A stretch of 60,212 nt of DNA from an uncultured Bacilli bacterium (GTDB lineage Bacteria > Bacillota_I > Bacilli_A > RF39 > UBA660). This document shows positions 1-60,212 of this stretch, one piece after another. Below the pieces are notes generated by a model, which was not told where the DNA came from, did not search any database, and was given only the letters and a program-made list of their open reading frames with translations. The translations under genes were made by a program, and so were the position numbers. The stretch is taken from positions 1 to 60,212 of the forward strand of contig CAJTUR010000004.1 of the NCBI GenBank assembly GCA_910579535.1. Direction: 5' to 3'. How positions within the stretch are numbered: position 1 is the stretch's first letter; each line of letters opens with the position of its first letter.

Positions 1-52
1 AGATGAAACAATCGTGTTTGTATTTTGATATATCTATTCCAACATATATCAT
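1..52 (-). mobile_element. N-terminal end of an IS110-family (DEDD) transposase gene, truncated by the window edge
   Basis: Reverse complement of 1-70 = CCAAGGAGGTGC ATG TAT ATG ATA TAT GTT GGA ATA GAT ATA TCA AAA TAC AAA CAC GAT TGT TTC ATC, i.e. (MY)MIYVGIDISKYKHDCFI. The VGIDxSK motif at the extreme N-terminus is the hallmark of IS110-family transposases. GGAGG at 62-66. Only ~17 codons are visible; it is absent from the ORF track because it runs off the window. Confidence 0.6.
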
Positions 53-58
53 ATACAT

Positions 59-300
59 GCACCTCCTTGGTTAGTTTTTTAATGCCTGTATGTTTGCCAC
101 AAAAGCTTTCTATCTTGTAACCTCGCTGAACCTATAAAACGTCGTAATGCGTTAACTAACTAATCAACAATGAAAATAAAAAGTCTGTGGTAAGAGCCTT
201 TCTAAACAGTCAAAGCTGTAGAAATAAAAAAACAAATCCACAGGCAAGAGTTATTATAACTCAAAATATAAATAGAAAGGATCAATCAAATAGATTAATA
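59..300 (-). ncRNA. candidate IS110 5' non-coding end (where IS110-group elements encode their bridge/guide RNA); boundaries unknown
   Basis: About 270 nt without a credible ORF between the transposase start and trxA. Complementary segments CTGTGG 185-190 / CCACAG 238-243 enclose a nested hairpin ACAG 206-209 / CTGT 216-219. Function is inferred from position only. Confidence 0.25.
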
Positions 301-335
301 ATTTCTATAAGATTGATTATACGAGGAATAAAAAA

Positions 336-629
336 ATGATAAAATATTTAGAAAAAGAAAATTTAACCGATTTAGTAAAAGAGGGAATACACATCGTTGA
401 TTTCTACGCCGATTGGTGTGGCCCTTGTAAGATGCTAGGAAGCGTTTTAGAAAATATGGAAGAAGTAAACATTATAAAAATAAACACCGATACTCACCAA
501 GAATTAGCAAGTGAATATGGGATTATGAGTATTCCAACTCTAATCTTTTTTAAAGACGGAAAAGAAATCAGAAAAGAAATTGGCTTTAAAGATGAAGAAC
601 AACTAAGAAACATCCTAGAAACCTTATAA
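336..629 (+). CDS. trxA: thioredoxin
   Basis: 97 aa with the WCGPC active site (FYADWCGPCKM) and thioredoxin length; GAGGA upstream of the ATG. Confidence 0.9.
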   Translation: MIKYLEKENLTDLVKEGIHIVDFYADWCGPCKMLGSVLENMEEVNIIKINTDTHQELASEYGIMSIPTLIFFKDGKEIRKEIGFKDEEQLRNILETL

Positions 630-654
630 GATAGCAAAAACTATCTTTTTCTTT
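629..654 (+). terminator. weak rho-independent terminator after trxA
   Basis: AGATAG 629-634 / CTATCT 641-646 hairpin followed by a T-run. Confidence 0.4.
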
Positions 655-1097
655 ACATAAAGTGAAAAGATAAGTATATAACTTTAGGTGAAAGGGTATG
701 GCGTTAAATGAAAAGCAAAAAAATGAAAAGAAAATATTTTTCTTAAGACATGGAGAAAATTGTGATAAAGTTTATAAATTTCCATCTATTCCTGAAGGAA
801 AAACGAAACATTATTATAAAACTCCTTATGAAAATGCCCGAAATAAATTATTAAATTATTAGAAAGAACATCAAAGTTTAGAACAGAAAAAAGCACTTTT
901 TATACGCAAAAGTTACCCAAACTGAATTAAAAGCGAATCTATTTACAAAATTTTCACAAATTTATCAATCTGTTTTAACGGAAGTTAATTATCATTAAAA
1001 TATGTGAAAAGAAAATAATATTTGCCATGATAAAATCGTTCTAAATCTATTGTTTTTTGCATAAAAAAAGAGTATAGTAAACAAAAGGAAGTGAATT

Positions 1098-1523
1098 ATG
1101 GATTTATGGATTCTTTGGTTAATTGTTGTTATTTTCTTATCTATAGCTGAAGTAAGTACTCTAAATCTAGTCTCAATATGGTTTATAATAAGTGGAATCA
1201 TATCACTCATAGCTTCATTCTTTATTGAAAATTTCTTTATTCAATTTGCCATATTTGTAATACTTGGAATACTACTTTTAATAACCACTAGAAAAATATT
1301 AGAAAAAACACTAAAACCAAAATCAGAAAAAACCAATTTAGATCGTGTGATTGGTATGACCGCAATTGTCACAAATCCTATAAGTAAAAATCATATAGGA
1401 GAAGTAAAAGTGGACGGAAAACATTGGAGTGCCATTTCAGATGAAAAATTGGAAAAAGACGACGAAGCCGTTGTAGAAAAAATCGACGGAGTAAAATTAA
1501 TGGTTAGAAAGAAGGAAGTTTAA
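1098..1523 (+). CDS. NfeD-family membrane protein
   Basis: 141 aa with N-terminal TM helices plus a C-terminal soluble OB-like part (GEVKVDGKHWSA). The stop lies 1 nt before the SPFH gene, the classic NfeD-SPFH pair. Confidence 0.8.
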   Translation: MDLWILWLIVVIFLSIAEVSTLNLVSIWFIISGIISLIASFFIENFFIQFAIFVILGILLLITTRKILEKTLKPKSEKTNLDRVIGMTAIVTNPISKNHIGEVKVDGKHWSAISDEKLEKDDEAVVEKIDGVKLMVRKKEV

Positions 1524-1524
1524 T

Positions 1525-2418
1525 ATGCCATTTTTAATTGCTATTTTAATAATTGTTATTATCATTGTTATCCCTTGTGTAAAAGTCGTTCCACAAGCGA
1601 AAACATATGTAATCGAAAGACTAGGTTCTTATTATACGACTTGGAAAAATGGGTTACATTTTAAAATCCCATTTGTAGATCGTGTAGCGAATCAAGTAAG
1701 TTTAAAAGAAATTGTTAAAGACTTTGCACCTCAACCTGTAATTACTAAAGATAATGTAACAATGCAAATCGATACAGTGGTTTATTTTCAAATCACCGAT
1801 GCTAAACTTTATACGTATGGGGTAGAATACCCAATTAGTGCTATTGAAAATTTAACAGCCACCACTTTAAGAAATATTATTGGAGAATTAGAACTGGACC
1901 AAACATTAACATCAAGAGATATTATAAACTCAAAAATGCGTTCTATTTTAGACGAAGCAACAGACCCTTGGGGAATTAAAGTCAATCGTGTCGAAGTAAA
2001 AAATATTTTGCCACCCAAAGACATTCAAGAAGCCATGGAAAAACAAATGCGTGCTGAACGCGAAAGAAGAGAAAAAATTCTTCAAGCTGAAGGAGAAAAG
2101 AAATCAAGTGTTTTAATCGCTGAAGGAGAAAAAGAAAGTGCTATTCTTCGTGCCGAAGCTGAAAAAGAATCAAAAATAAAAAGAGCTGAAGGAGAAGCTG
2201 AAGCCATGCTTAAAATTAAAACCGCAGAAGCTGAAGGAATTAAACTTTTAAAAGATGCGAAAGCAGATAGTTCTGTATTAACTTTAAAAAGTTATGAAAC
2301 CTTATCAAATATGGCTAATGGTCAGGCCACTAAAATTATTGTACCAAGTGATTTACAAGGTGTGGCTACATTTGGAACCGCTATAAAAGAAGTAATGAAT
2401 GATAAAAATAACAAATAA
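1525..2418 (+). CDS. SPFH/band-7 (stomatin/prohibitin-like) membrane protein
   Basis: 297 aa with an N-terminal TM helix, a band-7 core (VITKDNVTMQIDTVVYFQI ... LRNIIGELELDQ) and a Glu/Ala/Lys-rich coiled-coil tail. Confidence 0.9.
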   Translation: MPFLIAILIIVIIIVIPCVKVVPQAKTYVIERLGSYYTTWKNGLHFKIPFVDRVANQVSLKEIVKDFAPQPVITKDNVTMQIDTVVYFQITDAKLYTYGVEYPISAIENLTATTLRNIIGELELDQTLTSRDIINSKMRSILDEATDPWGIKVNRVEVKNILPPKDIQEAMEKQMRAERERREKILQAEGEKKSSVLIAEGEKESAILRAEAEKESKIKRAEGEAEAMLKIKTAEAEGIKLLKDAKADSSVLTLKSYETLSNMANGQATKIIVPSDLQGVATFGTAIKEVMNDKNNK

Positions 2419-2596
2419 CTATTATCAAGTTAAATAACGGTTAAGATTTTTAAAGACGCAACCTTAAGCAAGTAGAAAAATTTGTTTTTGGGCAGTGTCT
2501 TTTTTTATACTAAAATGTATTGAAATTAGTTATTAATGCCAAAATTTCGAGAAAAATGGTATAATGTGATTAATAAAAAATTATGGAGAAGTTTTT

Positions 2597-3261
2597 ATGG
2601 AAAATAAATACAAATTGTCCAGAGAACAAAACGTTTTCATAGCTAAAAGAAATATTGTAGATTATATTTGGAAAAGTGCTAATTTAGAAGGAATAGAAGT
2701 TACTTACTCAGAAACTCAAGCCATTTATGATGGTGGAATTGTAAATGGACTTACTGTCGATAATGTTATTGCTATCAATAATTTAAAATACGCTTGGCAA
2801 TTTATACTAGAAGAAGAGGATGTAAATAATGAATTTAAAGCAATAAGTTATTTACATAAATTAGTTTGTGATAAATTAGTGTTCGAAGAAAATCTTGGAA
2901 AAATAAGAACAACTCCTGTAAATATTGGAGAAACGAAATGGCAGCCCAGTTTTCCCATTGAAAGCCAAATAAAAGAAGAATTAGAAAGTCTATTAAATCA
3001 AAGTGAAAAACAAAAACAGAAATAGCTATTGAAATAATGTTATGGCTGATGAGAAGACAAATGTTTATTGATGGAAATAAACGAGTAGCAATGCTTTTTG
3101 CCAATAAAATAATGATTGAGAATGGTTGTGGCATACTTACTATTGCTCAAGACAATCAAACTTTGTTTTTAGAAATGTTAATTAACTATTATGAAACAGG
3201 AGATAATTCAGATTTAAAAAAATGGATTTATGAAACAAGTATTGATGGAATAAATTTATAA
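2597..3261 (+). pseudogene. Fic/Doc-family gene split by a frameshift, with a degenerate active-site motif
   Basis: ORF 2597-3025 has a Fic-type N-terminal part (ANLEGIEVTYSETQAIYDG). It stops at TAG 3023-3025 inside an A-rich run. The next frame is open from ~3013 and reads ...MRRQMFIDGNKRVAMLFAN, matching HxFx[DE]GN[GK]R with Q in place of the His (3058-3084). Confidence 0.6.
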
Positions 3262-3504
3262 GATAGAAAGATAAAAAATGGTCTATAATTTTAATTACCT
3301 TGAATGATTTGAATTTTGCTCTTGACAAATGGGGAGAAACTCTTCATAAGAGGGCTAAAGAAATAGAAAAAAATCGCTGAAAACGGTTTTTCTTTTGTTT
3401 TAATTTTAAAACAGGTAATTAATAAACCTTACACATTATTATAGAGTTATATAAAACTTAGTAGTATAATATTGATTATCATATTGTAAAAGGAGTAGTA
3501 AAAG

Positions 3505-4794
3505 ATGTTTAAAAAACAAAAATTAGTAGAAGCACCACTTGGTTATTGGGAAGAAAAATCTTATATGTTAGCCATACCCGAAAAAGAAGAAAATGATGAA
3601 ATTCTGAAAAAAAGTTTAGAGCGTATTGCAAGCATTAAAGGTGTTAAAATAAAAGAGGATCATTATGATCGTGAAAAAAATCTTTTTTATGTCACAATAA
3701 TTTATGAAAAAGAAGAATATGAAATTGGTTTTTATGTTGGGGACGTGTCTATTCCTAACTATTACTTAAACAAAAATTATCTTTTCAAAGAAGAAGAAAA
3801 AGAGCTTCTTTTAAATGCCAAAAGAGCGTTAACCCTATTTATGAAATTTCATGATCATCCTAAAAAAGATTATCATTTACAAATAAAATTAGCGTACGCA
3901 ATGGTTCCTGATTTAATTGGAGTAATGGATGAAAGTGCGGAAAAAGTGCTTCCTAAAAAGTGGGTAGAATTAAGTGCGAAATCTAGCGTAGAGCCAAGTG
4001 CTAAAGATTTATTCTTAGTTCAAGCCGTTTCTGAAGAAAAAGGAAGCGTTTGGCTTCATACTCATGGACTTTGTCGATGTGGCATCACTGAGTTAGAAAT
4101 ATTGGATTCAAAAAATGAGAACTATCAAAATCATTACAACTTAATTGCAACTTATGCGATGTATTTAATTGACAAAAAAAGCGAAGTTGATCCAAGAAAT
4201 AATGGGGCTTATATAGGACGCTTAATAAATGGCTATCCTGTAGTAGTCACTTGTAAATCATGGATAGAAGGATTAAAAGAATACAAAAAAATAGACTTGG
4301 GAGGAGAAAAAGACCGCCAATCGGGCCACAACAGTTGGACCAGTATCGTCTTTCTATACAAAAGTGAAAAAGATGAAGAAAAAGGCAAAGTCAGTAAAAT
4401 TACCGATTACGATCAATTATGGGGAGACAATCCAATCTTTTTTATCAGTAACGAAGAAACAAGTCGTATGAAAGCGCTTGCTATCGAACGATTTAATTAC
4501 GTAAAAGAAAGTTTTAAAAATAAAGAAAACAAGATTCTCATAAAAGTAGGGTTACCTTTAGAAGAAAAAGGCCAATTTGAACACATCTGGTTTGAACTTT
4601 TAGAATTAAAAGAAAACAAATTTAAAGCCAAGTTGACACAAGAACCCTATGATGTAAAAGATTTGCATACAGGAGATGAAGCATGGTATACGACTCAAGA
4701 AATCACCGATTGGATTATTTACACCAAAGACTTTGCTGTGAATCCAAATAACGCTTACCTTTTAGAAATAGAAAAAGAAACAAAAAGAAAGTAG
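3505..4794 (+). CDS. hypothetical cytoplasmic protein; C-terminal part resembles DUF2314 (YegJ-like)
   Basis: 429-aa ORF with AAGGAG RBS. The C-terminal FEHIWFELLELKENKFKAKLTQEPYDV...GDEAWYTTQEITDWIIY resembles DUF2314 from memory. Family assignment is tentative. Confidence 0.5.
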   Translation: MFKKQKLVEAPLGYWEEKSYMLAIPEKEENDEILKKSLERIASIKGVKIKEDHYDREKNLFYVTIIYEKEEYEIGFYVGDVSIPNYYLNKNYLFKEEEKELLLNAKRALTLFMKFHDHPKKDYHLQIKLAYAMVPDLIGVMDESAEKVLPKKWVELSAKSSVEPSAKDLFLVQAVSEEKGSVWLHTHGLCRCGITELEILDSKNENYQNHYNLIATYAMYLIDKKSEVDPRNNGAYIGRLINGYPVVVTCKSWIEGLKEYKKIDLGGEKDRQSGHNSWTSIVFLYKSEKDEEKGKVSKITDYDQLWGDNPIFFISNEETSRMKALAIERFNYVKESFKNKENKILIKVGLPLEEKGQFEHIWFELLELKENKFKAKLTQEPYDVKDLHTGDEAWYTTQEITDWIIYTKDFAVNPNNAYLLEIEKETKRK

Positions 4795-4801
4795 AAAAAG
4801 A

Positions 4802-5980
4802 ATGAACGAACTAAAATGCCCAAATTGCGGAGCACTATTTGAAGTCAACGAAACACACTATGAATCGATAGCTAAACAAATAAAAAACAATGAGTTTTTA
4901 AAAGAAGTAGAGTTAAAAGAAAGAGAATTTCAAAAAGAAAAAGAAAGCGCTATAAAACTAACAGAAATAACCCTTGAAAAAAAGTATTTAGAAGAATTAA
5001 ATAAAAAGACCCTTGAAATGAATGACCTCGAAAATCAAATCAAACAAAATAAAACAGAAAATGAACTTCGCATAAAAAATACCCTTTTTGAAAAAGAGGA
5101 GGAAATAGCTCATTTAAATAACGAATTACAATTAAAAACGAATGAATACCTATTAAAAGAGAAAAATTTAAAGGAAAGTTATGAAGAAAAAATAAAAGAT
5201 AAAGAAGAGCAAATTGCCTATTATAAAGAATTTAAAGCCAAACAATCGACAAAAATGATTGGAGAATCATTAGAACTTCATTGTAGCAATGAATTTAACA
5301 AATTACGTCCTCTATTTAAAAACGCTTATTTTGAAAAAGACAACAACGTGAAAACAGGTTCCAAAGGAGATTTTATATATCGGGATTACGATGATGAAGG
5401 ATTAGAATTCGTCTCAATCATGTTTGAAATGAAAAACGAAGCCGATGAAACCAGTACCAAACATAAAAATGAAGATTTCTTAAAAGAATTAGACAAAGAC
5501 CGTAAAGAAAAGAAATGTGAATACGCGGTATTAGTTTCGCTTCTTGAAATTGAAAACGATTATTATAATAATGGAATTGTTGACGTTTCCCATAAATATG
5601 AAAAAATGTATGTCATTAGACCTCAATTTTTTATACCCTTAATTACGCTGATAAGAGGCTTAGCCATTCATGCCTTAGACTATAAAAAAGAATTGGAAAT
5701 CGTGAAAAATCAAAATTTAGATATTGCCCATTTTGAAGAAAACATGAATGCTTTTAAAGAAGGCTTTGGTCGAAACTATCGTTTAGCTAGTGATAAATTT
5801 AAAAAAGCTATTGAGGAAATCGACAAAACCATTGACCACTTACAGAAAACAAAAGAAGCCTTATTATCGAGTGAAAATAATCTTCGGTTAGCTAATAATA
5901 AAGCTGAAGACCTAAGCATTAAAAAATTAACACATAATAGTGAAACCATGAAAGAATTATTTGAAAAATTAAAACAATAA
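4802..5980 (+). CDS. DUF2130-family protein (N-terminal zinc-ribbon-like motif, long coiled coil)
   Basis: 392 aa. The N-terminus MNELKCPNCGALFEVNETHYESIAKQIKNNEF plus a coiled coil and C-terminal globular part matches my recollection of DUF2130. Confidence 0.7.
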   Translation: MNELKCPNCGALFEVNETHYESIAKQIKNNEFLKEVELKEREFQKEKESAIKLTEITLEKKYLEELNKKTLEMNDLENQIKQNKTENELRIKNTLFEKEEEIAHLNNELQLKTNEYLLKEKNLKESYEEKIKDKEEQIAYYKEFKAKQSTKMIGESLELHCSNEFNKLRPLFKNAYFEKDNNVKTGSKGDFIYRDYDDEGLEFVSIMFEMKNEADETSTKHKNEDFLKELDKDRKEKKCEYAVLVSLLEIENDYYNNGIVDVSHKYEKMYVIRPQFFIPLITLIRGLAIHALDYKKELEIVKNQNLDIAHFEENMNAFKEGFGRNYRLASDKFKKAIEEIDKTIDHLQKTKEALLSSENNLRLANNKAEDLSIKKLTHNSETMKELFEKLKQ

Positions 5981-6009
5981 AAAATTCCGTTTGCAATAAA
6001 CGGAATTTT
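5981..6009. terminator. bidirectional rho-independent terminator
   Basis: Perfect 12-bp hairpin AAAATTCCGTTT 5981-5992 / AAACGGAATTTT 5998-6009, flanked by A-run and T-run, between convergent genes. Confidence 0.85.
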
Positions 6010-6014
6010 TTTAC

Positions 6015-7268
6015 TTAAGCTTGATTAGGAATAAATTCAAACAACTGATTTAAATCGCCAAAAAGTGACGCATTTTCAAGAATAAAACTTTGAAAAGTCT
6101 CATGACTCATAAATTTCTCAAGTGAAGCATTTAAATCTTCATTGATAAAGTCTTCAAGTTCAATAATCGGTGTTATCTTTTCTTTTGTAATGGTTCCTTC
6201 TGTTTGATAAGAAAAATCAATTTGAATTGAACCATGAAGGTCGTCATCCATTTCTAATAAAAACGAATAAACTTGATTCTCTATTTTTAGCGAAACCGTT
6301 CCTGTTTTCGTTTGACCATCGTTCTTAATAAAATAGTGATAAGCCTTTTCATTCTCTTCAATAAGTTGAATTGAATCATTATTTTCTTTTAATTCAATAC
6401 CTAAAAAGTCATGACTAAAAGGTTTGGTATAAATTGAAATAAAACTCGTTCCTGAATAATCTTTAATAAAATCATCCACATTAAACTCATTTAATGACGT
6501 TCTAAAATCATTTTCATCCATTTGAATAAGACGACTCATACTCTTTACAAAATCCTCATTCTTCATTTTTTCCACAAGAACTAATAGAATGGCTTTAGTA
6601 TTTTTATCATCTAAAACCAAACTATTTTTATTCGCTGTAATCGTTTTTCCTTGATAAGGAATTTTTTCAGTTTCTACTTTAAAATAGTCTTTCTTTAAAG
6701 CCTGTAATAAAGCTTCTTCCAACGTATTTAACACAATCTCTAAATCACTTTTATAATTTTTTAAACCCTCAAGATTGAATGTGTCCATTTGTTCTTCCAT
6801 AGGAACATGAATGTATTGGTCATAGAAATTTTTTAACTGAATGTAAGCCTCTTTGTTTTCCATATACAGAAGAAAACGAATCAAATCTTTACCATTATAG
6901 TTTATGCCAAATGCTCCATCTAGCGCTTTCTTATCAAAGTCATAAGCGTATTGATAATCAAAATCCATTTTGTTCAACACATTTAAAAATGTCTCTAATT
7001 CACTATTTTGACTATGAAGATTGGTTTTAATGTTAAATTGACTTCCAAAAAAGGTAAAATCCTCTGGAGTACTTTGAGATTGTTTTAGTAGTAAAGCTTT
7101 AGATTCTTTTAGAACCGTATCAAATACTTTTTCAGGGTCACCTTTCTTAAACTTGAATGCAACTAGACCAACGAGTAACGTAGCCATAAAAAGAAACCCG
7201 AAGGTAAAGAAAAGGACTTTTTTCTTAGAATGAGCAAGTTCATTCCCTTGTTCCATTTTATTATCCAT
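6015..7268 (-). CDS. membrane-anchored hypothetical protein (single N-terminal TM, large extracytoplasmic domain)
   Basis: 417-aa ORF; TM segment VLFFTFGFLFMATLLVGLVAF; GGAG RBS at 7274-7277; no motif I recognise. Confidence 0.6.
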   Translation of the reverse strand: MDNKMEQGNELAHSKKKVLFFTFGFLFMATLLVGLVAFKFKKGDPEKVFDTVLKESKALLLKQSQSTPEDFTFFGSQFNIKTNLHSQNSELETFLNVLNKMDFDYQYAYDFDKKALDGAFGINYNGKDLIRFLLYMENKEAYIQLKNFYDQYIHVPMEEQMDTFNLEGLKNYKSDLEIVLNTLEEALLQALKKDYFKVETEKIPYQGKTITANKNSLVLDDKNTKAILLVLVEKMKNEDFVKSMSRLIQMDENDFRTSLNEFNVDDFIKDYSGTSFISIYTKPFSHDFLGIELKENNDSIQLIEENEKAYHYFIKNDGQTKTGTVSLKIENQVYSFLLEMDDDLHGSIQIDFSYQTEGTITKEKITPIIELEDFINEDLNASLEKFMSHETFQSFILENASLFGDLNQLFEFIPNQA

Positions 7269-7403
7269 AAACTCAACTCCTTAATATACTTGGATATATT
7301 ACTATCATAGCATAAATAAAGAAAAATTTTCGTTATTTCATTAAATTTTTTCTAAAAAATGTTTTTAATCTCAAATTTTGTTATAATGAAAAAGGTGATG
7401 ACA

Positions 7404-9578
7404 ATGTTTGTAGAAGTTCTTCTAGAATTAAAAAACAAAAAAACAGACCAAACCTTCACTTATGAAGTGCCTAAAGAATTAGAAAAAGAAGTGACCATTG
7501 GCAAAAGAGTAGAAATTCCTTTTAATAAAAGAACATTAGAAGGATTTATTTTAGCTTTTAATCCAAACCCTCAAAAAGAATACACCATTCAAAAAATTAC
7601 GAAAATAATAGACGAAGAAGTTGTTTTAAATGAAGAATTAATAACCCTTGCTAAATACATAAAAGACAGCTGTCTAACGTCTTTATCTAGTGCGATAAGT
7701 GTCATGCTTCCTACCGCTCTAAAAGCAAGCATTAAAACGAGTGTAAATAAAAAATACCAAACTTTATTAAAGATAGAAAAAAAAGAGGTAGGTCATTTAA
7801 TTAAAACTAAATCTCAACAAGAAATTATAGAATACATAAAAAGTACCCCTAAACCTTTAAAAAAAGAAGCCAACTTACTATCGGCTTCGAGTGTTAAAAC
7901 GCTTTTAAAAAAAGGAATAATTAGTGAATACGAAGAAGAAATTTACCGCTTAGATGAACTAAGTGTACTAAACGACTCGAAAAAAAAATTAAATGAAGAA
8001 CAACAAATTGTTTTTGACACATTAAAAGAAAATTTAAACACCAATAAAAAATTTTTACTTCATGGGGTCACTGGTTCTGGAAAAACCGAAATCTATATGC
8101 AAATCATAGAAGAAGTTTTAAAAAGAAAACAAACAGGTTTAATTCTTGTTCCTGAAATTAGTCTAACCCCTCAATTCATCAGAAACTTTAAAGCACGTTT
8201 TGACCACATCGCTGTTTTACATAGTGGCCTATCAGATGGCGAAAAATATGACGAATGGCGTAAAATTATTAGAAACGAAGTAAAAATTGTGATAGGGGCA
8301 CGAAGTGCTATCTTTGCTCCATTAAAAAACTTAGGCCTAATTATTGTTGATGAAGAACACTCCGATTCCTATAAACAAGAAAACAACCCAAGATACAACG
8401 CCATTGACATTGCGGAATGGAAAAGCGATTATCATAACATTCCCTTAGTATTAGGAAGTGCAACGCCCACTCTAGAAAAAATGGCAAGAGCCTCTAAAAA
8501 TCGATATCATCTCTTAAAACTAAACCATCGAGTAAATAAAGGGCCACTCCCTACTTGTGAAATTGTGGATATGGCAAGGGAAATAAAAAAGGGGAATCAT
8601 TACTTTAGTGAAGCTTTAAAAACCGAAATTGAAGCCGCTATCAGTCGAAATGAACAAATCATTCTTCTTTTAAATCGTAGGGGGTTTTCTACAACCATTA
8701 CTTGTGGAAACTGTGGTTTTACTTATAAATGCCCACACTGTGATATCACTTTAACGTATCATAAGACAAGTAACGCTTTAAGATGCCATTATTGTGGATA
8801 CAAAATACTAAAAAAAGAAAGGTGCCCGAATTGCAAAGAAACACTTGATTTTTATGGAGTAGGGACAGAAAAAGTGGAAGAACTTTTAAATAAAGAATTT
8901 GAAGGAATTCGAGTGCTTAGAATGGATACAGACACCACACGACGTAAAAACAGTTACGATGAAATGATTCAGGCGTTTAAAAAACATGAATACGATATTT
9001 TATTAGGAACTCAAATGGTAAGTAAAGGTCATGACTTTCCTTTGGTCTCAGTAGTAGGGATATTGAATGCGGATACGACCTTAAACTTACCAGACTTTAG
9101 AAGTGGTGAAAGAACCTTTGATTTACTTTATCAAGCATCGGGGCGTGCAGGAAGAAAAGACACGTTAGGAACGGTCGTCTTACAAACCTTTAATAAAGAT
9201 AACTTTATTTTGAAGTGTGTAGCTGAACAAGATTACGATAAATTTTATAATTATGAAATGAGCATTCGAAAAAAACTAAAATACCCTCCATATTATTTTT
9301 TAGTTAGTCTTAAAATAACCAGTAAATCGTATGAAGAAGCAAGCAAAGAATCCATAAATACCGCCAATTTTTTAAGAAAAAATTTGAGTAACTCAACAAT
9401 TATTTTAGGACCCACCACCGCAAACATCTTTAAAGTAAACAACATTTATCGCTTTAATATTGTTATTAAATATCGGTTTGATGAAAAATTAAAACCCACT
9501 TTAAAAGAACTAGACAAACTATTTATTTTAAATAATAAAGTGAACTTAGAAATCGATTTTAATCCATTAAATATCTAA
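7404..9578 (+). CDS. priA: primosomal replication-restart helicase PriA
   Basis: Walker A GVTGSGKTE, DEEH box, Cys-rich insertion (CGNCG...CPHCD...CHYCG...CPNC). Start moved to ATG 7404 (MFVEVLLEL), which follows AAAGGTGA. Confidence 0.9.
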   Translation: MFVEVLLELKNKKTDQTFTYEVPKELEKEVTIGKRVEIPFNKRTLEGFILAFNPNPQKEYTIQKITKIIDEEVVLNEELITLAKYIKDSCLTSLSSAISVMLPTALKASIKTSVNKKYQTLLKIEKKEVGHLIKTKSQQEIIEYIKSTPKPLKKEANLLSASSVKTLLKKGIISEYEEEIYRLDELSVLNDSKKKLNEEQQIVFDTLKENLNTNKKFLLHGVTGSGKTEIYMQIIEEVLKRKQTGLILVPEISLTPQFIRNFKARFDHIAVLHSGLSDGEKYDEWRKIIRNEVKIVIGARSAIFAPLKNLGLIIVDEEHSDSYKQENNPRYNAIDIAEWKSDYHNIPLVLGSATPTLEKMARASKNRYHLLKLNHRVNKGPLPTCEIVDMAREIKKGNHYFSEALKTEIEAAISRNEQIILLLNRRGFSTTITCGNCGFTYKCPHCDITLTYHKTSNALRCHYCGYKILKKERCPNCKETLDFYGVGTEKVEELLNKEFEGIRVLRMDTDTTRRKNSYDEMIQAFKKHEYDILLGTQMVSKGHDFPLVSVVGILNADTTLNLPDFRSGERTFDLLYQASGRAGRKDTLGTVVLQTFNKDNFILKCVAEQDYDKFYNYEMSIRKKLKYPPYYFLVSLKITSKSYEEASKESINTANFLRKNLSNSTIILGPTTANIFKVNNIYRFNIVIKYRFDEKLKPTLKELDKLFILNNKVNLEIDFNPLNI

Positions 9579-9681
9579 AATGATCAAGATTCAATTATAA
9601 AACAAAAAAGGAAATGGACAAAAATAAGGATATAAAAAGATAAACTGTACTTTTTCTTTTTTTTTGGTAAAATTTTATTAG

Positions 9682-10635
9682 GTGATGATTTTGAAAAATT
9701 TAAAAGTAATATTTATGGGAACCCCTGACTTTGCTGTTCCTATTTTAAAAGAATTAATAGATAAAACAAAAGTAGTTTTAGTAGTAACCCAGCCTGATAA
9801 ATTAGTAGGAAGAAAACAAATACTGACACCATCTCCTATCAAAAAATTAGCTTTAGAAAAGAAGATACCTCTATTTCAACCCAATAAAATTAGAGAAGAA
9901 TTCGATACCATTTTAAATACGGATGCAGATATTATTATTACTTGTGCTTATGGTCAAATTATTCCAAAATCTATATTGGATTACCCAAAATTAGGTTGTA
10001 TTAATGTACATGCCTCTCTTCTCCCAAAATACCGAGGAGGAGCTCCAATTCATTGGTGTTTAATAAATGGGGACGAAAAAACAGGCATCACGATTATGTA
10101 TATGGCTGAAAAAATGGACAATGGCGACATCATTACTCAGAAAGATTATAAAATAGAACCAAGTGATAATGTGGGAACGCTTCATGAAAAATTAAGTGAA
10201 ATAGGAGCCCAATTGTTAATTCAAACTTTACCGAGTATTATAAATGGAACGAATCAAAAAATTGCTCAAGAAGAAAGCAATGTTACATACGCTTATAACA
10301 TTAAAAGAGAAGAAGAGCGCTTAGATTTTAAAAAAACAGGAAAAGAAGTAATAAATCAAATTCGAGGCTTAAATCCATGGCCTTTAGCCAATTTTCTTTT
10401 AGAAAATCAAGAATATAAAGTTCTAGAAGCACGATTTTTAAAAAAAGAACACAAAGAAGAAATAGGAAAAATAATTGAAATCACTAAACAAAATTTTGGT
10501 ATCACGTGTCAAGATGGTATTCTTTATATAGAAAAAATAAAACCTTTTGGTAAAAAAGAAATGGTAATTAAAGACTATTTAAACGGAATAAATAAAGAAG
10601 AAATAATAAATAAAGTTGTAAATAAAGAGGATTAA
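9682..10635 (+). CDS. fmt: methionyl-tRNA formyltransferase
   Basis: IFMGTPDFAVPIL, VVTQPD, NVHASLLPKYRGGAPI motifs. The start may instead be TTG 9691. Confidence 0.9.
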   Translation: MMILKNLKVIFMGTPDFAVPILKELIDKTKVVLVVTQPDKLVGRKQILTPSPIKKLALEKKIPLFQPNKIREEFDTILNTDADIIITCAYGQIIPKSILDYPKLGCINVHASLLPKYRGGAPIHWCLINGDEKTGITIMYMAEKMDNGDIITQKDYKIEPSDNVGTLHEKLSEIGAQLLIQTLPSIINGTNQKIAQEESNVTYAYNIKREEERLDFKKTGKEVINQIRGLNPWPLANFLLENQEYKVLEARFLKKEHKEEIGKIIEITKQNFGITCQDGILYIEKIKPFGKKEMVIKDYLNGINKEEIINKVVNKED

Positions 10636-10648
10636 TAGGTACGCTGAA

Positions 10649-11092
10649 GTGATAAAAAATATAGAAAATCAATTACCTAAAGAAGAAATAGACTTTCTTA
10701 AAGGAAAAAAACTACACTTAGGCATTTTTACAGATCCTTTTCTAACCTTTATGTTAGAAGGAAAGAAAACGATAGAATCAAGATTCACCAAAAATAAAAT
10801 CATACCTTACAATAAAATAGAAAAGGAAGACATTGTTTTTGTAAAAAAATCAAGTGGGCCCATTATAGCCTATTTTAAAGTAAAAGAAGTTTTATTTTTC
10901 AATTTAAAGGAAACACCCATTGAAAAAATAAAAGAAAAATATAGTGAACAACTTTGCGTAAATAAAACTTTTTGGGAATCAAAAAAAGAAAGCCGTTACG
11001 CTACTTTAATTTTTATTGATAAACTTGTAAAATTAAAGCCTTTTTCCATTCATAAAAAAGGAATGCAGACATGGCTTATATTAGTGAAATAA
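10649..11092 (+). CDS. ASCH (PUA-like) domain protein
   Basis: 147 aa; FLTFMLEGKKTIESRF ... DIVFVKKSSGPIIAYFKVKEV pattern typical of ASCH domains; GTG start. Confidence 0.55.
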   Translation: MIKNIENQLPKEEIDFLKGKKLHLGIFTDPFLTFMLEGKKTIESRFTKNKIIPYNKIEKEDIVFVKKSSGPIIAYFKVKEVLFFNLKETPIEKIKEKYSEQLCVNKTFWESKKESRYATLIFIDKLVKLKPFSIHKKGMQTWLILVK

Positions 11093-11132
11093 GGTTGAAA
11101 TAAAAAATGTTACGAATTGGAGAATTTAGAAA

Positions 11133-11687
11133 ATGAAAAAGAATTATTTGTTAGCACATGGAAGTTTTGGCAGTCCTTTTGTTAATTGGTTGCCTTATTT
11201 AAGAAAAGAAATCGAAAGTAAAAATTTAGAAGTTTATACCCCAGACTTTCCAACAGGAGTAGGGAAACAAAATTATGAGAATTGGTCAAAACTATTAAAA
11301 ACGTACGTGGAAGCAAAGGTGTTAAATGAAAAGACAATAATAATAGCCCATTCCATTGCCCCAATCTTTATCTGTAAATTTTTAGTAGAAAATAAAATAA
11401 AAGTAAAGCGATTAGTTTTTGTTTGTGGTTTCAATAATTATCTGGGAATCGATAAAGAATACGATACAGTAAATGAAAGCATGTATTTTGATAATCTTAA
11501 CGAGATAAAAAATTATTGTGATGACATCGTTTGTTTTTATTCTGATAATGACCCTTACGTAAAATATGAAGCCGAAAAAAAATTTGCGGACACAATAACT
11601 AAAAATCAAATTTTGATTCGGGGGGGGGGTCATCTAAATTCAGAAAGTGGGTATACAGAATTTCCTGAATTACTAAAATATTTATAA
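11133..11687 (+). CDS. YdeN/RBBP9-family alpha/beta serine hydrolase
   Basis: 184 aa; LLAHGSFGSP, nucleophile elbow IIIAHSIAP, SDNDPYV and C-terminal GGGH. Contains the G10 tract. Confidence 0.7.
   Translation: MKKNYLLAHGSFGSPFVNWLPYLRKEIESKNLEVYTPDFPTGVGKQNYENWSKLLKTYVEAKVLNEKTIIIAHSIAPIFICKFLVENKIKVKRLVFVCGFNNYLGIDKEYDTVNESMYFDNLNEIKNYCDDIVCFYSDNDPYVKYEAEKKFADTITKNQILIRGGGHLNSESGYTEFPELLKYL
11620..11629 (+). repeat. G10 homopolymer inside the YdeN-family CDS
   Basis: cGG GGG GGG GGt encodes R-G-G-G immediately before the putative catalytic His. Confidence 0.95.
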
Positions 11688-11859
11688 TTTATAAAGAATT
11701 ATACTCAAATTTTGATAAAATATTTTAAGTTTTAAAAGATGAAATTAACCCTAAAGCGTATAAAATTTATTAACCAATATTACAAAAGAAGACAAAAAAG
11801 TCTTTTTTTCTCTAATAGACGAAAAAAAAGAAATTTGATATACTAATAATGGTGAATTT

Positions 11860-12882
11860 ATGAATAATATTTATGGCTCGACAAGAGAAGAATTGGAAAA
11901 TTATTTTCTAACCAATGACGAAAAAAAATTTAAAGCCCTACAAGTCTTTGAATGGTTGTACCAAAAAAAAGAAAAGAATATCGACCATTTTACCAATTTA
12001 AAAAAAGAACTTAGAGAGAAAATGAAATTAAATTTTTCTTTTTCCATGCCTAAAATTATTCGTATAGAAAAAGACACGTTAACAAGAAAATATTTATTTG
12101 AATTAGAAGATAAAAACTACATTGAAAGCGTCATTATGTTTCATGATTATGGCATAAGTATTTGTGTATCCAGTCAAGTCGGCTGTAACATGGGGTGTCG
12201 TTTTTGTGAATCAGGAAGACTAAAAAAAGTAAGAAACTTAGAAACTTATGAAATCGTAAGTCAACTTCTTTTAATTGAAGATGACTTAAAAATGCGTATT
12301 TCATCCGTTGTGATAATGGGAATAGGAGAGCCTTTAGACAATTATGAAAACATCATTAAATTTATTAAAATCATTAATGATGCCAAAGGACTGGCTATAG
12401 GCATTCGTCATATCACACTCTCAACCAGTGGCTTAGTACCTAAAATTTATGATTTAATGCATGAAGAATTAGGAATAAACCTTGCCATCTCTTTGCATGC
12501 TCCAAACGATGAAATTAGAAACCAAATCATGAAAGTAAACGAAGTGTATAATATAAGTCAATTACTTGACTCTGTAAGAGACTATATTGCACATACCAAT
12601 AGACGAGTAACCATAGAATATGTTATGCTTAAAGGGATAAATGATAATAAGACGTGTGCCATAGAACTCGCTGAAAAATTAAAAGGAATGAACATTTATG
12701 TGAATTTAATTCCCTATAATGAAACCAATCATTTAGAATTCAAAAAAAGTGATGTCAAAACCATAAGTGAGTTTTGCAAGACTTTAAAAGAATTAGGCAT
12801 CAATGTGACCATTCGTAAAGAATTTGGAAGCAAGATTTCAGCGGCATGCGGTCAACTTAGAAGCAAAGAGGTGGGCTTATGA
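11860..12882 (+). CDS. rlmN: 23S rRNA/tRNA adenine-C2 methyltransferase (radical SAM)
   Basis: CVSSQVGCNMGCRFCESG (CxxxCxxC), GIGEPL, C-terminal ACGQL. The TGA stop overlaps the next ATG. Confidence 0.9.
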   Translation: MNNIYGSTREELENYFLTNDEKKFKALQVFEWLYQKKEKNIDHFTNLKKELREKMKLNFSFSMPKIIRIEKDTLTRKYLFELEDKNYIESVIMFHDYGISICVSSQVGCNMGCRFCESGRLKKVRNLETYEIVSQLLLIEDDLKMRISSVVIMGIGEPLDNYENIIKFIKIINDAKGLAIGIRHITLSTSGLVPKIYDLMHEELGINLAISLHAPNDEIRNQIMKVNEVYNISQLLDSVRDYIAHTNRRVTIEYVMLKGINDNKTCAIELAEKLKGMNIYVNLIPYNETNHLEFKKSDVKTISEFCKTLKELGINVTIRKEFGSKISAACGQLRSKEVGL

Positions 12883-13649
12883 AAACATTTTATTTAACCG
12901 ATGCTGGACGTGTCCGTAGCCATAACGAAGATTCTGTAACCATATTAAAAAACGCAAGCAACGAATATCTCCTTATGGTAGCAGATGGCATGGGAGGACA
13001 TCGTGCTGGTGAAGTTGCATCGAGTCTAGCCGTTACCCACATGGGAAAACGATTCAGTCACATGGCTTCGATTGGTTCAAAACTAGATGCCGTCAATTGG
13101 TTAAACGATAACGCCAGTGAAATCAATAATGAAATCATTGAATACGCAAAAGTCCATCCTGAAACCACAGGATTAGGAACCACATTAGTTTTAGCCATCT
13201 TAACCAAAGAATACTTGATTTTTGGAAACATTGGGGATTCCACTGGTTTTGTTTTAAAAAATGGCCATCTTCATCAAGTTACGAAACCTCATTCCCTAGT
13301 GAACTTACTTGTAGAAGCGGGTCAACTCACTGAAGAAGAAGCCAAATACCATCCCAAAAAAAATGTGCTGATGAAAGCATTAGGCGCCATGGAAAAAGTA
13401 GAACTGGATATATTTGATGTCGATTTAACAAGTGAAGCCATTTTATTATGTAGTGATGGTTTAACCAATATGCTCACAACCGAACAAATTGAAAAAGTAT
13501 TAAACGATGAATCTTTAGAAATGGAAGAAAAAGTCATAAAATTAATTCGTAAAAGTAACGCACGAGGGGGACAAGACAACATATCTGTGGCTTACTTAGT
13601 CATAAAGGAAAGTGGTGATACAAATGATAATGAAGGGGCAAAAGATTAG
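12879..13649 (+). CDS. stp: PP2C-family Ser/Thr phosphatase
   Basis: TDAGRVRSHNEDS, VADGMGGHRAGE, CSDGL, GGQDNISV motifs; sits upstream of the PASTA kinase. Confidence 0.9.
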   Translation: MKTFYLTDAGRVRSHNEDSVTILKNASNEYLLMVADGMGGHRAGEVASSLAVTHMGKRFSHMASIGSKLDAVNWLNDNASEINNEIIEYAKVHPETTGLGTTLVLAILTKEYLIFGNIGDSTGFVLKNGHLHQVTKPHSLVNLLVEAGQLTEEEAKYHPKKNVLMKALGAMEKVELDIFDVDLTSEAILLCSDGLTNMLTTEQIEKVLNDESLEMEEKVIKLIRKSNARGGQDNISVAYLVIKESGDTNDNEGAKD

Positions 13650-15384
13650 TGACCGTTACCAAATCATCAAATCCATTGGTGAAGGCGGTATGGCCAATGT
13701 CTACTTGGCCTACGATACCATACTCGATAGAAACGTTGCTGTAAAATTATTAAGAGGGGATTTATCTAGCGATGAAAAATTTGTTCGTCGTTTTAGAAGA
13801 GAAGCTTTATCCGCTAGTAGTTTAAACCATCCAAACATAGTTGAAGTTTATGATGTAGGAGAAGAGGGTGGAGACTATTACATCGTAATGGAATACATTG
13901 AAGGCAAACACCTTAAAGACTTAATAAAAAAACGAGGAAAACTAACCATCAGCGAAGTCGTGGACATTATGATGCAAATCACGGATGGAATGAGTTTGGC
14001 TCATGACTCCTACATCATTCATCGAGATATTAAACCTCAAAACATTATGATTTTAGAAAATGGATTAGTAAAAATTACGGACTTTGGCATTTCAACCGCT
14101 ATGAATGCCACACAACTGACTCAAACGAATTCTGTAATGGGAAGTGTCCATTACATTCCCCCCGAACAAGCAAGCGGTAAAGGCTCTAGTTTACAAAGCG
14201 ACATCTATTCAATGGGAATCGTTATGTATGAACTCTTGACAGGAAAACTTCCCTTTAGAGGAGACAATGCAGTAGAAATAGCTTTAAAACATCTAAAAGA
14301 ACCCATACCAAACATTAAAGAAGAATTACCAAGTTTACCAAACAGTCTCGTCAACATTATCTTAAAATCAACCGCTAAAAATCCTAAAAATCGTTATAAT
14401 GATGCAAGAGAAATGCATGAAGATTTAAAAACATGTTTAGAAGAAAACCGAGTAAAAGAACCCGTTCTCTCTTATAAACATCCTGAAAATAATTTTGATG
14501 ATAACAAAATTAATAAAATGCTTAAAGAAAATCCTAAAAAAGAAAGTGAAGGAGTGGTCCCTATAGCAAAGCAAATTACCAAAAATGATTTAAAAAAACA
14601 AAACAAACTTTTAATCATTCTAGCCGCTATTTTTACAGGTTTAGTTGTAATCATTACCTGTATAGTAGCATTAGTTCCAATAATAACGAAAGAAAGTGAA
14701 ATTTTAGTACCAGATGTCACCAACATGAGTATAAGTGAGGCCATTCAAGTCTTACAAGATAAAGGTTTTGTAGTGAGTGATGAACAACAAGAACAATCAA
14801 GTAGTGATGTAGCTGAAGGGCATATTATTAAAACCAATCCTTTAGCGGGAAGCAAACGAACCAAAAACACAGAAATCATGCTGTATGTCTCCATTGGTGA
14901 TACCAAGATTACCCTTGAAAACTATGTTGGCAAAAATTACTTAGAAGTAAAGGGTGCTTTAGAAGCCTTAGGACTTCAAGTCTTAATTGAAAAGAAAAAC
15001 GTCGAAAATCCAGATAGCGTAAAAGATGGAGAGATCATTGAACAATCTGTAGCTGGAGGAGAAAAATTATCAAGCGGAGACAACATTACTCTGTATATTC
15101 CAAATATAGTAAGCAAATACCCTAACTTTACGGAAGGATCGTATACCATTGAAGAAATACAAGCCTTTTGTGATGATTATGGTGTAAAATTAAAAATCGA
15201 AGAAGTCATGAATAGTGGTCAACCCGAAGGAACCATTTTAAGTCAAGATAAACCAGAAGGATTTACCATTCGTTCAGGTGTAACCCTAACCATAAAAGTA
15301 GCCAAAGGCACACCAGAAGAAGACCCAGATGGAGAAGCTTGTTACGATGATTTAGGAAATAAAATACCATGCAACAACAACTAA
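13612..15384 (+). CDS. prkC: Ser/Thr kinase with three PASTA repeats
   Basis: GEGGMANVY, HRDIKPQN, DFGIS, one TM helix, then three ~65-aa PASTA-like repeats. The real start is probably ATG 13624 or 13630. Confidence 0.9.
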   Translation: MVIQMIMKGQKISDRYQIIKSIGEGGMANVYLAYDTILDRNVAVKLLRGDLSSDEKFVRRFRREALSASSLNHPNIVEVYDVGEEGGDYYIVMEYIEGKHLKDLIKKRGKLTISEVVDIMMQITDGMSLAHDSYIIHRDIKPQNIMILENGLVKITDFGISTAMNATQLTQTNSVMGSVHYIPPEQASGKGSSLQSDIYSMGIVMYELLTGKLPFRGDNAVEIALKHLKEPIPNIKEELPSLPNSLVNIILKSTAKNPKNRYNDAREMHEDLKTCLEENRVKEPVLSYKHPENNFDDNKINKMLKENPKKESEGVVPIAKQITKNDLKKQNKLLIILAAIFTGLVVIITCIVALVPIITKESEILVPDVTNMSISEAIQVLQDKGFVVSDEQQEQSSSDVAEGHIIKTNPLAGSKRTKNTEIMLYVSIGDTKITLENYVGKNYLEVKGALEALGLQVLIEKKNVENPDSVKDGEIIEQSVAGGEKLSSGDNITLYIPNIVSKYPNFTEGSYTIEEIQAFCDDYGVKLKIEEVMNSGQPEGTILSQDKPEGFTIRSGVTLTIKVAKGTPEEDPDGEACYDDLGNKIPCNNN

Positions 15385-16217
15385 AAAGAGGAAAGATTAT
15401 TCGTATCATTAGTAATCTTTATACCGTTTTATTAGAAGAGAAAACATTAAACTGTCACGCTAGAGGTAAATTTCGTAAAGAAAAAATCACCCCTCTTGTA
15501 GGGGATTTTTGCTATATAGATGAAGAAAACCATTACATTTTAGAAATTGAACCCCGTAAAAATGTGTTAGAAAGACCAAACATTGCTAATATGGATTTCG
15601 CTCTTATTGTAACAAGCGTAAAACTTCCTGATTTAAGTTTAAAACTTTTAGATAAAACGCTTTCATTAATGCTCAGCAATAAAATTGAACCCATCATTTG
15701 CTTTACTAAATTGGATTTACTAAACGAAGAAGAAAAGCAAATCGAAAAAATCATCCACTATTACAAAGATTGTGAGTATAAAGTTGTAAAAAATACAGAA
15801 CTGGATAAAATAAAACGCCTTTTAAGTGGCAAACAAATAGTCGTGACAGGTCAAACAGGTGCGGGGAAATCAACCCTTTTAAATCAACTTTGTCCAAACT
15901 TGAAATTAAAAACCGATGAAATTTCTTTAGCTTTAGGAAGAGGAAAACATACAACAAGACATGTGGAGCTTTTTAAAATCGAAGACTTCTTCATCGCCGA
16001 TACTCCAGGATTTTCCGCTTTAGAAATTAAAGACATAGAAAAAGAAGACATAAAAGAAAGCTTTAAAGAATTCAGGCGTTATACTTGTCCTTTTAAAAAC
16101 TGTTTGCATGATAAAGAAAAAGACTGTCGTATCAAAGAGGCCGTCGAAAAAGAAGAAATATTACTGTCTAGGTATCAAAATTATTTAGATTTTATAAATA
16201 GAGAGAGGAGTGAATGA
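15369..16217 (+). CDS. rsgA: ribosome small-subunit biogenesis GTPase
   Basis: Circularly permuted GTPase (FTKLDL ... GQTGAGKSTLLN ... DTPGF) with a C-terminal Cys/His zinc cluster. Confidence 0.9.
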   Translation: MQQQLKRGKIIRIISNLYTVLLEEKTLNCHARGKFRKEKITPLVGDFCYIDEENHYILEIEPRKNVLERPNIANMDFALIVTSVKLPDLSLKLLDKTLSLMLSNKIEPIICFTKLDLLNEEEKQIEKIIHYYKDCEYKVVKNTELDKIKRLLSGKQIVVTGQTGAGKSTLLNQLCPNLKLKTDEISLALGRGKHTTRHVELFKIEDFFIADTPGFSALEIKDIEKEDIKESFKEFRRYTCPFKNCLHDKEKDCRIKEAVEKEEILLSRYQNYLDFINRERSE

Positions 16218-16876
16218 TGAAAACAGCCATTACTTTTTTAAAATGCAACCAAGGTTTTTTTAAAACCATAGATTTGATTAATGCCTCGTCCACCGATTAT
16301 ATTCACGTAGATGTCATCGATGGCTTATTCGCCGCCAATAAAACTTTTATTGATCAAAAAATGTTCCAATATTTAAAAGAAAGTCCAAAACCAAAAGATG
16401 TTCATTTAATGACATTACATTTAAAAAAATACATTGATGTTTATTCAAATCTAAATCCATTTAGTATCACTTATCAATTTGAAGCGACTACGAACCATCA
16501 AGAAACCATTAATTACATTAAAAGTAAAAATTGTAAAGTAGGTATTGCCATAAGTCCATTAACAGATTTAGAAGAATTAATACCTTACTTAAATCAAATA
16601 GATTTAGTTCTAGTCATGACCATCATCCCAGGGTATGGAGGTCAAAAATGTATTCCAGAAACCAAAGAACGCGTTGAAAAATTAGATCAAATAAGAAAAG
16701 AAAAAAAGTATACTTATTTAATCAGTGTAGATGGTGGAATAAATGACAAAACGATTGCTTACTTTAAAAATGCTCAGTTAGACATAGCAGTAAGTGGAAC
16801 TTATATAGTAAATAGTGAGTCTTTTGATAGACAAATCGAATCTTTAAAAAAGAACCAATCAGGAACCTTTTCTTGA
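16214..16876 (+). CDS. rpe: ribulose-phosphate 3-epimerase (divergent)
   Basis: IHVDVIDG, DVHLM, VLVMTIIPGYGGQK, SVDGGIN; conserved position after rsgA. Confidence 0.75.
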   Translation: MMKTAITFLKCNQGFFKTIDLINASSTDYIHVDVIDGLFAANKTFIDQKMFQYLKESPKPKDVHLMTLHLKKYIDVYSNLNPFSITYQFEATTNHQETINYIKSKNCKVGIAISPLTDLEELIPYLNQIDLVLVMTIIPGYGGQKCIPETKERVEKLDQIRKEKKYTYLISVDGGINDKTIAYFKNAQLDIAVSGTYIVNSESFDRQIESLKKNQSGTFS

Positions 16877-16958
16877 TTTTTTTCTTTTTCTTTAAACTTT
16901 ACTTTTCTTTGTAATTCGTTATAATAATTTAAAACAGGGAGAGGTGTGAGAAAGGACT

Positions 16959-18005
16959 ATGGATTCAGAAAAAATCGGAAAATTTATAAAACAACTTCGT
17001 GAAGAAAAAAACTGGACTCAAGAACAATTAGCTGAAAAAATGTTTTGTGAGCGTTCTAAAATATATAAATTAGAGAATGGCAAACGCAATTTCAAATTAG
17101 AAGATCTAATTTTATTAGGTGAAATCTTTAATGTGAATTTAGAAGAATTAATTGGTGGAGAAAAGAAGACTAAAAAGAATCAAGAAATAATAGAGATAAC
17201 TTTTAAAAAATATTTAAAATCCCAAAATACAAAACTAAAAAGATTAAAAGTAAGTTTGGTGAGCTTAGTCCTAGCTTTGGGCTTAGTTGTAAGTTTAATT
17301 TTGTCTATGTATTTTTTTAATAATTACAAAAGTATTAGAATCTATCATGTTGATGGTCGTTCTAAAAATTATCAATTAGATAATGGACTATTGGTTTTAT
17401 CTAAAGATAAAATCTATCTTGATATAGGAAAGATAAATCCTAATGCAAAAGAAATCTCAATTTATAGTGAGAAAAATAATACAAGAACTTTAGTCTATAA
17501 AGGGGAACCCAATCATTTACTATATGATTTTTATGGTTATGAAGCATTAATTTCATATAAAGATTTTATAGAACAAAAACAAGATTTGTATGTCATCATT
17601 AATAATGAAGAAATAAAATTAAATTTTTTAGAAGAATTCAATAATGATAAATTTCATTATTCAGAGACAGAAAAAATGGGAACCAATAGTCAGGAAAAAG
17701 TTTTTACAATCCCTACTAAAATAAAAGAAAATTTTATATGTGATGAAAATACTTGTAGTTTAGTGACAAAAAATGAATTAATGAGTTTTGCAGTAAATAT
17801 TTTAGTTATTCAAAATAAAGATTCAATTTATACGTATGATGTTGAAACAAATTCGTTATTTTATGAAAATGAAAAAAATAATACCTTAAACTTTAGGGGT
17901 AAAATAGAGAACAATAAATTTTATTGCCTATCTGGAAATTGTAAAAATGGAGAAAAAATCTATCCGAAATTTGAAAAATCGTATTTAAAAAAGTATTTAA
18001 ATTAA
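16959..18005 (+). CDS. membrane-anchored XRE-family HTH regulator with extracytoplasmic C-terminal domain
   Basis: N-terminal HTH_3 (IGKFIKQLREEKNWTQEQLAEKMFCERSKIYKLENGKRN), TM helix VSLVSLVLALGLVVSLILSMYFF, then an unassigned ~220-aa domain. Confidence 0.75.
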   Translation: MDSEKIGKFIKQLREEKNWTQEQLAEKMFCERSKIYKLENGKRNFKLEDLILLGEIFNVNLEELIGGEKKTKKNQEIIEITFKKYLKSQNTKLKRLKVSLVSLVLALGLVVSLILSMYFFNNYKSIRIYHVDGRSKNYQLDNGLLVLSKDKIYLDIGKINPNAKEISIYSEKNNTRTLVYKGEPNHLLYDFYGYEALISYKDFIEQKQDLYVIINNEEIKLNFLEEFNNDKFHYSETEKMGTNSQEKVFTIPTKIKENFICDENTCSLVTKNELMSFAVNILVIQNKDSIYTYDVETNSLFYENEKNNTLNFRGKIENNKFYCLSGNCKNGEKIYPKFEKSYLKKYLN

Positions 18006-18084
18006 AAAGATTAAGTAAATGAGCCAAAAAAGCTCGTTACTTTTTTTTGGAATAATGTTATGTTTTTGGAAAGGAGAGAAGGAT

Positions 18085-18807
18085 ATGTATAAAAAAATTT
18101 TGTGTAGTTTTATTTTAGTTTGTGTCTTATGTTTTTATGAGGTAAACGCTAAAGAAAATTTTTATCAAAATAATAAAGAAGTGATTCTAACGAAAGAAGA
18201 ATATGAATTTATTTCTGAATTATACTGGAATGGATATCAAGATTATTTAACGATGGAAGAGTATCTAGATTTAAAAAATAGGGATTTATTTAATCAAAAA
18301 GTTGAAACTAGAATTCAGGAAATAGAGAATCATTCTTTAACTAGAAGTACCGAAGTAACAACAAACTTAAGAAATTTAAAAATTTCAAAAGTGTGTTCAA
18401 ATAGTTGTACTTTAACTTTAACCATTACTTTTATAGGAACACCAACAGTAAAAAGTTATGATGTGTTAGGAGTACGAACTGAAAATGTAACCATAAGTCG
18501 AATTGATCATGCGAAAGTTATTGGAGATGGCTACATTAAAGAATACGATAATCCTCAAAAATTTAATAATGGTTTTGGATATTCTTTACTTTTACCAAAT
18601 GTAGGCAATGTAAAAGCAGTCGTTACTTTTAAAACTTCAAAAGGTGGAAATGTATATGGAAGTTATCAGCACACAATGAGAAATACAACTGAAAATATTA
18701 GTAAACAATATTCTATTAATGAAAATGGATTTGGACGAGTATTTGATTTTACTGGAACAACTAGAAATATTTATGATAATGCTCCTGGTGTAGATATTGC
18801 AGTTTAA
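18085..18807 (+). CDS. secreted hypothetical protein
   Basis: Start moved to ATG 18085 (GGAGAGAAGG RBS). Signal peptide MYKKILCSFILVCVLCFYEVNA. No recognisable family. Confidence 0.6.
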   Translation: MYKKILCSFILVCVLCFYEVNAKENFYQNNKEVILTKEEYEFISELYWNGYQDYLTMEEYLDLKNRDLFNQKVETRIQEIENHSLTRSTEVTTNLRNLKISKVCSNSCTLTLTITFIGTPTVKSYDVLGVRTENVTISRIDHAKVIGDGYIKEYDNPQKFNNGFGYSLLLPNVGNVKAVVTFKTSKGGNVYGSYQHTMRNTTENISKQYSINENGFGRVFDFTGTTRNIYDNAPGVDIAV

Positions 18808-18911
18808 ATAAGTTAATTTGTATTTAGATATAAAAGAAAGGTTCTAGGTGGTAAATGAATTAAAAAAATAAGAAGGTTTTGGTGAGAATAAAGGTTATAG
18901 AAGGAGAAAAA

Positions 18912-19664
18912 ATGAAAAAAAATAAAATAATCATGATATTTATATTTGTATTATTTAGTGTTGTTAATGTAAACGCATCTTGCAATAAATATTCTGAAGA
19001 AGAATTGAATTATATAATAAATAATTCAAATCCAAAAGACTTAGATTTATCTTGTTCAAAAGGAAGCATATTTACCCAAGATTATTTAGAAAGTATTGAA
19101 GCCTCATTAAAGGATATTATGAATAATGAACCAAGTATTTCTCCACGTTATTATGTTGATCCAGTTTTAAATATTACTCCCATTCAACAAGAAAAAAGTA
19201 ATTATTGTGGACCAGCAAATGTAAAAATGGTTCTACAGTATCTAAATGGTTCTTCATTATCACAAACCAATTACGCTAATTCAATGGGAACAGCTTCTAA
19301 TGGCACAGGTGTAGAGCAAGTTTTAAATGAATTAAATAAATATAGTCCAAAAAGGTATCAAAAGGTTAATTATATTTCTCAGGATACATTTAAGTCTATT
19401 ATAGACAATAATATTGCTAATAATAAACCAATTATTTTGCATGCTCAAACTAAATCCTTAACTAAATATAATGGGCATGCAACAGGTCACTATTTAACAA
19501 TAAGAGGTCATAGTTTAAGATTGCCAAGTATTACAGTCGATAATGTTCATTATGTAGATTCTAATAATCAAAACTATGGTAATGGAAGTACTTTTGGGTA
19601 TCAATATGATAACTTTTCGAATGTTTATGAGACTATTTCTGGATGGCGATATGTAATATATTAA
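18912..19664 (+). CDS. secreted C39-like (papain-fold) cysteine peptidase domain protein
   Basis: Start moved to ATG 18912 (GAAGGAGAAAAA RBS). Signal peptide MKKNKIIMIFIFVLFSVVNVNA. SNYCGPANVKMVLQYL (Cys) and GHATGHYLTIRGH (His) resemble Peptidase_C39_2. Confidence 0.6.
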   Translation: MKKNKIIMIFIFVLFSVVNVNASCNKYSEEELNYIINNSNPKDLDLSCSKGSIFTQDYLESIEASLKDIMNNEPSISPRYYVDPVLNITPIQQEKSNYCGPANVKMVLQYLNGSSLSQTNYANSMGTASNGTGVEQVLNELNKYSPKRYQKVNYISQDTFKSIIDNNIANNKPIILHAQTKSLTKYNGHATGHYLTIRGHSLRLPSITVDNVHYVDSNNQNYGNGSTFGYQYDNFSNVYETISGWRYVIY

Positions 19665-19772
19665 ATTTTAATTAAGAAAGGGTCAAAAGGACTCTTTTTA
19701 TTGTCTTGTATGATATAATAAAAAAAATAGTAATTGTACATTTAAATTATCATAAGAAAGTGAGGATTATAA

Positions 19773-20780
19773 ATGAAAAAAAATGTATCGATAAAGAAAA
19801 AAGTTCTAATAGTTATTTTAATTATAATTTTGGTTGGAGGAATCGTTATAAAAAGTAATCTCAATCATAAAAATAACCCTAAACAGGAAAATGTATTATT
19901 AAAAGAGGAAAAAGAGAACAAACCGATTATAAAACCCGTGGAAAAACCTTATTCACTTCAAACAAAAACATTTAATTTAAATCATCATTTAAAAAAATAT
20001 AAAAATGAAGCAATCAGTATTGATATCGATTACATAGATAACAATCTAGTATATGGTTCAATATTAAATACAAAAGATGATTCGATTCTATTTACAACAC
20101 TTTACCTATTTCAATACAATATAAAAACCGACGAATATAAAGAATTCAAATACAATAAAGGGAGAATATTTGATTATTACATAATAGAGAATAATATTTA
20201 TTATATTTCGGAAAAAATCGAAAATGACATTTACCATTGGCAATTAATCAAATCGGACCTTTCGTTTGAAACCCATCAACAACTAGACTCAGGTACAATT
20301 AAAAATGACATGAATAGTCCTAGAATTCTTTATGATAATAAGGATAACGAGTTATATATCGTAACCATTAAAAATGAGGAAAATAGTCAATTTTCAAACT
20401 TTTATAAAGTAAAGAACGAACGTTTAGAATTATTAGAAACTTTTAAGGAAAATCATGATACAAAAAAAGGACAGTTTATTGATAACATGTTATATGTAAC
20501 CCTTCATAATGAAAAAATTTATTATATTAAAATAGAGAACTATGAAAGAAATGAAATCATGAAATACAATGTGAAGAAAAAAATAAAACGATAAAAGAAA
20601 ATTAAAGAACCATACTTTAACATTTATTGATGGAGAACAATGGTTTATGTTGGATACCAATAACTTACAAATGTTTAAAGAACAAAATACCCTAATTATT
20701 ATGTATTAGAAGAAAATCAAGTTCTTTATCAAGATTTTAATGAAAATTGGGTTACTGGAACCTTTAGTGAAAAAAATTAA
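19773..20780 (+). pseudogene. membrane-anchored protein gene broken into at least three frames
   Basis: ORF 19773-20594 (N-terminal TM; repeated NNIYYIS / EKIYYIK motifs). It is followed by out-of-frame continuations TLTFIDGEQWFMLDTNNLQMFKEQNTLIIMY* and PNYYVLEENQVLYQDFNENWVTGTFSEKN* ending at 20780. Confidence 0.55.
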
Positions 20781-20855
20781 AAATGACAACCATTAATTTA
20801 TGTTATAATGAAATAAACGTAAGAGAAAAATAAACAATTCAAAGGAGCGAGAGTT

Positions 20856-21304
20856 ATAAAAAAGTGGATTAGCATAGTTCTTATAGCATTAATCTGTTTA
20901 ACGGGATGCAAAAAAAATAATAGTGAACAATTGTATTTTGGAGGTCAAAAGCCAGAAAATGATTTTATTAAAATTTATCAAATAGATAAAGAAAATAGCA
21001 TCTATTCTATGTTTACAGAAAATGATTATATCGATGAAAAAAATAATAAAATGGATTTAGCAGAGGCTTTAGAAAAAGGAGTAATTTCAATCGAAGAAAT
21101 ATTAGAAAAAATGGAAGTATATGGAGCATTAAATGTGGAGGAACCTTAAAGTATAAATATCAAAAAAACGAAAAAAAGTTAGCAAATATTGATTTTTTTA
21201 TTTATAAATGTAAGAGTTTTAAAGAAGGAAGTGAAAACATAAAATATAATCAAAATATATATATAGGGGCCTCCGATTTTGAAAACCCTTGTAGGACTTA
21301 TTAA
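20856..21304 (+). pseudogene. lipoprotein gene lacking a canonical start and frameshifted near its 3' end
   Basis: In frame upstream of the tracked TTG (20931) lies IKKWISIVLIALICLTGC (lipobox LTGC) after AAAGGAG, with only ATA/ATT as possible starts. After ...YGALN (about 21136) a +1 frame continues CGGTLKYKYQKNEKK...NPCRTY* to 21304. Confidence 0.45.
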
Positions 21305-21384
21305 AAAATTATGAAAAAGAATATAACCTATTTTTCTAAATATTAAGTAATCTTTTTAAGGTTGCTTTTTATTTTCGATAACTC

Positions 21385-21413
21385 TTGAAAAAATAAAAAA
21401 ATTTACCTATAAT
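21385..21413 (+). promoter_or_regulatory. sigma-A-type promoter for rnhB
   Basis: TTGAAA 21385-90, 17-nt spacer, TATAAT 21408-13. Confidence 0.6.
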
Positions 21414-21461
21414 GAAAAAAGTGAATCAATGAATGAAGTAAAAGAGAAAATAGGTGAAAAG

Positions 21462-22115
21462 ATGGCATCACTCGATTTATTACAATATGAAAAAGAACTT
21501 TATAAAAAAAACATCACTCTAATTGCGGGAGTGGATGAAGTAGGGCGTGGGCCTTTAGTTGGTCCCGTTGTAGCCGCCGCCGTGATTTTACCTAAAAATT
21601 ATATTTTGGAAGGCTTAACCGATTCCAAGAAACTGAGTGAAAAAAAAAGGAATCAATTTTATGAAATTTTAAAAAAAGACGCCATTAGTATAGGAATAGG
21701 TTCAATAGAACCAGAAATGATTGATAAAGTAAACATCTATGAAGCTTCTAAACTTGCCATGTATGAAGCATTAAGACAATTAAAAATAAAACCAGAACAT
21801 GTATTAATTGATGCCATACCCCTAAAACTAGAAATGCCTTCAACCTCAATCATTAAGGGGGACGCTAAATCTTTGTCTATCGCCGCCGCCAGTGTGATAG
21901 CAAAAGTAACAAGAGACAAGATGATGTATGAATTAAGCGAGCAATACCCTGAGTATCATTTTGAAAAACATAAAGGGTACCCCACAAAATTACATCTAGA
22001 AATCTTAAAAAAATTAGGGCCTTTAAAAAATTATCGATTTACTTATAAGCCCGTTCATGATTTAATTAGAGAAGGTGAGAACGAAAGTGAACATAACGAC
22101 AAACAAACTACTTAA
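21462..22115 (+). CDS. rnhB: ribonuclease HII
   Basis: IAGVDEVGRGPLVGPVVAAAV, DSKKLS, IAAASVIAKV motifs. Start moved to ATG 21462 (AGGTGA RBS). Confidence 0.9.
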   Translation: MASLDLLQYEKELYKKNITLIAGVDEVGRGPLVGPVVAAAVILPKNYILEGLTDSKKLSEKKRNQFYEILKKDAISIGIGSIEPEMIDKVNIYEASKLAMYEALRQLKIKPEHVLIDAIPLKLEMPSTSIIKGDAKSLSIAAASVIAKVTRDKMMYELSEQYPEYHFEKHKGYPTKLHLEILKKLGPLKNYRFTYKPVHDLIREGENESEHNDKQTT

Positions 22116-24141
22116 AAACTTTATTTCCTTTTTTACGGCCTTATTTTTCTTAGAAATACTCTTTAGAAAAATATCCATGATGCCAATTGTAGATTGGGCT
22201 CTTTTTAGAATCGCCATTAGTACAAGCATCATTGCTTTAGGATTAAGCGTTCTTTTATCTTTTTTTAAAGAAAAAACTGGAAAAATAATAAGTCTTTTCC
22301 TTCTTTTTGTGGCCACCATTTATGCCTTTCTTCAAGTAGGATTCATTAACTTTTTAGGAGTATACATTTCAATTAACACCAGTTCCCAATTTGGAGCGGT
22401 GACCGACTACATTTTCGATTACTTAAAATCTTTCAAACCTTCTTATTATTTCCTATTTTTACCTTTTATTTTATACACGCTTTATAAAATTTTTATTGAA
22501 AAAAAAGTATTTAGTAAAATCTATTTAAGAGAAAACAATCGTTTTCAAAAAAGAAGCACAAAAAAGAAAAGTCTTAGGGCTCTTTTTATCATTTTTATTT
22601 TGGGTTTTATTTATACGGGAACCTTAACCCTTGATTTTATGCAAAACGATTTACAATTAGAAAGTAATAAAGCCTTATTTAAAAATCCAACCAATCTAAA
22701 CATCAGTATGAATCAGTTTGGACCGACCCTCTTTGCTTACTTAGACGTTAAAACCACTCTTTTTACACCTGAAGATGAAATCATTATTTTTGAACCACCT
22801 GAAATTATAGAACCTCCCGAAGAAACCGATTACACTAGAAAAATAGATGATACTCTTTGGCAAGAAGTGGCTTCTAAAACAACCAACGCAAATTATAAAA
22901 CTTTAAACAGCTATTTTATGAATCGACCCATTTCGAATAAAAACGATTATACAGGTCTTTTTAAAAATAAAAATTTAATAGTCATAATGATGGAATCCGT
23001 TGGAGAAATCTTTATTAATCCTGAGTATTACCCAACATTTTATAAACTTTACACAGAAGGTTGGAGTTTCAAAAACGCTTATTCTCCAAGAAATTCATGT
23101 GCGACGATGAACAATGAAATGAGTGGAATGATTAGTCTATATAGCATCTATAAAAATTGTACCGCCAACGTTTATCAAAAAAACAAATACAGTGGAAGCA
23201 TTTTTAACTTATTTAACCAAGCGGGCTATAAGACCAGTTCTTTTCATAACTACGATGAAACCTATTATTATCGAAGCAACATTCATAAAAATATGGGAAG
23301 TGGGGCTTATTATGGAGCGGACGAATTAGGCATTCCTTATAACAATTACGTTTACGCTGAATGGCCAAGCGACATAAGTTTGATGGAAGAAGCCATGAAA
23401 CGAATCGATACCGAAAATCCCTTTATGGCATGGATGACCACCGTAACCGCTCATCAACCGTATTCAACTTCGAGTACTTATGGTGATAAATATTTAGATT
23501 TATTCAAAAATACAAATTACACACTCGCCGCTAAAAGATATATGTCTAAACTAAAAGAACTCGATTTAGCTTTAGAAAAACTACTAACTCTTTTAGAAGA
23601 AAAAGACATCCTTGATGATACCATTATCGTTTTATATGGAGACCATTACCCTTATGGTTTAGATAAAAATTCCATTAAAGACGTTTTAGGGGCAGAAGTA
23701 CTTGAAAAAAACAATATTGAAAAAACGCCATTTGTTATTTATAGTAGTGAAATTGAACCCAAAAGTTTTGACGTCTATACGTCTTACATGAACCTTCTAC
23801 CCACTCTTGCCAATTTATTTGACTTTAACTACGACCCAAGGTATTATATGGGCGAAGATATATTAAGTGAAGAATACAAAAACTCTCATAAAAACCGAGT
23901 GGTCTTCACCGATGGCTCTTGGGAAAATGAAATAGGGTGGTATAACGCTACGAATGGAACCATTACTTATTTTGGTGAAAAACAATACAGTAAGGAAGAA
24001 ATTATTCAATATAATAAAGAAATAAAGGACATGATAAAAATGAGTAATTTAGCCATTACCACCAATTATTTTAACTATTTACAAGAAGAATTAGAAAAAG
24101 CCAAACTTGAAAAAGAAAAAGTATTGGAAAAAGAAGAATAA
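22075..24141 (+). CDS. LtaS-family (sulfatase-fold) lipoteichoic-acid-synthase-like membrane enzyme
   Basis: About 5 N-terminal TM helices, then a sulfatase-type domain (LIVIMMESVG ... TVTAHQPY ... LYGDHYPYG). GTG start overlaps the rnhB end. Confidence 0.75.
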   Translation: MRTKVNITTNKLLKNFISFFTALFFLEILFRKISMMPIVDWALFRIAISTSIIALGLSVLLSFFKEKTGKIISLFLLFVATIYAFLQVGFINFLGVYISINTSSQFGAVTDYIFDYLKSFKPSYYFLFLPFILYTLYKIFIEKKVFSKIYLRENNRFQKRSTKKKSLRALFIIFILGFIYTGTLTLDFMQNDLQLESNKALFKNPTNLNISMNQFGPTLFAYLDVKTTLFTPEDEIIIFEPPEIIEPPEETDYTRKIDDTLWQEVASKTTNANYKTLNSYFMNRPISNKNDYTGLFKNKNLIVIMMESVGEIFINPEYYPTFYKLYTEGWSFKNAYSPRNSCATMNNEMSGMISLYSIYKNCTANVYQKNKYSGSIFNLFNQAGYKTSSFHNYDETYYYRSNIHKNMGSGAYYGADELGIPYNNYVYAEWPSDISLMEEAMKRIDTENPFMAWMTTVTAHQPYSTSSTYGDKYLDLFKNTNYTLAAKRYMSKLKELDLALEKLLTLLEEKDILDDTIIVLYGDHYPYGLDKNSIKDVLGAEVLEKNNIEKTPFVIYSSEIEPKSFDVYTSYMNLLPTLANLFDFNYDPRYYMGEDILSEEYKNSHKNRVVFTDGSWENEIGWYNATNGTITYFGEKQYSKEEIIQYNKEIKDMIKMSNLAITTNYFNYLQEELEKAKLEKEKVLEKEE

Positions 24142-24158
24142 ATTTAGAAAGGAAAAAT

Positions 24159-26183
24159 ATGAAAAAGTTAGTGATTGTGGAGTCCCCAGCAAAAAGTAAA
24201 ACCATAGAAAAGTATTTAGGGTCAGATTATAAAGTCGTTTCTAGTAAAGGACATATTAGAGACTTAGCCACCAGTGGTAAATTTGGTTTAGGAGTGGACG
24301 TAGAAAATGATTTTACTCCAAGTTATGTCCCGATTAAAGGAAAATCAAAAGACATTAATGCACTAAAAAAAGACGTTAAAAATAGTGAATACGTCTATCT
24401 TGCCACCGACCCTGACCGTGAAGGAGAAGCCATTTCTTGGCATTTGAAAGATACTTTAGACATCGAAGACAATTACAGTCGTGTGGTATTTAATGAAATC
24501 ACAAAAGACGTGGTTTTAGATGCCATCAACCATCCTAGAAAGATTGATGAAGACTTAGTAAGAAGTCAAGAAACAAGAAGAATTTTAGACCGCATTATCG
24601 GGTTTCGATTAAGTAAACTCATGCAATCCAAAACAGGAGGCAAGAGTGCAGGACGCGTTCAAAGTGTGGCTTTAAAACTAATCGTGGACCGTGAAAGAGA
24701 AATAGAAAAATTTATTCCTGAAGAATACTGGAGCATCACCGCAGATTTTAAAGACTTCAAAGCGGATTTAGAAAAATACCATGGCAAAAAAATAGAAATC
24801 AAAAGTGAAGTTGAAGCAAACGAAATCTTAAGTAAACTATCTAATGCGTTTTCATTAGAAGACGTGAAAGAAAAAGAAACGAAAAGAAGCGCTCAACCTG
24901 TATTTAAAACCTCAACTCTTCAAAGAATGGCCGCCAATAAAATTAACTTTGCTCCGTCAAAAACCATGCGTGTGGCTCAAAAACTGTATGAAGGAATTGA
25001 TATTGGAAGCGAGACCGTTGGTCTAATCACTTATATGAGAACCGATTCAGAAAGAGTCTCTAACGAATTTGTTCATCAAACCATGGATTATATTAAGAAA
25101 AATTTTGGTGAGGAGTACATAGGAAGCATTAAAGTAGGAAAAAAAGACAAAAACATGCAAGATGCTCATGAAGGTATTCGTCCTACAAGTATTTATAGAA
25201 CGCCAGAAAGCATGAAAAAATATTTAACACCAGAAGAATACAAACTGTATAATTTAATTTACGTACGAGCACTATCCAGCTTAATGGCTAATGCCTTACT
25301 CCTTACCACAACCGTTTTATTAGAAAACAATGGGTATTTATTTAAAACGACAGGTAGCATTTTAAAATTTGAAGGGTATTTAAAAATCTATCAAGAATTT
25401 GAATCCCTTGAAGATACCATTTTACCAGACTTTAAATCTTATAAAAGTAAGACCATTGTCGCCGATAAAATAGAAAAAGAACAACATTTTACCAAACCAT
25501 TACCAAGATTTACAGAAAGTAGTTTAATTAAAGAAATGGAAAATTTAGGCATTGGAAGACCCAGTACCTATTCCACCATTTTAACAACCATTAAAGAAAG
25601 AGGTTACGTTTTATTAGAAGATAAAAAATTTATGCCGACAGCCATTGGAGTAGAAACAACGGATAAACTTCAAGAATTCTTTAGTGACATCGTAAACGTC
25701 GAATACACCAGTGCAATGGAAAACGACCTAGACTTGATTGCTGAAAATAAACAAGATAACATTCAATTATTAAAAGACTTTTATGGAAAATTTGAACCCA
25801 TGGTAGAAGGGGCTTTTGAAAAAATGGAAAAGAAAGAAGCTGAAAAAACCGGAGAAACCTGTCCTGAATGTGGAAGCGACCTAGTCATTCGAAACGGCAG
25901 ATTTGGTACCTTTACCGCTTGTTCAAATTACCCAACCTGTAAATACATAAAAAAAGAAGAAAAAGAGACCATTGAATTAGCAGATTGTCCAAAATGTTCA
26001 GGAAAAATTATTGAAAAAAGGACCCGTAAAGGCAAAAATTTTTATGGATGCAGCAATTACCCAAAATGTGACTTTGCCTCATGGTACAAGCCAACAGGAG
26101 AGAAATGTCCACAATGTGAAAGCCTTCTAGTAGAAAAGAAAGATAAAATCGTTTGTTCTAATTGCGAATACGAAAAAGAATAA
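24159..26183 (+). CDS. topA: DNA topoisomerase I
   Basis: TOPRIM start KLVIVESPAKSKTI, active-site region LITYMRTDS, three C-terminal Cys4 zinc ribbons. Confidence 0.95.
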   Translation: MKKLVIVESPAKSKTIEKYLGSDYKVVSSKGHIRDLATSGKFGLGVDVENDFTPSYVPIKGKSKDINALKKDVKNSEYVYLATDPDREGEAISWHLKDTLDIEDNYSRVVFNEITKDVVLDAINHPRKIDEDLVRSQETRRILDRIIGFRLSKLMQSKTGGKSAGRVQSVALKLIVDREREIEKFIPEEYWSITADFKDFKADLEKYHGKKIEIKSEVEANEILSKLSNAFSLEDVKEKETKRSAQPVFKTSTLQRMAANKINFAPSKTMRVAQKLYEGIDIGSETVGLITYMRTDSERVSNEFVHQTMDYIKKNFGEEYIGSIKVGKKDKNMQDAHEGIRPTSIYRTPESMKKYLTPEEYKLYNLIYVRALSSLMANALLLTTTVLLENNGYLFKTTGSILKFEGYLKIYQEFESLEDTILPDFKSYKSKTIVADKIEKEQHFTKPLPRFTESSLIKEMENLGIGRPSTYSTILTTIKERGYVLLEDKKFMPTAIGVETTDKLQEFFSDIVNVEYTSAMENDLDLIAENKQDNIQLLKDFYGKFEPMVEGAFEKMEKKEAEKTGETCPECGSDLVIRNGRFGTFTACSNYPTCKYIKKEEKETIELADCPKCSGKIIEKRTRKGKNFYGCSNYPKCDFASWYKPTGEKCPQCESLLVEKKDKIVCSNCEYEKE

Positions 26184-26511
26184 TTTTTTAGAAAAAAATA
26201 TTGATTATTTAATGAAAGCCTTTATTTTAAAGCACATATGTAAAATATTTGATGCTTTTTACTACCAATTTACTACTTTTGAAAGCGAAAATATAAGAAA
26301 TTATAAAAATATATATGATTATCTTTTAAAAATAAAAATGTCGTAGACACTTATAAATAAAAGTTATAGCGACATTTAAGAACTTATAAAAAATTACTTA
26401 TAAAATAATATACTTTTTCTTTAAAAAACCTTAAATAAGAAAAATCCAAAGTAAACAAAACTAATGTTTGCTTTTTATTTTCTTTATGTTACAATGTTTT
26501 TGGTGAAGACT

Positions 26512-28698
26512 ATGTTTATTAAAGGAAAAATAAGACAAATAATCTATAAAAATGAAAACGGCTTTTTTGTAGGAACCTTTCGTATCAAAGAAACCAATGA
26601 CGAAGAAATGAAAGAATTTATAAACAAAACCATAACCATTACAGGAACCATTTTAGATCCAAATGAAGAAGAAACGTTTTTGCTAACTGGCGAATACATC
26701 AAGCACGAGCGTTTTGGCTTTCAATATAAATTTTCCAGTTATGAAAAAGAAAAACCCACTAGCAAAGACGCCATCATTGAATTCTTATCCAGTCCTTTAA
26801 TAAAAGGCTGTGCAGAAAAAACAGCTAAAAAAATTGTTGAAGTCTTAGGAGAAAAGGCCATTGATTTAATAAAAGAAAACAAAGAGAATTTACTCTTAGT
26901 TCCAAACATGACCGAAAAAAGAAGAGACACCATCTACAACTCCATCATGTTACATTCCTCCTCAGACGATTTAATCCTTGAACTAAAAAACTATAGCTTT
27001 TCAGTGAATGAAGCTACTAAAATTATAAAAACTTACAAAGACAAAGCTGGAATTTATTTACATGAAAATTTATACTCTTTCAAAAACATCATTGACTTTA
27101 ATAAATTAGATTACATTTACATCACGCATTTTGATAAAGAAAACGAAGTTAGAAAAAAAGAATGTTTACTTGAAAGCATGAAACGAATCAGTGATACCTC
27201 AGGAGACGTCTATTATTTAAAAGAAGAAATGACTGAAGCTCTAAAACATTACTTTCAAATTTTTCTAAATGAAGAAGAATTAGAAAGCACTCTAGAAAAT
27301 TTAGCAACAGAGCAAAAAATCGTGATTTTAAAAGACCATTACTATTTAAAAGAAAATTACGAACGCGAACACGACATAACAAAAAATTTAGAAATGATTT
27401 CCAATTTACCTAAAAAAGATTTGGGAGACTTTGATAAAAGAATAAATAATTTAGAAAAAACGTTTAACGTAGCCTACAACAGCGACCAAAAAAAGGCCAT
27501 AAAAAATGCTTTAGAAAATCGTGTAAGCATTATATCGGGAGGACCAGGAACAGGAAAAACAACAATTATAAATGCCATTACTCGAATTTACATCGAATTA
27601 AATCAACTTTCACCAATCGATACATTAAAAGAGATTGCCTTACTAGCTCCAACTGGAAGAGCCAGTAAAAAGCTTGCTGAATCCACTCATTTGCCAGCCA
27701 TGACCATCCATCGTTATTTAAAATGGAATCAAGACACCAATGACTTTCAAATGAACGAATACAACAAAACCGAACACAAACTGATTATAGTAGATGAGGT
27801 CAGTATGATTGATACGTATTTATTTGACTCTTTACTAAAGGGAATAAAAACAAACATACAATTAATATTAGTAGGGGATACCTTTCAACTTCCAAGTGTG
27901 GGAGCAGGATTAATTTTAAATGATTTAGTAGCTTCTGAATTATTTTCTTACAACCCTCTTGAAAAAATTTACCGTCAAAGCGAAAACTCGTACATTGCCT
28001 TTTTAGCAAAAGAAATCAAAGACCATAACTTAAGCAATAACTTTACCGAAAAAAAAGATGATTACAATTTCTTTGAAACAGAAAGCAAAAACATAACCAA
28101 AATGATTAATGAAATTTGTAAAAAAAGCCTTGAAAAAGGCTTACGTGTGGATGACATCCAAATACTCGCTCCTATGTATAAAGGCGAGAATGGTATTGAT
28201 ACTTTAAATCTTTCTTTACAAGAACTTTTTAATCCCAAAACCACCCAAAAAGAAATTAGCTATGGCGATTACACCTTCCGAGAAAAAGATAAAATCTTAC
28301 AACTCGTCAATAACCCCGATTGTAACGTTTATAATGGTGACATTGGCTACATCACGAAAATAGAAACCCGTTTTACTCCCCGTAAAAAAGAATACGTCGT
28401 CATCGATTTTGATGGCAATTATGTTGAATACACCAAAGAAGACTTAAAAATGATTAAACACGCGTACGCCATTACCATTCATAAAAGCCAAGGAAGCGAA
28501 TTTCCTCACGTTATTTTGCCTATTAGTAAAAATTATTACAAAATGCTTTACAATAAGCTCATTTACACAGGAGTATCAAGAGCAAAAAAAAGTTTAGTTT
28601 TAGTTGGAGAAAAAAATGCCTTTTTAATGGCTATGAATAATGATTACAGTAGCAATCGAAAAACCTCTTTAAAAGATTGTTTGTTGCATAATATTTAA
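26512..28698 (+). CDS. recD2: RecD2-type SF1B DNA helicase
   Basis: GGPGTGKTT Walker A, IVDEVSM, GDTFQLPSV, TIHKSQGSEF, YTGVSRAK. Start moved to ATG 26512 (GGTGAAG RBS). Confidence 0.9.
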   Translation: MFIKGKIRQIIYKNENGFFVGTFRIKETNDEEMKEFINKTITITGTILDPNEEETFLLTGEYIKHERFGFQYKFSSYEKEKPTSKDAIIEFLSSPLIKGCAEKTAKKIVEVLGEKAIDLIKENKENLLLVPNMTEKRRDTIYNSIMLHSSSDDLILELKNYSFSVNEATKIIKTYKDKAGIYLHENLYSFKNIIDFNKLDYIYITHFDKENEVRKKECLLESMKRISDTSGDVYYLKEEMTEALKHYFQIFLNEEELESTLENLATEQKIVILKDHYYLKENYEREHDITKNLEMISNLPKKDLGDFDKRINNLEKTFNVAYNSDQKKAIKNALENRVSIISGGPGTGKTTIINAITRIYIELNQLSPIDTLKEIALLAPTGRASKKLAESTHLPAMTIHRYLKWNQDTNDFQMNEYNKTEHKLIIVDEVSMIDTYLFDSLLKGIKTNIQLILVGDTFQLPSVGAGLILNDLVASELFSYNPLEKIYRQSENSYIAFLAKEIKDHNLSNNFTEKKDDYNFFETESKNITKMINEICKKSLEKGLRVDDIQILAPMYKGENGIDTLNLSLQELFNPKTTQKEISYGDYTFREKDKILQLVNNPDCNVYNGDIGYITKIETRFTPRKKEYVVIDFDGNYVEYTKEDLKMIKHAYAITIHKSQGSEFPHVILPISKNYYKMLYNKLIYTGVSRAKKSLVLVGEKNAFLMAMNNDYSSNRKTSLKDCLLHNI

Positions 28699-28731
28699 AA
28701 AAAAACTCATAATAAAAATGAGGTGTTAAAA

Positions 28732-28896
28732 ATGAAAAAAGCAATGCTAGCTTCTGGAATCGGAATGGGACTTGGTGCTGGATTAACCGCTTATTTATTA
28801 ACCAATAAAAAAACAAAAAAGAAAACAGAAAAATTAATAAATAGTGCTGTAACAGAAGCAGAACAAATGTTAAAAAACAAAAACAGAGAAAAATAA
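28732..28896 (+). CDS. small membrane protein (YtxH-like), not in the ORF track
   Basis: GAGGTG RBS 28720-25, ATG 28732. MKKAMLASGIGMGLGAGLTAYLLTNKKTKKKTEKLINSAVTEAEQMLKNKNREK*, a Gly-rich TM plus charged helix. Explains the region better than the antisense track ORF 28631-28951. Confidence 0.55.
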   Translation: MKKAMLASGIGMGLGAGLTAYLLTNKKTKKKTEKLINSAVTEAEQMLKNKNREK

Positions 28897-29031
28897 ATTT
28901 CTCATAAAGGTAACGAAAGTTATCTTTTTTTTGAAAAAAATTAAAAAGCATGAACTAAAAGCCTTGTAAAAACAATTAATCTATTGGTTTTTAAAATTAG
29001 AAATGCTATAATACTAAACAGGTGGGTAGAA

Positions 29032-31566
29032 ATGAAACGTTTAGAAGTCGATAAAGAAAAATTAAGTCCTGGCATGCGTCAGTACTACGATATAAAAGAA
29101 GAACACCAAGAGGAGCTCTTGTTTTTTCGTTTAGGGGATTTTTATGAACTCTTTTTTGAAGATGGAGAAACCGCAGCTCGAGAGCTTGAACTAACTTTAA
29201 CCAGTAAAAATGCTGGATTAGAAGAAAGAGTACCCATGTGTGGCGTACCCTTTCATTCTGTAAAACCTTACATTGAAAAACTTGTAAATAAAGGATATAA
29301 AATCGCGATTTGTGAGCAATTAGAAGACCCCAAAAACACCAAAGGAATGGTAAAACGCGGTGTCGTTGAAGTCATAAGCAAAGGAACCATTGTAGATTCA
29401 GAACTCTTAAGTGAACACGAAAACAACTACATAGCGAGTATTCTAGACTACTCATTTGTCTATTCTTTATGTTACGCGGACATTTCAACCGGTGAAATTA
29501 ACATTATGAACGTTGAACACAACCAAGAAAAACTCTTAAATGAGATTTTAAATTTAAAAATAAAAGAAGTCGTACTAAAAGAAAACAATGACCCTGAATT
29601 CATTGGCTTATTAAAATCAAATTACAACATTGAAGTCACCTTTTCAAAAGAAGTCTATGAAGAAAAAATAGAATTAGTAGAAGAAATCGAAGACATACGT
29701 TTTAAAGAAAGTGTGAAGCATTTACTTTATTATCTCATTGTCAAAGAATTAAAAGACATTACTCACATAAAAAAAGTCAACATATTAAATAAAAACGATT
29801 ATTTAGACATGGACGTGCATACCATTCGCAACTTAGAAATATTTGAAACCCTTCGGTTAAAAGAAAGGACATATTCTTTAATATGGCTTCTTGACAAAAC
29901 CAAAACCAGTATGGGAAGTCGTAAATTAAAAGATTTTTTAATGCATCCTTTAAAAAACAAAGAGGCAATCAACAAGCGATACGATAAAATCGAAAAATTA
30001 AACACAGAATTTATTTTAAAAGACGAATTAAGAGCGGCTTTATATAACATTTATGACATTGAAAGACTTTGTGGAAAAATCGCTAACAATTCCATTAATG
30101 CCCGAGACTTGTTGCAATTAAAAAACAGTTTACAAGTCTTACCAAATCTAAAAGATATTGCAAAAAAGCTAGGTTTTACGTATAAAATTGAAACCTTTCA
30201 AGACCTCTATGACCTACTTGAAAACGCCATTTATGAAGAACCACCCGTTACGATTAAAGAAGGTTCTTTAATAAAAAGTGGATTCAATAAGGAACTCGAT
30301 GAATTAAAAAGCATACGTAAAAATGGCAAAAATTTTATAGCTGAATTTGAAAATACTTTAAAAAGTAGCACCAACATTAAAAATCTAAAAGTAGGGTATA
30401 ATCGTGTTTTTGGTTATTACATTGAAGTCTCTAAAGGTCAAGTCGGTCTGGTTACCGAGGATTTAAAATGGGAAAGAAGACAAACTCTAACCAACTGTGA
30501 ACGCTTTATTTCTCCAGAACTTAAAGAAAAAGAAGCCTTAATCCTAAATGCTGAGGAAAAAATCATTGAATTAGAATACAAGTTATTTAATGAAATCAAA
30601 GAAAAGATTAAAAAGAGTTTAACCGATTTAAAAGATACCGCAGAAGTAATAAGTGAATTGGATGCCATAACCAGTCTAGCGGTATGTGCTGAGGAATACC
30701 ATTTCATTCGTCCTACTTTAAATGAAGAACATAAAATAGAAATTAAGGATGGTTTTCATCCTGTTATTGAACGAGTGAGCAATCATGCGTATGTTAGAAA
30801 CGATTGTTTAATGTCTAAAAACGTCAATACCCTTTTAATTACTGGTCCAAATATGAGTGGAAAATCGACCTTCATGCGTCAATTAGCCATTATTGTTCTT
30901 CTAGCTCAAATTGGTTCTTATGTTCCCGCAACCAGTGCCACTTTGCCCATTATAGATAAAATTTTTACACGTATTGGAGCCAGTGATGACTTAGTAAGTG
31001 GAGAATCTACCTTTATGGTTGAAATGAAAGAAGCCAAAAACGCCATTTTAAACGCTACCGAAAACAGTCTTATTTTATTTGATGAATTAGGGCGAGGCAC
31101 GTCAACTTACGATGGAATGAGTTTAGCAGAAGCCATTTTAGAATATGTCAATACCCATATAAAATGTAAAACCCTTTTTTCAACCCACTATCATGAACTA
31201 ACCCAAATTGAAAAAAGATTTCCCAACATAAAAAACGTTCATGTCTCCGCGAAAGAAGAAAATGGAACCATTACTTTTTTGCATAAAATAAAAGAGGGGG
31301 CTGTAGATAAATCTTATGGAATTCATGTGGCAAAATTATCAGGAATGCCTGAAGAATTAATAAATAGAGCCAGTGAAATTTTAAAAGTATATGAAGAAGG
31401 AAAAAAGACAATAGAAAGACCAAACATTCAATTAGAAATGCAATTTGAAACGAGTGAAAAAGACACCATAAAAGAATTTATGGAAGAAGTGGACCCCTTA
31501 AACCTAACGCCACTTGAAGCCATCAATAAACTTTATGAATTAAAAGAATTAATAAAAGGAGGATAA
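29032..31566 (+). CDS. mutS: DNA mismatch repair protein MutS
   Basis: MRQYYDIKEEH, FFRLGDFYELFFEDG, GPNMSGKSTFMRQ, DELGRGTSTYDG. Start moved to ATG 29032. Confidence 0.95.
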   Translation: MKRLEVDKEKLSPGMRQYYDIKEEHQEELLFFRLGDFYELFFEDGETAARELELTLTSKNAGLEERVPMCGVPFHSVKPYIEKLVNKGYKIAICEQLEDPKNTKGMVKRGVVEVISKGTIVDSELLSEHENNYIASILDYSFVYSLCYADISTGEINIMNVEHNQEKLLNEILNLKIKEVVLKENNDPEFIGLLKSNYNIEVTFSKEVYEEKIELVEEIEDIRFKESVKHLLYYLIVKELKDITHIKKVNILNKNDYLDMDVHTIRNLEIFETLRLKERTYSLIWLLDKTKTSMGSRKLKDFLMHPLKNKEAINKRYDKIEKLNTEFILKDELRAALYNIYDIERLCGKIANNSINARDLLQLKNSLQVLPNLKDIAKKLGFTYKIETFQDLYDLLENAIYEEPPVTIKEGSLIKSGFNKELDELKSIRKNGKNFIAEFENTLKSSTNIKNLKVGYNRVFGYYIEVSKGQVGLVTEDLKWERRQTLTNCERFISPELKEKEALILNAEEKIIELEYKLFNEIKEKIKKSLTDLKDTAEVISELDAITSLAVCAEEYHFIRPTLNEEHKIEIKDGFHPVIERVSNHAYVRNDCLMSKNVNTLLITGPNMSGKSTFMRQLAIIVLLAQIGSYVPATSATLPIIDKIFTRIGASDDLVSGESTFMVEMKEAKNAILNATENSLILFDELGRGTSTYDGMSLAEAILEYVNTHIKCKTLFSTHYHELTQIEKRFPNIKNVHVSAKEENGTITFLHKIKEGAVDKSYGIHVAKLSGMPEELINRASEILKVYEEGKKTIERPNIQLEMQFETSEKDTIKEFMEEVDPLNLTPLEAINKLYELKELIKGG

Positions 31567-31569
31567 AAA

Positions 31570-32040
31570 TTGTTTAAAAAGAAGAAAAAAGAGGAAATAG
31601 AAAAGTATCAAATTGAATATCTAGATGTGCTAACAAATTTAAATAATAGCTCAATCACAGAAGAAGAAATTGCGGCCTTTAAAATAAAAGTAGGAAGAAA
31701 TCCCGACTTAAAAAAGGTGTACACGGCATACTTAAAACTTCAAAAAAAGCTATTAGTTAAAATGAGTAAATTAAATCAAGAAGAGGAAAAAAAGGACTAC
31801 GAAAGAAAAATTGAAGAAATCACTTTTCTTTTGAAAGAATTAACTGAAATGATTATTGCCGATCATAATCAGCGCTATTATAAAAAGAAAAAAGCATGGT
31901 TAGAGAGTAATTTAAGTGAAGAAGAATTAGAAGAATTATTAAAAATTTATCATCAAAAAGAAATAGGGGAAAAAGAAACTAAAAAAACAAAAGAACCGAT
32001 TCGAAAAAGGAAAAAAGGCAAAACAAATAGAAGAAGGTAA
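31570..32040 (+). CDS. hypothetical highly charged protein with Lys/Arg-rich tail
   Basis: TTG start 3 nt after the mutS stop; AAAGGAGG RBS lies inside the mutS 3' end (31556-63). 156 aa, helical and charged; C-terminus KKTKEPIRKRKKGKTNRRR. Confidence 0.6.
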   Translation: MFKKKKKEEIEKYQIEYLDVLTNLNNSSITEEEIAAFKIKVGRNPDLKKVYTAYLKLQKKLLVKMSKLNQEEEKKDYERKIEEITFLLKELTEMIIADHNQRYYKKKKAWLESNLSEEELEELLKIYHQKEIGEKETKKTKEPIRKRKKGKTNRRR

Positions 32041-32071
32041 AAAAACTTGTTTTTTTGAAAGGGGGATAAAC

Positions 32072-32920
32072 ATGACAATATCAAAAAAAGAAGTATTAGA
32101 ATTAGTAAAAGTTTTAAATGAAAGAATAACCAATCTCACTATAAATAAAAAAATTAACGTAGAAAACATCGGCCGTATTTTTAATAATAAATTAAACGAA
32201 TTAAATCGCTATTATGAAAAAAGAAATCAATCTTTCTATGAAGGGTCCTTTGTCGGTTCAAGTATTTTAGAATATTTCTGTCTGTTAATAGAAGAAGGAA
32301 CACAAAATATAGCAAGTTATTGTATGAGAAAAGAAGCAAAAAATTTAAAAAGATATCAAGAACTCTGTAATAAAATCTTTGAATTTGATATAGAAAAAGA
32401 CTTAATCGAGGCTTTAACCGTTTGTATTGTAAAAGACGGATGTAAGAGTAATAACGCTTATTATTATAAAATAAACCCTCAAACTAGAAAAAGGTACAAC
32501 GATGAAATGCAAGCTTTAGGTTACACGAAAACGATAGAAACCCTTCTAATAGAAGTGAAAATGGAGCAAGTCATTAATGAAATACAAGAAAAATACAGTC
32601 CAAGAACGCCTAAAATCGCTTTATCTTTATTAAATCAACTCACATTTTATGCGAATCGAATGACTAAAGCATTTGAAAAATTAGACTTAGTAACTATGGA
32701 AAGGTATAGAGAAAAAATTATTTCATTTGAAATTTTAAATGAAGTAGAAGAAAGCCTTATTTATGTGTTTACAGAAGTATTAAAAGTCGAAGATTTAAAA
32801 ACAAATCTAGAATGGCAAGAAACCAAAAAAGAATTAATTTTACTAGGTTTACATGCCTTGATTCCGCAAATTGAAGCAAGAATCATGACTGGTCTAAAAA
32901 GAGAAGTCATTAAAAATTAG
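32072..32920 (+). CDS. hypothetical (predicted helical) protein
   Basis: 282-aa ORF with GGGGGA RBS. No GHKL (MutL) or other motif recognised. Confidence 0.6.
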   Translation: MTISKKEVLELVKVLNERITNLTINKKINVENIGRIFNNKLNELNRYYEKRNQSFYEGSFVGSSILEYFCLLIEEGTQNIASYCMRKEAKNLKRYQELCNKIFEFDIEKDLIEALTVCIVKDGCKSNNAYYYKINPQTRKRYNDEMQALGYTKTIETLLIEVKMEQVINEIQEKYSPRTPKIALSLLNQLTFYANRMTKAFEKLDLVTMERYREKIISFEILNEVEESLIYVFTEVLKVEDLKTNLEWQETKKELILLGLHALIPQIEARIMTGLKREVIKN

Positions 32921-32962
32921 TTTTTTCATTCATTTTATGATATACTTAGTTTGGTGATAATA

Positions 32963-33358
32963 ATGACTTTAAAAAGAAGCGAATTAAGAGAAAAATGTAT
33001 GATTATTTTATACCAATACGACATTCTAAAAAATACTAAATTAACGCCGAATATTGATGAAATCATTAAAGAAAATATGGAAATTGAAAATGAATTTGTA
33101 AAAGACATCGTCTACGGTGTCTTGACTCATCAAAATGAGTTGGACACTTTAGCCAACACCCATATTAAAGATTGGACCATTGACCGTTTAGATAAAACAG
33201 GGGCTTCTATTTTAAGAATGGCCTTATTTGAACTTAAGTACACCGACACACCAGAAATTGTAGTCATTAACGAAGCTATAGAATTATCCAAAAAATACAG
33301 TGACGATGCGGTAAGAAAAATTATAAATGCTGTTTTAGACAAAATCATAAGAGAGTAG
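32963..33358 (+). CDS. nusB: transcription antitermination factor NusB
   Basis: RSELREKCMIILYQYD ... DRLDKTGASILRMALFEL ... VVINEAIELSKKY pattern. Confidence 0.85.
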   Translation: MTLKRSELREKCMIILYQYDILKNTKLTPNIDEIIKENMEIENEFVKDIVYGVLTHQNELDTLANTHIKDWTIDRLDKTGASILRMALFELKYTDTPEIVVINEAIELSKKYSDDAVRKIINAVLDKIIRE

Positions 33359-33370
33359 TAGTAGAAATTT

Positions 33371-34708
33371 ATGGAAAATGAAAAATACATTAAAATTAGT
33401 GAACTAAATGAATACATAAAAGTGATGTTTGATGAAAACACTTTTTTTCATCGTATCTATTTAAAAGGAGAAATTTCAAACTTTAAAAATCATACAAGAG
33501 GCCACTTGTATTTTACATTAAAAGATGAAGAATCTAGAATTAGTGCGGTGATGTTTTTTAATAACGCTCGATTGCTTAATTTCATTCCTGAAGATGGAAT
33601 GAATGTTTTAGTTAGTGGGCGTATTTCTTCCTATCCCGCTCAAGGAACCTATCAAATTTATGTGGAAACGATGGAAAAAGATGGTTTAGGCAATCTTTTC
33701 GTCGAATATGAAAAACTAAAGAAAAAATTAGAATTAGAAGGCCTTTTTAGTCAAGAACATAAAAAAATTATTCCCAAATACCCTAGAAAAATTGGGGTAA
33801 TCACCGCTCCTACAGGTGCAGCCATTCGAGACATTTTAAGCACCATTAAAAGAAGATACCCCATTGCAGAGGTCATTTTGTTCCCTTCATTAGTGCAAGG
33901 CGCTTCCGCCGCTCCAGAAATCGTTTCTCAAATCAAAAAAGCCAATACGTACGATTTAGACGTTTTAATATGTGGAAGGGGAGGTGGATCGATTGAAGAC
34001 TTATGGGCCTTTAACGAAGAAAGTGTCGCACGAGCCATTTTTGCCTCAACCGTTCCAATTATTAGTGCAGTAGGGCATGAAGTTGATTTTACCATAGCGG
34101 ACTTTGTAGCAGACTTAAGAGCGCCAACACCCACAGGGGCCGCTGAAATGGCGGTACCCACCACCTTAGATTTAATAAACCTAATCGATGAGAAAAAATT
34201 AAGATTAAATGCTTTATTAAGCCATACCTTAAAAATAAAAAATCAACAATTAGAACACTTAAAAAACAGCTTTGTATTAAAAAATCCTATGGTGCTGTAT
34301 GAATTAAAAGAACAAAAACTAGACCGTTTATTAGAACAATTAAACAAAAGCATTAAAACTCAAATCAATAAAGCAGAAACAAAATTTGAAGCCATCAAAA
34401 ACAATTACATATTAAAAAATCCCTTAAAAATGTATGAAAAATATCAAAATGATTTAAGGAAAAATGAAATGTGTTTAAAAAACAGTATTCAAATGATTTT
34501 AGAAAATAAGAAACATCAACAAGAAATGATGATAAATACTTTAAAATTAGTAAATCCTTTAAATATATTAGAAAAAGGATACAGTGTCACAACAAAAAAT
34601 GGTGAAATCATAAAAGACGCAAGTAAGCTAAAAGGTAATGAGACCATTGACATTCAATTTAGAAAAGGCCGTATTAAAGCGGTAGTGAAGGAAGGTAGTT
34701 ATGAATAA
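33371..34708 (+). CDS. xseA: exodeoxyribonuclease VII large subunit
   Basis: N-terminal OB (GEISNFKNHTRGHLYFTLKD), ITAPTGAAIRD, GRGGGSIEDLWAFN, GHEVDFTIADFVAD. Confidence 0.9.
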   Translation: MENEKYIKISELNEYIKVMFDENTFFHRIYLKGEISNFKNHTRGHLYFTLKDEESRISAVMFFNNARLLNFIPEDGMNVLVSGRISSYPAQGTYQIYVETMEKDGLGNLFVEYEKLKKKLELEGLFSQEHKKIIPKYPRKIGVITAPTGAAIRDILSTIKRRYPIAEVILFPSLVQGASAAPEIVSQIKKANTYDLDVLICGRGGGSIEDLWAFNEESVARAIFASTVPIISAVGHEVDFTIADFVADLRAPTPTGAAEMAVPTTLDLINLIDEKKLRLNALLSHTLKIKNQQLEHLKNSFVLKNPMVLYELKEQKLDRLLEQLNKSIKTQINKAETKFEAIKNNYILKNPLKMYEKYQNDLRKNEMCLKNSIQMILENKKHQQEMMINTLKLVNPLNILEKGYSVTTKNGEIIKDASKLKGNETIDIQFRKGRIKAVVKEGSYE

Positions 34709-34928
34709 TAATATAAGTTTTGAAGAATCATTAGAAAAATTGGAAAGCATCGTAAAAGAACTTGAAAGTGGCAACATCGAGCTTGACCATGCTATAGATA
34801 AATACACTGAAGCCATGAAATTAGTGAGTGTATGTAGTGATAAATTAAAAAACGCCACAGAACAAGTTAATAAAATTTTAAATGCAAACGATGAACTCAT
34901 CCCTTTTGAAATAAATGAAAGTGAATAG
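34701..34928 (+). CDS. xseB: exodeoxyribonuclease VII small subunit
   Basis: 75 aa; SFEESLEKLESIVKELESG pattern; overlaps the xseA stop. Confidence 0.85.
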   Translation: MNNNISFEESLEKLESIVKELESGNIELDHAIDKYTEAMKLVSVCSDKLKNATEQVNKILNANDELIPFEINESE

Positions 34929-34936
34929 GTGATAAT

Positions 34937-36361
34937 ATGACAAGCGAAAATAAAAAAATAACCTCTCGAGACGTTGATTTTGCCACATGGTATAACGATA
35001 TTTTGATGAATGCCGATTTAATTGACTACACAAATGTTAAAGGAAGCATGATTATTCGTCCTTATGGCTATGCTATTTGGGAAAACATTCAAAGTATTTT
35101 AGATAAGGAATTTAAACGAACAGGACATAAAAATATTCAAATGCCCATGTTTATTCCCGAAAGTTTATTAAATGTAGAAAAAGAACATGTGGAGGGTTTT
35201 GCTCCTGAAGTCGCTTGGGTAACACAAGGGGGAAGTGAACCCTTAGAAGAAAGAATGTGCGTTCGTCCTACCAGTGAAGTTTTATTTTGTGAGCACTTTA
35301 AAAAAATTATTAAGTCTTATCGGGACTTACCTCTTTTGTATAATCAGTGGTGTACCATCGTTCGTTGGGAAAAAACAACCCGTCCTTTTTTAAGAAGTCG
35401 TGAAATCTTATGGCAAGAAGGACACACAATGCATGAAACGGAACAGGAAGCAAGAGAAGAAACCAAACGTATGTTTAAAATCTATGAAGATTTTCAAAGA
35501 AACGTTTTAGCTCTTCCTGTTATTGTTGGAAGAAAAACAGAAAAAGAAAAATTTTCAGGAGCCGTTGAAACCTACACCATTGAAGCCATGATGTACGATG
35601 GAGTAGCCTTACAAAATGGAACCAGCCATTACTTTGGGCAAGGTTTTGCTTCCGCTTTTGGTATTGAATACTTAAATAAAGAAAACAAGTTAGTCACGCC
35701 ATACCAAACCAGTTGGGGTGTCTCAACACGTATGATAGGAGCTATTATTATGACCCATAGTGATGATCATGGGCTGGTTTTACCACCTAAAATTGCCCCT
35801 ATAAAAGTAGCTATCATTCCAATTGGAACCAATGAAGAAGTCTTAAAAAAAGCAAGTGAAATAAAAGAAAACTTAGAAAAAGAAGGCATCACTTGTCTTT
35901 TAGACGATTCAAGTAAATCCCCAGGCTTTAAATTTGCCGAAGCGGAAGTAAAAGGCTACCCAATTCGTTTAGAAATTGGCATGCGAGACTTAGAAAAAAA
36001 CGTCCTAACCTTAGTTCGAAGAGATACCCTTGAAAAACAAGAAATTCATTTAGATGAAGTAGTGATTGAAGTAAAAGAAAACTTAGAAACAATCCAAGAA
36101 AATCTTTATAACCGCGCTTTAGAAAGAAGAAACGCCATGCTTTACGAAGCAAAAAATTATGATGAATTTAAAGAACTAGCTCAAAATAAATCAGGTTTTA
36201 TAAAAATCAATTGGTGTGGAAAAGAAGCTTGCGAATTAAAAATAAAAGAAGACACAGGTTTAAAATCACGTTGTATTCTGGAAAACGAAGCACCAAACGG
36301 TCCTTGTATTTGTTGTAAAGAAGAAGGAAAACACAAAATTTATTTTGGACGTCAATATTAA
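34937..36361 (+). CDS. proS: prolyl-tRNA synthetase, archaeal/eukaryote-like short form
   Basis: 474 aa; class II motifs (IRPYGYAIWE, VRWE, GTSHYFGQ), no INS editing domain, C-terminal Cys cluster ending ...GRQY. Confidence 0.9.
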   Translation: MTSENKKITSRDVDFATWYNDILMNADLIDYTNVKGSMIIRPYGYAIWENIQSILDKEFKRTGHKNIQMPMFIPESLLNVEKEHVEGFAPEVAWVTQGGSEPLEERMCVRPTSEVLFCEHFKKIIKSYRDLPLLYNQWCTIVRWEKTTRPFLRSREILWQEGHTMHETEQEAREETKRMFKIYEDFQRNVLALPVIVGRKTEKEKFSGAVETYTIEAMMYDGVALQNGTSHYFGQGFASAFGIEYLNKENKLVTPYQTSWGVSTRMIGAIIMTHSDDHGLVLPPKIAPIKVAIIPIGTNEEVLKKASEIKENLEKEGITCLLDDSSKSPGFKFAEAEVKGYPIRLEIGMRDLEKNVLTLVRRDTLEKQEIHLDEVVIEVKENLETIQENLYNRALERRNAMLYEAKNYDEFKELAQNKSGFIKINWCGKEACELKIKEDTGLKSRCILENEAPNGPCICCKEEGKHKIYFGRQY

Positions 36362-36383
36362 AAAGAAAAGGCAGCCTTTCTTT

Positions 36384-37172
36384 TTAAATGATTTCAAACT
36401 TAGTCTTTAAAAACTCTTTTTCATGAATGTACTTTTCTTTCTCCTTAAAAAAATGAAGCGTTTCTTTCTTTAAAACATAAGTATCTTGTAAAGCATTGTG
36501 CTCAATTTTTTTGTATGAAAAGCGATGCAAATACCGCTCTAAAAGAAATTTATTCTGAATCAAATTTTTATCACGAAAACTAATCAAGGTCTTGCCAATT
36601 AAAAAGGAAACGATAATATAATTATTTAAATTACATTTTATATTAATCAAAAGAAACACCCCAATAAAAAAACAGGAAATGTAATTCATAACAACCAAAG
36701 AGCGATAAAAAGGTAACCATTTTTGCAACAACAATTGAAGAATTTCTCCGCCATCTAAAGGTCGTATAGGAAGAAGATTAAAAAATAGAATGGATTGATT
36801 ATACATTTGAAACAAAGAAAACGTATTGTCATGAATCCAATTTTTTTTAAATAAAAAATAAAAAACTAAAAACAAAAGAAGCTGGAAGAAAACACCCCCA
36901 AAATAAATAATTAAATCTTTATTAATAGGAGAATTGATGTATTTATTAGTGGTGGTGACACCCCCAAATGGATAGATTTCAATCTTCTCGACTTCATAAG
37001 AAAAAAAGTTTAAAAAAAAGAAATGCCCAAACTCATGTACTACTACAATTAAAAAAATAAGTAAAATATTTTTTATAAAACCCGTTAATAGAAAACTTAA
37101 AAAAATCAAATACGTTAAAGAATTAATTTTAAACTTAGGAAAGATAGTTTTCATAACCAATATTTTTTCCAT
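36384..37172 (-). CDS. spoIVFB: M50 site-2 metalloprotease, SpoIVFB-like
   Basis: Polytopic membrane protein with HEFGHFF (HExxH) and NLLPIRPLDGG (NxxPxxxLDG). Follows a SpoIVFA-like gene as in Bacillus. Confidence 0.75.
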   Translation of the reverse strand: MEKILVMKTIFPKFKINSLTYLIFLSFLLTGFIKNILLIFLIVVVHEFGHFFFLNFFSYEVEKIEIYPFGGVTTTNKYINSPINKDLIIYFGGVFFQLLLFLVFYFLFKKNWIHDNTFSLFQMYNQSILFFNLLPIRPLDGGEILQLLLQKWLPFYRSLVVMNYISCFFIGVFLLINIKCNLNNYIIVSFLIGKTLISFRDKNLIQNKFLLERYLHRFSYKKIEHNALQDTYVLKKETLHFFKEKEKYIHEKEFLKTKFEII

Positions 37173-37764
37173 CCTCTATAAAGGTAAGAATCGGCTTATT
37201 TTCTTTAAACTGACCAATAATGGTATTTTTCTCAACATAATCATAAATCGTTCCATTAAAATTTTCTAAATTAGAATACCAAATATCTGTGCCATCAATC
37301 CCTTGAACAATCACCGTTTTTCCTAAGTTTTCTTTTTCACCAATAAAAACAATAATTCCGCTTTCTAAATAGTTAAAAGCATTTGTATTTAAAGTTAATA
37401 AATAAGAATGATCAAGATAAGGAGTAATTTTATCGGTTAGCGTTTCCTTAGAGTCAAAAACAGGAGTAGTTTTAGCAACTTTATCGGGCAAAATATCTCC
37501 AAAATACTTTGCATAGAGATTGTTAATCTCTGTAAATTTCAAATTTTCTTTAAAAAAAGAATGATTAAAACGAATGAGATTTTCATCGCTAATATTAATA
37601 TAAATAGCAAAAGCCAAAACCAAAATCACACTCAAAAGCGTTCGTGTAAACAACTGACTAATGTATTTCGATTGATTCGGATTACTCTTTTTTTTCTTAT
37701 TATTAAAAACAAGAGAATTTCTTTTATTTTTAATACGATTTTTAATCGTCATATACTCATCCAT
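37135..37764 (-). CDS. spoIVFA: SpoIVFA-like membrane protein with degenerate LytM/M23 domain
   Basis: Basic N-terminus, one TM helix, C-terminal GIIVFIGEKENLGKTVIVQGIDGTDIWYSNL without metal-binding His motifs. Overlaps the M50 gene by 38 nt. Confidence 0.6.
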   Translation of the reverse strand: MDEYMTIKNRIKNKRNSLVFNNKKKKSNPNQSKYISQLFTRTLLSVILVLAFAIYINISDENLIRFNHSFFKENLKFTEINNLYAKYFGDILPDKVAKTTPVFDSKETLTDKITPYLDHSYLLTLNTNAFNYLESGIIVFIGEKENLGKTVIVQGIDGTDIWYSNLENFNGTIYDYVEKNTIIGQFKENKPILTFIEDGKNIGYENYLS

Positions 37765-37775
37765 ATTTTCTCACC

Positions 37776-38156
37776 TTAGTAATGGTATGACAAAGAGTTG
37801 GATTTTAGACATTCAATTCGAAGAAAAAGTAAATCAATAAAAAAACCCCAAATATTAAATTCTAATTTTTGAAATAAAACAAAAACAAAAAGATGGTAGA
37901 GAACAAAAAGAAGACAAAAACGAAGCACAAGATAATAAAAAGAATGGGGAAGTTTAATAAAACGATTAAAAAAATGAAGCACTAAGAAGATAAAAAAATA
38001 GCGCAAATGAAAAGATAAAAGAAAGTCAATCATCAGAATCCAGATAAAAAAAAATTTAAAATCACGCTTTTCTAAAAGAGGAAGAAGGCAAAGATTGGTT
38101 TTAAAAGGGGTAAAATTATAAAAACAAATATCCAAAAGAAAATGAAGGTAAATCAT
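37776..38156 (-). CDS. mreD: rod-shape protein MreD (tentative)
   Basis: 126-aa polytopic membrane ORF overlapping the mreC stop by 4 nt. Called from position and hydrophobicity only. Confidence 0.5.
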   Translation of the reverse strand: MIYLHFLLDICFYNFTPFKTNLCLLPLLEKRDFKFFFIWILMIDFLLSFHLRYFFIFLVLHFFNRFIKLPHSFYYLVLRFCLLFVLYHLFVFVLFQKLEFNIWGFFIDLLFLRIECLKSNSLSYHY

Positions 38157-38821
38157 GAGTCACCTCTTAAATCCGTAATAATACTAATATAGTTTAAATC
38201 ATCAAAATGAACCGAAGGCTTAATTTTCAAGCGATGTTCAATCTGATAACGATCGGTTTCAATCGATTCAATTGAACCAATTAGCACATTTTCTGGATAA
38301 AGCGATAAATCACTTGTATACACTTGATCACCTATTGAAAGCGTATCACCAACTTTAATTCCTTCAACATAAAGTTCACGATTTTTACACTTCAATATGC
38401 CATAACTATCGTTTATTTTAACTGAAATAGACGTTTCATTATTTAAAAGAAGACGAACATGACTACTATGCTTATTGGTTTTAGAGACAACGCCCACAAG
38501 ACCTAAATCATTAATAACCAAATGATTTTTTTTTATATGGTCTTCTTCTCCTTTATAAATTATAATTTCATCTGACAACTGATACAGATTATGAATTAAA
38601 ATTTTAGAAGGTTCAATAGAATAGGGAATTGAATCCAAATAGCCATACGAATGGAGGAGTTCCTGTTCTTTTTTTTCTAAAGTGGTGTTTCTAGCATAAG
38701 TTACCATTTCTAATTCCGCCAGATAAAATTCTTTAGCGTACAAAAAATGATAGACTTCTTCTTTTAAAAGAAACGAGATAAAAATAAGAAGATAGAGAAG
38801 ATTTTTTCCTTTTTTAGTCAT
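38153..38821 (-). CDS. mreC: rod-shape protein MreC
   Basis: N-terminal TM and coiled coil, then beta-rich domain with DLGLVGVVSK and GDQVYTS motifs. Confidence 0.7.
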   Translation of the reverse strand: MTKKGKNLLYLLIFISFLLKEEVYHFLYAKEFYLAELEMVTYARNTTLEKKEQELLHSYGYLDSIPYSIEPSKILIHNLYQLSDEIIIYKGEEDHIKKNHLVINDLGLVGVVSKTNKHSSHVRLLLNNETSISVKINDSYGILKCKNRELYVEGIKVGDTLSIGDQVYTSDLSLYPENVLIGSIESIETDRYQIEHRLKIKPSVHFDDLNYISIITDLRGDS

Positions 38822-38861
38822 CGTCTTTCACCTACTAGTAGTATGGCTCAATTTTTTAAAA

Positions 38862-39542
38862 TTAAAGCATTTCATGGTCAAAAAAACTAAAATAATGGGT
38901 ATCACCAATAATTAAATGGTCCATTAAGGGGATTTTTAAAAGAAGACCAATTTCTTTAATTTGATGGGTAAACTCGATATCTTCTTGGCTAGGCATCACA
39001 TCATTAGTAGGGTGATTATGAATCAAAACAATTTTGACCGCACTATTTTTTATCGCCGCATTAAAAATTTCTCTTGGATGCGTAATGCTTTTATTTTGTG
39101 TGCCTATAAAAATCGTTTCATAATGAATCATTTGATTTTTGGTATTTAAAAACACACAAAAAAGTTTTTCCTGTTTACTATTTAAAATCTGTAAACGAAA
39201 AAACTGATAAATCTCTTCCGCATTGATAAATTTCTTTTTCTTAGAAGAAGAAGGGAGCGTCAACCGTTTACCTAATTCAATTGAAGCCAGTAACGTCACC
39301 GCTTTTGCTTCTTTAATTCCTTTAATTTTTATTAAATCTTGATAAGTTATACTATTTAATTCATAAAAAGAAGGAAGCGTTTTAATAAAACGAATAGCTA
39401 AATCTTTCACTGATTCTTCTTTATTACCTGTTTTTAAAATAATAGCAATCAACTCTTCATTCGATAAAGAAAAAACACCTCTTTGTTTTAGCTTCTCTCT
39501 AGGTCTTTCATCTATTGGTAAATCTTTAATTCGATAAGACAT
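38862..39542 (-). CDS. radC: RadC-family JAB-domain protein
   Basis: PREKLKQRGVFSLSNEELIAIILKTG, HhH region, HNHPTNDVMPSQEDIEFT (JAMM-like). Confidence 0.85.
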   Translation of the reverse strand: MSYRIKDLPIDERPREKLKQRGVFSLSNEELIAIILKTGNKEESVKDLAIRFIKTLPSFYELNSITYQDLIKIKGIKEAKAVTLLASIELGKRLTLPSSSKKKKFINAEEIYQFFRLQILNSKQEKLFCVFLNTKNQMIHYETIFIGTQNKSITHPREIFNAAIKNSAVKIVLIHNHPTNDVMPSQEDIEFTHQIKEIGLLLKIPLMDHLIIGDTHYFSFFDHEML

Positions 39543-39963
39543 CTGGCAACGTCTCCAATGTATTTTTGATAATAGCTTCGTAACTTTCTTCTTTTGCTTG
39601 TTTTAAGAATTCATCAAAAGGACCTATTTTACCCAATATGGCTTCTGAAACATCAATTTCTTTAATATAATAGTTGTATTTTAACTCATCAAAATAGCTT
39701 TTTAAAAGCGTTTTATTAGTTAAAGTCGCCCCAATAAATACTCGATAATAGTCTTTGTCCTTTAAAATTCTTGTAACAGGAAACTGTTGACTTAAATTCA
39801 TTGCATTTTGTTCATTTTTAAAAACACCCACTTGAAAAACAAAAAGGGTATTTTTATTTTTTGCCTCCGCTTTTTCTTTAATATTTAAGAAAAAAAGTGT
39901 AGCTAGAAGCGTACCCAACAAACAAGAAAAAAGAACGATTTTAAGATTTTTTTTCAAATCCAT
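39526..39963 (-). CDS. membrane-anchored SPOR-domain protein
   Basis: N-terminal TM; FVFQVGVFKNEQNAMNL ... YYRVFIG resembles a SPOR repeat. Overlaps the radC start. Confidence 0.55.
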   Translation of the reverse strand: MDLKKNLKIVLFSCLLGTLLATLFFLNIKEKAEAKNKNTLFVFQVGVFKNEQNAMNLSQQFPVTRILKDKDYYRVFIGATLTNKTLLKSYFDELKYNYYIKEIDVSEAILGKIGPFDEFLKQAKEESYEAIIKNTLETLPDVLSN

Positions 39964-40024
39964 TCACCTCTTAAAGAGAGTTTAACAAAAAGAAACTAAA
40001 AAAAATGTCGAATAAAAAAGAAGG

Positions 40025-41002
40025 CTAATTTTTTTCGCCTTCTTCTAACATGGTAGTAATAAAGATTCCATAACCCGTTTGAACTTTATCTACCACAACA
40101 TGAGTCACCGCTCCAATAATTTTATTATTTTGAATAATTGGGCTTCCACTCATTCCTTGCACGACTCCTCCTGTTTCTTTTAAAAGTTTTTCGTCAGTAA
40201 TTTCAAAAGAAATATTTTTAATTTTATTGTATTCATTAATTTTGGTAATATTAATTTCAAATTCTTCGACGACGTTATCCGATAAAACAGTTAAAATCGT
40301 TGCTTTTCCTATTTTTACTTCCTCTTTACTGGCCACTTCAAAGGTTTGACTATCAGGTAGATTCTTGGTGTATTTTCCAAAAAGACCAAATTCGGTGTTT
40401 TTATAAATGGTACCATAGACATCTTTCGGATTAAAATTAGCTTTCTTTTCTCCAGGTGTTCCATTCGTACTTTTATTAATCCCCGTAATGGTACTATTAA
40501 AAATGGTTCCTGTTTTGACTTCAATTTTTTTATTGGTATTTGCTTCAATAATCTCATGACCTAAAGAACCAAAAATTTTTGTTTCAGGGTCAATATACGT
40601 TAAGGTTCCAATACCAGTGATACTGTCTTTAACATATAAGCCTGTTTTATAAGTTTCATCTTGTTTGACAAGGGTTAAAGTCGATTTTTTTTCTTCATTG
40701 TTTCTTAGAATGGTTAAAGAAACACTTTCACCTTCCATATTCTCTTCAATCGCCTTCGTAAGTTCATTGATGGTTTCAACAGGAGTTTCATTGACTTTAA
40801 GAATTGAATCTCCCACTTGAATCGCTGGGTTACTTTGCACTAGTGTTCCATTAACTTTGTAAAAACCAACAACCAACACACCTTGACTATGAATATTAAT
40901 ACCAATGTTGTCTCCTCCAACAAGAATTCGATCGGAATACGCTAAGGCGACATTCGGAAATAAAAATAGTAAATTTAATAACAACATACTTATTTTTTTC
41001 AT
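40025..41002 (-). CDS. spoIVB: SpoIVB (S55) sporulation signalling serine peptidase
   Basis: Signal/anchor, PDZ (GDSILKVNETPVETINEL), GIGTLTYIDPETKIFGSLGHEI (His) and GMSGSPIIQNNKIIGAVTHV (Ser). Confidence 0.85.
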   Translation of the reverse strand: MKKISMLLLNLLFLFPNVALAYSDRILVGGDNIGINIHSQGVLVVGFYKVNGTLVQSNPAIQVGDSILKVNETPVETINELTKAIEENMEGESVSLTILRNNEEKKSTLTLVKQDETYKTGLYVKDSITGIGTLTYIDPETKIFGSLGHEIIEANTNKKIEVKTGTIFNSTITGINKSTNGTPGEKKANFNPKDVYGTIYKNTEFGLFGKYTKNLPDSQTFEVASKEEVKIGKATILTVLSDNVVEEFEINITKINEYNKIKNISFEITDEKLLKETGGVVQGMSGSPIIQNNKIIGAVTHVVVDKVQTGYGIFITTMLEEGEKN

Positions 41003-41149
41003 CTTTTCAACACCTCATGCTTAGTATATGAAGAAGCAAGTAAGAAATAAAAACAATAATTGGTAACAACCAAAAAATGGTAAAGATAGACGGACTATTT
41101 TTAATCAATGATAATAATTATCACCTAGACTATTATGCGATAGATAAGG

Positions 41150-41178
41150 TTGACAAAAAGTGTTGTTTTTACTATAAT
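41150..41178 (+). promoter_or_regulatory. consensus sigma-A promoter of the NTase-PHP bicistron
   Basis: TTGACA 41150-55, 17-nt spacer, TATAAT 41173-78; RBS AAAGGGGG 41196-41203. Confidence 0.7.
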
Positions 41179-41208
41179 ATTAGCAATTAAAATTAAAAGG
41201 GGGAAAAT

Positions 41209-42174
41209 ATGAACAAATTGATAGAAATATGTCGAGAAGCGGCACAGGCATCAACTGATTTTGAAATTACAAACGATGAATTAAAAAGAAAATATTTACT
41301 TTATAATATAAAACTATATAATTCAATTGTTAAAAAAGTAAAAGGAAATCGTGGCTCTTTTGGTACAGGTTATCCTTTTTATGCTTTGAATAAAAATTTA
41401 GAGGGAACATTACCAATTATTGATGAGCAACTTCAATATAATAATAAACTAATAAAATCTGTTGAAAAAACAGATAGAACGACTTGGACATGTGCTTATT
41501 GCTTAGCAAAATATGGAGAAAAAATGCCAGATTTAAAACAAGTGTGTAAGCCATGTTTATGGATGGAAGATGAACTAAAACCAAGGAAAGTCTTGAATAG
41601 ACTTCCAGATGTGGATATGTGGATGGTTTGTGATAATGAAAATGTTGAAACAGCTAAAAAAGAGTTAATTAAATTATTTGCTGAAAATAGCATTTCATCT
41701 TCTGATATTGATCCAGTTAAAACAATAGAGGATGTCATAGAAATCGTTCGCCAATTAAAGAGTGGGGGGGGGGTTATACCTACTAAAACTTTACCAATGG
41801 ATGCCCATATTATAGAATACGCGACTATTTATTCATTAATTGCCCAAGTTCCAGAAATTTTAAAAAAAGCCTCCAGTAATAGAGAAGTGCCTTATTTGCC
41901 TATACATCCTATATCTTATAGAAAAGACTGGCAGCATGATGATGAACCTTATAATTTTATTTATGACTTTCTTTCAGCTTTTACAGAATTTGATTTTGAT
42001 CCCGAATTAAAAAAATTGTTGGATAAAAGTCGAAATATGGTTGCAAACAGTTATACTTTTGAACAACTCTATACTTATCTCATCGCTTCCGCTCAAGAAT
42101 CAAATATAAGAAGATTCAGAACTTTGGAGCTAAAAGATAGATTTAAAGAAAGGATTGATTCATGGAAAAAGTAG
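41209..42174 (+). CDS. putative Pol-beta-superfamily nucleotidyltransferase with an inserted CxxC...CxxC zinc knuckle
   Basis: RGSFGTG (res 48-54), C95xxC98-x14-C113xxC116, LPDVDMWMV (D134, D136), LPMDAHII (D198), helical C-terminal ~120 aa. Motif-level call only. Confidence 0.45.
   Translation: MNKLIEICREAAQASTDFEITNDELKRKYLLYNIKLYNSIVKKVKGNRGSFGTGYPFYALNKNLEGTLPIIDEQLQYNNKLIKSVEKTDRTTWTCAYCLAKYGEKMPDLKQVCKPCLWMEDELKPRKVLNRLPDVDMWMVCDNENVETAKKELIKLFAENSISSSDIDPVKTIEDVIEIVRQLKSGGGVIPTKTLPMDAHIIEYATIYSLIAQVPEILKKASSNREVPYLPIHPISYRKDWQHDDEPYNFIYDFLSAFTEFDFDPELKKLLDKSRNMVANSYTFEQLYTYLIASAQESNIRRFRTLELKDRFKERIDSWKK
41764..41773 (+). repeat. G10 homopolymer inside the NTase-like CDS
   Basis: GGG GGG GGG Gtt encodes G186-G188 plus V, between the DxD motif and the third carboxylate. 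Confidence 0.95.
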
Positions 42175-43055
42175 ATTTACATATTCATTCAACACTGTCT
42201 GATGGAGTTTTAACACCAAAAGAAATTATCGACGAAGCTGTTAAAAATGGTGTAAGCGTTATTGCCATCGCGGATCATGATAGCATAGACGCTTATACTA
42301 AAGACTTTTATAATTATGCTAAAGAAAAGGGAATAAAAATAATAAATGCTGTGGAGATTTCTACTAAAACTGAAAAAGCGGGTATTCATGTTTTAGGATA
42401 TAATTTCAATATAGAGGATACTTCATTAAAAGAAAAATTAAATATTTTAAAAAATACTAGACACGAATATTTAAATAATGTTGCAAAAAAATTAAAAGAA
42501 TTAAATTATTTTTTAGAAATAAAAGAGTTAGAAAAAATTGAAGCTGTGACCAAAGCTCATATCGCTTTGAATGTTATTAATCATCCTAAAAATGCTGATT
42601 TATTATTAAAACAATTTGGTCATATTCCTAATAAAGGAGAATTTATTGAAACTATTATGAATGAAGGCTGTCCAGCTTATGTGAAAAAAAATACTATTAC
42701 TCCTCAAGAAGCCTCTAAAATTATAAAAGAAGCTGGAGGGAAAGTTGTATTAGCTCATCCAGTCGCTTACGAATATGAAGATAATTTGAGTGAAGAGACT
42801 ATAGCTAATTTAGTAACTGATATGAAAGCAGATGGAATCGAAGCTTATTATATTTATGTAGATAGAAATAATAATAAAATTGATGAAATTAAAAAATGGA
42901 AAAATTTTGCTGATCAAAATAAATTATTAGTTACCATAGGCTCAGATTTTCACAACGAAGATGGAATTCGACCTCAAATTGGCTTAATCAATGAAATATT
43001 AAATTTAAACGAAGAGACCATAAATAATATAATAGAAAAAATTTTAAATGAATAA
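42162..43055 (+). CDS. PHP-family metal-dependent phosphoesterase (TrpH/YciV-like)
   Basis: DLHIHSTLSDG, IAIADHD, NAVEIS, IHVLGY, LAHP, GSDFHN: all PHP metal ligands present. Overlaps the upstream ORF by 13 nt. Confidence 0.8.
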   Translation: MEKVDLHIHSTLSDGVLTPKEIIDEAVKNGVSVIAIADHDSIDAYTKDFYNYAKEKGIKIINAVEISTKTEKAGIHVLGYNFNIEDTSLKEKLNILKNTRHEYLNNVAKKLKELNYFLEIKELEKIEAVTKAHIALNVINHPKNADLLLKQFGHIPNKGEFIETIMNEGCPAYVKKNTITPQEASKIIKEAGGKVVLAHPVAYEYEDNLSEETIANLVTDMKADGIEAYYIYVDRNNNKIDEIKKWKNFADQNKLLVTIGSDFHNEDGIRPQIGLINEILNLNEETINNIIEKILNE

Positions 43056-43108
43056 TTAGGAGTCTTTTTAGCCGAATAGACTTTAAACGATTTCTTAGAA
43101 ATAAAAAA

Positions 43109-43137
43109 TTGACAAGAAACCGCATCTTTGATAGAAT
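43109..43137 (+). promoter_or_regulatory. consensus sigma-A promoter of the rplU operon
   Basis: TTGACA 43109-14, 17-nt spacer, TAGAAT 43132-37. Confidence 0.7.
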
Positions 43138-43139
43138 TA

Positions 43140-43222
43140 AACATGTTTAAAGGAGCTTTCCTTGAAACCGCTTGGAAAAGGTTAAAAAACAAGAGTTACC
43201 TTAACAGCGCGTCTTAATAATA
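43140..43222 (+). ncRNA. L21-leader-like 5' UTR
   Basis: About 85-nt structured leader between the promoter and the rplU RBS (hairpins AAGGA/TCCTT, AACC/GGTT). Bacillota carry an L21 leader at this position. Not checked against a model. Confidence 0.4.
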
Positions 43223-43230
43223 AAGGAGGT

Positions 43231-43539
43231 ATGAAAATGAAAGCTATATTCGAATCTGGTGGAAAACAATATTATGTAACCGAAGGCGACAGTATTTATG
43301 TTGAAAAATTAGCAACAGAAGCTGGAAGTGAAGTGGTATTTACAGATGTTTTATTTGTAGATGGTAAATGGGGAAATCCAACGGTTAATGGAGCTAAAAT
43401 AACCTGTACTGTTGAAAAACATGGTAAACAAAAGAAAATTGTTGTTTTCAAATACAAACCAAAAAAGAAATATCGTAACAAACAAGGTCATAGACAACCT
43501 TATACGAAACTTATTGTTAAAAAAATAGAAGTTAAATAA
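43231..43539 (+). CDS. rplU: 50S ribosomal protein L21
   Basis: [25 protein letters not shown]...; 102 aa. Confidence 0.95.
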
Positions 43540-43541
43540 AA

Positions 43542-43838
43542 ATGATTAAAATTCATATAACAGAAGAGACAATTAAAATCAGTGGCCATGCAAATTATGC
43601 AAATTATGGTCATGATATTGTTTGTAGTGCGGTATCAAGTATTGTCACTACTTCAATTAATGGAATTCTAGCTTTTAAAGAAACCATTATTGTAGAAGAA
43701 GAAAAAGAATCATTGCTGATTAAAATAAAAGTGCACGATAAAATAACCGATACACTAATCAAAAATATGATTGATTTATTAAAAGAAGTAGAAAGGCAAT
43801 ACCAAAAAAACGTAAAAATAATTGAGGAAGGAGATTAA
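43542..43838 (+). CDS. prp: ribosomal-processing cysteine protease Prp
   Basis: 98 aa; [20 protein letters not shown] (His/Cys dyad); lies between rplU and rpmA. Confidence 0.85.
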
Positions 43839-43839
43839 C

Positions 43840-44124
43840 ATGTTAAATTTTAAATTAGATATCCAACGATTTGCTCACATCAAAGCGCAAGGTTCTACTA
43901 AAAATGGTCGTGATAGTGCTGGTCGAAGACTAGGCGCAAAAGCAAGTGATGGACAAACTGTGAGTGCGGGTTCTATTCTTTATAGACAAAGAGGAACTAA
44001 AATTTACCCAGGTGCCAATGTTGGAATGGGTAAAGACCATACATTATTTGCTAAAGTAACAGGTGTTGTAAAATTTGAAAGATGTGGAAAAGACAAGAAA
44101 AAAGTGAGTGTTTACGAAGCATAA
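43840..44124 (+). CDS. rpmA: 50S ribosomal protein L27 with N-terminal propeptide
   Basis: Start moved to ATG 43840 (GAAGGAG RBS). [26 protein letters not shown]: a Prp-cleavable extension followed by the conserved L27 core. Confidence 0.9.
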
Positions 44125-44125
44125 G

Positions 44126-44157
44126 AAAACCTATAAATTAAAAAACTTATAGGTTTT
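44126..44157. terminator. bidirectional terminator
   Basis: AAAACCTATAA 44126-36 / TTATAGGTTTT 44147-57. Overlaps the stop of the convergent ORF. Confidence 0.75.
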
Positions 44158-44653
44158 TATTTGCCTTCCTTTGTTTGTATTCTAGAATTAATCGATTAGT
44201 TTCTACTAAATTATCTTCATCAATAGAATCGAGCAATTCTTCAGCTAAAAATTTATTGGGAATGATAGAAGTCCTGCGTTCATAATAAGATTCTATACCA
44301 GTTGTATATCTTGCTTCAAGTAAAGTATTATCACACAAAGCATTTAAAACTCGCCCATAATTAGGATAAGATTTTATATAGTTTTGAGTAATTAAAGTAC
44401 ATTTGAATTCATTAATAATCTCTTCCAAGATAATCTCTCTTTTATTAAGCTTGGGTGGAGTGTTATTTTCGTATAAAAAATCACCATTTATTTCCTGAAT
44501 GAACTTTAAAGGAATTTCGCATATAGAAAAACCACATCTTGTAAAAAGCACGTTTTGTTTTATAAAAGAAGTTGAAGCTTCCATACGACAAAGTTCATGA
44601 AGCAAAGTGCAATATAAACAATATTTTTTTCCCTTACAATTAAACCTTTCCAT
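44147..44653 (-). CDS. hypothetical protein with Cys-rich N-terminus
   Basis: 168-aa ORF (MERFNCKGKKYCLYCTLLHELC...). Antisense to the ribosomal operon. No family recognised and no obvious RBS. Confidence 0.4.
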   Translation of the reverse strand: MERFNCKGKKYCLYCTLLHELCRMEASTSFIKQNVLFTRCGFSICEIPLKFIQEINGDFLYENNTPPKLNKREIILEEIINEFKCTLITQNYIKSYPNYGRVLNALCDNTLLEARYTTGIESYYERRTSIIPNKFLAEELLDSIDEDNLVETNRLILEYKQRKANKNL

Positions 44654-44958
44654 ATAGTCTGATTACAGTAAAGTTCTATTTGATTAAAATATGATTTCCT
44701 GGTTTGCAAATTTCTACTCCGATTTTAAAGATATAATTTTAAACAGTGGCTGCTATTAAAGAAAAATATTTTCTATTTTTTCTAATAATGCGCAAGGCAA
44801 ATGATAGGTATCATTAAAATGTTTAAGTTTGAATAGTAATTTTTCATTCATAAACTTAAATTCTAGCGGTAAATCTTTTGAATTTGCAAATATAATTTTT
44901 AGATGAGCCTTTAGTTCTTTAAAAAAATATGCTAAAATAAAAAGAAAGAAGGTGACTT

Positions 44959-45597
44959 ATGCGTTATAAAGTAGTTAAAAATGCAACAAATATCTTAAGT
45001 GATAGTGAATACTTAGTAAAAAAGCCAGAAAATTATAAAAATAAATGGCAATCTTTATTTAATAATAACCATCCTATTTGTTTAGAATTAGGAATGGGGT
45101 ATGGTTCTTTTATTATTAAAATGGCTTTAGAAAATCCTAACATAAATTTTATTGGATTAGAACTTGATATAAATCAAACTGCTAAGGCCATTAAAAATAT
45201 TGCTAATAAGAAAATTCCAAACTTAAAAATAATTTGTGCTGATGCAAATAACATCATCGATTATTTTGGAAAAGAAATTGACACCATTTATTTAACATTT
45301 TCTGAACCTTGGCCTAAAAAGAAAGATGAAAAGAAAAGATTTACCTCTCTAAATTATTTAAAGCTGTACGATAGAATATTTAAAAAAAATAAGCACATCA
45401 TATTAAAAACCGATAATAAAATTTTATTTGCTTCTTCTCTAGAAAACTTAAGTAGTTATTGGTATGTTTTTGAAAAAGTCAGTCTAGATTTACATCATGA
45501 TGAAAGAAACATAAAAAATGTTATGACGGATTTTGAAACACAGTATTTTAAAGAAAAGCGACCCATCTATTATTTAGAAGCTAGCTTTAAAGATTAA
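44959..45597 (+). CDS. trmB: tRNA (guanine46-N7)-methyltransferase
   Basis: LELGMGYGSF SAM motif, TFSEPWPKKKDEKKRF, GAAGGTGA RBS. Confidence 0.85.
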   Translation: MRYKVVKNATNILSDSEYLVKKPENYKNKWQSLFNNNHPICLELGMGYGSFIIKMALENPNINFIGLELDINQTAKAIKNIANKKIPNLKIICADANNIIDYFGKEIDTIYLTFSEPWPKKKDEKKRFTSLNYLKLYDRIFKKNKHIILKTDNKILFASSLENLSSYWYVFEKVSLDLHHDERNIKNVMTDFETQYFKEKRPIYYLEASFKD

Positions 45598-45599
45598 TT

Positions 45600-48056
<2,457 letters not shown>

Positions 48057-48182
48057 GATAAGTCACCTAATAAAATAATAGCATAGAAAAAGAAAGATAT
48101 TCCAAACAAAAGAATTCTTTGACATTTGTTTTATTAGATTTCCTATGTTAAAATAGGTCTTATAAAAAGGGGGAGAGCTATT

Positions 48183-48731
48183 ATGTTTAATGCTTTAGAC
48201 TTTATAGAATATGAATTTAATCCTCAAGAAATAAAAAGCAAAATAAATCTTAAAACAAATAATTGGGTAACTAATGAACTAACAAATTGTTATGCCTTTG
48301 CTTTAGGTCTCGACTTAAAACCTAGTGAAATTTGTCGTTACGCGGATGCTCATCTTTATTGTGGGGGACGTTTCTTTTTGCTTCTAAATCATCTATTAAA
48401 TGACGATGGAACATTAGAAAAGATGTCTTATCAAGAAAAATTTGAGCTAGATTTTCAATCTTTAGAACTCTTTTATGAAGAAATAGAATTATACGATAAA
48501 ATTGTTGATGCTAATGAATGGAAAATTGCTTATTTTGAAAATGAAAAGGAAAAAGGTTTTCATTTTTATCGTCAAGCTGAAAATGGAATTTGGTATCATA
48601 AACCTGGTTTTTATTTTGAAAAACCAACCTGTTATACAGAAAAAAAGTTTCTTATAAATGATCCAATTCAAGGAGCCTTAGTTGATTATCCAGATTACAC
48701 ATACAAAAGAACCTATCGTTTAAGAAAATAG
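48183..48731 (+). CDS. hypothetical protein; possible Cys/His (papain-like) hydrolase
   Basis: 182 aa; GGGGGAG RBS; TNCYAFALG and GFHFYRQAENGIWYHKPG motifs. The fold assignment is a guess. Confidence 0.5.
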   Translation: MFNALDFIEYEFNPQEIKSKINLKTNNWVTNELTNCYAFALGLDLKPSEICRYADAHLYCGGRFFLLLNHLLNDDGTLEKMSYQEKFELDFQSLELFYEEIELYDKIVDANEWKIAYFENEKEKGFHFYRQAENGIWYHKPGFYFEKPTCYTEKKFLINDPIQGALVDYPDYTYKRTYRLRK

Positions 48732-48739
48732 AAAGTACA

Positions 48740-49261
48740 AAAAATAGGAATTTAGAGAAAGTAAAACACAAAGTAAAATTTGATGGTAATAAATGGTTGT
48801 GGAAAAATCATACAAATTGCCTTGGATATTTGTACACGATTTCCAAAAAAAGAATTTACCTCTTGGCAAGAACACTTAAATTTCTTAAATTATTTCTCTT
48901 ACGATGAACGGATTCAGCTTGATTTAAAAAACATTGCCGTTCCTTTTGAAAGAATAGATTTTTCAGATAAATTGCAAAAAGAAAATGAGCGTAAGATTGT
49001 ATTTTTTAAATTGATTGATCGTAAATATAGACTTTGTTATGGGAAGTACAGTTGCCAAAGTTCCACACCATTACATAGCTTTCATTTTTATGAGCAAGAT
49101 TATGATGGCACTTGAAAACACAAAAATGGGTAGGAAGAATCTCCTACCAGTGTAAATAAACAAAAGAAAAAATAGTAAACCCTATCGATGATATACATTG
49201 TTATTCTGACGATTACGAATACCAAAGTACTTATTGTCTCATACTTAACAAGAAAGATTGA
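48740..49261 (+). pseudogene. decayed tandem paralogue of the 48183-48731 gene
   Basis: Three frames align to the upstream protein. These are NKWLWKNHTNCLGY (vs NNWVTNELTNCYAF), HSFHFYEQDYDGT*KHKNG* (vs GFHFYRQAENGIWYHKPG) and VNPIDDIHCYSDDYEYQSTYCL (vs INDPIQGALVDYPDYTYKRTYRL). TGA at 49113-15 sits at the aligned Trp. No start codon. Confidence 0.65.
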
Positions 49262-49367
49262 AATGAAAATTTAACAAAAACTCAACATTTATTTTAAATG
49301 CTCTTGAAAGTACAAAGATTATTCTCAAAAATAAATACCAACAACCCCATGACTTACGATTAAAAAA

Positions 49368-49396
49368 TTGACTTTAAAGCTACTTTGGGGTATAGT
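49368..49396 (+). promoter_or_regulatory. sigma-A-type promoter of the flp pilin gene
   Basis: TTGACT 49368-73, 17-nt spacer, TATAGT 49391-96. Confidence 0.6.
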
Positions 49397-49422
49397 ATTT
49401 ATAACGACAGTAGGTGATTAAA

Positions 49423-49632
49423 ATGATAAAAAATAATAAAGGGCAAGCATTAGTAGAATACGTTTTAATTGTTGCCATAATAAGTGTCATTACCATAGCT
49501 ATAGTCAATTACTTTGGAGGCTATTTAAAAGACTCCATAACAAAAACCTCTTGTTCCTTAACCGATGAAGAATACGTAAAAGGAGACAAGCCAGGCGAAG
49601 GCACTTGTCAAGAAAAGAAAAAAGAAAGCTGA
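49423..49632 (+). CDS. flp: Flp-family type IVb prepilin
   Basis: MIKNNKG-QALVEYVLIVAIISVITIAIV: short leader, G/xxxxEY processing motif, hydrophobic stretch. AGGTGA RBS. Confidence 0.8.
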   Translation: MIKNNKGQALVEYVLIVAIISVITIAIVNYFGGYLKDSITKTSCSLTDEEYVKGDKPGEGTCQEKKKES

Positions 49633-49664
49633 TTTTGGAAATTTTATTTCCAATCTTTTTTTTT
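49631..49664 (+). terminator. hairpin plus T9 right after the pilin gene (probable partial terminator)
   Basis: TTGGAAA 49635-41 / TTTCCAA 49647-53 followed by TTTTTTTTT 49656-64. An extended -10 TGTTATAAT follows at 49667-75. Confidence 0.7.
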
Positions 49665-49701
49665 CGTGTTATAATAATTTAAAATAGAGGGGTGAGTATA
49701 G

Positions 49702-50055
49702 ATGTCCTTTTCAAATAAAAAGGGTCAAGCACTAGTGGAATTTGTAATCATTTTACCCATCTTTATTTTTATGATTTTTGCTTGTATTGATATTGGAAAA
49801 GTATTATATATGCAAAACAAATTAGAAAGTAGAATGGATGACATCATTACAAGTTATCAAAAGGGTTTAACCGAGGAAACCATCAAAAAAGATTTAGACT
49901 TAAATCATCAAGAAATCATTTTAAACATTGAAAAAGAAAATGTTTATAAAAGATTTAAACTGTCTAAAAAGTTAGACATGATTACACCTGGAATAAACTT
50001 AATTCTTTCGAATCCATTGGAAGTAAAAGCTGAGCGAGTGATTTATGATGAATAA
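49702..50055 (+). CDS. TadE-like pseudopilin
   Basis: NKKGQALVEFVIILPIFIFMIF N-terminus. Confidence 0.75.
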   Translation: MSFSNKKGQALVEFVIILPIFIFMIFACIDIGKVLYMQNKLESRMDDIITSYQKGLTEETIKKDLDLNHQEIILNIEKENVYKRFKLSKKLDMITPGINLILSNPLEVKAERVIYDE

Positions 50056-50428
50056 GAAAGGTCAGACGTTAATTGCATTTGTCATTATTCTACCAGTATT
50101 CATCTTATTTTTAGCTTTTATCGTGGATACAGGTATTCTTCTAAAAGAGAAAAGTAGATTAAATGGAAGTACAAAAATCATTTTAGAAAACATGTATCCT
50201 AAACGTAATGAAAGTAACTTTCAAGAGCAAACCATTGATTTATTTAAAAAAAACAAAATACCCACAGAGAATTTAAACTTAGAGGTTAAAAATAACACCA
50301 TTATAGTATCAAATGATTATGAAATAGAAAGCATTTTTGGTAAAATAATAGGAATTAAAAAATACAAAATTCATTTAAACTTAACATTCCAAATTGAACA
50401 AGATAAACTAACGATAAAAAAAGAATAG
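50045..50428 (+). CDS. TadE/TadG-like pseudopilin
   Basis: NKKGQTLIAFVIILPVFILFLAF N-terminus; overlaps the previous gene. Confidence 0.7.
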   Translation: MMNKKGQTLIAFVIILPVFILFLAFIVDTGILLKEKSRLNGSTKIILENMYPKRNESNFQEQTIDLFKKNKIPTENLNLEVKNNTIIVSNDYEIESIFGKIIGIKKYKIHLNLTFQIEQDKLTIKKE

Positions 50429-50439
50429 AGGGAAAACGT

Positions 50440-51237
50440 ATGTCAAAAACAAAAGGAAAATCTATGTGTATATTTTCAGCAAAAGGTGGAGTAGGTAAAA
50501 CCGTTACCACAATTAACCTAGCGGGCGTTTACGAACACTTAGAAAAAAAAGTTTTAATCATTGATTTAGATTTATCAAGTGGGGGAGTCAGCATTGCTCT
50601 AAATCGTCCTTTTGAAAAAAACATCTACAATTTTGTCGACGACTACAACAACAACCGTTATAAAGATTTTAAAAACTACGTCACAAAATACGACGACTAT
50701 ATTGATTTATTACCTAGTCCAAAAGACCCACGTCAAGCAAATAAAATCGATTCGAAATACATTGATATTTTAATTCAAAAAGCTGAAGCCAATTACGATA
50801 TGGTTTTAATTGATACCAATCATAACTTAAATGAAGTAAACGTTGTCACATTAGATAATGTAGATTACATTCTTTTTGTTTTAACCAACGACCCTTTAGA
50901 CTTAAAAAATATGAAATCATTAATCAGCATATTTAAAGATTCTAATATAACCAATTATAAAATCTTATTAAACAACAGTCGTGATCCCTACAAAGATTAT
51001 TTTTCAATCTTTGATATTAAAAATGTGATTAAAGCCAATATTGATTATACCTTATCTTCTAACTTTTATATGAAAAACATTGACACCTTTATTATGAATG
51101 GGGAAATCATTACACTTCAAAAGAAAATGCCTAATACTTTTAATAAAGAATACAGTACCTATATGAATATTGCTTTAGATACCATTGATAAAAATAAAAA
51201 AGAAATAGAAGAGGGTGAAGCACTTGAGCAAATCTAG
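50440..51237 (+). CDS. TadZ/CpaE-like ParA/MinD-family ATPase
   Basis: Deviant Walker A SAKGGVGKT; position upstream of the CpaF-type ATPase. Confidence 0.75.
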   Translation: MSKTKGKSMCIFSAKGGVGKTVTTINLAGVYEHLEKKVLIIDLDLSSGGVSIALNRPFEKNIYNFVDDYNNNRYKDFKNYVTKYDDYIDLLPSPKDPRQANKIDSKYIDILIQKAEANYDMVLIDTNHNLNEVNVVTLDNVDYILFVLTNDPLDLKNMKSLISIFKDSNITNYKILLNNSRDPYKDYFSIFDIKNVIKANIDYTLSSNFYMKNIDTFIMNGEIITLQKKMPNTFNKEYSTYMNIALDTIDKNKKEIEEGEALEQI

Positions 51238-52564
51238 TTTATTAGATGCCTTTAACATCGAAAGAAAATCAATGAGTAATGCTATTTATTCCGATTATGA
51301 AATTTTTCCAGATAAAAAATTACTCGACGATTTACGAACCAACATCGTTGAAAATCTAATTGATAAAGAAATCCCTGAAGACAAAAATCTTTCAGAATTT
51401 ATAAATGAAGAGATTGATACAGTTACAGAAGGTTATGACCTAACCAACACAGAAAGAAACCATCTATACCATTTAATCGATAACGAAATCAATGGCTATG
51501 GACCAATAACAGAACTTTTAGAAGATAAAAATATCTCTGAAATCATGGTAAATAGTCCAAACGAAATCTATATTGAAATAGATGGACAACTGATAAAAGA
51601 CGAAAGTGTATCTTTCATAGATGATGAGCATATTATTAGAACCATTGAAAGATTAATTGAACCTTTAGGAAGAACCATTGATACCTCAAATCCTATGGTT
51701 GATTCTAGATTAAGTGATGGATCAAGAATAAATGCGGTGATTCCTCCCTTATCAACAAAAGGACCCGTTTTAACCATTCGTAAATTTAAAAGCAATATGA
51801 CCAACATTGAAGATTTTATTCGTATGGGTTCTTTAACCCCTTATATGGCAAGATTCTTAGAAGCCGCTGTAAAAGGTAAATTAAACATTATTGTCTGTGG
51901 AGGAACAGGAAGTGGAAAAACAACACTTTTAAATATTTTAAGTAGTTTTATAGGTTCACATGAGCGTATTATTACCATTGAAGACGCCGCGGAACTTCAC
52001 TTGCATCAAAAACATGTTATTTCATTAGAAACAAGAGTCACCAATTATGAAAGCAATAACGAAGTAACCATAAGAGATTTGGTTCGTAATTCCCTTCGTA
52101 TGCGTCCAGATCGTATCATTGTTGGTGAAGTAAGAGGAAGTGAAGCGTTTGATATGCTTCAAGCCATGAATACAGGACACGATGGGTCTTTAACCACTCT
52201 TCATGCCAATAGTCCTATTGATGCCTTAAATCGTTTAGAAACGATGATTTTAATGAGTGGATTAGACATTCCGATTAAAGCCATTCGAGAATACATTACG
52301 AGTGCCATTGATATCGTTGTAAACATTGAAAGAATGAACGATGGCAAAAGAAAAGTCACTTCTATTTGTGAACTAGAAGGCTTTACAGAGGACCGCATCA
52401 AACTAAAAGAAATCTTTAAATTTAATCAACTCGGTTTAACAGAATCGGGTAGTGTAGAAGGAGAATTTGTCTTATATAAAAACATTCCTCGTGTGTATAA
52501 AAAATTAATCTCTCGAGGCATCAATGATTTAGAAGACATTTTTGGTAAATTTATTAATAAATAA
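51215..52564 (+). CDS. TadA/CpaF secretion ATPase
   Basis: CGGTGSGKTT Walker A, RPDRIIVGEVRG, GHDGSLTTLHAN motifs. Confidence 0.9.
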   Translation: MKHLSKSSLLDAFNIERKSMSNAIYSDYEIFPDKKLLDDLRTNIVENLIDKEIPEDKNLSEFINEEIDTVTEGYDLTNTERNHLYHLIDNEINGYGPITELLEDKNISEIMVNSPNEIYIEIDGQLIKDESVSFIDDEHIIRTIERLIEPLGRTIDTSNPMVDSRLSDGSRINAVIPPLSTKGPVLTIRKFKSNMTNIEDFIRMGSLTPYMARFLEAAVKGKLNIIVCGGTGSGKTTLLNILSSFIGSHERIITIEDAAELHLHQKHVISLETRVTNYESNNEVTIRDLVRNSLRMRPDRIIVGEVRGSEAFDMLQAMNTGHDGSLTTLHANSPIDALNRLETMILMSGLDIPIKAIREYITSAIDIVVNIERMNDGKRKVTSICELEGFTEDRIKLKEIFKFNQLGLTESGSVEGEFVLYKNIPRVYKKLISRGINDLEDIFGKFINK

Positions 52565-52573
52565 AAAGAAAGG

Positions 52574-53578
52574 ATGATTGATATGGTACTAATTATTGCT
52601 CAAATTTTATTTATTTTAGTCCTAATTTTTCTTATTTTTACCATAGTAAAACAAGTTCAAATTTTGAAATTAGAAAAAAGATTTGATTCTTTTAGTTTAC
52701 TTTCAAAAACCATAGACGAAATCTCTTTCTTTGATCAATTTTCTCTTTTTATTCATAAAGGAATCTTGGCCGTTTCAAAAACATTAAAAAAATCACACTT
52801 TTTAATAAAATACGCTGAAAAATATGAAAAATACATTTCCTTTGAAGAAAAAGGCACCAAAGAAGGAATGGATTACATATCTAGTAAAATTTTTATTGTT
52901 TTTTTCTTTATCTTTCTTTATTTTTTAGCTTTTTTAATTCATCACAAAGACTTTAGTTTCATGACTTTTTTCATAACAATTTTTCTTTCCTTTTACTTAT
53001 TAGATGTTCTTTTAGCCATTAAATTTCAACAAAAAAGAAAAAAAGTAGAAGAAGATCTATTAAAGGCCATCATCATTATGAATAATAGCTTTAAAGCTGG
53101 TAGGAACATTATTCAAGCAATCATTACCGTTAAAAACGAATTAGATGGACCCATAGCAGATGAATTTAAAAAAATTTATTTAGATATGACTTATGGGTTA
53201 AGCTTAGATGTGGTGTTCAATCGTTTCTATGACCGAGTAAAATTAGAAGACGCGAAGTATATTGCTTCCTCTTTGACGCTTTTAAGTAAAACAGGTGGAA
53301 ACATTGTTCGAGTTTTTAACTCAATTGAGAATTCTTTTTATAACAAAAAGAAACTAAATAATGAAATGAAAAGTTTAACCAGTGCAAGTCTTTTTGTATT
53401 TCGAGTATTAGTTGCTTTACCCTTTGTTTTTACCTTTATCATTTATGTATTAAACCCAACGTATTTTAATCCTTTATTTGAACATCCTTTAGGAATCGCG
53501 TTATTATTAATAATTATTTCTTTATTTATTTTATACGTTATGGTAATTAAGAAAGTATTAAAGGTGAACATGGAATGA
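52574..53578 (+). CDS. TadB-like (T2SS F-family) platform protein
   Basis: Polytopic membrane protein with a central cytoplasmic helical domain (IIMNNSFKAGRNIIQAI). Confidence 0.75.
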   Translation: MIDMVLIIAQILFILVLIFLIFTIVKQVQILKLEKRFDSFSLLSKTIDEISFFDQFSLFIHKGILAVSKTLKKSHFLIKYAEKYEKYISFEEKGTKEGMDYISSKIFIVFFFIFLYFLAFLIHHKDFSFMTFFITIFLSFYLLDVLLAIKFQQKRKKVEEDLLKAIIIMNNSFKAGRNIIQAIITVKNELDGPIADEFKKIYLDMTYGLSLDVVFNRFYDRVKLEDAKYIASSLTLLSKTGGNIVRVFNSIENSFYNKKKLNNEMKSLTSASLFVFRVLVALPFVFTFIIYVLNPTYFNPLFEHPLGIALLLIIISLFILYVMVIKKVLKVNME

Positions 53579-54273
53579 AAAAAAATCGTTTTATCTACAA
53601 GACATTTCGTCGTAAAAGCATTCAAAAAATCGAAAAGAAAATGAAATTATTAGGTATAAATTATGAATGGAATGCCTATTCATTTTTAACTCTTCGTTTA
53701 ATTTTAGCCCTACTTATTTTTATTTTATTATTTATTTTCTCCAAATATAATTTTTTAGTGGCCCCCATCTTAACAGTCATTTTTTATCATTTTTTTGAAA
53801 AAGGGATATTAGATTATCAAATAAAAAAAAGAGCTAAAAAGTTAGAAAATGAAGCTATTTTTTTCTTTCAAATTGTTAATTTAACACTTGAATCCAGTCG
53901 TAATTTAAAATACGCGGTTGAAATCACATCAAACAATATTGAAAGTGAACTTTCGGATGAATTTAAAAAGACGTACGCTGAAATGAAATTAGGAAAAAGC
54001 TTTAATGAAGCATTAAAAGATATGAAAGAAAGAATACCAAGTGACTCAATCAATAGTATTATTTTAAATTTAACAGAGGCTAGTATTTTTGGAAACAGCA
54101 TCATTAATACTATTAACAATCAAATTGATTATTTACAAGATAAAAAACTTTTAGAAGTAAAAGAAGTGATTAATAAACTACCAACCAAAATAAGCATTTT
54201 ATCGGTTTTATTTTTTATACCAATTATGCTTTTAATCATTCTAGCGCCAGTCATCATAAAGTATTTAACATAA
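53575..54273 (+). CDS. TadC-like (T2SS F-family) platform protein
   Basis: Same architecture as the previous gene; 4-nt overlap with it. Confidence 0.75.
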   Translation: MKKNRFIYKTFRRKSIQKIEKKMKLLGINYEWNAYSFLTLRLILALLIFILLFIFSKYNFLVAPILTVIFYHFFEKGILDYQIKKRAKKLENEAIFFFQIVNLTLESSRNLKYAVEITSNNIESELSDEFKKTYAEMKLGKSFNEALKDMKERIPSDSINSIILNLTEASIFGNSIINTINNQIDYLQDKKLLEVKEVINKLPTKISILSVLFFIPIMLLIILAPVIIKYLT

Positions 54274-54404
54274 AATAATAAAAAAAGAACAAATTGAAAA
54301 CAAATCTATACGAAAAAACAAACGTGTAGATTTTTTTATTTGAAAAAGAGTTGCAAGATAAATAAAAACTACACCAATTTATTAGTGTAGTTCTATAATA
54401 TTTT

Positions 54405-54956
54405 TTATATTTCTCTCATCTTCTCTTGATTCTTAAAAGGATTTTTAGGATCAATCTTATCGGTAAACAAAATGCCATTTAAATGATCCATTTCATGCTG
54501 AAAAGCAACACTTAAATCTTCTCTAACACGAATAGTAAACTTTTTTCCTTCTGTATCATACGCTTCTACAGTAATCCTAGCGTATCTTGGAATAATACCT
54601 TCTGTTGGACGATTAATACTTAAACAACCTTCGCCTTCACCAACATAAATCAGTTCTTCGCTATTACTAACGATTTTTGGATTGATTAAAACATAATTTT
54701 GAAAAACTTTGTCTTCAACTTCATCTACTACTACAAAAATTCTTTTTAAAATTCCAATTTGGACATAAGAAAGTCCCATACCAGCTCTTAATTGATACTT
54801 TTCATTGTATTCATCCATTTGGCTCATTTTTAAATAAGTAAGCATAGCCTTAATATTTTTTTTATCCTCTTGAGATAAAGGAAACACAACTTCTTTACTT
54901 ATCTGGTGAAGTCTTTTATCTTTTTCATCTAAAATAGTGATGGGTGGTAACTGCAT
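54405..54956 (-). CDS. def: peptide deformylase
   Basis: GMGLSYVQIG, EGCLS, HEMDH motifs. Confidence 0.9.
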   Translation of the reverse strand: MQLPPITILDEKDKRLHQISKEVVFPLSQEDKKNIKAMLTYLKMSQMDEYNEKYQLRAGMGLSYVQIGILKRIFVVVDEVEDKVFQNYVLINPKIVSNSEELIYVGEGEGCLSINRPTEGIIPRYARITVEAYDTEGKKFTIRVREDLSVAFQHEMDHLNGILFTDKIDPKNPFKNQEKMREI

Positions 54957-55019
54957 ACGAATCCCTTTCTTTCACAAATTATTTTAACAAAAAAAAGAAA
55001 AAAAAGGAAGTCAAACTTC

Positions 55020-55211
55020 CTAGTTATTATTGTTTCCCCAATTCCAACCAGCACCGATGATGATAATTAATAGAATGAATAATACAATCCATATAGCGCC
55101 ACCTATTCCATAACCAGAAGTATAACCAGCGTAGCCAGTATTGTAAGAACAAGGAGAACAAGAAGCTCCATAACCAGCGTTATAGTAGCCATTATTTCCA
55201 TAATAATACAT
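55020..55211 (-). CDS. YjcZ-family small sporulation membrane protein (extended form)
   Basis: 63 aa. Gly/Tyr/Asn-rich N-terminus, then GGAIWIVLFILLIIIIGAGW matching the tiny-TM YjcZ signature. AGGAGG RBS; hairpin terminator AGGAAGT/ACTTCCT at about 55005-55022. Confidence 0.7.
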   Translation of the reverse strand: MYYYGNNGYYNAGYGASCSPCSYNTGYAGYTSGYGIGGAIWIVLFILLIIIIGAGWNWGNNNN

Positions 55212-55328
55212 ATATGATACCTCCTTTATGTATCTAATATAGTTTATTAAATAAGAGAAAAATTGTTCATGTTAACCACCTAAAAAAAGATTTTTATTAT
55301 AGAGAAACCTATGTTATGATTATAATAG

Positions 55329-56546
55329 GTGAAAAACATGCAAAAAGGAATACTGAAGACAGAAATGGAAAACATGCGAAAAATGGATAAATCGTTATTT
55401 TTGATGATTATCTTATATTCAATATTAGGCTTAGTAATTATTTTGAGTGCTTCAAGTGTTTCAGCTGTCTTACGTTACAAAGTTTCTTCCTATTATTTTT
55501 TTATCAAACAACTCATTTTTGTCGTTTTTGGTTTATTAGTAGGGTTAGTTATCATTAATATTCCTACTTCTAAATATAAGTGGCCTTCCTATCTTTTGAT
55601 GGGTTTAACACTTAGTCTTTTAACGGCCGTTTTATTTATTGGATTTGTCAGCAATAATGCCCAAAGTTGGTTTCGTAAAGGAATATTTAGTTATCAACCA
55701 GTAGAATTAGCTAAACCAGCTTTAATCTTTTTTATGGCGGAATTTTATAATTATCAATTGAGAAAACAAAAAAAGAATCTCTATTTTAATTTAATTCCTT
55801 TAGTAGTAGCGGGGATTATCTTTATTTTAGTAGCTATGCAACCCGATTTAGGAGGAGCATTAATTATAGGAGGAATGGCCTTTTTAATATTTATGACGTT
55901 ACCTTTAGAAAAACAAAATCAATTAAAATTATTTAAAGTAATAGGTGTCGCAGTTGTAATAACAGGGGTAGCTTTACTTTATAGTGGAACCGATTTATTA
56001 AATTCCCGCCAATTAAGTCGTTTACAATTTAAAAATCCTTGCACTCGTTACGCTGAAGAAACAGGCTATCAAGTCTGCAATGGGTTTATTGCGATTCATA
56101 ATGGAGGATTATTTGGAGTGGGACTTGGAAATTCAAGCCAAAAATATTTGTATCTACCAGAAGCACATACCGATTTTATTTTTCCTATACTCGTTGAAGA
56201 ACTAGGGGCCTTAGCTGGCGTTTTAGTCTTATTAGGATATATATTTATTTTGTATCGTATTTTAAAAATAGGAAAAGAAGCCAGTGGAAACATTCGTAAT
56301 CAAATTTTATGTTATGGAACGTTTGCATATATTTTTTTGCATTTAATGGTTAACTTAATGGGTGTACTAGCGCTTATACCTTTAACAGGTGTACCAATTC
56401 CTTTTCTAACTTATGGAGGAAGCTATGCGTTGAGCTTAACCCTGATGCTTTTTGTGGTTGAAAGGGTAGCCATCGAAAATAAAAAAGCAAAATACCGAAA
56501 AGAAATAGCCAGTTTATCTAAAAATAAAACGATTCTTCCTTATTAA
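55329..56546 (+). CDS. SEDS-family protein (FtsW/RodA/SpoVE)
   Basis: About 10 TM helices; QPVELAKPALIFFMA, PDLGGALI, LPEAHTDFIF, GVPIPFLTYGGS motifs. The true start is probably internal. Confidence 0.85.
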   Translation: MKNMQKGILKTEMENMRKMDKSLFLMIILYSILGLVIILSASSVSAVLRYKVSSYYFFIKQLIFVVFGLLVGLVIINIPTSKYKWPSYLLMGLTLSLLTAVLFIGFVSNNAQSWFRKGIFSYQPVELAKPALIFFMAEFYNYQLRKQKKNLYFNLIPLVVAGIIFILVAMQPDLGGALIIGGMAFLIFMTLPLEKQNQLKLFKVIGVAVVITGVALLYSGTDLLNSRQLSRLQFKNPCTRYAEETGYQVCNGFIAIHNGGLFGVGLGNSSQKYLYLPEAHTDFIFPILVEELGALAGVLVLLGYIFILYRILKIGKEASGNIRNQILCYGTFAYIFLHLMVNLMGVLALIPLTGVPIPFLTYGGSYALSLTLMLFVVERVAIENKKAKYRKEIASLSKNKTILPY

Positions 56547-56588
56547 AAAGGAAATGACTAATTTATGGGGTATATATAAATATAGGAG

Positions 56589-57245
56589 GTGAAAAAATTG
56601 GAGCGAATCAAACTCTATTTAAAACAAACCTATATTTTTTTAATTATAATCCTTTTACTTATAGCTTCGAATGGCTTTTTTATTTATCAATCTTTTTTTA
56701 AACAAGAAGTAGAAAAAGCAGAAATAAGTTGTGATTGTCCTGATATTCCAGAAGAAATCCCTGTAGAAGAGCCTAAAAAGAAACTAACAGTCGATTTAAA
56801 AGGATACGTTAAAAAACCAGGGGTTTATGAATTAGAAGAAGGCGCAATTATTAATGACTTGATAAAAAAGGCAGGAGGGCTTAAAACAAATGGCACCACA
56901 GAAAACATAAATTTAAGCAAAAAATTAAAAAATGAAGATATGATCGTTGTTTTGTCAAAGGAAGAATTAAAAAAAGAAAAGAAGGAAAGACAAGAAACAG
57001 CAAAAAATACAGATGAAAAAACGAGTCTTAATCCTTCAGTCATTCCATCAAACAAGACAAAAGTCGCTTTAAATAGTGCAACTAAAGAGGAATTAATGAC
57101 AATAAATGGCATTGGAGAAGCTAAAGCTATTAGTATAATAGAGTATCGAGAGAAAAGTCCTTTTACTAAAATTGAAGATATTTTAAACGTATCAGGGATA
57201 GGAGAAGCTCTTTTTGAAAAAATTAAAGAGTTTATTACAATCTAA
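56589..57245 (+). CDS. comEA: competence protein ComEA (SLBB plus HhH DNA-binding)
   Basis: N-terminal TM, VDLKGYVKKPGVYELEEGAIINDLIKKAGG, C-terminal LNSATKEELMTINGIGEAKAISIIEYRE. Confidence 0.85.
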   Translation: MKKLERIKLYLKQTYIFLIIILLLIASNGFFIYQSFFKQEVEKAEISCDCPDIPEEIPVEEPKKKLTVDLKGYVKKPGVYELEEGAIINDLIKKAGGLKTNGTTENINLSKKLKNEDMIVVLSKEELKKEKKERQETAKNTDEKTSLNPSVIPSNKTKVALNSATKEELMTINGIGEAKAISIIEYREKSPFTKIEDILNVSGIGEALFEKIKEFITI

Positions 57246-59274
57246 TGTTTTTTATGCCTTCTTGATTATTCTAATAAGCTTTTATAGCTTTATTTTTACT
57301 AAAGTTATAAAATATCAATCCAATTATCATGAAAATACAACAAAAATAGAAGGAAAAATAATTTCTTTTTCAATAGATGGAGACAAATTAAGTCTACTTT
57401 TAAAAAATAAAGAAAAGATAAAAGTAGCTTATACAATCAAAACCAAAGAAGAAAAAGAGAAGCTACAAAATAAATTAAAAATAGGATTAACTTTAGAAGT
57501 GGCTGGAAAAAAAGGAGAAACAATACCTTTAACAATCCCTAATACCTTTGATTACAAGAAATATTTATACAATAATCAAATCTACTTTACTTTTCATGGA
57601 GATATAATAACGATAAAAGAAGAGAAGATAGCTTTACTAGATCAATTAAAAAATAGTTTTATGAATAGAATTAAAGAACTTGAAAATAACCCTTATTTAA
57701 GTGCATTTATTCTTGGAGATAAAGCTTCTATTGACGAAGAAGAATTTGATGCTATTACATCAAATGGAATCAGTCATTTATTTGCATTATCGGGGATGCA
57801 TATTTCGTTAATCTATTTAATATTAGATAAACTATTAAAAAAGAGAAAAAGAAAAAAGACCATCATTTATTTTATTTTAATTCTTTACTTAATTTTAACA
57901 GGAATATCGGTTTCCTTTTTAAGAGCTTTGGTCTTTATGTTTTTATTAGATCTAAATAAAATAGGCCAGTGGAATCTTTCTAAAATAAAAATTTTACTCT
58001 TAACCGCCGCTTTATTGATTTTTAAAAATCCATTCTATATTTATCAAATAGGCTTTTGGTTGACTTTCATCGTCACTTTTTCACTTCTTATATGTCATCA
58101 GCAAATAAGAAGTTCTAATCCATTTTTTAGTCTATTTAAGATAAGCCTCGTTACTTTTAGTTTTAGTCTTCCTCTATCGATTTTTATGAATTATGAAGTA
58201 AATATTACTTCAATCTTAAATAATGTTCTTTTTGTTCCTTTAATAAGTATTTTAATCTTTCCTTTAGCTCTTTTAACCTTTATTTTTCCAGTAGCTTTAC
58301 CATTTTTTAAATTATCTATTTTACTTTTAATAAAGCTTAATGAAATAGCAAAAATACTATCAATTTCTCTTGTCGTAGGAAAAATAGAAATCTTTGAAAT
58401 GCTTATTTACTATATATTATTGATTTTCTTTCTTAAAAGAAAGAAGAAAAAATACCTCTTTTTTTTGATCCTTTTTTGCCTTTTAATCTACAACAAAAAC
58501 CTATTTGATACTTCTTATCATGTTTATTACTTGGATGTAGGTCAGGGTGATGCCACTCTTTTAATTTCTCCTAAAAGAAAAGAAGTTCTTTTAATTGATA
58601 CTGGAGGAACAGTAACCTATGAAAAAGAAGAATGGCAAAAAAGAAACAAAGCATACGATTTAACCAAAAATCTAATTCTTTTTTTAAAAAGCCTTAGAAT
58701 AAAAAAAATAGACGTACTTGTAATTTCGCATGGCGATTTCGACCATTTAGGGTACGCTTTAAAGCTAAGTGAAGCGATTAAAATTGAGAATGTTTTATTA
58801 AATCAAGGAGTTAAAAATAAGGAAGAACAAGAAATCGAAAAAAAATTAAAAGTTGTCAAGCAATATGTATTTAAAGAGTTTCAAGTTGAATTTTTTAAGA
58901 CTAAACTTTATGAAACTGAAAACGACAATAGTCAAATTTTGAAAATTAAAATAGAAAAATTTAGCTTTTTGTTTACAGGAGACGCATCTAAAACAGTAGA
59001 AAAAACGTTATTAAAAAAAAATATAAAATCAACTTTTTTAAAATTGGGACATCATGGTTCTAAAACAAGTAGTGAGGAAAGCTTTTTAAAAAAAGTAAGT
59101 CCAAGTCATGCTATTATCTCATCTGGAAGAAATAATAAATACCATCATCCATCTAAAGAAACGATGGATACTTTAAATAAATTAAAAATAGAAAGTTATA
59201 ATACTCAAAATAGAGGAACCATTCATATTAAGATAAAAGATAATAAGTATCACATAATTTCAACAATAACATAA
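57214..59274 (+). CDS. comEC: DNA internalisation channel ComEC/Rec2 with C-terminal MBL domain
   Basis: Polytopic competence domain (GISHLFALSGMHI) and metallo-beta-lactamase part (YLDVGQGDATLL, SHGDFDHLG, GHHGS). Confidence 0.85.
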   Translation: MKKLKSLLQSNVFYAFLIILISFYSFIFTKVIKYQSNYHENTTKIEGKIISFSIDGDKLSLLLKNKEKIKVAYTIKTKEEKEKLQNKLKIGLTLEVAGKKGETIPLTIPNTFDYKKYLYNNQIYFTFHGDIITIKEEKIALLDQLKNSFMNRIKELENNPYLSAFILGDKASIDEEEFDAITSNGISHLFALSGMHISLIYLILDKLLKKRKRKKTIIYFILILYLILTGISVSFLRALVFMFLLDLNKIGQWNLSKIKILLLTAALLIFKNPFYIYQIGFWLTFIVTFSLLICHQQIRSSNPFFSLFKISLVTFSFSLPLSIFMNYEVNITSILNNVLFVPLISILIFPLALLTFIFPVALPFFKLSILLLIKLNEIAKILSISLVVGKIEIFEMLIYYILLIFFLKRKKKKYLFFLILFCLLIYNKNLFDTSYHVYYLDVGQGDATLLISPKRKEVLLIDTGGTVTYEKEEWQKRNKAYDLTKNLILFLKSLRIKKIDVLVISHGDFDHLGYALKLSEAIKIENVLLNQGVKNKEEQEIEKKLKVVKQYVFKEFQVEFFKTKLYETENDNSQILKIKIEKFSFLFTGDASKTVEKTLLKKNIKSTFLKLGHHGSKTSSEESFLKKVSPSHAIISSGRNNKYHHPSKETMDTLNKLKIESYNTQNRGTIHIKIKDNKYHIISTIT

Positions 59275-59799
59275 AATAAAGTACACTATTAGTGTTTTAA
59301 ATAGATGAAGAAAAATTTTTCTTCTTTTTTTAGCAAAAATCCTTAAGTTAAGTTTAGAAAAAAATAATAAGTTTTTGAAAGTAATATTTAATCTAATATA
59401 TGAAGCTATGCTTCAAAGAAAAATTGAAAATTTTTTAAAAATTAAAATATGATAGTAATACCAAAAATGGAAATGAAAACAAAAAAATAAAAGATAGGGC
59501 TATATCCATAAAAAACGTAAAAACTAGTTCTTTTGCTTAACCACTTGAAATTAAATAAGAAAGCTGAAGCAAAGCAAGGAGTATTTTCATATTTATTATA
59601 TTTAGCTCTTTATCAGTATAACTAAAGAATATACTATAAATTGTCATAGTAAGTATGTTTGCTAATTTTGTTTTTCAATATCTCTAGGTTTTTTTCAATA
59701 TCAATTAAGGATTTCACAATTTATCAACTCATCTATTAACTATCTTTCTTTTTTATATTTATTTTTTTATGAGATCGTCATACTTAAATCATCCATTTA

Positions 59800-59826
59800 T
59801 TGACTTTTTTTATTATATGGTATAAT
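59800..59826 (+). promoter_or_regulatory. promoter with extended -10
   Basis: TTGACT 59800-05, 15-nt spacer, TGGTATAAT 59818-26. Confidence 0.5.
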
Positions 59827-59859
59827 ATTTTTATTGAAAATAGAAAAGGAAGAGTATTA

Positions 59860-60212
59860 ATGCAAAAAAGAGGATTTACATTAGTAGAGCTAATAGCGGT
59901 GATTGTGGTATTAGGAATAATCATAATGTTAGCTATATCAACATTTAAGAATGTAGGAAATCGAGTAAAAAAGGAAGCGTATCAAAATAAAGTCAATTTA
60001 ATTAAAACAAAAGCAAGTGATTACGCTAGTGCAACAAAAGTTCTAGTTACTAATGTGGATCGATTGGTAAAAAAAGGATATTTAAATGCAGATAATGAAA
60101 ATGGAGATGTTATTAATCCAGTAGATGGAAGTCGAATGAATTGTAAAATTGTTACGATGTACAAAAATGAAGGAAACTACTATGCGGATTATGTAGAAGA
60201 TGAATCAAAAGA
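59860..60212 (+). CDS. type IV pilin / competence pseudopilin-like prepilin (3'-truncated by the window end)
   Basis: AAAGGAAGAG RBS. MQKRG-FTLVELIAVIVVLGIIIMLAISTF is a class-A prepilin cleavage/methylation motif. Open to the last base; not in the ORF track. Confidence 0.8.
   Translation, partial: MQKRGFTLVELIAVIVVLGIIIMLAISTFKNVGNRVKKEAYQNKVNLIKTKASDYASATKVLVTNVDRLVKKGYLNADNENGDVINPVDGSRMNCKIVTMYKNEGNYYADYVEDESK

Follow-up and report, generated by a model that had tools for sequence, protein, structure and literature searches.

Bacterial PolX unites in one polypeptide a Pol-beta nucleotidyltransferase (NTase) core and a PHP domain, which work on phosphorylated ends (PMC9226535; PMC2665239). 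PHP enzymes of the TrpH/YciV type (RNase AM of E. coli, V. cholerae and P. aeruginosa; Cv1693) stand alone. They hydrolyse pAp and 5'-phosphorylated oligonucleotides of 2-5 nucleotides, proceeding 5' to 3' (PMC11528712; PMC7261194), and it is RNase AM that gives 5S, 16S and 23S rRNA their mature 5' ends (PMC7261194). A make-and-break logic is found in RelA/SpoT and toxSAS-SAH, where an NTase-like synthetase is co-encoded with a metal-dependent phosphohydrolase. The CCA-adding enzyme with its HD domain, and Pnkp, associate a nucleotidyltransferase with an end-healing phosphoesterase. Finally, ANT(9)/AadA and the CD-NTases (CdnD, DncV) are built from an N-terminal helix, an alpha/beta core with a DxD motif and a later Asp, and a C-terminal helical bundle.

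The two overlapping genes that we describe here, ORF1 and ORF2, lie in a window of 60,212 nucleotides (the whole stretch of DNA analysed) from an uncultured Bacilli bacterium. We propose, with a probability of roughly 0.4, that they make up a two-enzyme module adding to and removing from a phosphorylated nucleotide or short oligonucleotide. PolX combines what would be the same two superfamilies, yet it is a fusion, whereas here there are two genes, the PHP protein is of a different branch and ORF1 is devoid of recognizable DNA-binding subdomains. The make-and-break logic of RelA/SpoT and toxSAS-SAH would be shared, but their hydrolase is of the HD type where ORF2 is a PHP protein, and they have no sequence relationship to ORF1, SpoT and SAS being only faint Foldseek matches. 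In the case of the CCA-adding enzyme and Pnkp, the association of activities would be the same, but all domains are non-homologous. Some species have a P-loop kinase along with the pair, which adds to the likeness with Pnkp; this kinase is of the zeta-toxin type and has its own small partner protein, unlike Pnkp.

The pair is encoded on the plus strand. A sigma-70-type promoter (41150-41178: TTGACA at 41150-41155, a 17-nt spacer, TATAAT at 41173-41178) can be read in the sequence; it agrees with the consensus at 12 of 12 positions and is the only such site in a scan of 40900-43400. The ribosome-binding site AAAGGGGG (41196-41203) follows, 5 nt 5' of the ATG at 41209 that opens ORF1 (ORF call, 321 aa, 41209-42174). 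ORF2 (297 aa, 42162-43055; ORF call and Pfam PHP match) has its own ribosome-binding site, GAAAGGA (42148-42154, again read in the sequence), within the 3' end of ORF1, and the two frames overlap by 13 nt (42162-42174), an arrangement of translational coupling. Upstream, a minus-strand gene codes for a PDZ and Peptidase_S55 protein of the SpoIVB type. Downstream of ORF2 are the genes for L21, Prp and L27, with a separate promoter (43109-43137) and an L21 leader (43156-43224). A preliminary description of this DNA had recognized the perfect promoter and ribosome-binding site before the two frames and their position between spoIVB, on the opposite strand, and the rplU operon, and both observations hold; the motifs that it had listed in ORF1 (RGSFGTG, DVD, MDAHII, four Cys at nt 41491-41556 and an in-frame G10 tract) are all present.

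The partner is the easier of the two to place. ORF2 matches Pfam PHP (PF02811, E 1.5e-13) and its metal-ligand motifs are complete (H7, H9, D14, H39, E65, H76, H199, D262 and H264), these residues aligning with those of 9etk and 2yb1. Residues 2-266, including the insertion lobe, align with 2yb1, 9etk, 7ug9 and 3e0f (E 1e-17 to 1e-21), that is, with Cv1693, E. coli RNase AM and two further TrpH-type structures, so that the likeness to the TrpH/YciV (RNase AM) group noticed earlier extends over the full length. Identity to the solved members of this group is about 25-30%. The best NCBIfam scores fall below the equivalog cut-offs (153 bits against 400, 137 bits against 375), which does not support orthology of ORF2 with RNase AM or with the bisphosphate nucleotidase. 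PHP partners from distant loci score 160-240 bits against ORF2, the solved TrpH enzymes 66-81 bits. Within the lobe, R100 is kept in six of six partner PHPs compared and a GxFIE motif in five, the sixth (L087) having Leu in place of Phe; this motif is close to the phosphate-binding Arg and the base-stacking Phe reported in RNase AM (PMC11528712). Judged by sequence, ORF2 is a homologue of TrpH/YciV enzymes (RNase AM, pAp phosphatase) belonging to a distinct subfamily that travels with ORF1, whereas the known enzymes of this type stand alone.

Indeed, the association is tight, as had been suspected. A PHP gene comes directly 3' of the ORF1 homologue at 161 of 164 informative loci: in all 80 species genomes, at 73 of 74 informative metagenome loci, and in 8 of 10 distant lineages, two distant homologues having no adjacent PHP gene. 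At 47 of 79 species loci the reading frames overlap, most commonly by 13 nt (30 loci). Mean identity across species is 48% and 62% for the two proteins, and their pairwise identities co-vary (r = 0.66). It looks as if ORF1 has been tied to one branch of RNase-AM-like phosphoesterases for a very long time. The pair is common to hundreds of small-genome gut bacteria and apparently to a second phylum, ORF1 homologues of 22-30% identity with a downstream PHP gene coming probably from Patescibacteria. Both host groups are small-genome, host-dependent and hard-to-culture bacteria, in which a conserved nucleotide-handling module of their own could expose a missing step in the metabolism of RNA or nucleotides, or else a signalling molecule not yet described. 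The module is chromosomal: searches with tblastn found no copies in phages (50,697 records) or plasmids (72,556 records), nor did a scan of a viral contig collection. The genes around the pair in 12-kb species loci are housekeeping genes that vary between species, and the PHP gene is the sole conserved neighbour, a survey of species loci yielding no conserved third gene. Location in a defence island, which had been considered, does not agree with this context.

ORF1 itself belongs to no named family, as the preliminary description had supposed. Pfam, NCBIfam, PADLOC and PHROG gave no match; PDB sequences, searched with the single sequence and with two family profiles, returned only zinc-ribbon-like matches (E 0.2-3). 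Ten of its distant homologues, compared with Pfam, gave nothing useful, and cluster look-ups of distant homologues brought no names. None of its 527 homologues is named. In a set of 1.84 billion proteins the family is compact, with 159 clusters at the 50% identity level and a narrow taxonomic range, and neither the family nor its pairing with a PHP gene was described in the literature searched. A resemblance to the MAR1 ribonuclease (E 0.36 over a 39-residue stretch) was rejected. In terms of sequence, ORF1 is the founding member of a new, unnamed and probably enzymatic family, undescribed in any database, with a confidently modelled structure, no significant structural neighbour and an invariant candidate active site.

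This site emerges from 208 full-length homologues (about 17-96% identity). A glycine loop (G49-S-F-G52-T-G54-Y-P56-F-Y58, 41353-41382) follows a strand predicted by AlphaFold at residues 47-53; P56 is kept in 208, G54 in 206, G52 in 192, G49 in 180 and S50 in 89 homologues. Pol-beta NTases have an hG[GS] loop between beta1 and alpha2, and the G49-S50 dipeptide had been proposed as its signature here; what is kept across the family is G52-[T/L/V]-G54-x-P56, with 18 residues from there to the next helix. A zinc ribbon (W93-x-C95-x2-C98-x14-C113-x2-C116, 41485-41556) is inserted after helix 72-87 and ahead of the DxD strand, each Cys kept in 207-208 and W93 in 200 of the 208 homologues. Immediately 5' of the DxD strand comes K124-P125-R126 (41578-41586; P125 kept in 208, R126 in 207, K124 in 197). 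The candidate metal-binding DxD, D134-V-D136 (41608-41616; D134 208, D136 205), sits where strand 135-141 is predicted to begin, and a candidate third carboxylate with its His, D198-A-H200 (41800-41808; D198 206, H200 204), where strand 197-203 is predicted to do so. Conservation of the three Asp and the four Cys, each in 205-208 of 208 sequences, had been anticipated, and this near-invariance confirms, at the level of sequence, that acidic residues and cysteines alike are there by more than chance.

What fold do these residues belong to? The AlphaFold model is confident (pLDDT 93.8). Its predicted order, H24-41, E47-53, H72-87, E135-141, H143-159, (H169-184), E197-203, H204-224, fits the alpha1-beta1-alpha2-beta2-alpha3-beta3 core of the Pol-beta superfamily, and the candidate catalytic residues stand at the starts of strands in the alpha-beta-alpha-beta-alpha-beta succession; Foldseek TM-scores are only 0.2-0.3. 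The pattern [DE]h[DE]h that marks the start of beta2 in Pol-beta NTases is present as P-D134-V-D136-M-W-M-V on strand 135-141, and the third carboxylate, h[DE]h on beta3, as M-D198-A-H-I-I on strand 197-203. However, Pfam, Foldseek and hhalign gave no significant profile or structure match to the superfamily. The best Foldseek E value was 0.13, none reaching 0.001, with the full model against PDB and BFVD and with a trimmed core (residues 22-264) against PDB. About half of the best 50 matches, all weak, are Pol-beta-type NTases of at least six families (CdnD, DncV, AAD(9)/AadA, SpoT/SAS, TdT, GLD-2 and a minimal NTase among them). In hhalign, the family profile reached a probability of 0.8% against AadA1 (a sequence checked to be 100% identical to plasmid records), which is not significant; the sole aligned stretch put D134-V-D136 on D47-I-D49 of AadA1, without significance either. 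The proposal of an NTase fold stands in part: scores do not establish it, and the weak best Foldseek matches, mostly NTases, make it probable rather than proven. The probable, if weakly supported, assignment of ORF1 is to the Pol-beta-type nucleotidyltransferases, as a divergent member into which a zinc ribbon is inserted.

The nearest of these neighbours, weak as they are and with no significant score in sequence or structure, are ANT(9)/AadA and the CD-NTases, the layout of which ORF1 would reproduce. The distance from D136 to D198 is 62 residues, and DncV has a comparable spacing. ORF1 differs in some 45-50 extra residues, including the zinc ribbon, between glycine loop and DxD, in GxGxP replacing their G-S dipeptide, and in a locus with neither a CBASS effector gene nor a resistance-gene context. 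A CBASS-style pair, one of the readings first offered, is not supported: there was no CD-NTase or SMODS profile match for ORF1 in Pfam or PADLOC, no PADLOC match of any kind, no adjacent Cap effector gene, and no mobile or defence-island surroundings.

It is quite unlikely, to our mind, that ORF1 would be no transferase at all, and would be instead a new metal- and zinc-binding fold, either a subunit by which the PHP nuclease is targeted or regulated, or a hydrolase itself. A confident model without significant structural neighbour in PDB or BFVD, the absence of any profile match and the strict co-occurrence with a nuclease-type partner would all suit such a protein, and a set of D, D, D and H also suits hydrolysis. 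Against it, a Gly-rich loop, a DxD at the start of a strand and a third Asp about 62 residues further on are the classical Pol-beta NTase arrangement, and the weak Foldseek list is led by NTases of several unrelated families, not by hydrolases. A split analogue of PolX, with ORF1 filling DNA gaps and the PHP protein cleaning DNA ends, was another of the early readings. The fusion of a Pol-beta NTase core and a PHP domain in PolX (PMC2665239), the presence of TdT among the weak Foldseek matches and, at a few loci, an endonuclease IV or UvrD-type helicase gene near the pair are in line with it. Yet ORF2 is of the TrpH type, the NCBIfam PolX model covering only residues 3-40 with a score of 22 bits, where 426 would be needed, while the acidic ORF1 has no recognizable DNA-binding domain (no Pfam match to helix-hairpin-helix, 8-kDa, fingers or thumb domains). 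This makes the reading extremely improbable.

In the add-and-remove module that we favour, ORF1 would be an active, very divergent Pol-beta-fold nucleotidyltransferase. D134, D136 and D198, with H200, would coordinate a pair of divalent metal ions, the triphosphate of an NTP would be bound by the G52-x-G54-x-P56 loop, and the four-Cys ribbon together with K124-P-R126 would place the acceptor, so that a nucleotidyl group moves from the NTP to the hydroxyl of a small acceptor, either a nucleotide or an RNA of a few nucleotides. ORF2, with its complete metal site, would then act hydrolytically on the product or on the modified end, starting at the 5'-phosphate side. Overlapping translation would fix the ratio of the two proteins, and a complex between them is probable. 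With a median pI of 5.5 the ORF1 family is acidic, and therefore a small substrate fits better than a long nucleic acid; the weak Foldseek NTase neighbours act on nucleotides or small molecules. On the other side, the zinc ribbon could fit long RNA equally, the family does not keep the canonical G-S dipeptide, no NTase profile or structure matches significantly, and the two distant homologues mentioned above have no PHP gene beside them.

The ribbon has a weak likeness to RanBP2-type zinc ribbons (E 0.7-3 in the PDB profile search), some of which bind single-stranded RNA. This leads to the alternative of RNA-end maturation or repair, close to the RNA tailing and trimming among the readings first offered, where ORF1 would tail without template, or tag, the 3' end of a long RNA (tRNA or rRNA) and ORF2, acting as RNase AM, would trim or heal 5' ends, on a logic similar to that of the CCA-adding enzyme, which carries an HD phosphohydrolase domain. 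Homology of ORF2 to RNase AM, a 5'-end maturase of rRNA, argues in this direction. So do the translation genes that often adjoin the pair (L21/L27 in the window; LeuRS, ArgRS or ValRS elsewhere), a weak argument because such genes are the commonest in reduced genomes. We hold this alternative to be unlikely, the ORF1 family being acidic, with the ribbon as its sole recognizable candidate for RNA binding.

The add-and-remove module might have a more specific meaning, and this is speculative: the pair could be the synthetase and the hydrolase of a novel nucleotide-derived signal or growth-control molecule, or the writer and eraser of a new RNA-end mark. Were it so, the signal or mark would be common to reduced-genome gut Bacilli and Patescibacteria, and slippage in the poly-G tract would toggle it in one mouse-gut species at least. 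The neighbourhood survey of species loci revealed no conserved sensor, receptor or effector gene near the pair. This speaks against the add-and-remove module as a whole, since a synthase and a hydrolase expressed from one strong constitutive promoter would, in the absence of regulation, run a futile cycle.

A last feature concerns the species of the window. The in-frame G10 tract of ORF1 (41764-41773, plus strand, codons G186-G188) differs in length between strains. Four independent assemblies (L096-L099) have G9 instead, which splits ORF1 into 201 and 125 aa, and G9 is also seen in proteins of two allele backgrounds (P0302, P0305). In L002 the tract reads GGGGTAGGGG and ORF1 is truncated; an assembly artefact was rejected as explanation, matching proteins of 185-193 aa being found on 25 other contigs. 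The tract thus resembles those of phase-variable genes, where a strain-variable in-frame homopolymer switches the reading frame, and its variation between strains supports the earlier comparison to a contingency locus. Among 79 other species, the ORF1 gene showed no comparable tract, and a metagenome pattern scan for tract variants gave 0 matches. Within this species ORF1 is often broken, by the frameshift from G10 to G9 or by a 5' deletion, in many assemblies, and it is dispensable there, which is a further point against RNA-end maturation. The PHP protein stays intact, the six members listed of its cluster all being full length. We infer a module inherited vertically, in which poly-G slippage would switch ORF1 off while ORF2 is retained.

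An inactivation that hits ORF1 only, the PHP protein being always retained, might also betray a toxin and its antidote: ORF1 would be a growth-arresting NTase, acting on tRNA like MenT or AbiEii or making an alarmone as toxSAS does, with a product that the PHP enzyme reverses or destroys. Systems of the toxSAS kind tolerate loss of the synthetase but not of the hydrolase, a pattern that resembles the one seen here. The compact overlapping bicistron and the variable flanking genes go along with this, as does the zeta/PezT-like kinase which, with a small upstream protein, adjoins the pair in 12 of 80 species, lying once between its two genes (it is absent from the window). We consider a toxin, or a defence function, to be distinctly improbable. 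Mobile copies, as expected of type II pairs, are lacking from the phage, plasmid and viral-contig collections, and Pfam and PADLOC showed no toxin family or, for PADLOC, any match; housekeeping neighbours in the 12-kb loci, narrow taxonomic range, and high conservation with co-divergence of the pair are likewise at odds with it, and ORF1 is intact in 78 of 79 species representatives. The alleles on (G10) and off (G9, 5'-deleted) that coexist in one mouse-gut species constitute a natural genetic contrast for function.

The product of ORF1 (41209-42174, plus strand, 321 aa) matches nothing in Pfam, NCBIfam, PADLOC, PHROGs or the sequences of the PDB. A set of 5.8 billion proteins holds 527 relatives, none of which has a Pfam domain or is named for a function, in agreement with the preliminary description, which had placed the protein in no named family. 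At 50% identity the family makes 159 clusters among 1.84 billion representatives searched, and is therefore compact and taxonomically narrow. An alignment of 208 full-length sequences of the family, of which 73 share less than 30% identity with the window protein, shows D134, P56, P125, C113 and C116 to be invariant; C95, C98 and R126 are kept in 207, G54, D198 and W241 in 206, D136 and D253 in 205, and H200, E73 and D166 in 204. The acidic residues and the four cysteines first noticed in a single sequence (D134, D136, D198; C95, C98, C113, C116) hold across this alignment. The G49-S50 dipeptide, proposed at the same time as the signature loop, is not a family feature, since G49 is present in 180 homologues and S50 in 89; it is G52-x-G54-x-P56 that is conserved instead. 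ORF1 belongs to a real, conserved and unnamed family.

Its fold is less straightforward. An AlphaFold2 model built from a 38-sequence alignment reached a pLDDT of 93.8 and a pTM of 0.91 (pLDDT 89.7 for the trimmed core, residues 22-264). It runs from a helix (24-41) and a strand (47-53) into the Gly loop, then through a helix (72-87), a zinc ribbon (93-116) and KPR (124-126) to a strand (135-141) that begins at D134-x-D136; after further helices, a strand beginning at D198 (197-203) leads to a helix (204-224). The order of these predicted elements fits the Pol-beta nucleotidyltransferase (NTase) core, where adjacent strands bear three acidic residues (PMC9226535). Foldseek searches of the models against PDB and BFVD gave no significant match, but the highest-ranked hits in the two PDB searches, though weak, are mostly NTases, from at least six families: CdnD, DncV, AAD(9)/AadA/ANT(3'')(9), TdT, the minimal NTase 2rff, SpoT and small alarmone synthetase, and GLD-2. 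The only stretch that hhalign aligned between the family and AadA1 (LKPR..LPDVDMWMV / GLKPH-SDIDLLVTV) puts the two DxD motifs on each other, at a probability of 0.8%. Searched against the PDB, the family profile retrieved only RanBP2-type zinc ribbons (E 0.7-3), which cover the insert W-x-C-x2-C...C-x2-C. The NTase assignment originally made from motifs is weakly supported by element order and by the company of weak matches, and finds no significance in Foldseek or hhalign. An NTase fold is probable, in a protein far from every solved structure; that ORF1 is not a transferase at all, as the lack of significant matches might suggest, appears unlikely.

Among the matches listed after retrieval of loci by conserved peptide patterns, up to 80 per scan, a PHP gene lies directly 3' of ORF1 in 80 of 80 species-representative genomes and in 73 of 74 informative metagenome loci; individual look-up of distant homologues (22-30% identity) found it in 8 of 10. 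Together, 161 of 164 loci so listed carry the linkage whose constancy had been in question. Overlap of the two genes is seen in 47 of 79 genome loci; in 24 more they are separated by at most 30 nt, and in one a gene intervenes. As for the three exceptions, the metagenome locus (L160, 3998-5359) encodes an ORF1 intact to about residue 290, whose C-terminus is replaced by an unrelated 160-aa tail; rearrangement or a chimeric assembly may account for this. The other two are distant homologues (L081:1353-2381 and L084:7037-8659); a Fic-domain gene follows ORF1 in one, while in the other ORF1 faces a convergent recJ (DHH-DHHA1) gene, with a CCA-adding enzyme gene nearby. Scores against ORF2 are 160-240 bits for the partner PHPs of distant loci and 66-81 bits for solved TrpH enzymes, and pairwise identities of ORF1 and PHP are correlated (r = 0.66, 2415 pairs; means 48% and 62%). 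Hence the partner is a dedicated PHP subfamily, co-inherited with ORF1.

ORF2 itself (42162-43055, plus strand, 297 aa) matches Pfam PHP, possesses every metal-ligand motif and aligns over its full length with Cv1693 (2yb1), Escherichia coli RNase AM (7ug9), 9etk and 3e0f, so that its initial description as TrpH/YciV-like stands. Its NCBIfam scores are 153 bits for bisphosphate nucleotidase (equivalog cut-off 400) and 137 bits for RNase RNM (cut-off 375). According to three reports (PMC11528712, PMC7261194, PMC9410882), characterised relatives cut, from the 5' end, both pAp and short oligonucleotides bearing a 5' phosphate, and act in diribonucleotide degradation, rRNA 5'-end maturation and FAD-cap removal. 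The reading we favour, at a probability of about 40%, is an add-and-remove pair whose substrate would be a small phosphorylated nucleotide or oligonucleotide: ORF1 would transfer a nucleotidyl group by way of a candidate D134/D136/D198 metal site, and the PHP enzyme would hydrolyse the product from its 5'-phosphate side. A small substrate is preferred because the family is acidic (median pI 5.5), and because of the kinds of NTases among its structural neighbours and the substrates of TrpH enzymes. Maturation or repair of long RNA ends, closer to the rRNA activity of the relatives, is unlikely. To join an NTase to a phosphoesterase is a known theme, shared with PolX, CCA-adding enzymes with an HD domain and RelA/SpoT; that the pair is a split PolX, as once proposed, is highly improbable. 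Literature searches turned up no description of the family, of its zinc-ribbon insertion or of the obligate pairing with a single PHP subfamily.

The pair is a separate unit driven by its own promoter (TTGACA-17 nt-TATAAT, 41150-41178, plus strand), the sole perfect match within 40900-43400. The ribosome-binding site AAAGGGGG (41196-41203) stands 5 nt ahead of the ORF1 ATG, and ORF2, with its own GAAAGGA site, starts 13 nt inside the end of ORF1. Upstream, on the opposite strand, is a PDZ and Peptidase_S55 (SpoIVB-type) gene; downstream comes rplU-ysxB-rpmA, with a near-consensus promoter of its own (43109-43137; TTGACA, 17 nt, TAGAAT, extended TG) and an L21 leader (43156-43224; 35.9 bits, just below the gathering score of 36). 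The first promoter, the overlap and the flanking genes are as first described. No intrinsic terminator was found 3' of ORF2, and transcription may read through into rplU. In the rpmA/trmB interval, a minus-strand ORF of 168 aa (44147-44653) with a Cys-rich N-terminus has no Pfam match and is kept at 83% identity in L002, a related MAG.

Close homologues were found in MAGs of uncultured, low-GC Bacilli from the gut of human, mouse, rabbit, goat and chicken. A distant branch (GC 30-51%), with type IV pilin, arginine-deiminase-pathway, aminoacyl-tRNA synthetase and GroES/EL genes as neighbours, might tentatively be placed in Patescibacteria from this gene content and the label of one relative of a partner PHP. 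Flanking genes are housekeeping ones, no third gene is universal in the neighbourhoods of the loci listed, and searches of phages, plasmids and viral contigs found no copy; a defence-island setting, at first raised as a question, is not supported. Among the matches listed, a zeta/PezT-type P-loop kinase gene (PF06414, E 2e-29; zeta toxin 1gvn, 67 bits) lies directly 5' of ORF1 in 12 of 80 genome loci (as at L008, L015, L016, L018, L025, L038, L039, L051, L052, L060 and L061) and about 26 metagenome loci, mostly preceded by a gene for a protein of about 77 aa; at L080 (3504-4391) it sits between ORF1 and PHP. The window has none. ORF1 is as diverse in these loci as in the whole family, and kinase divergence keeps step with that of ORF1. 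Together, kinase and small protein might form a resident toxin-antitoxin pair; alternatively, they might act as a third functional component. A toxin-antidote or defence role for the ORF1-PHP pair itself is quite unlikely; cofactor salvage falls within the unassigned remainder of the probability, as an idea suggested by the kinase and by the link to pAp. At L008 (351-1229), the kinase-ORF1-PHP operon is preceded by another PHP-like ORF and another zeta-like kinase (28% identical).

Comparison of members of the 90%-identity cluster of the window's ORF1 revealed, besides intact 321-aa proteins, broken ORF1 forms on long contigs: products of 201 and 125 aa, and 5'-truncated proteins of 185-193 aa. 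The former arise at a G10 tract (41764-41773), reduced to G9 in four independent assemblies of the species (L096-L099; an NCBI MAG plus assemblies of three independent sequencing runs), where it is the sole indel across 2 kb at 98.6% identity. The same frameshift recurs in a second allele background (proteins P0302 and P0305), which lends substance to the earlier suspicion of a contingency locus. In L002, 92.6% identical, the tract is interrupted (GGGGTAGGGG, 6192-6210), and about 470 nt are missing (at 5900-6010, approximately window 41100-41565), a loss that takes in the ORF1 promoter and codons 1-119; 25 other contigs encode 185-193-aa proteins that match such a truncated form. The L002 PHP gene is intact though it lacks the consensus promoter, and all six PHP cluster members listed are full length. 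Among 79 other species no ORF1 has a comparable G tract, and 78 have it full length. ORF1 is therefore under purifying selection family-wide, yet dispensable and switch-prone in the window's species, where the PHP is retained. The window, of 29% GC, contains a second in-frame G10 tract (11620-11629), encoding RGGGH within a 184-aa ORF (11133-11687).
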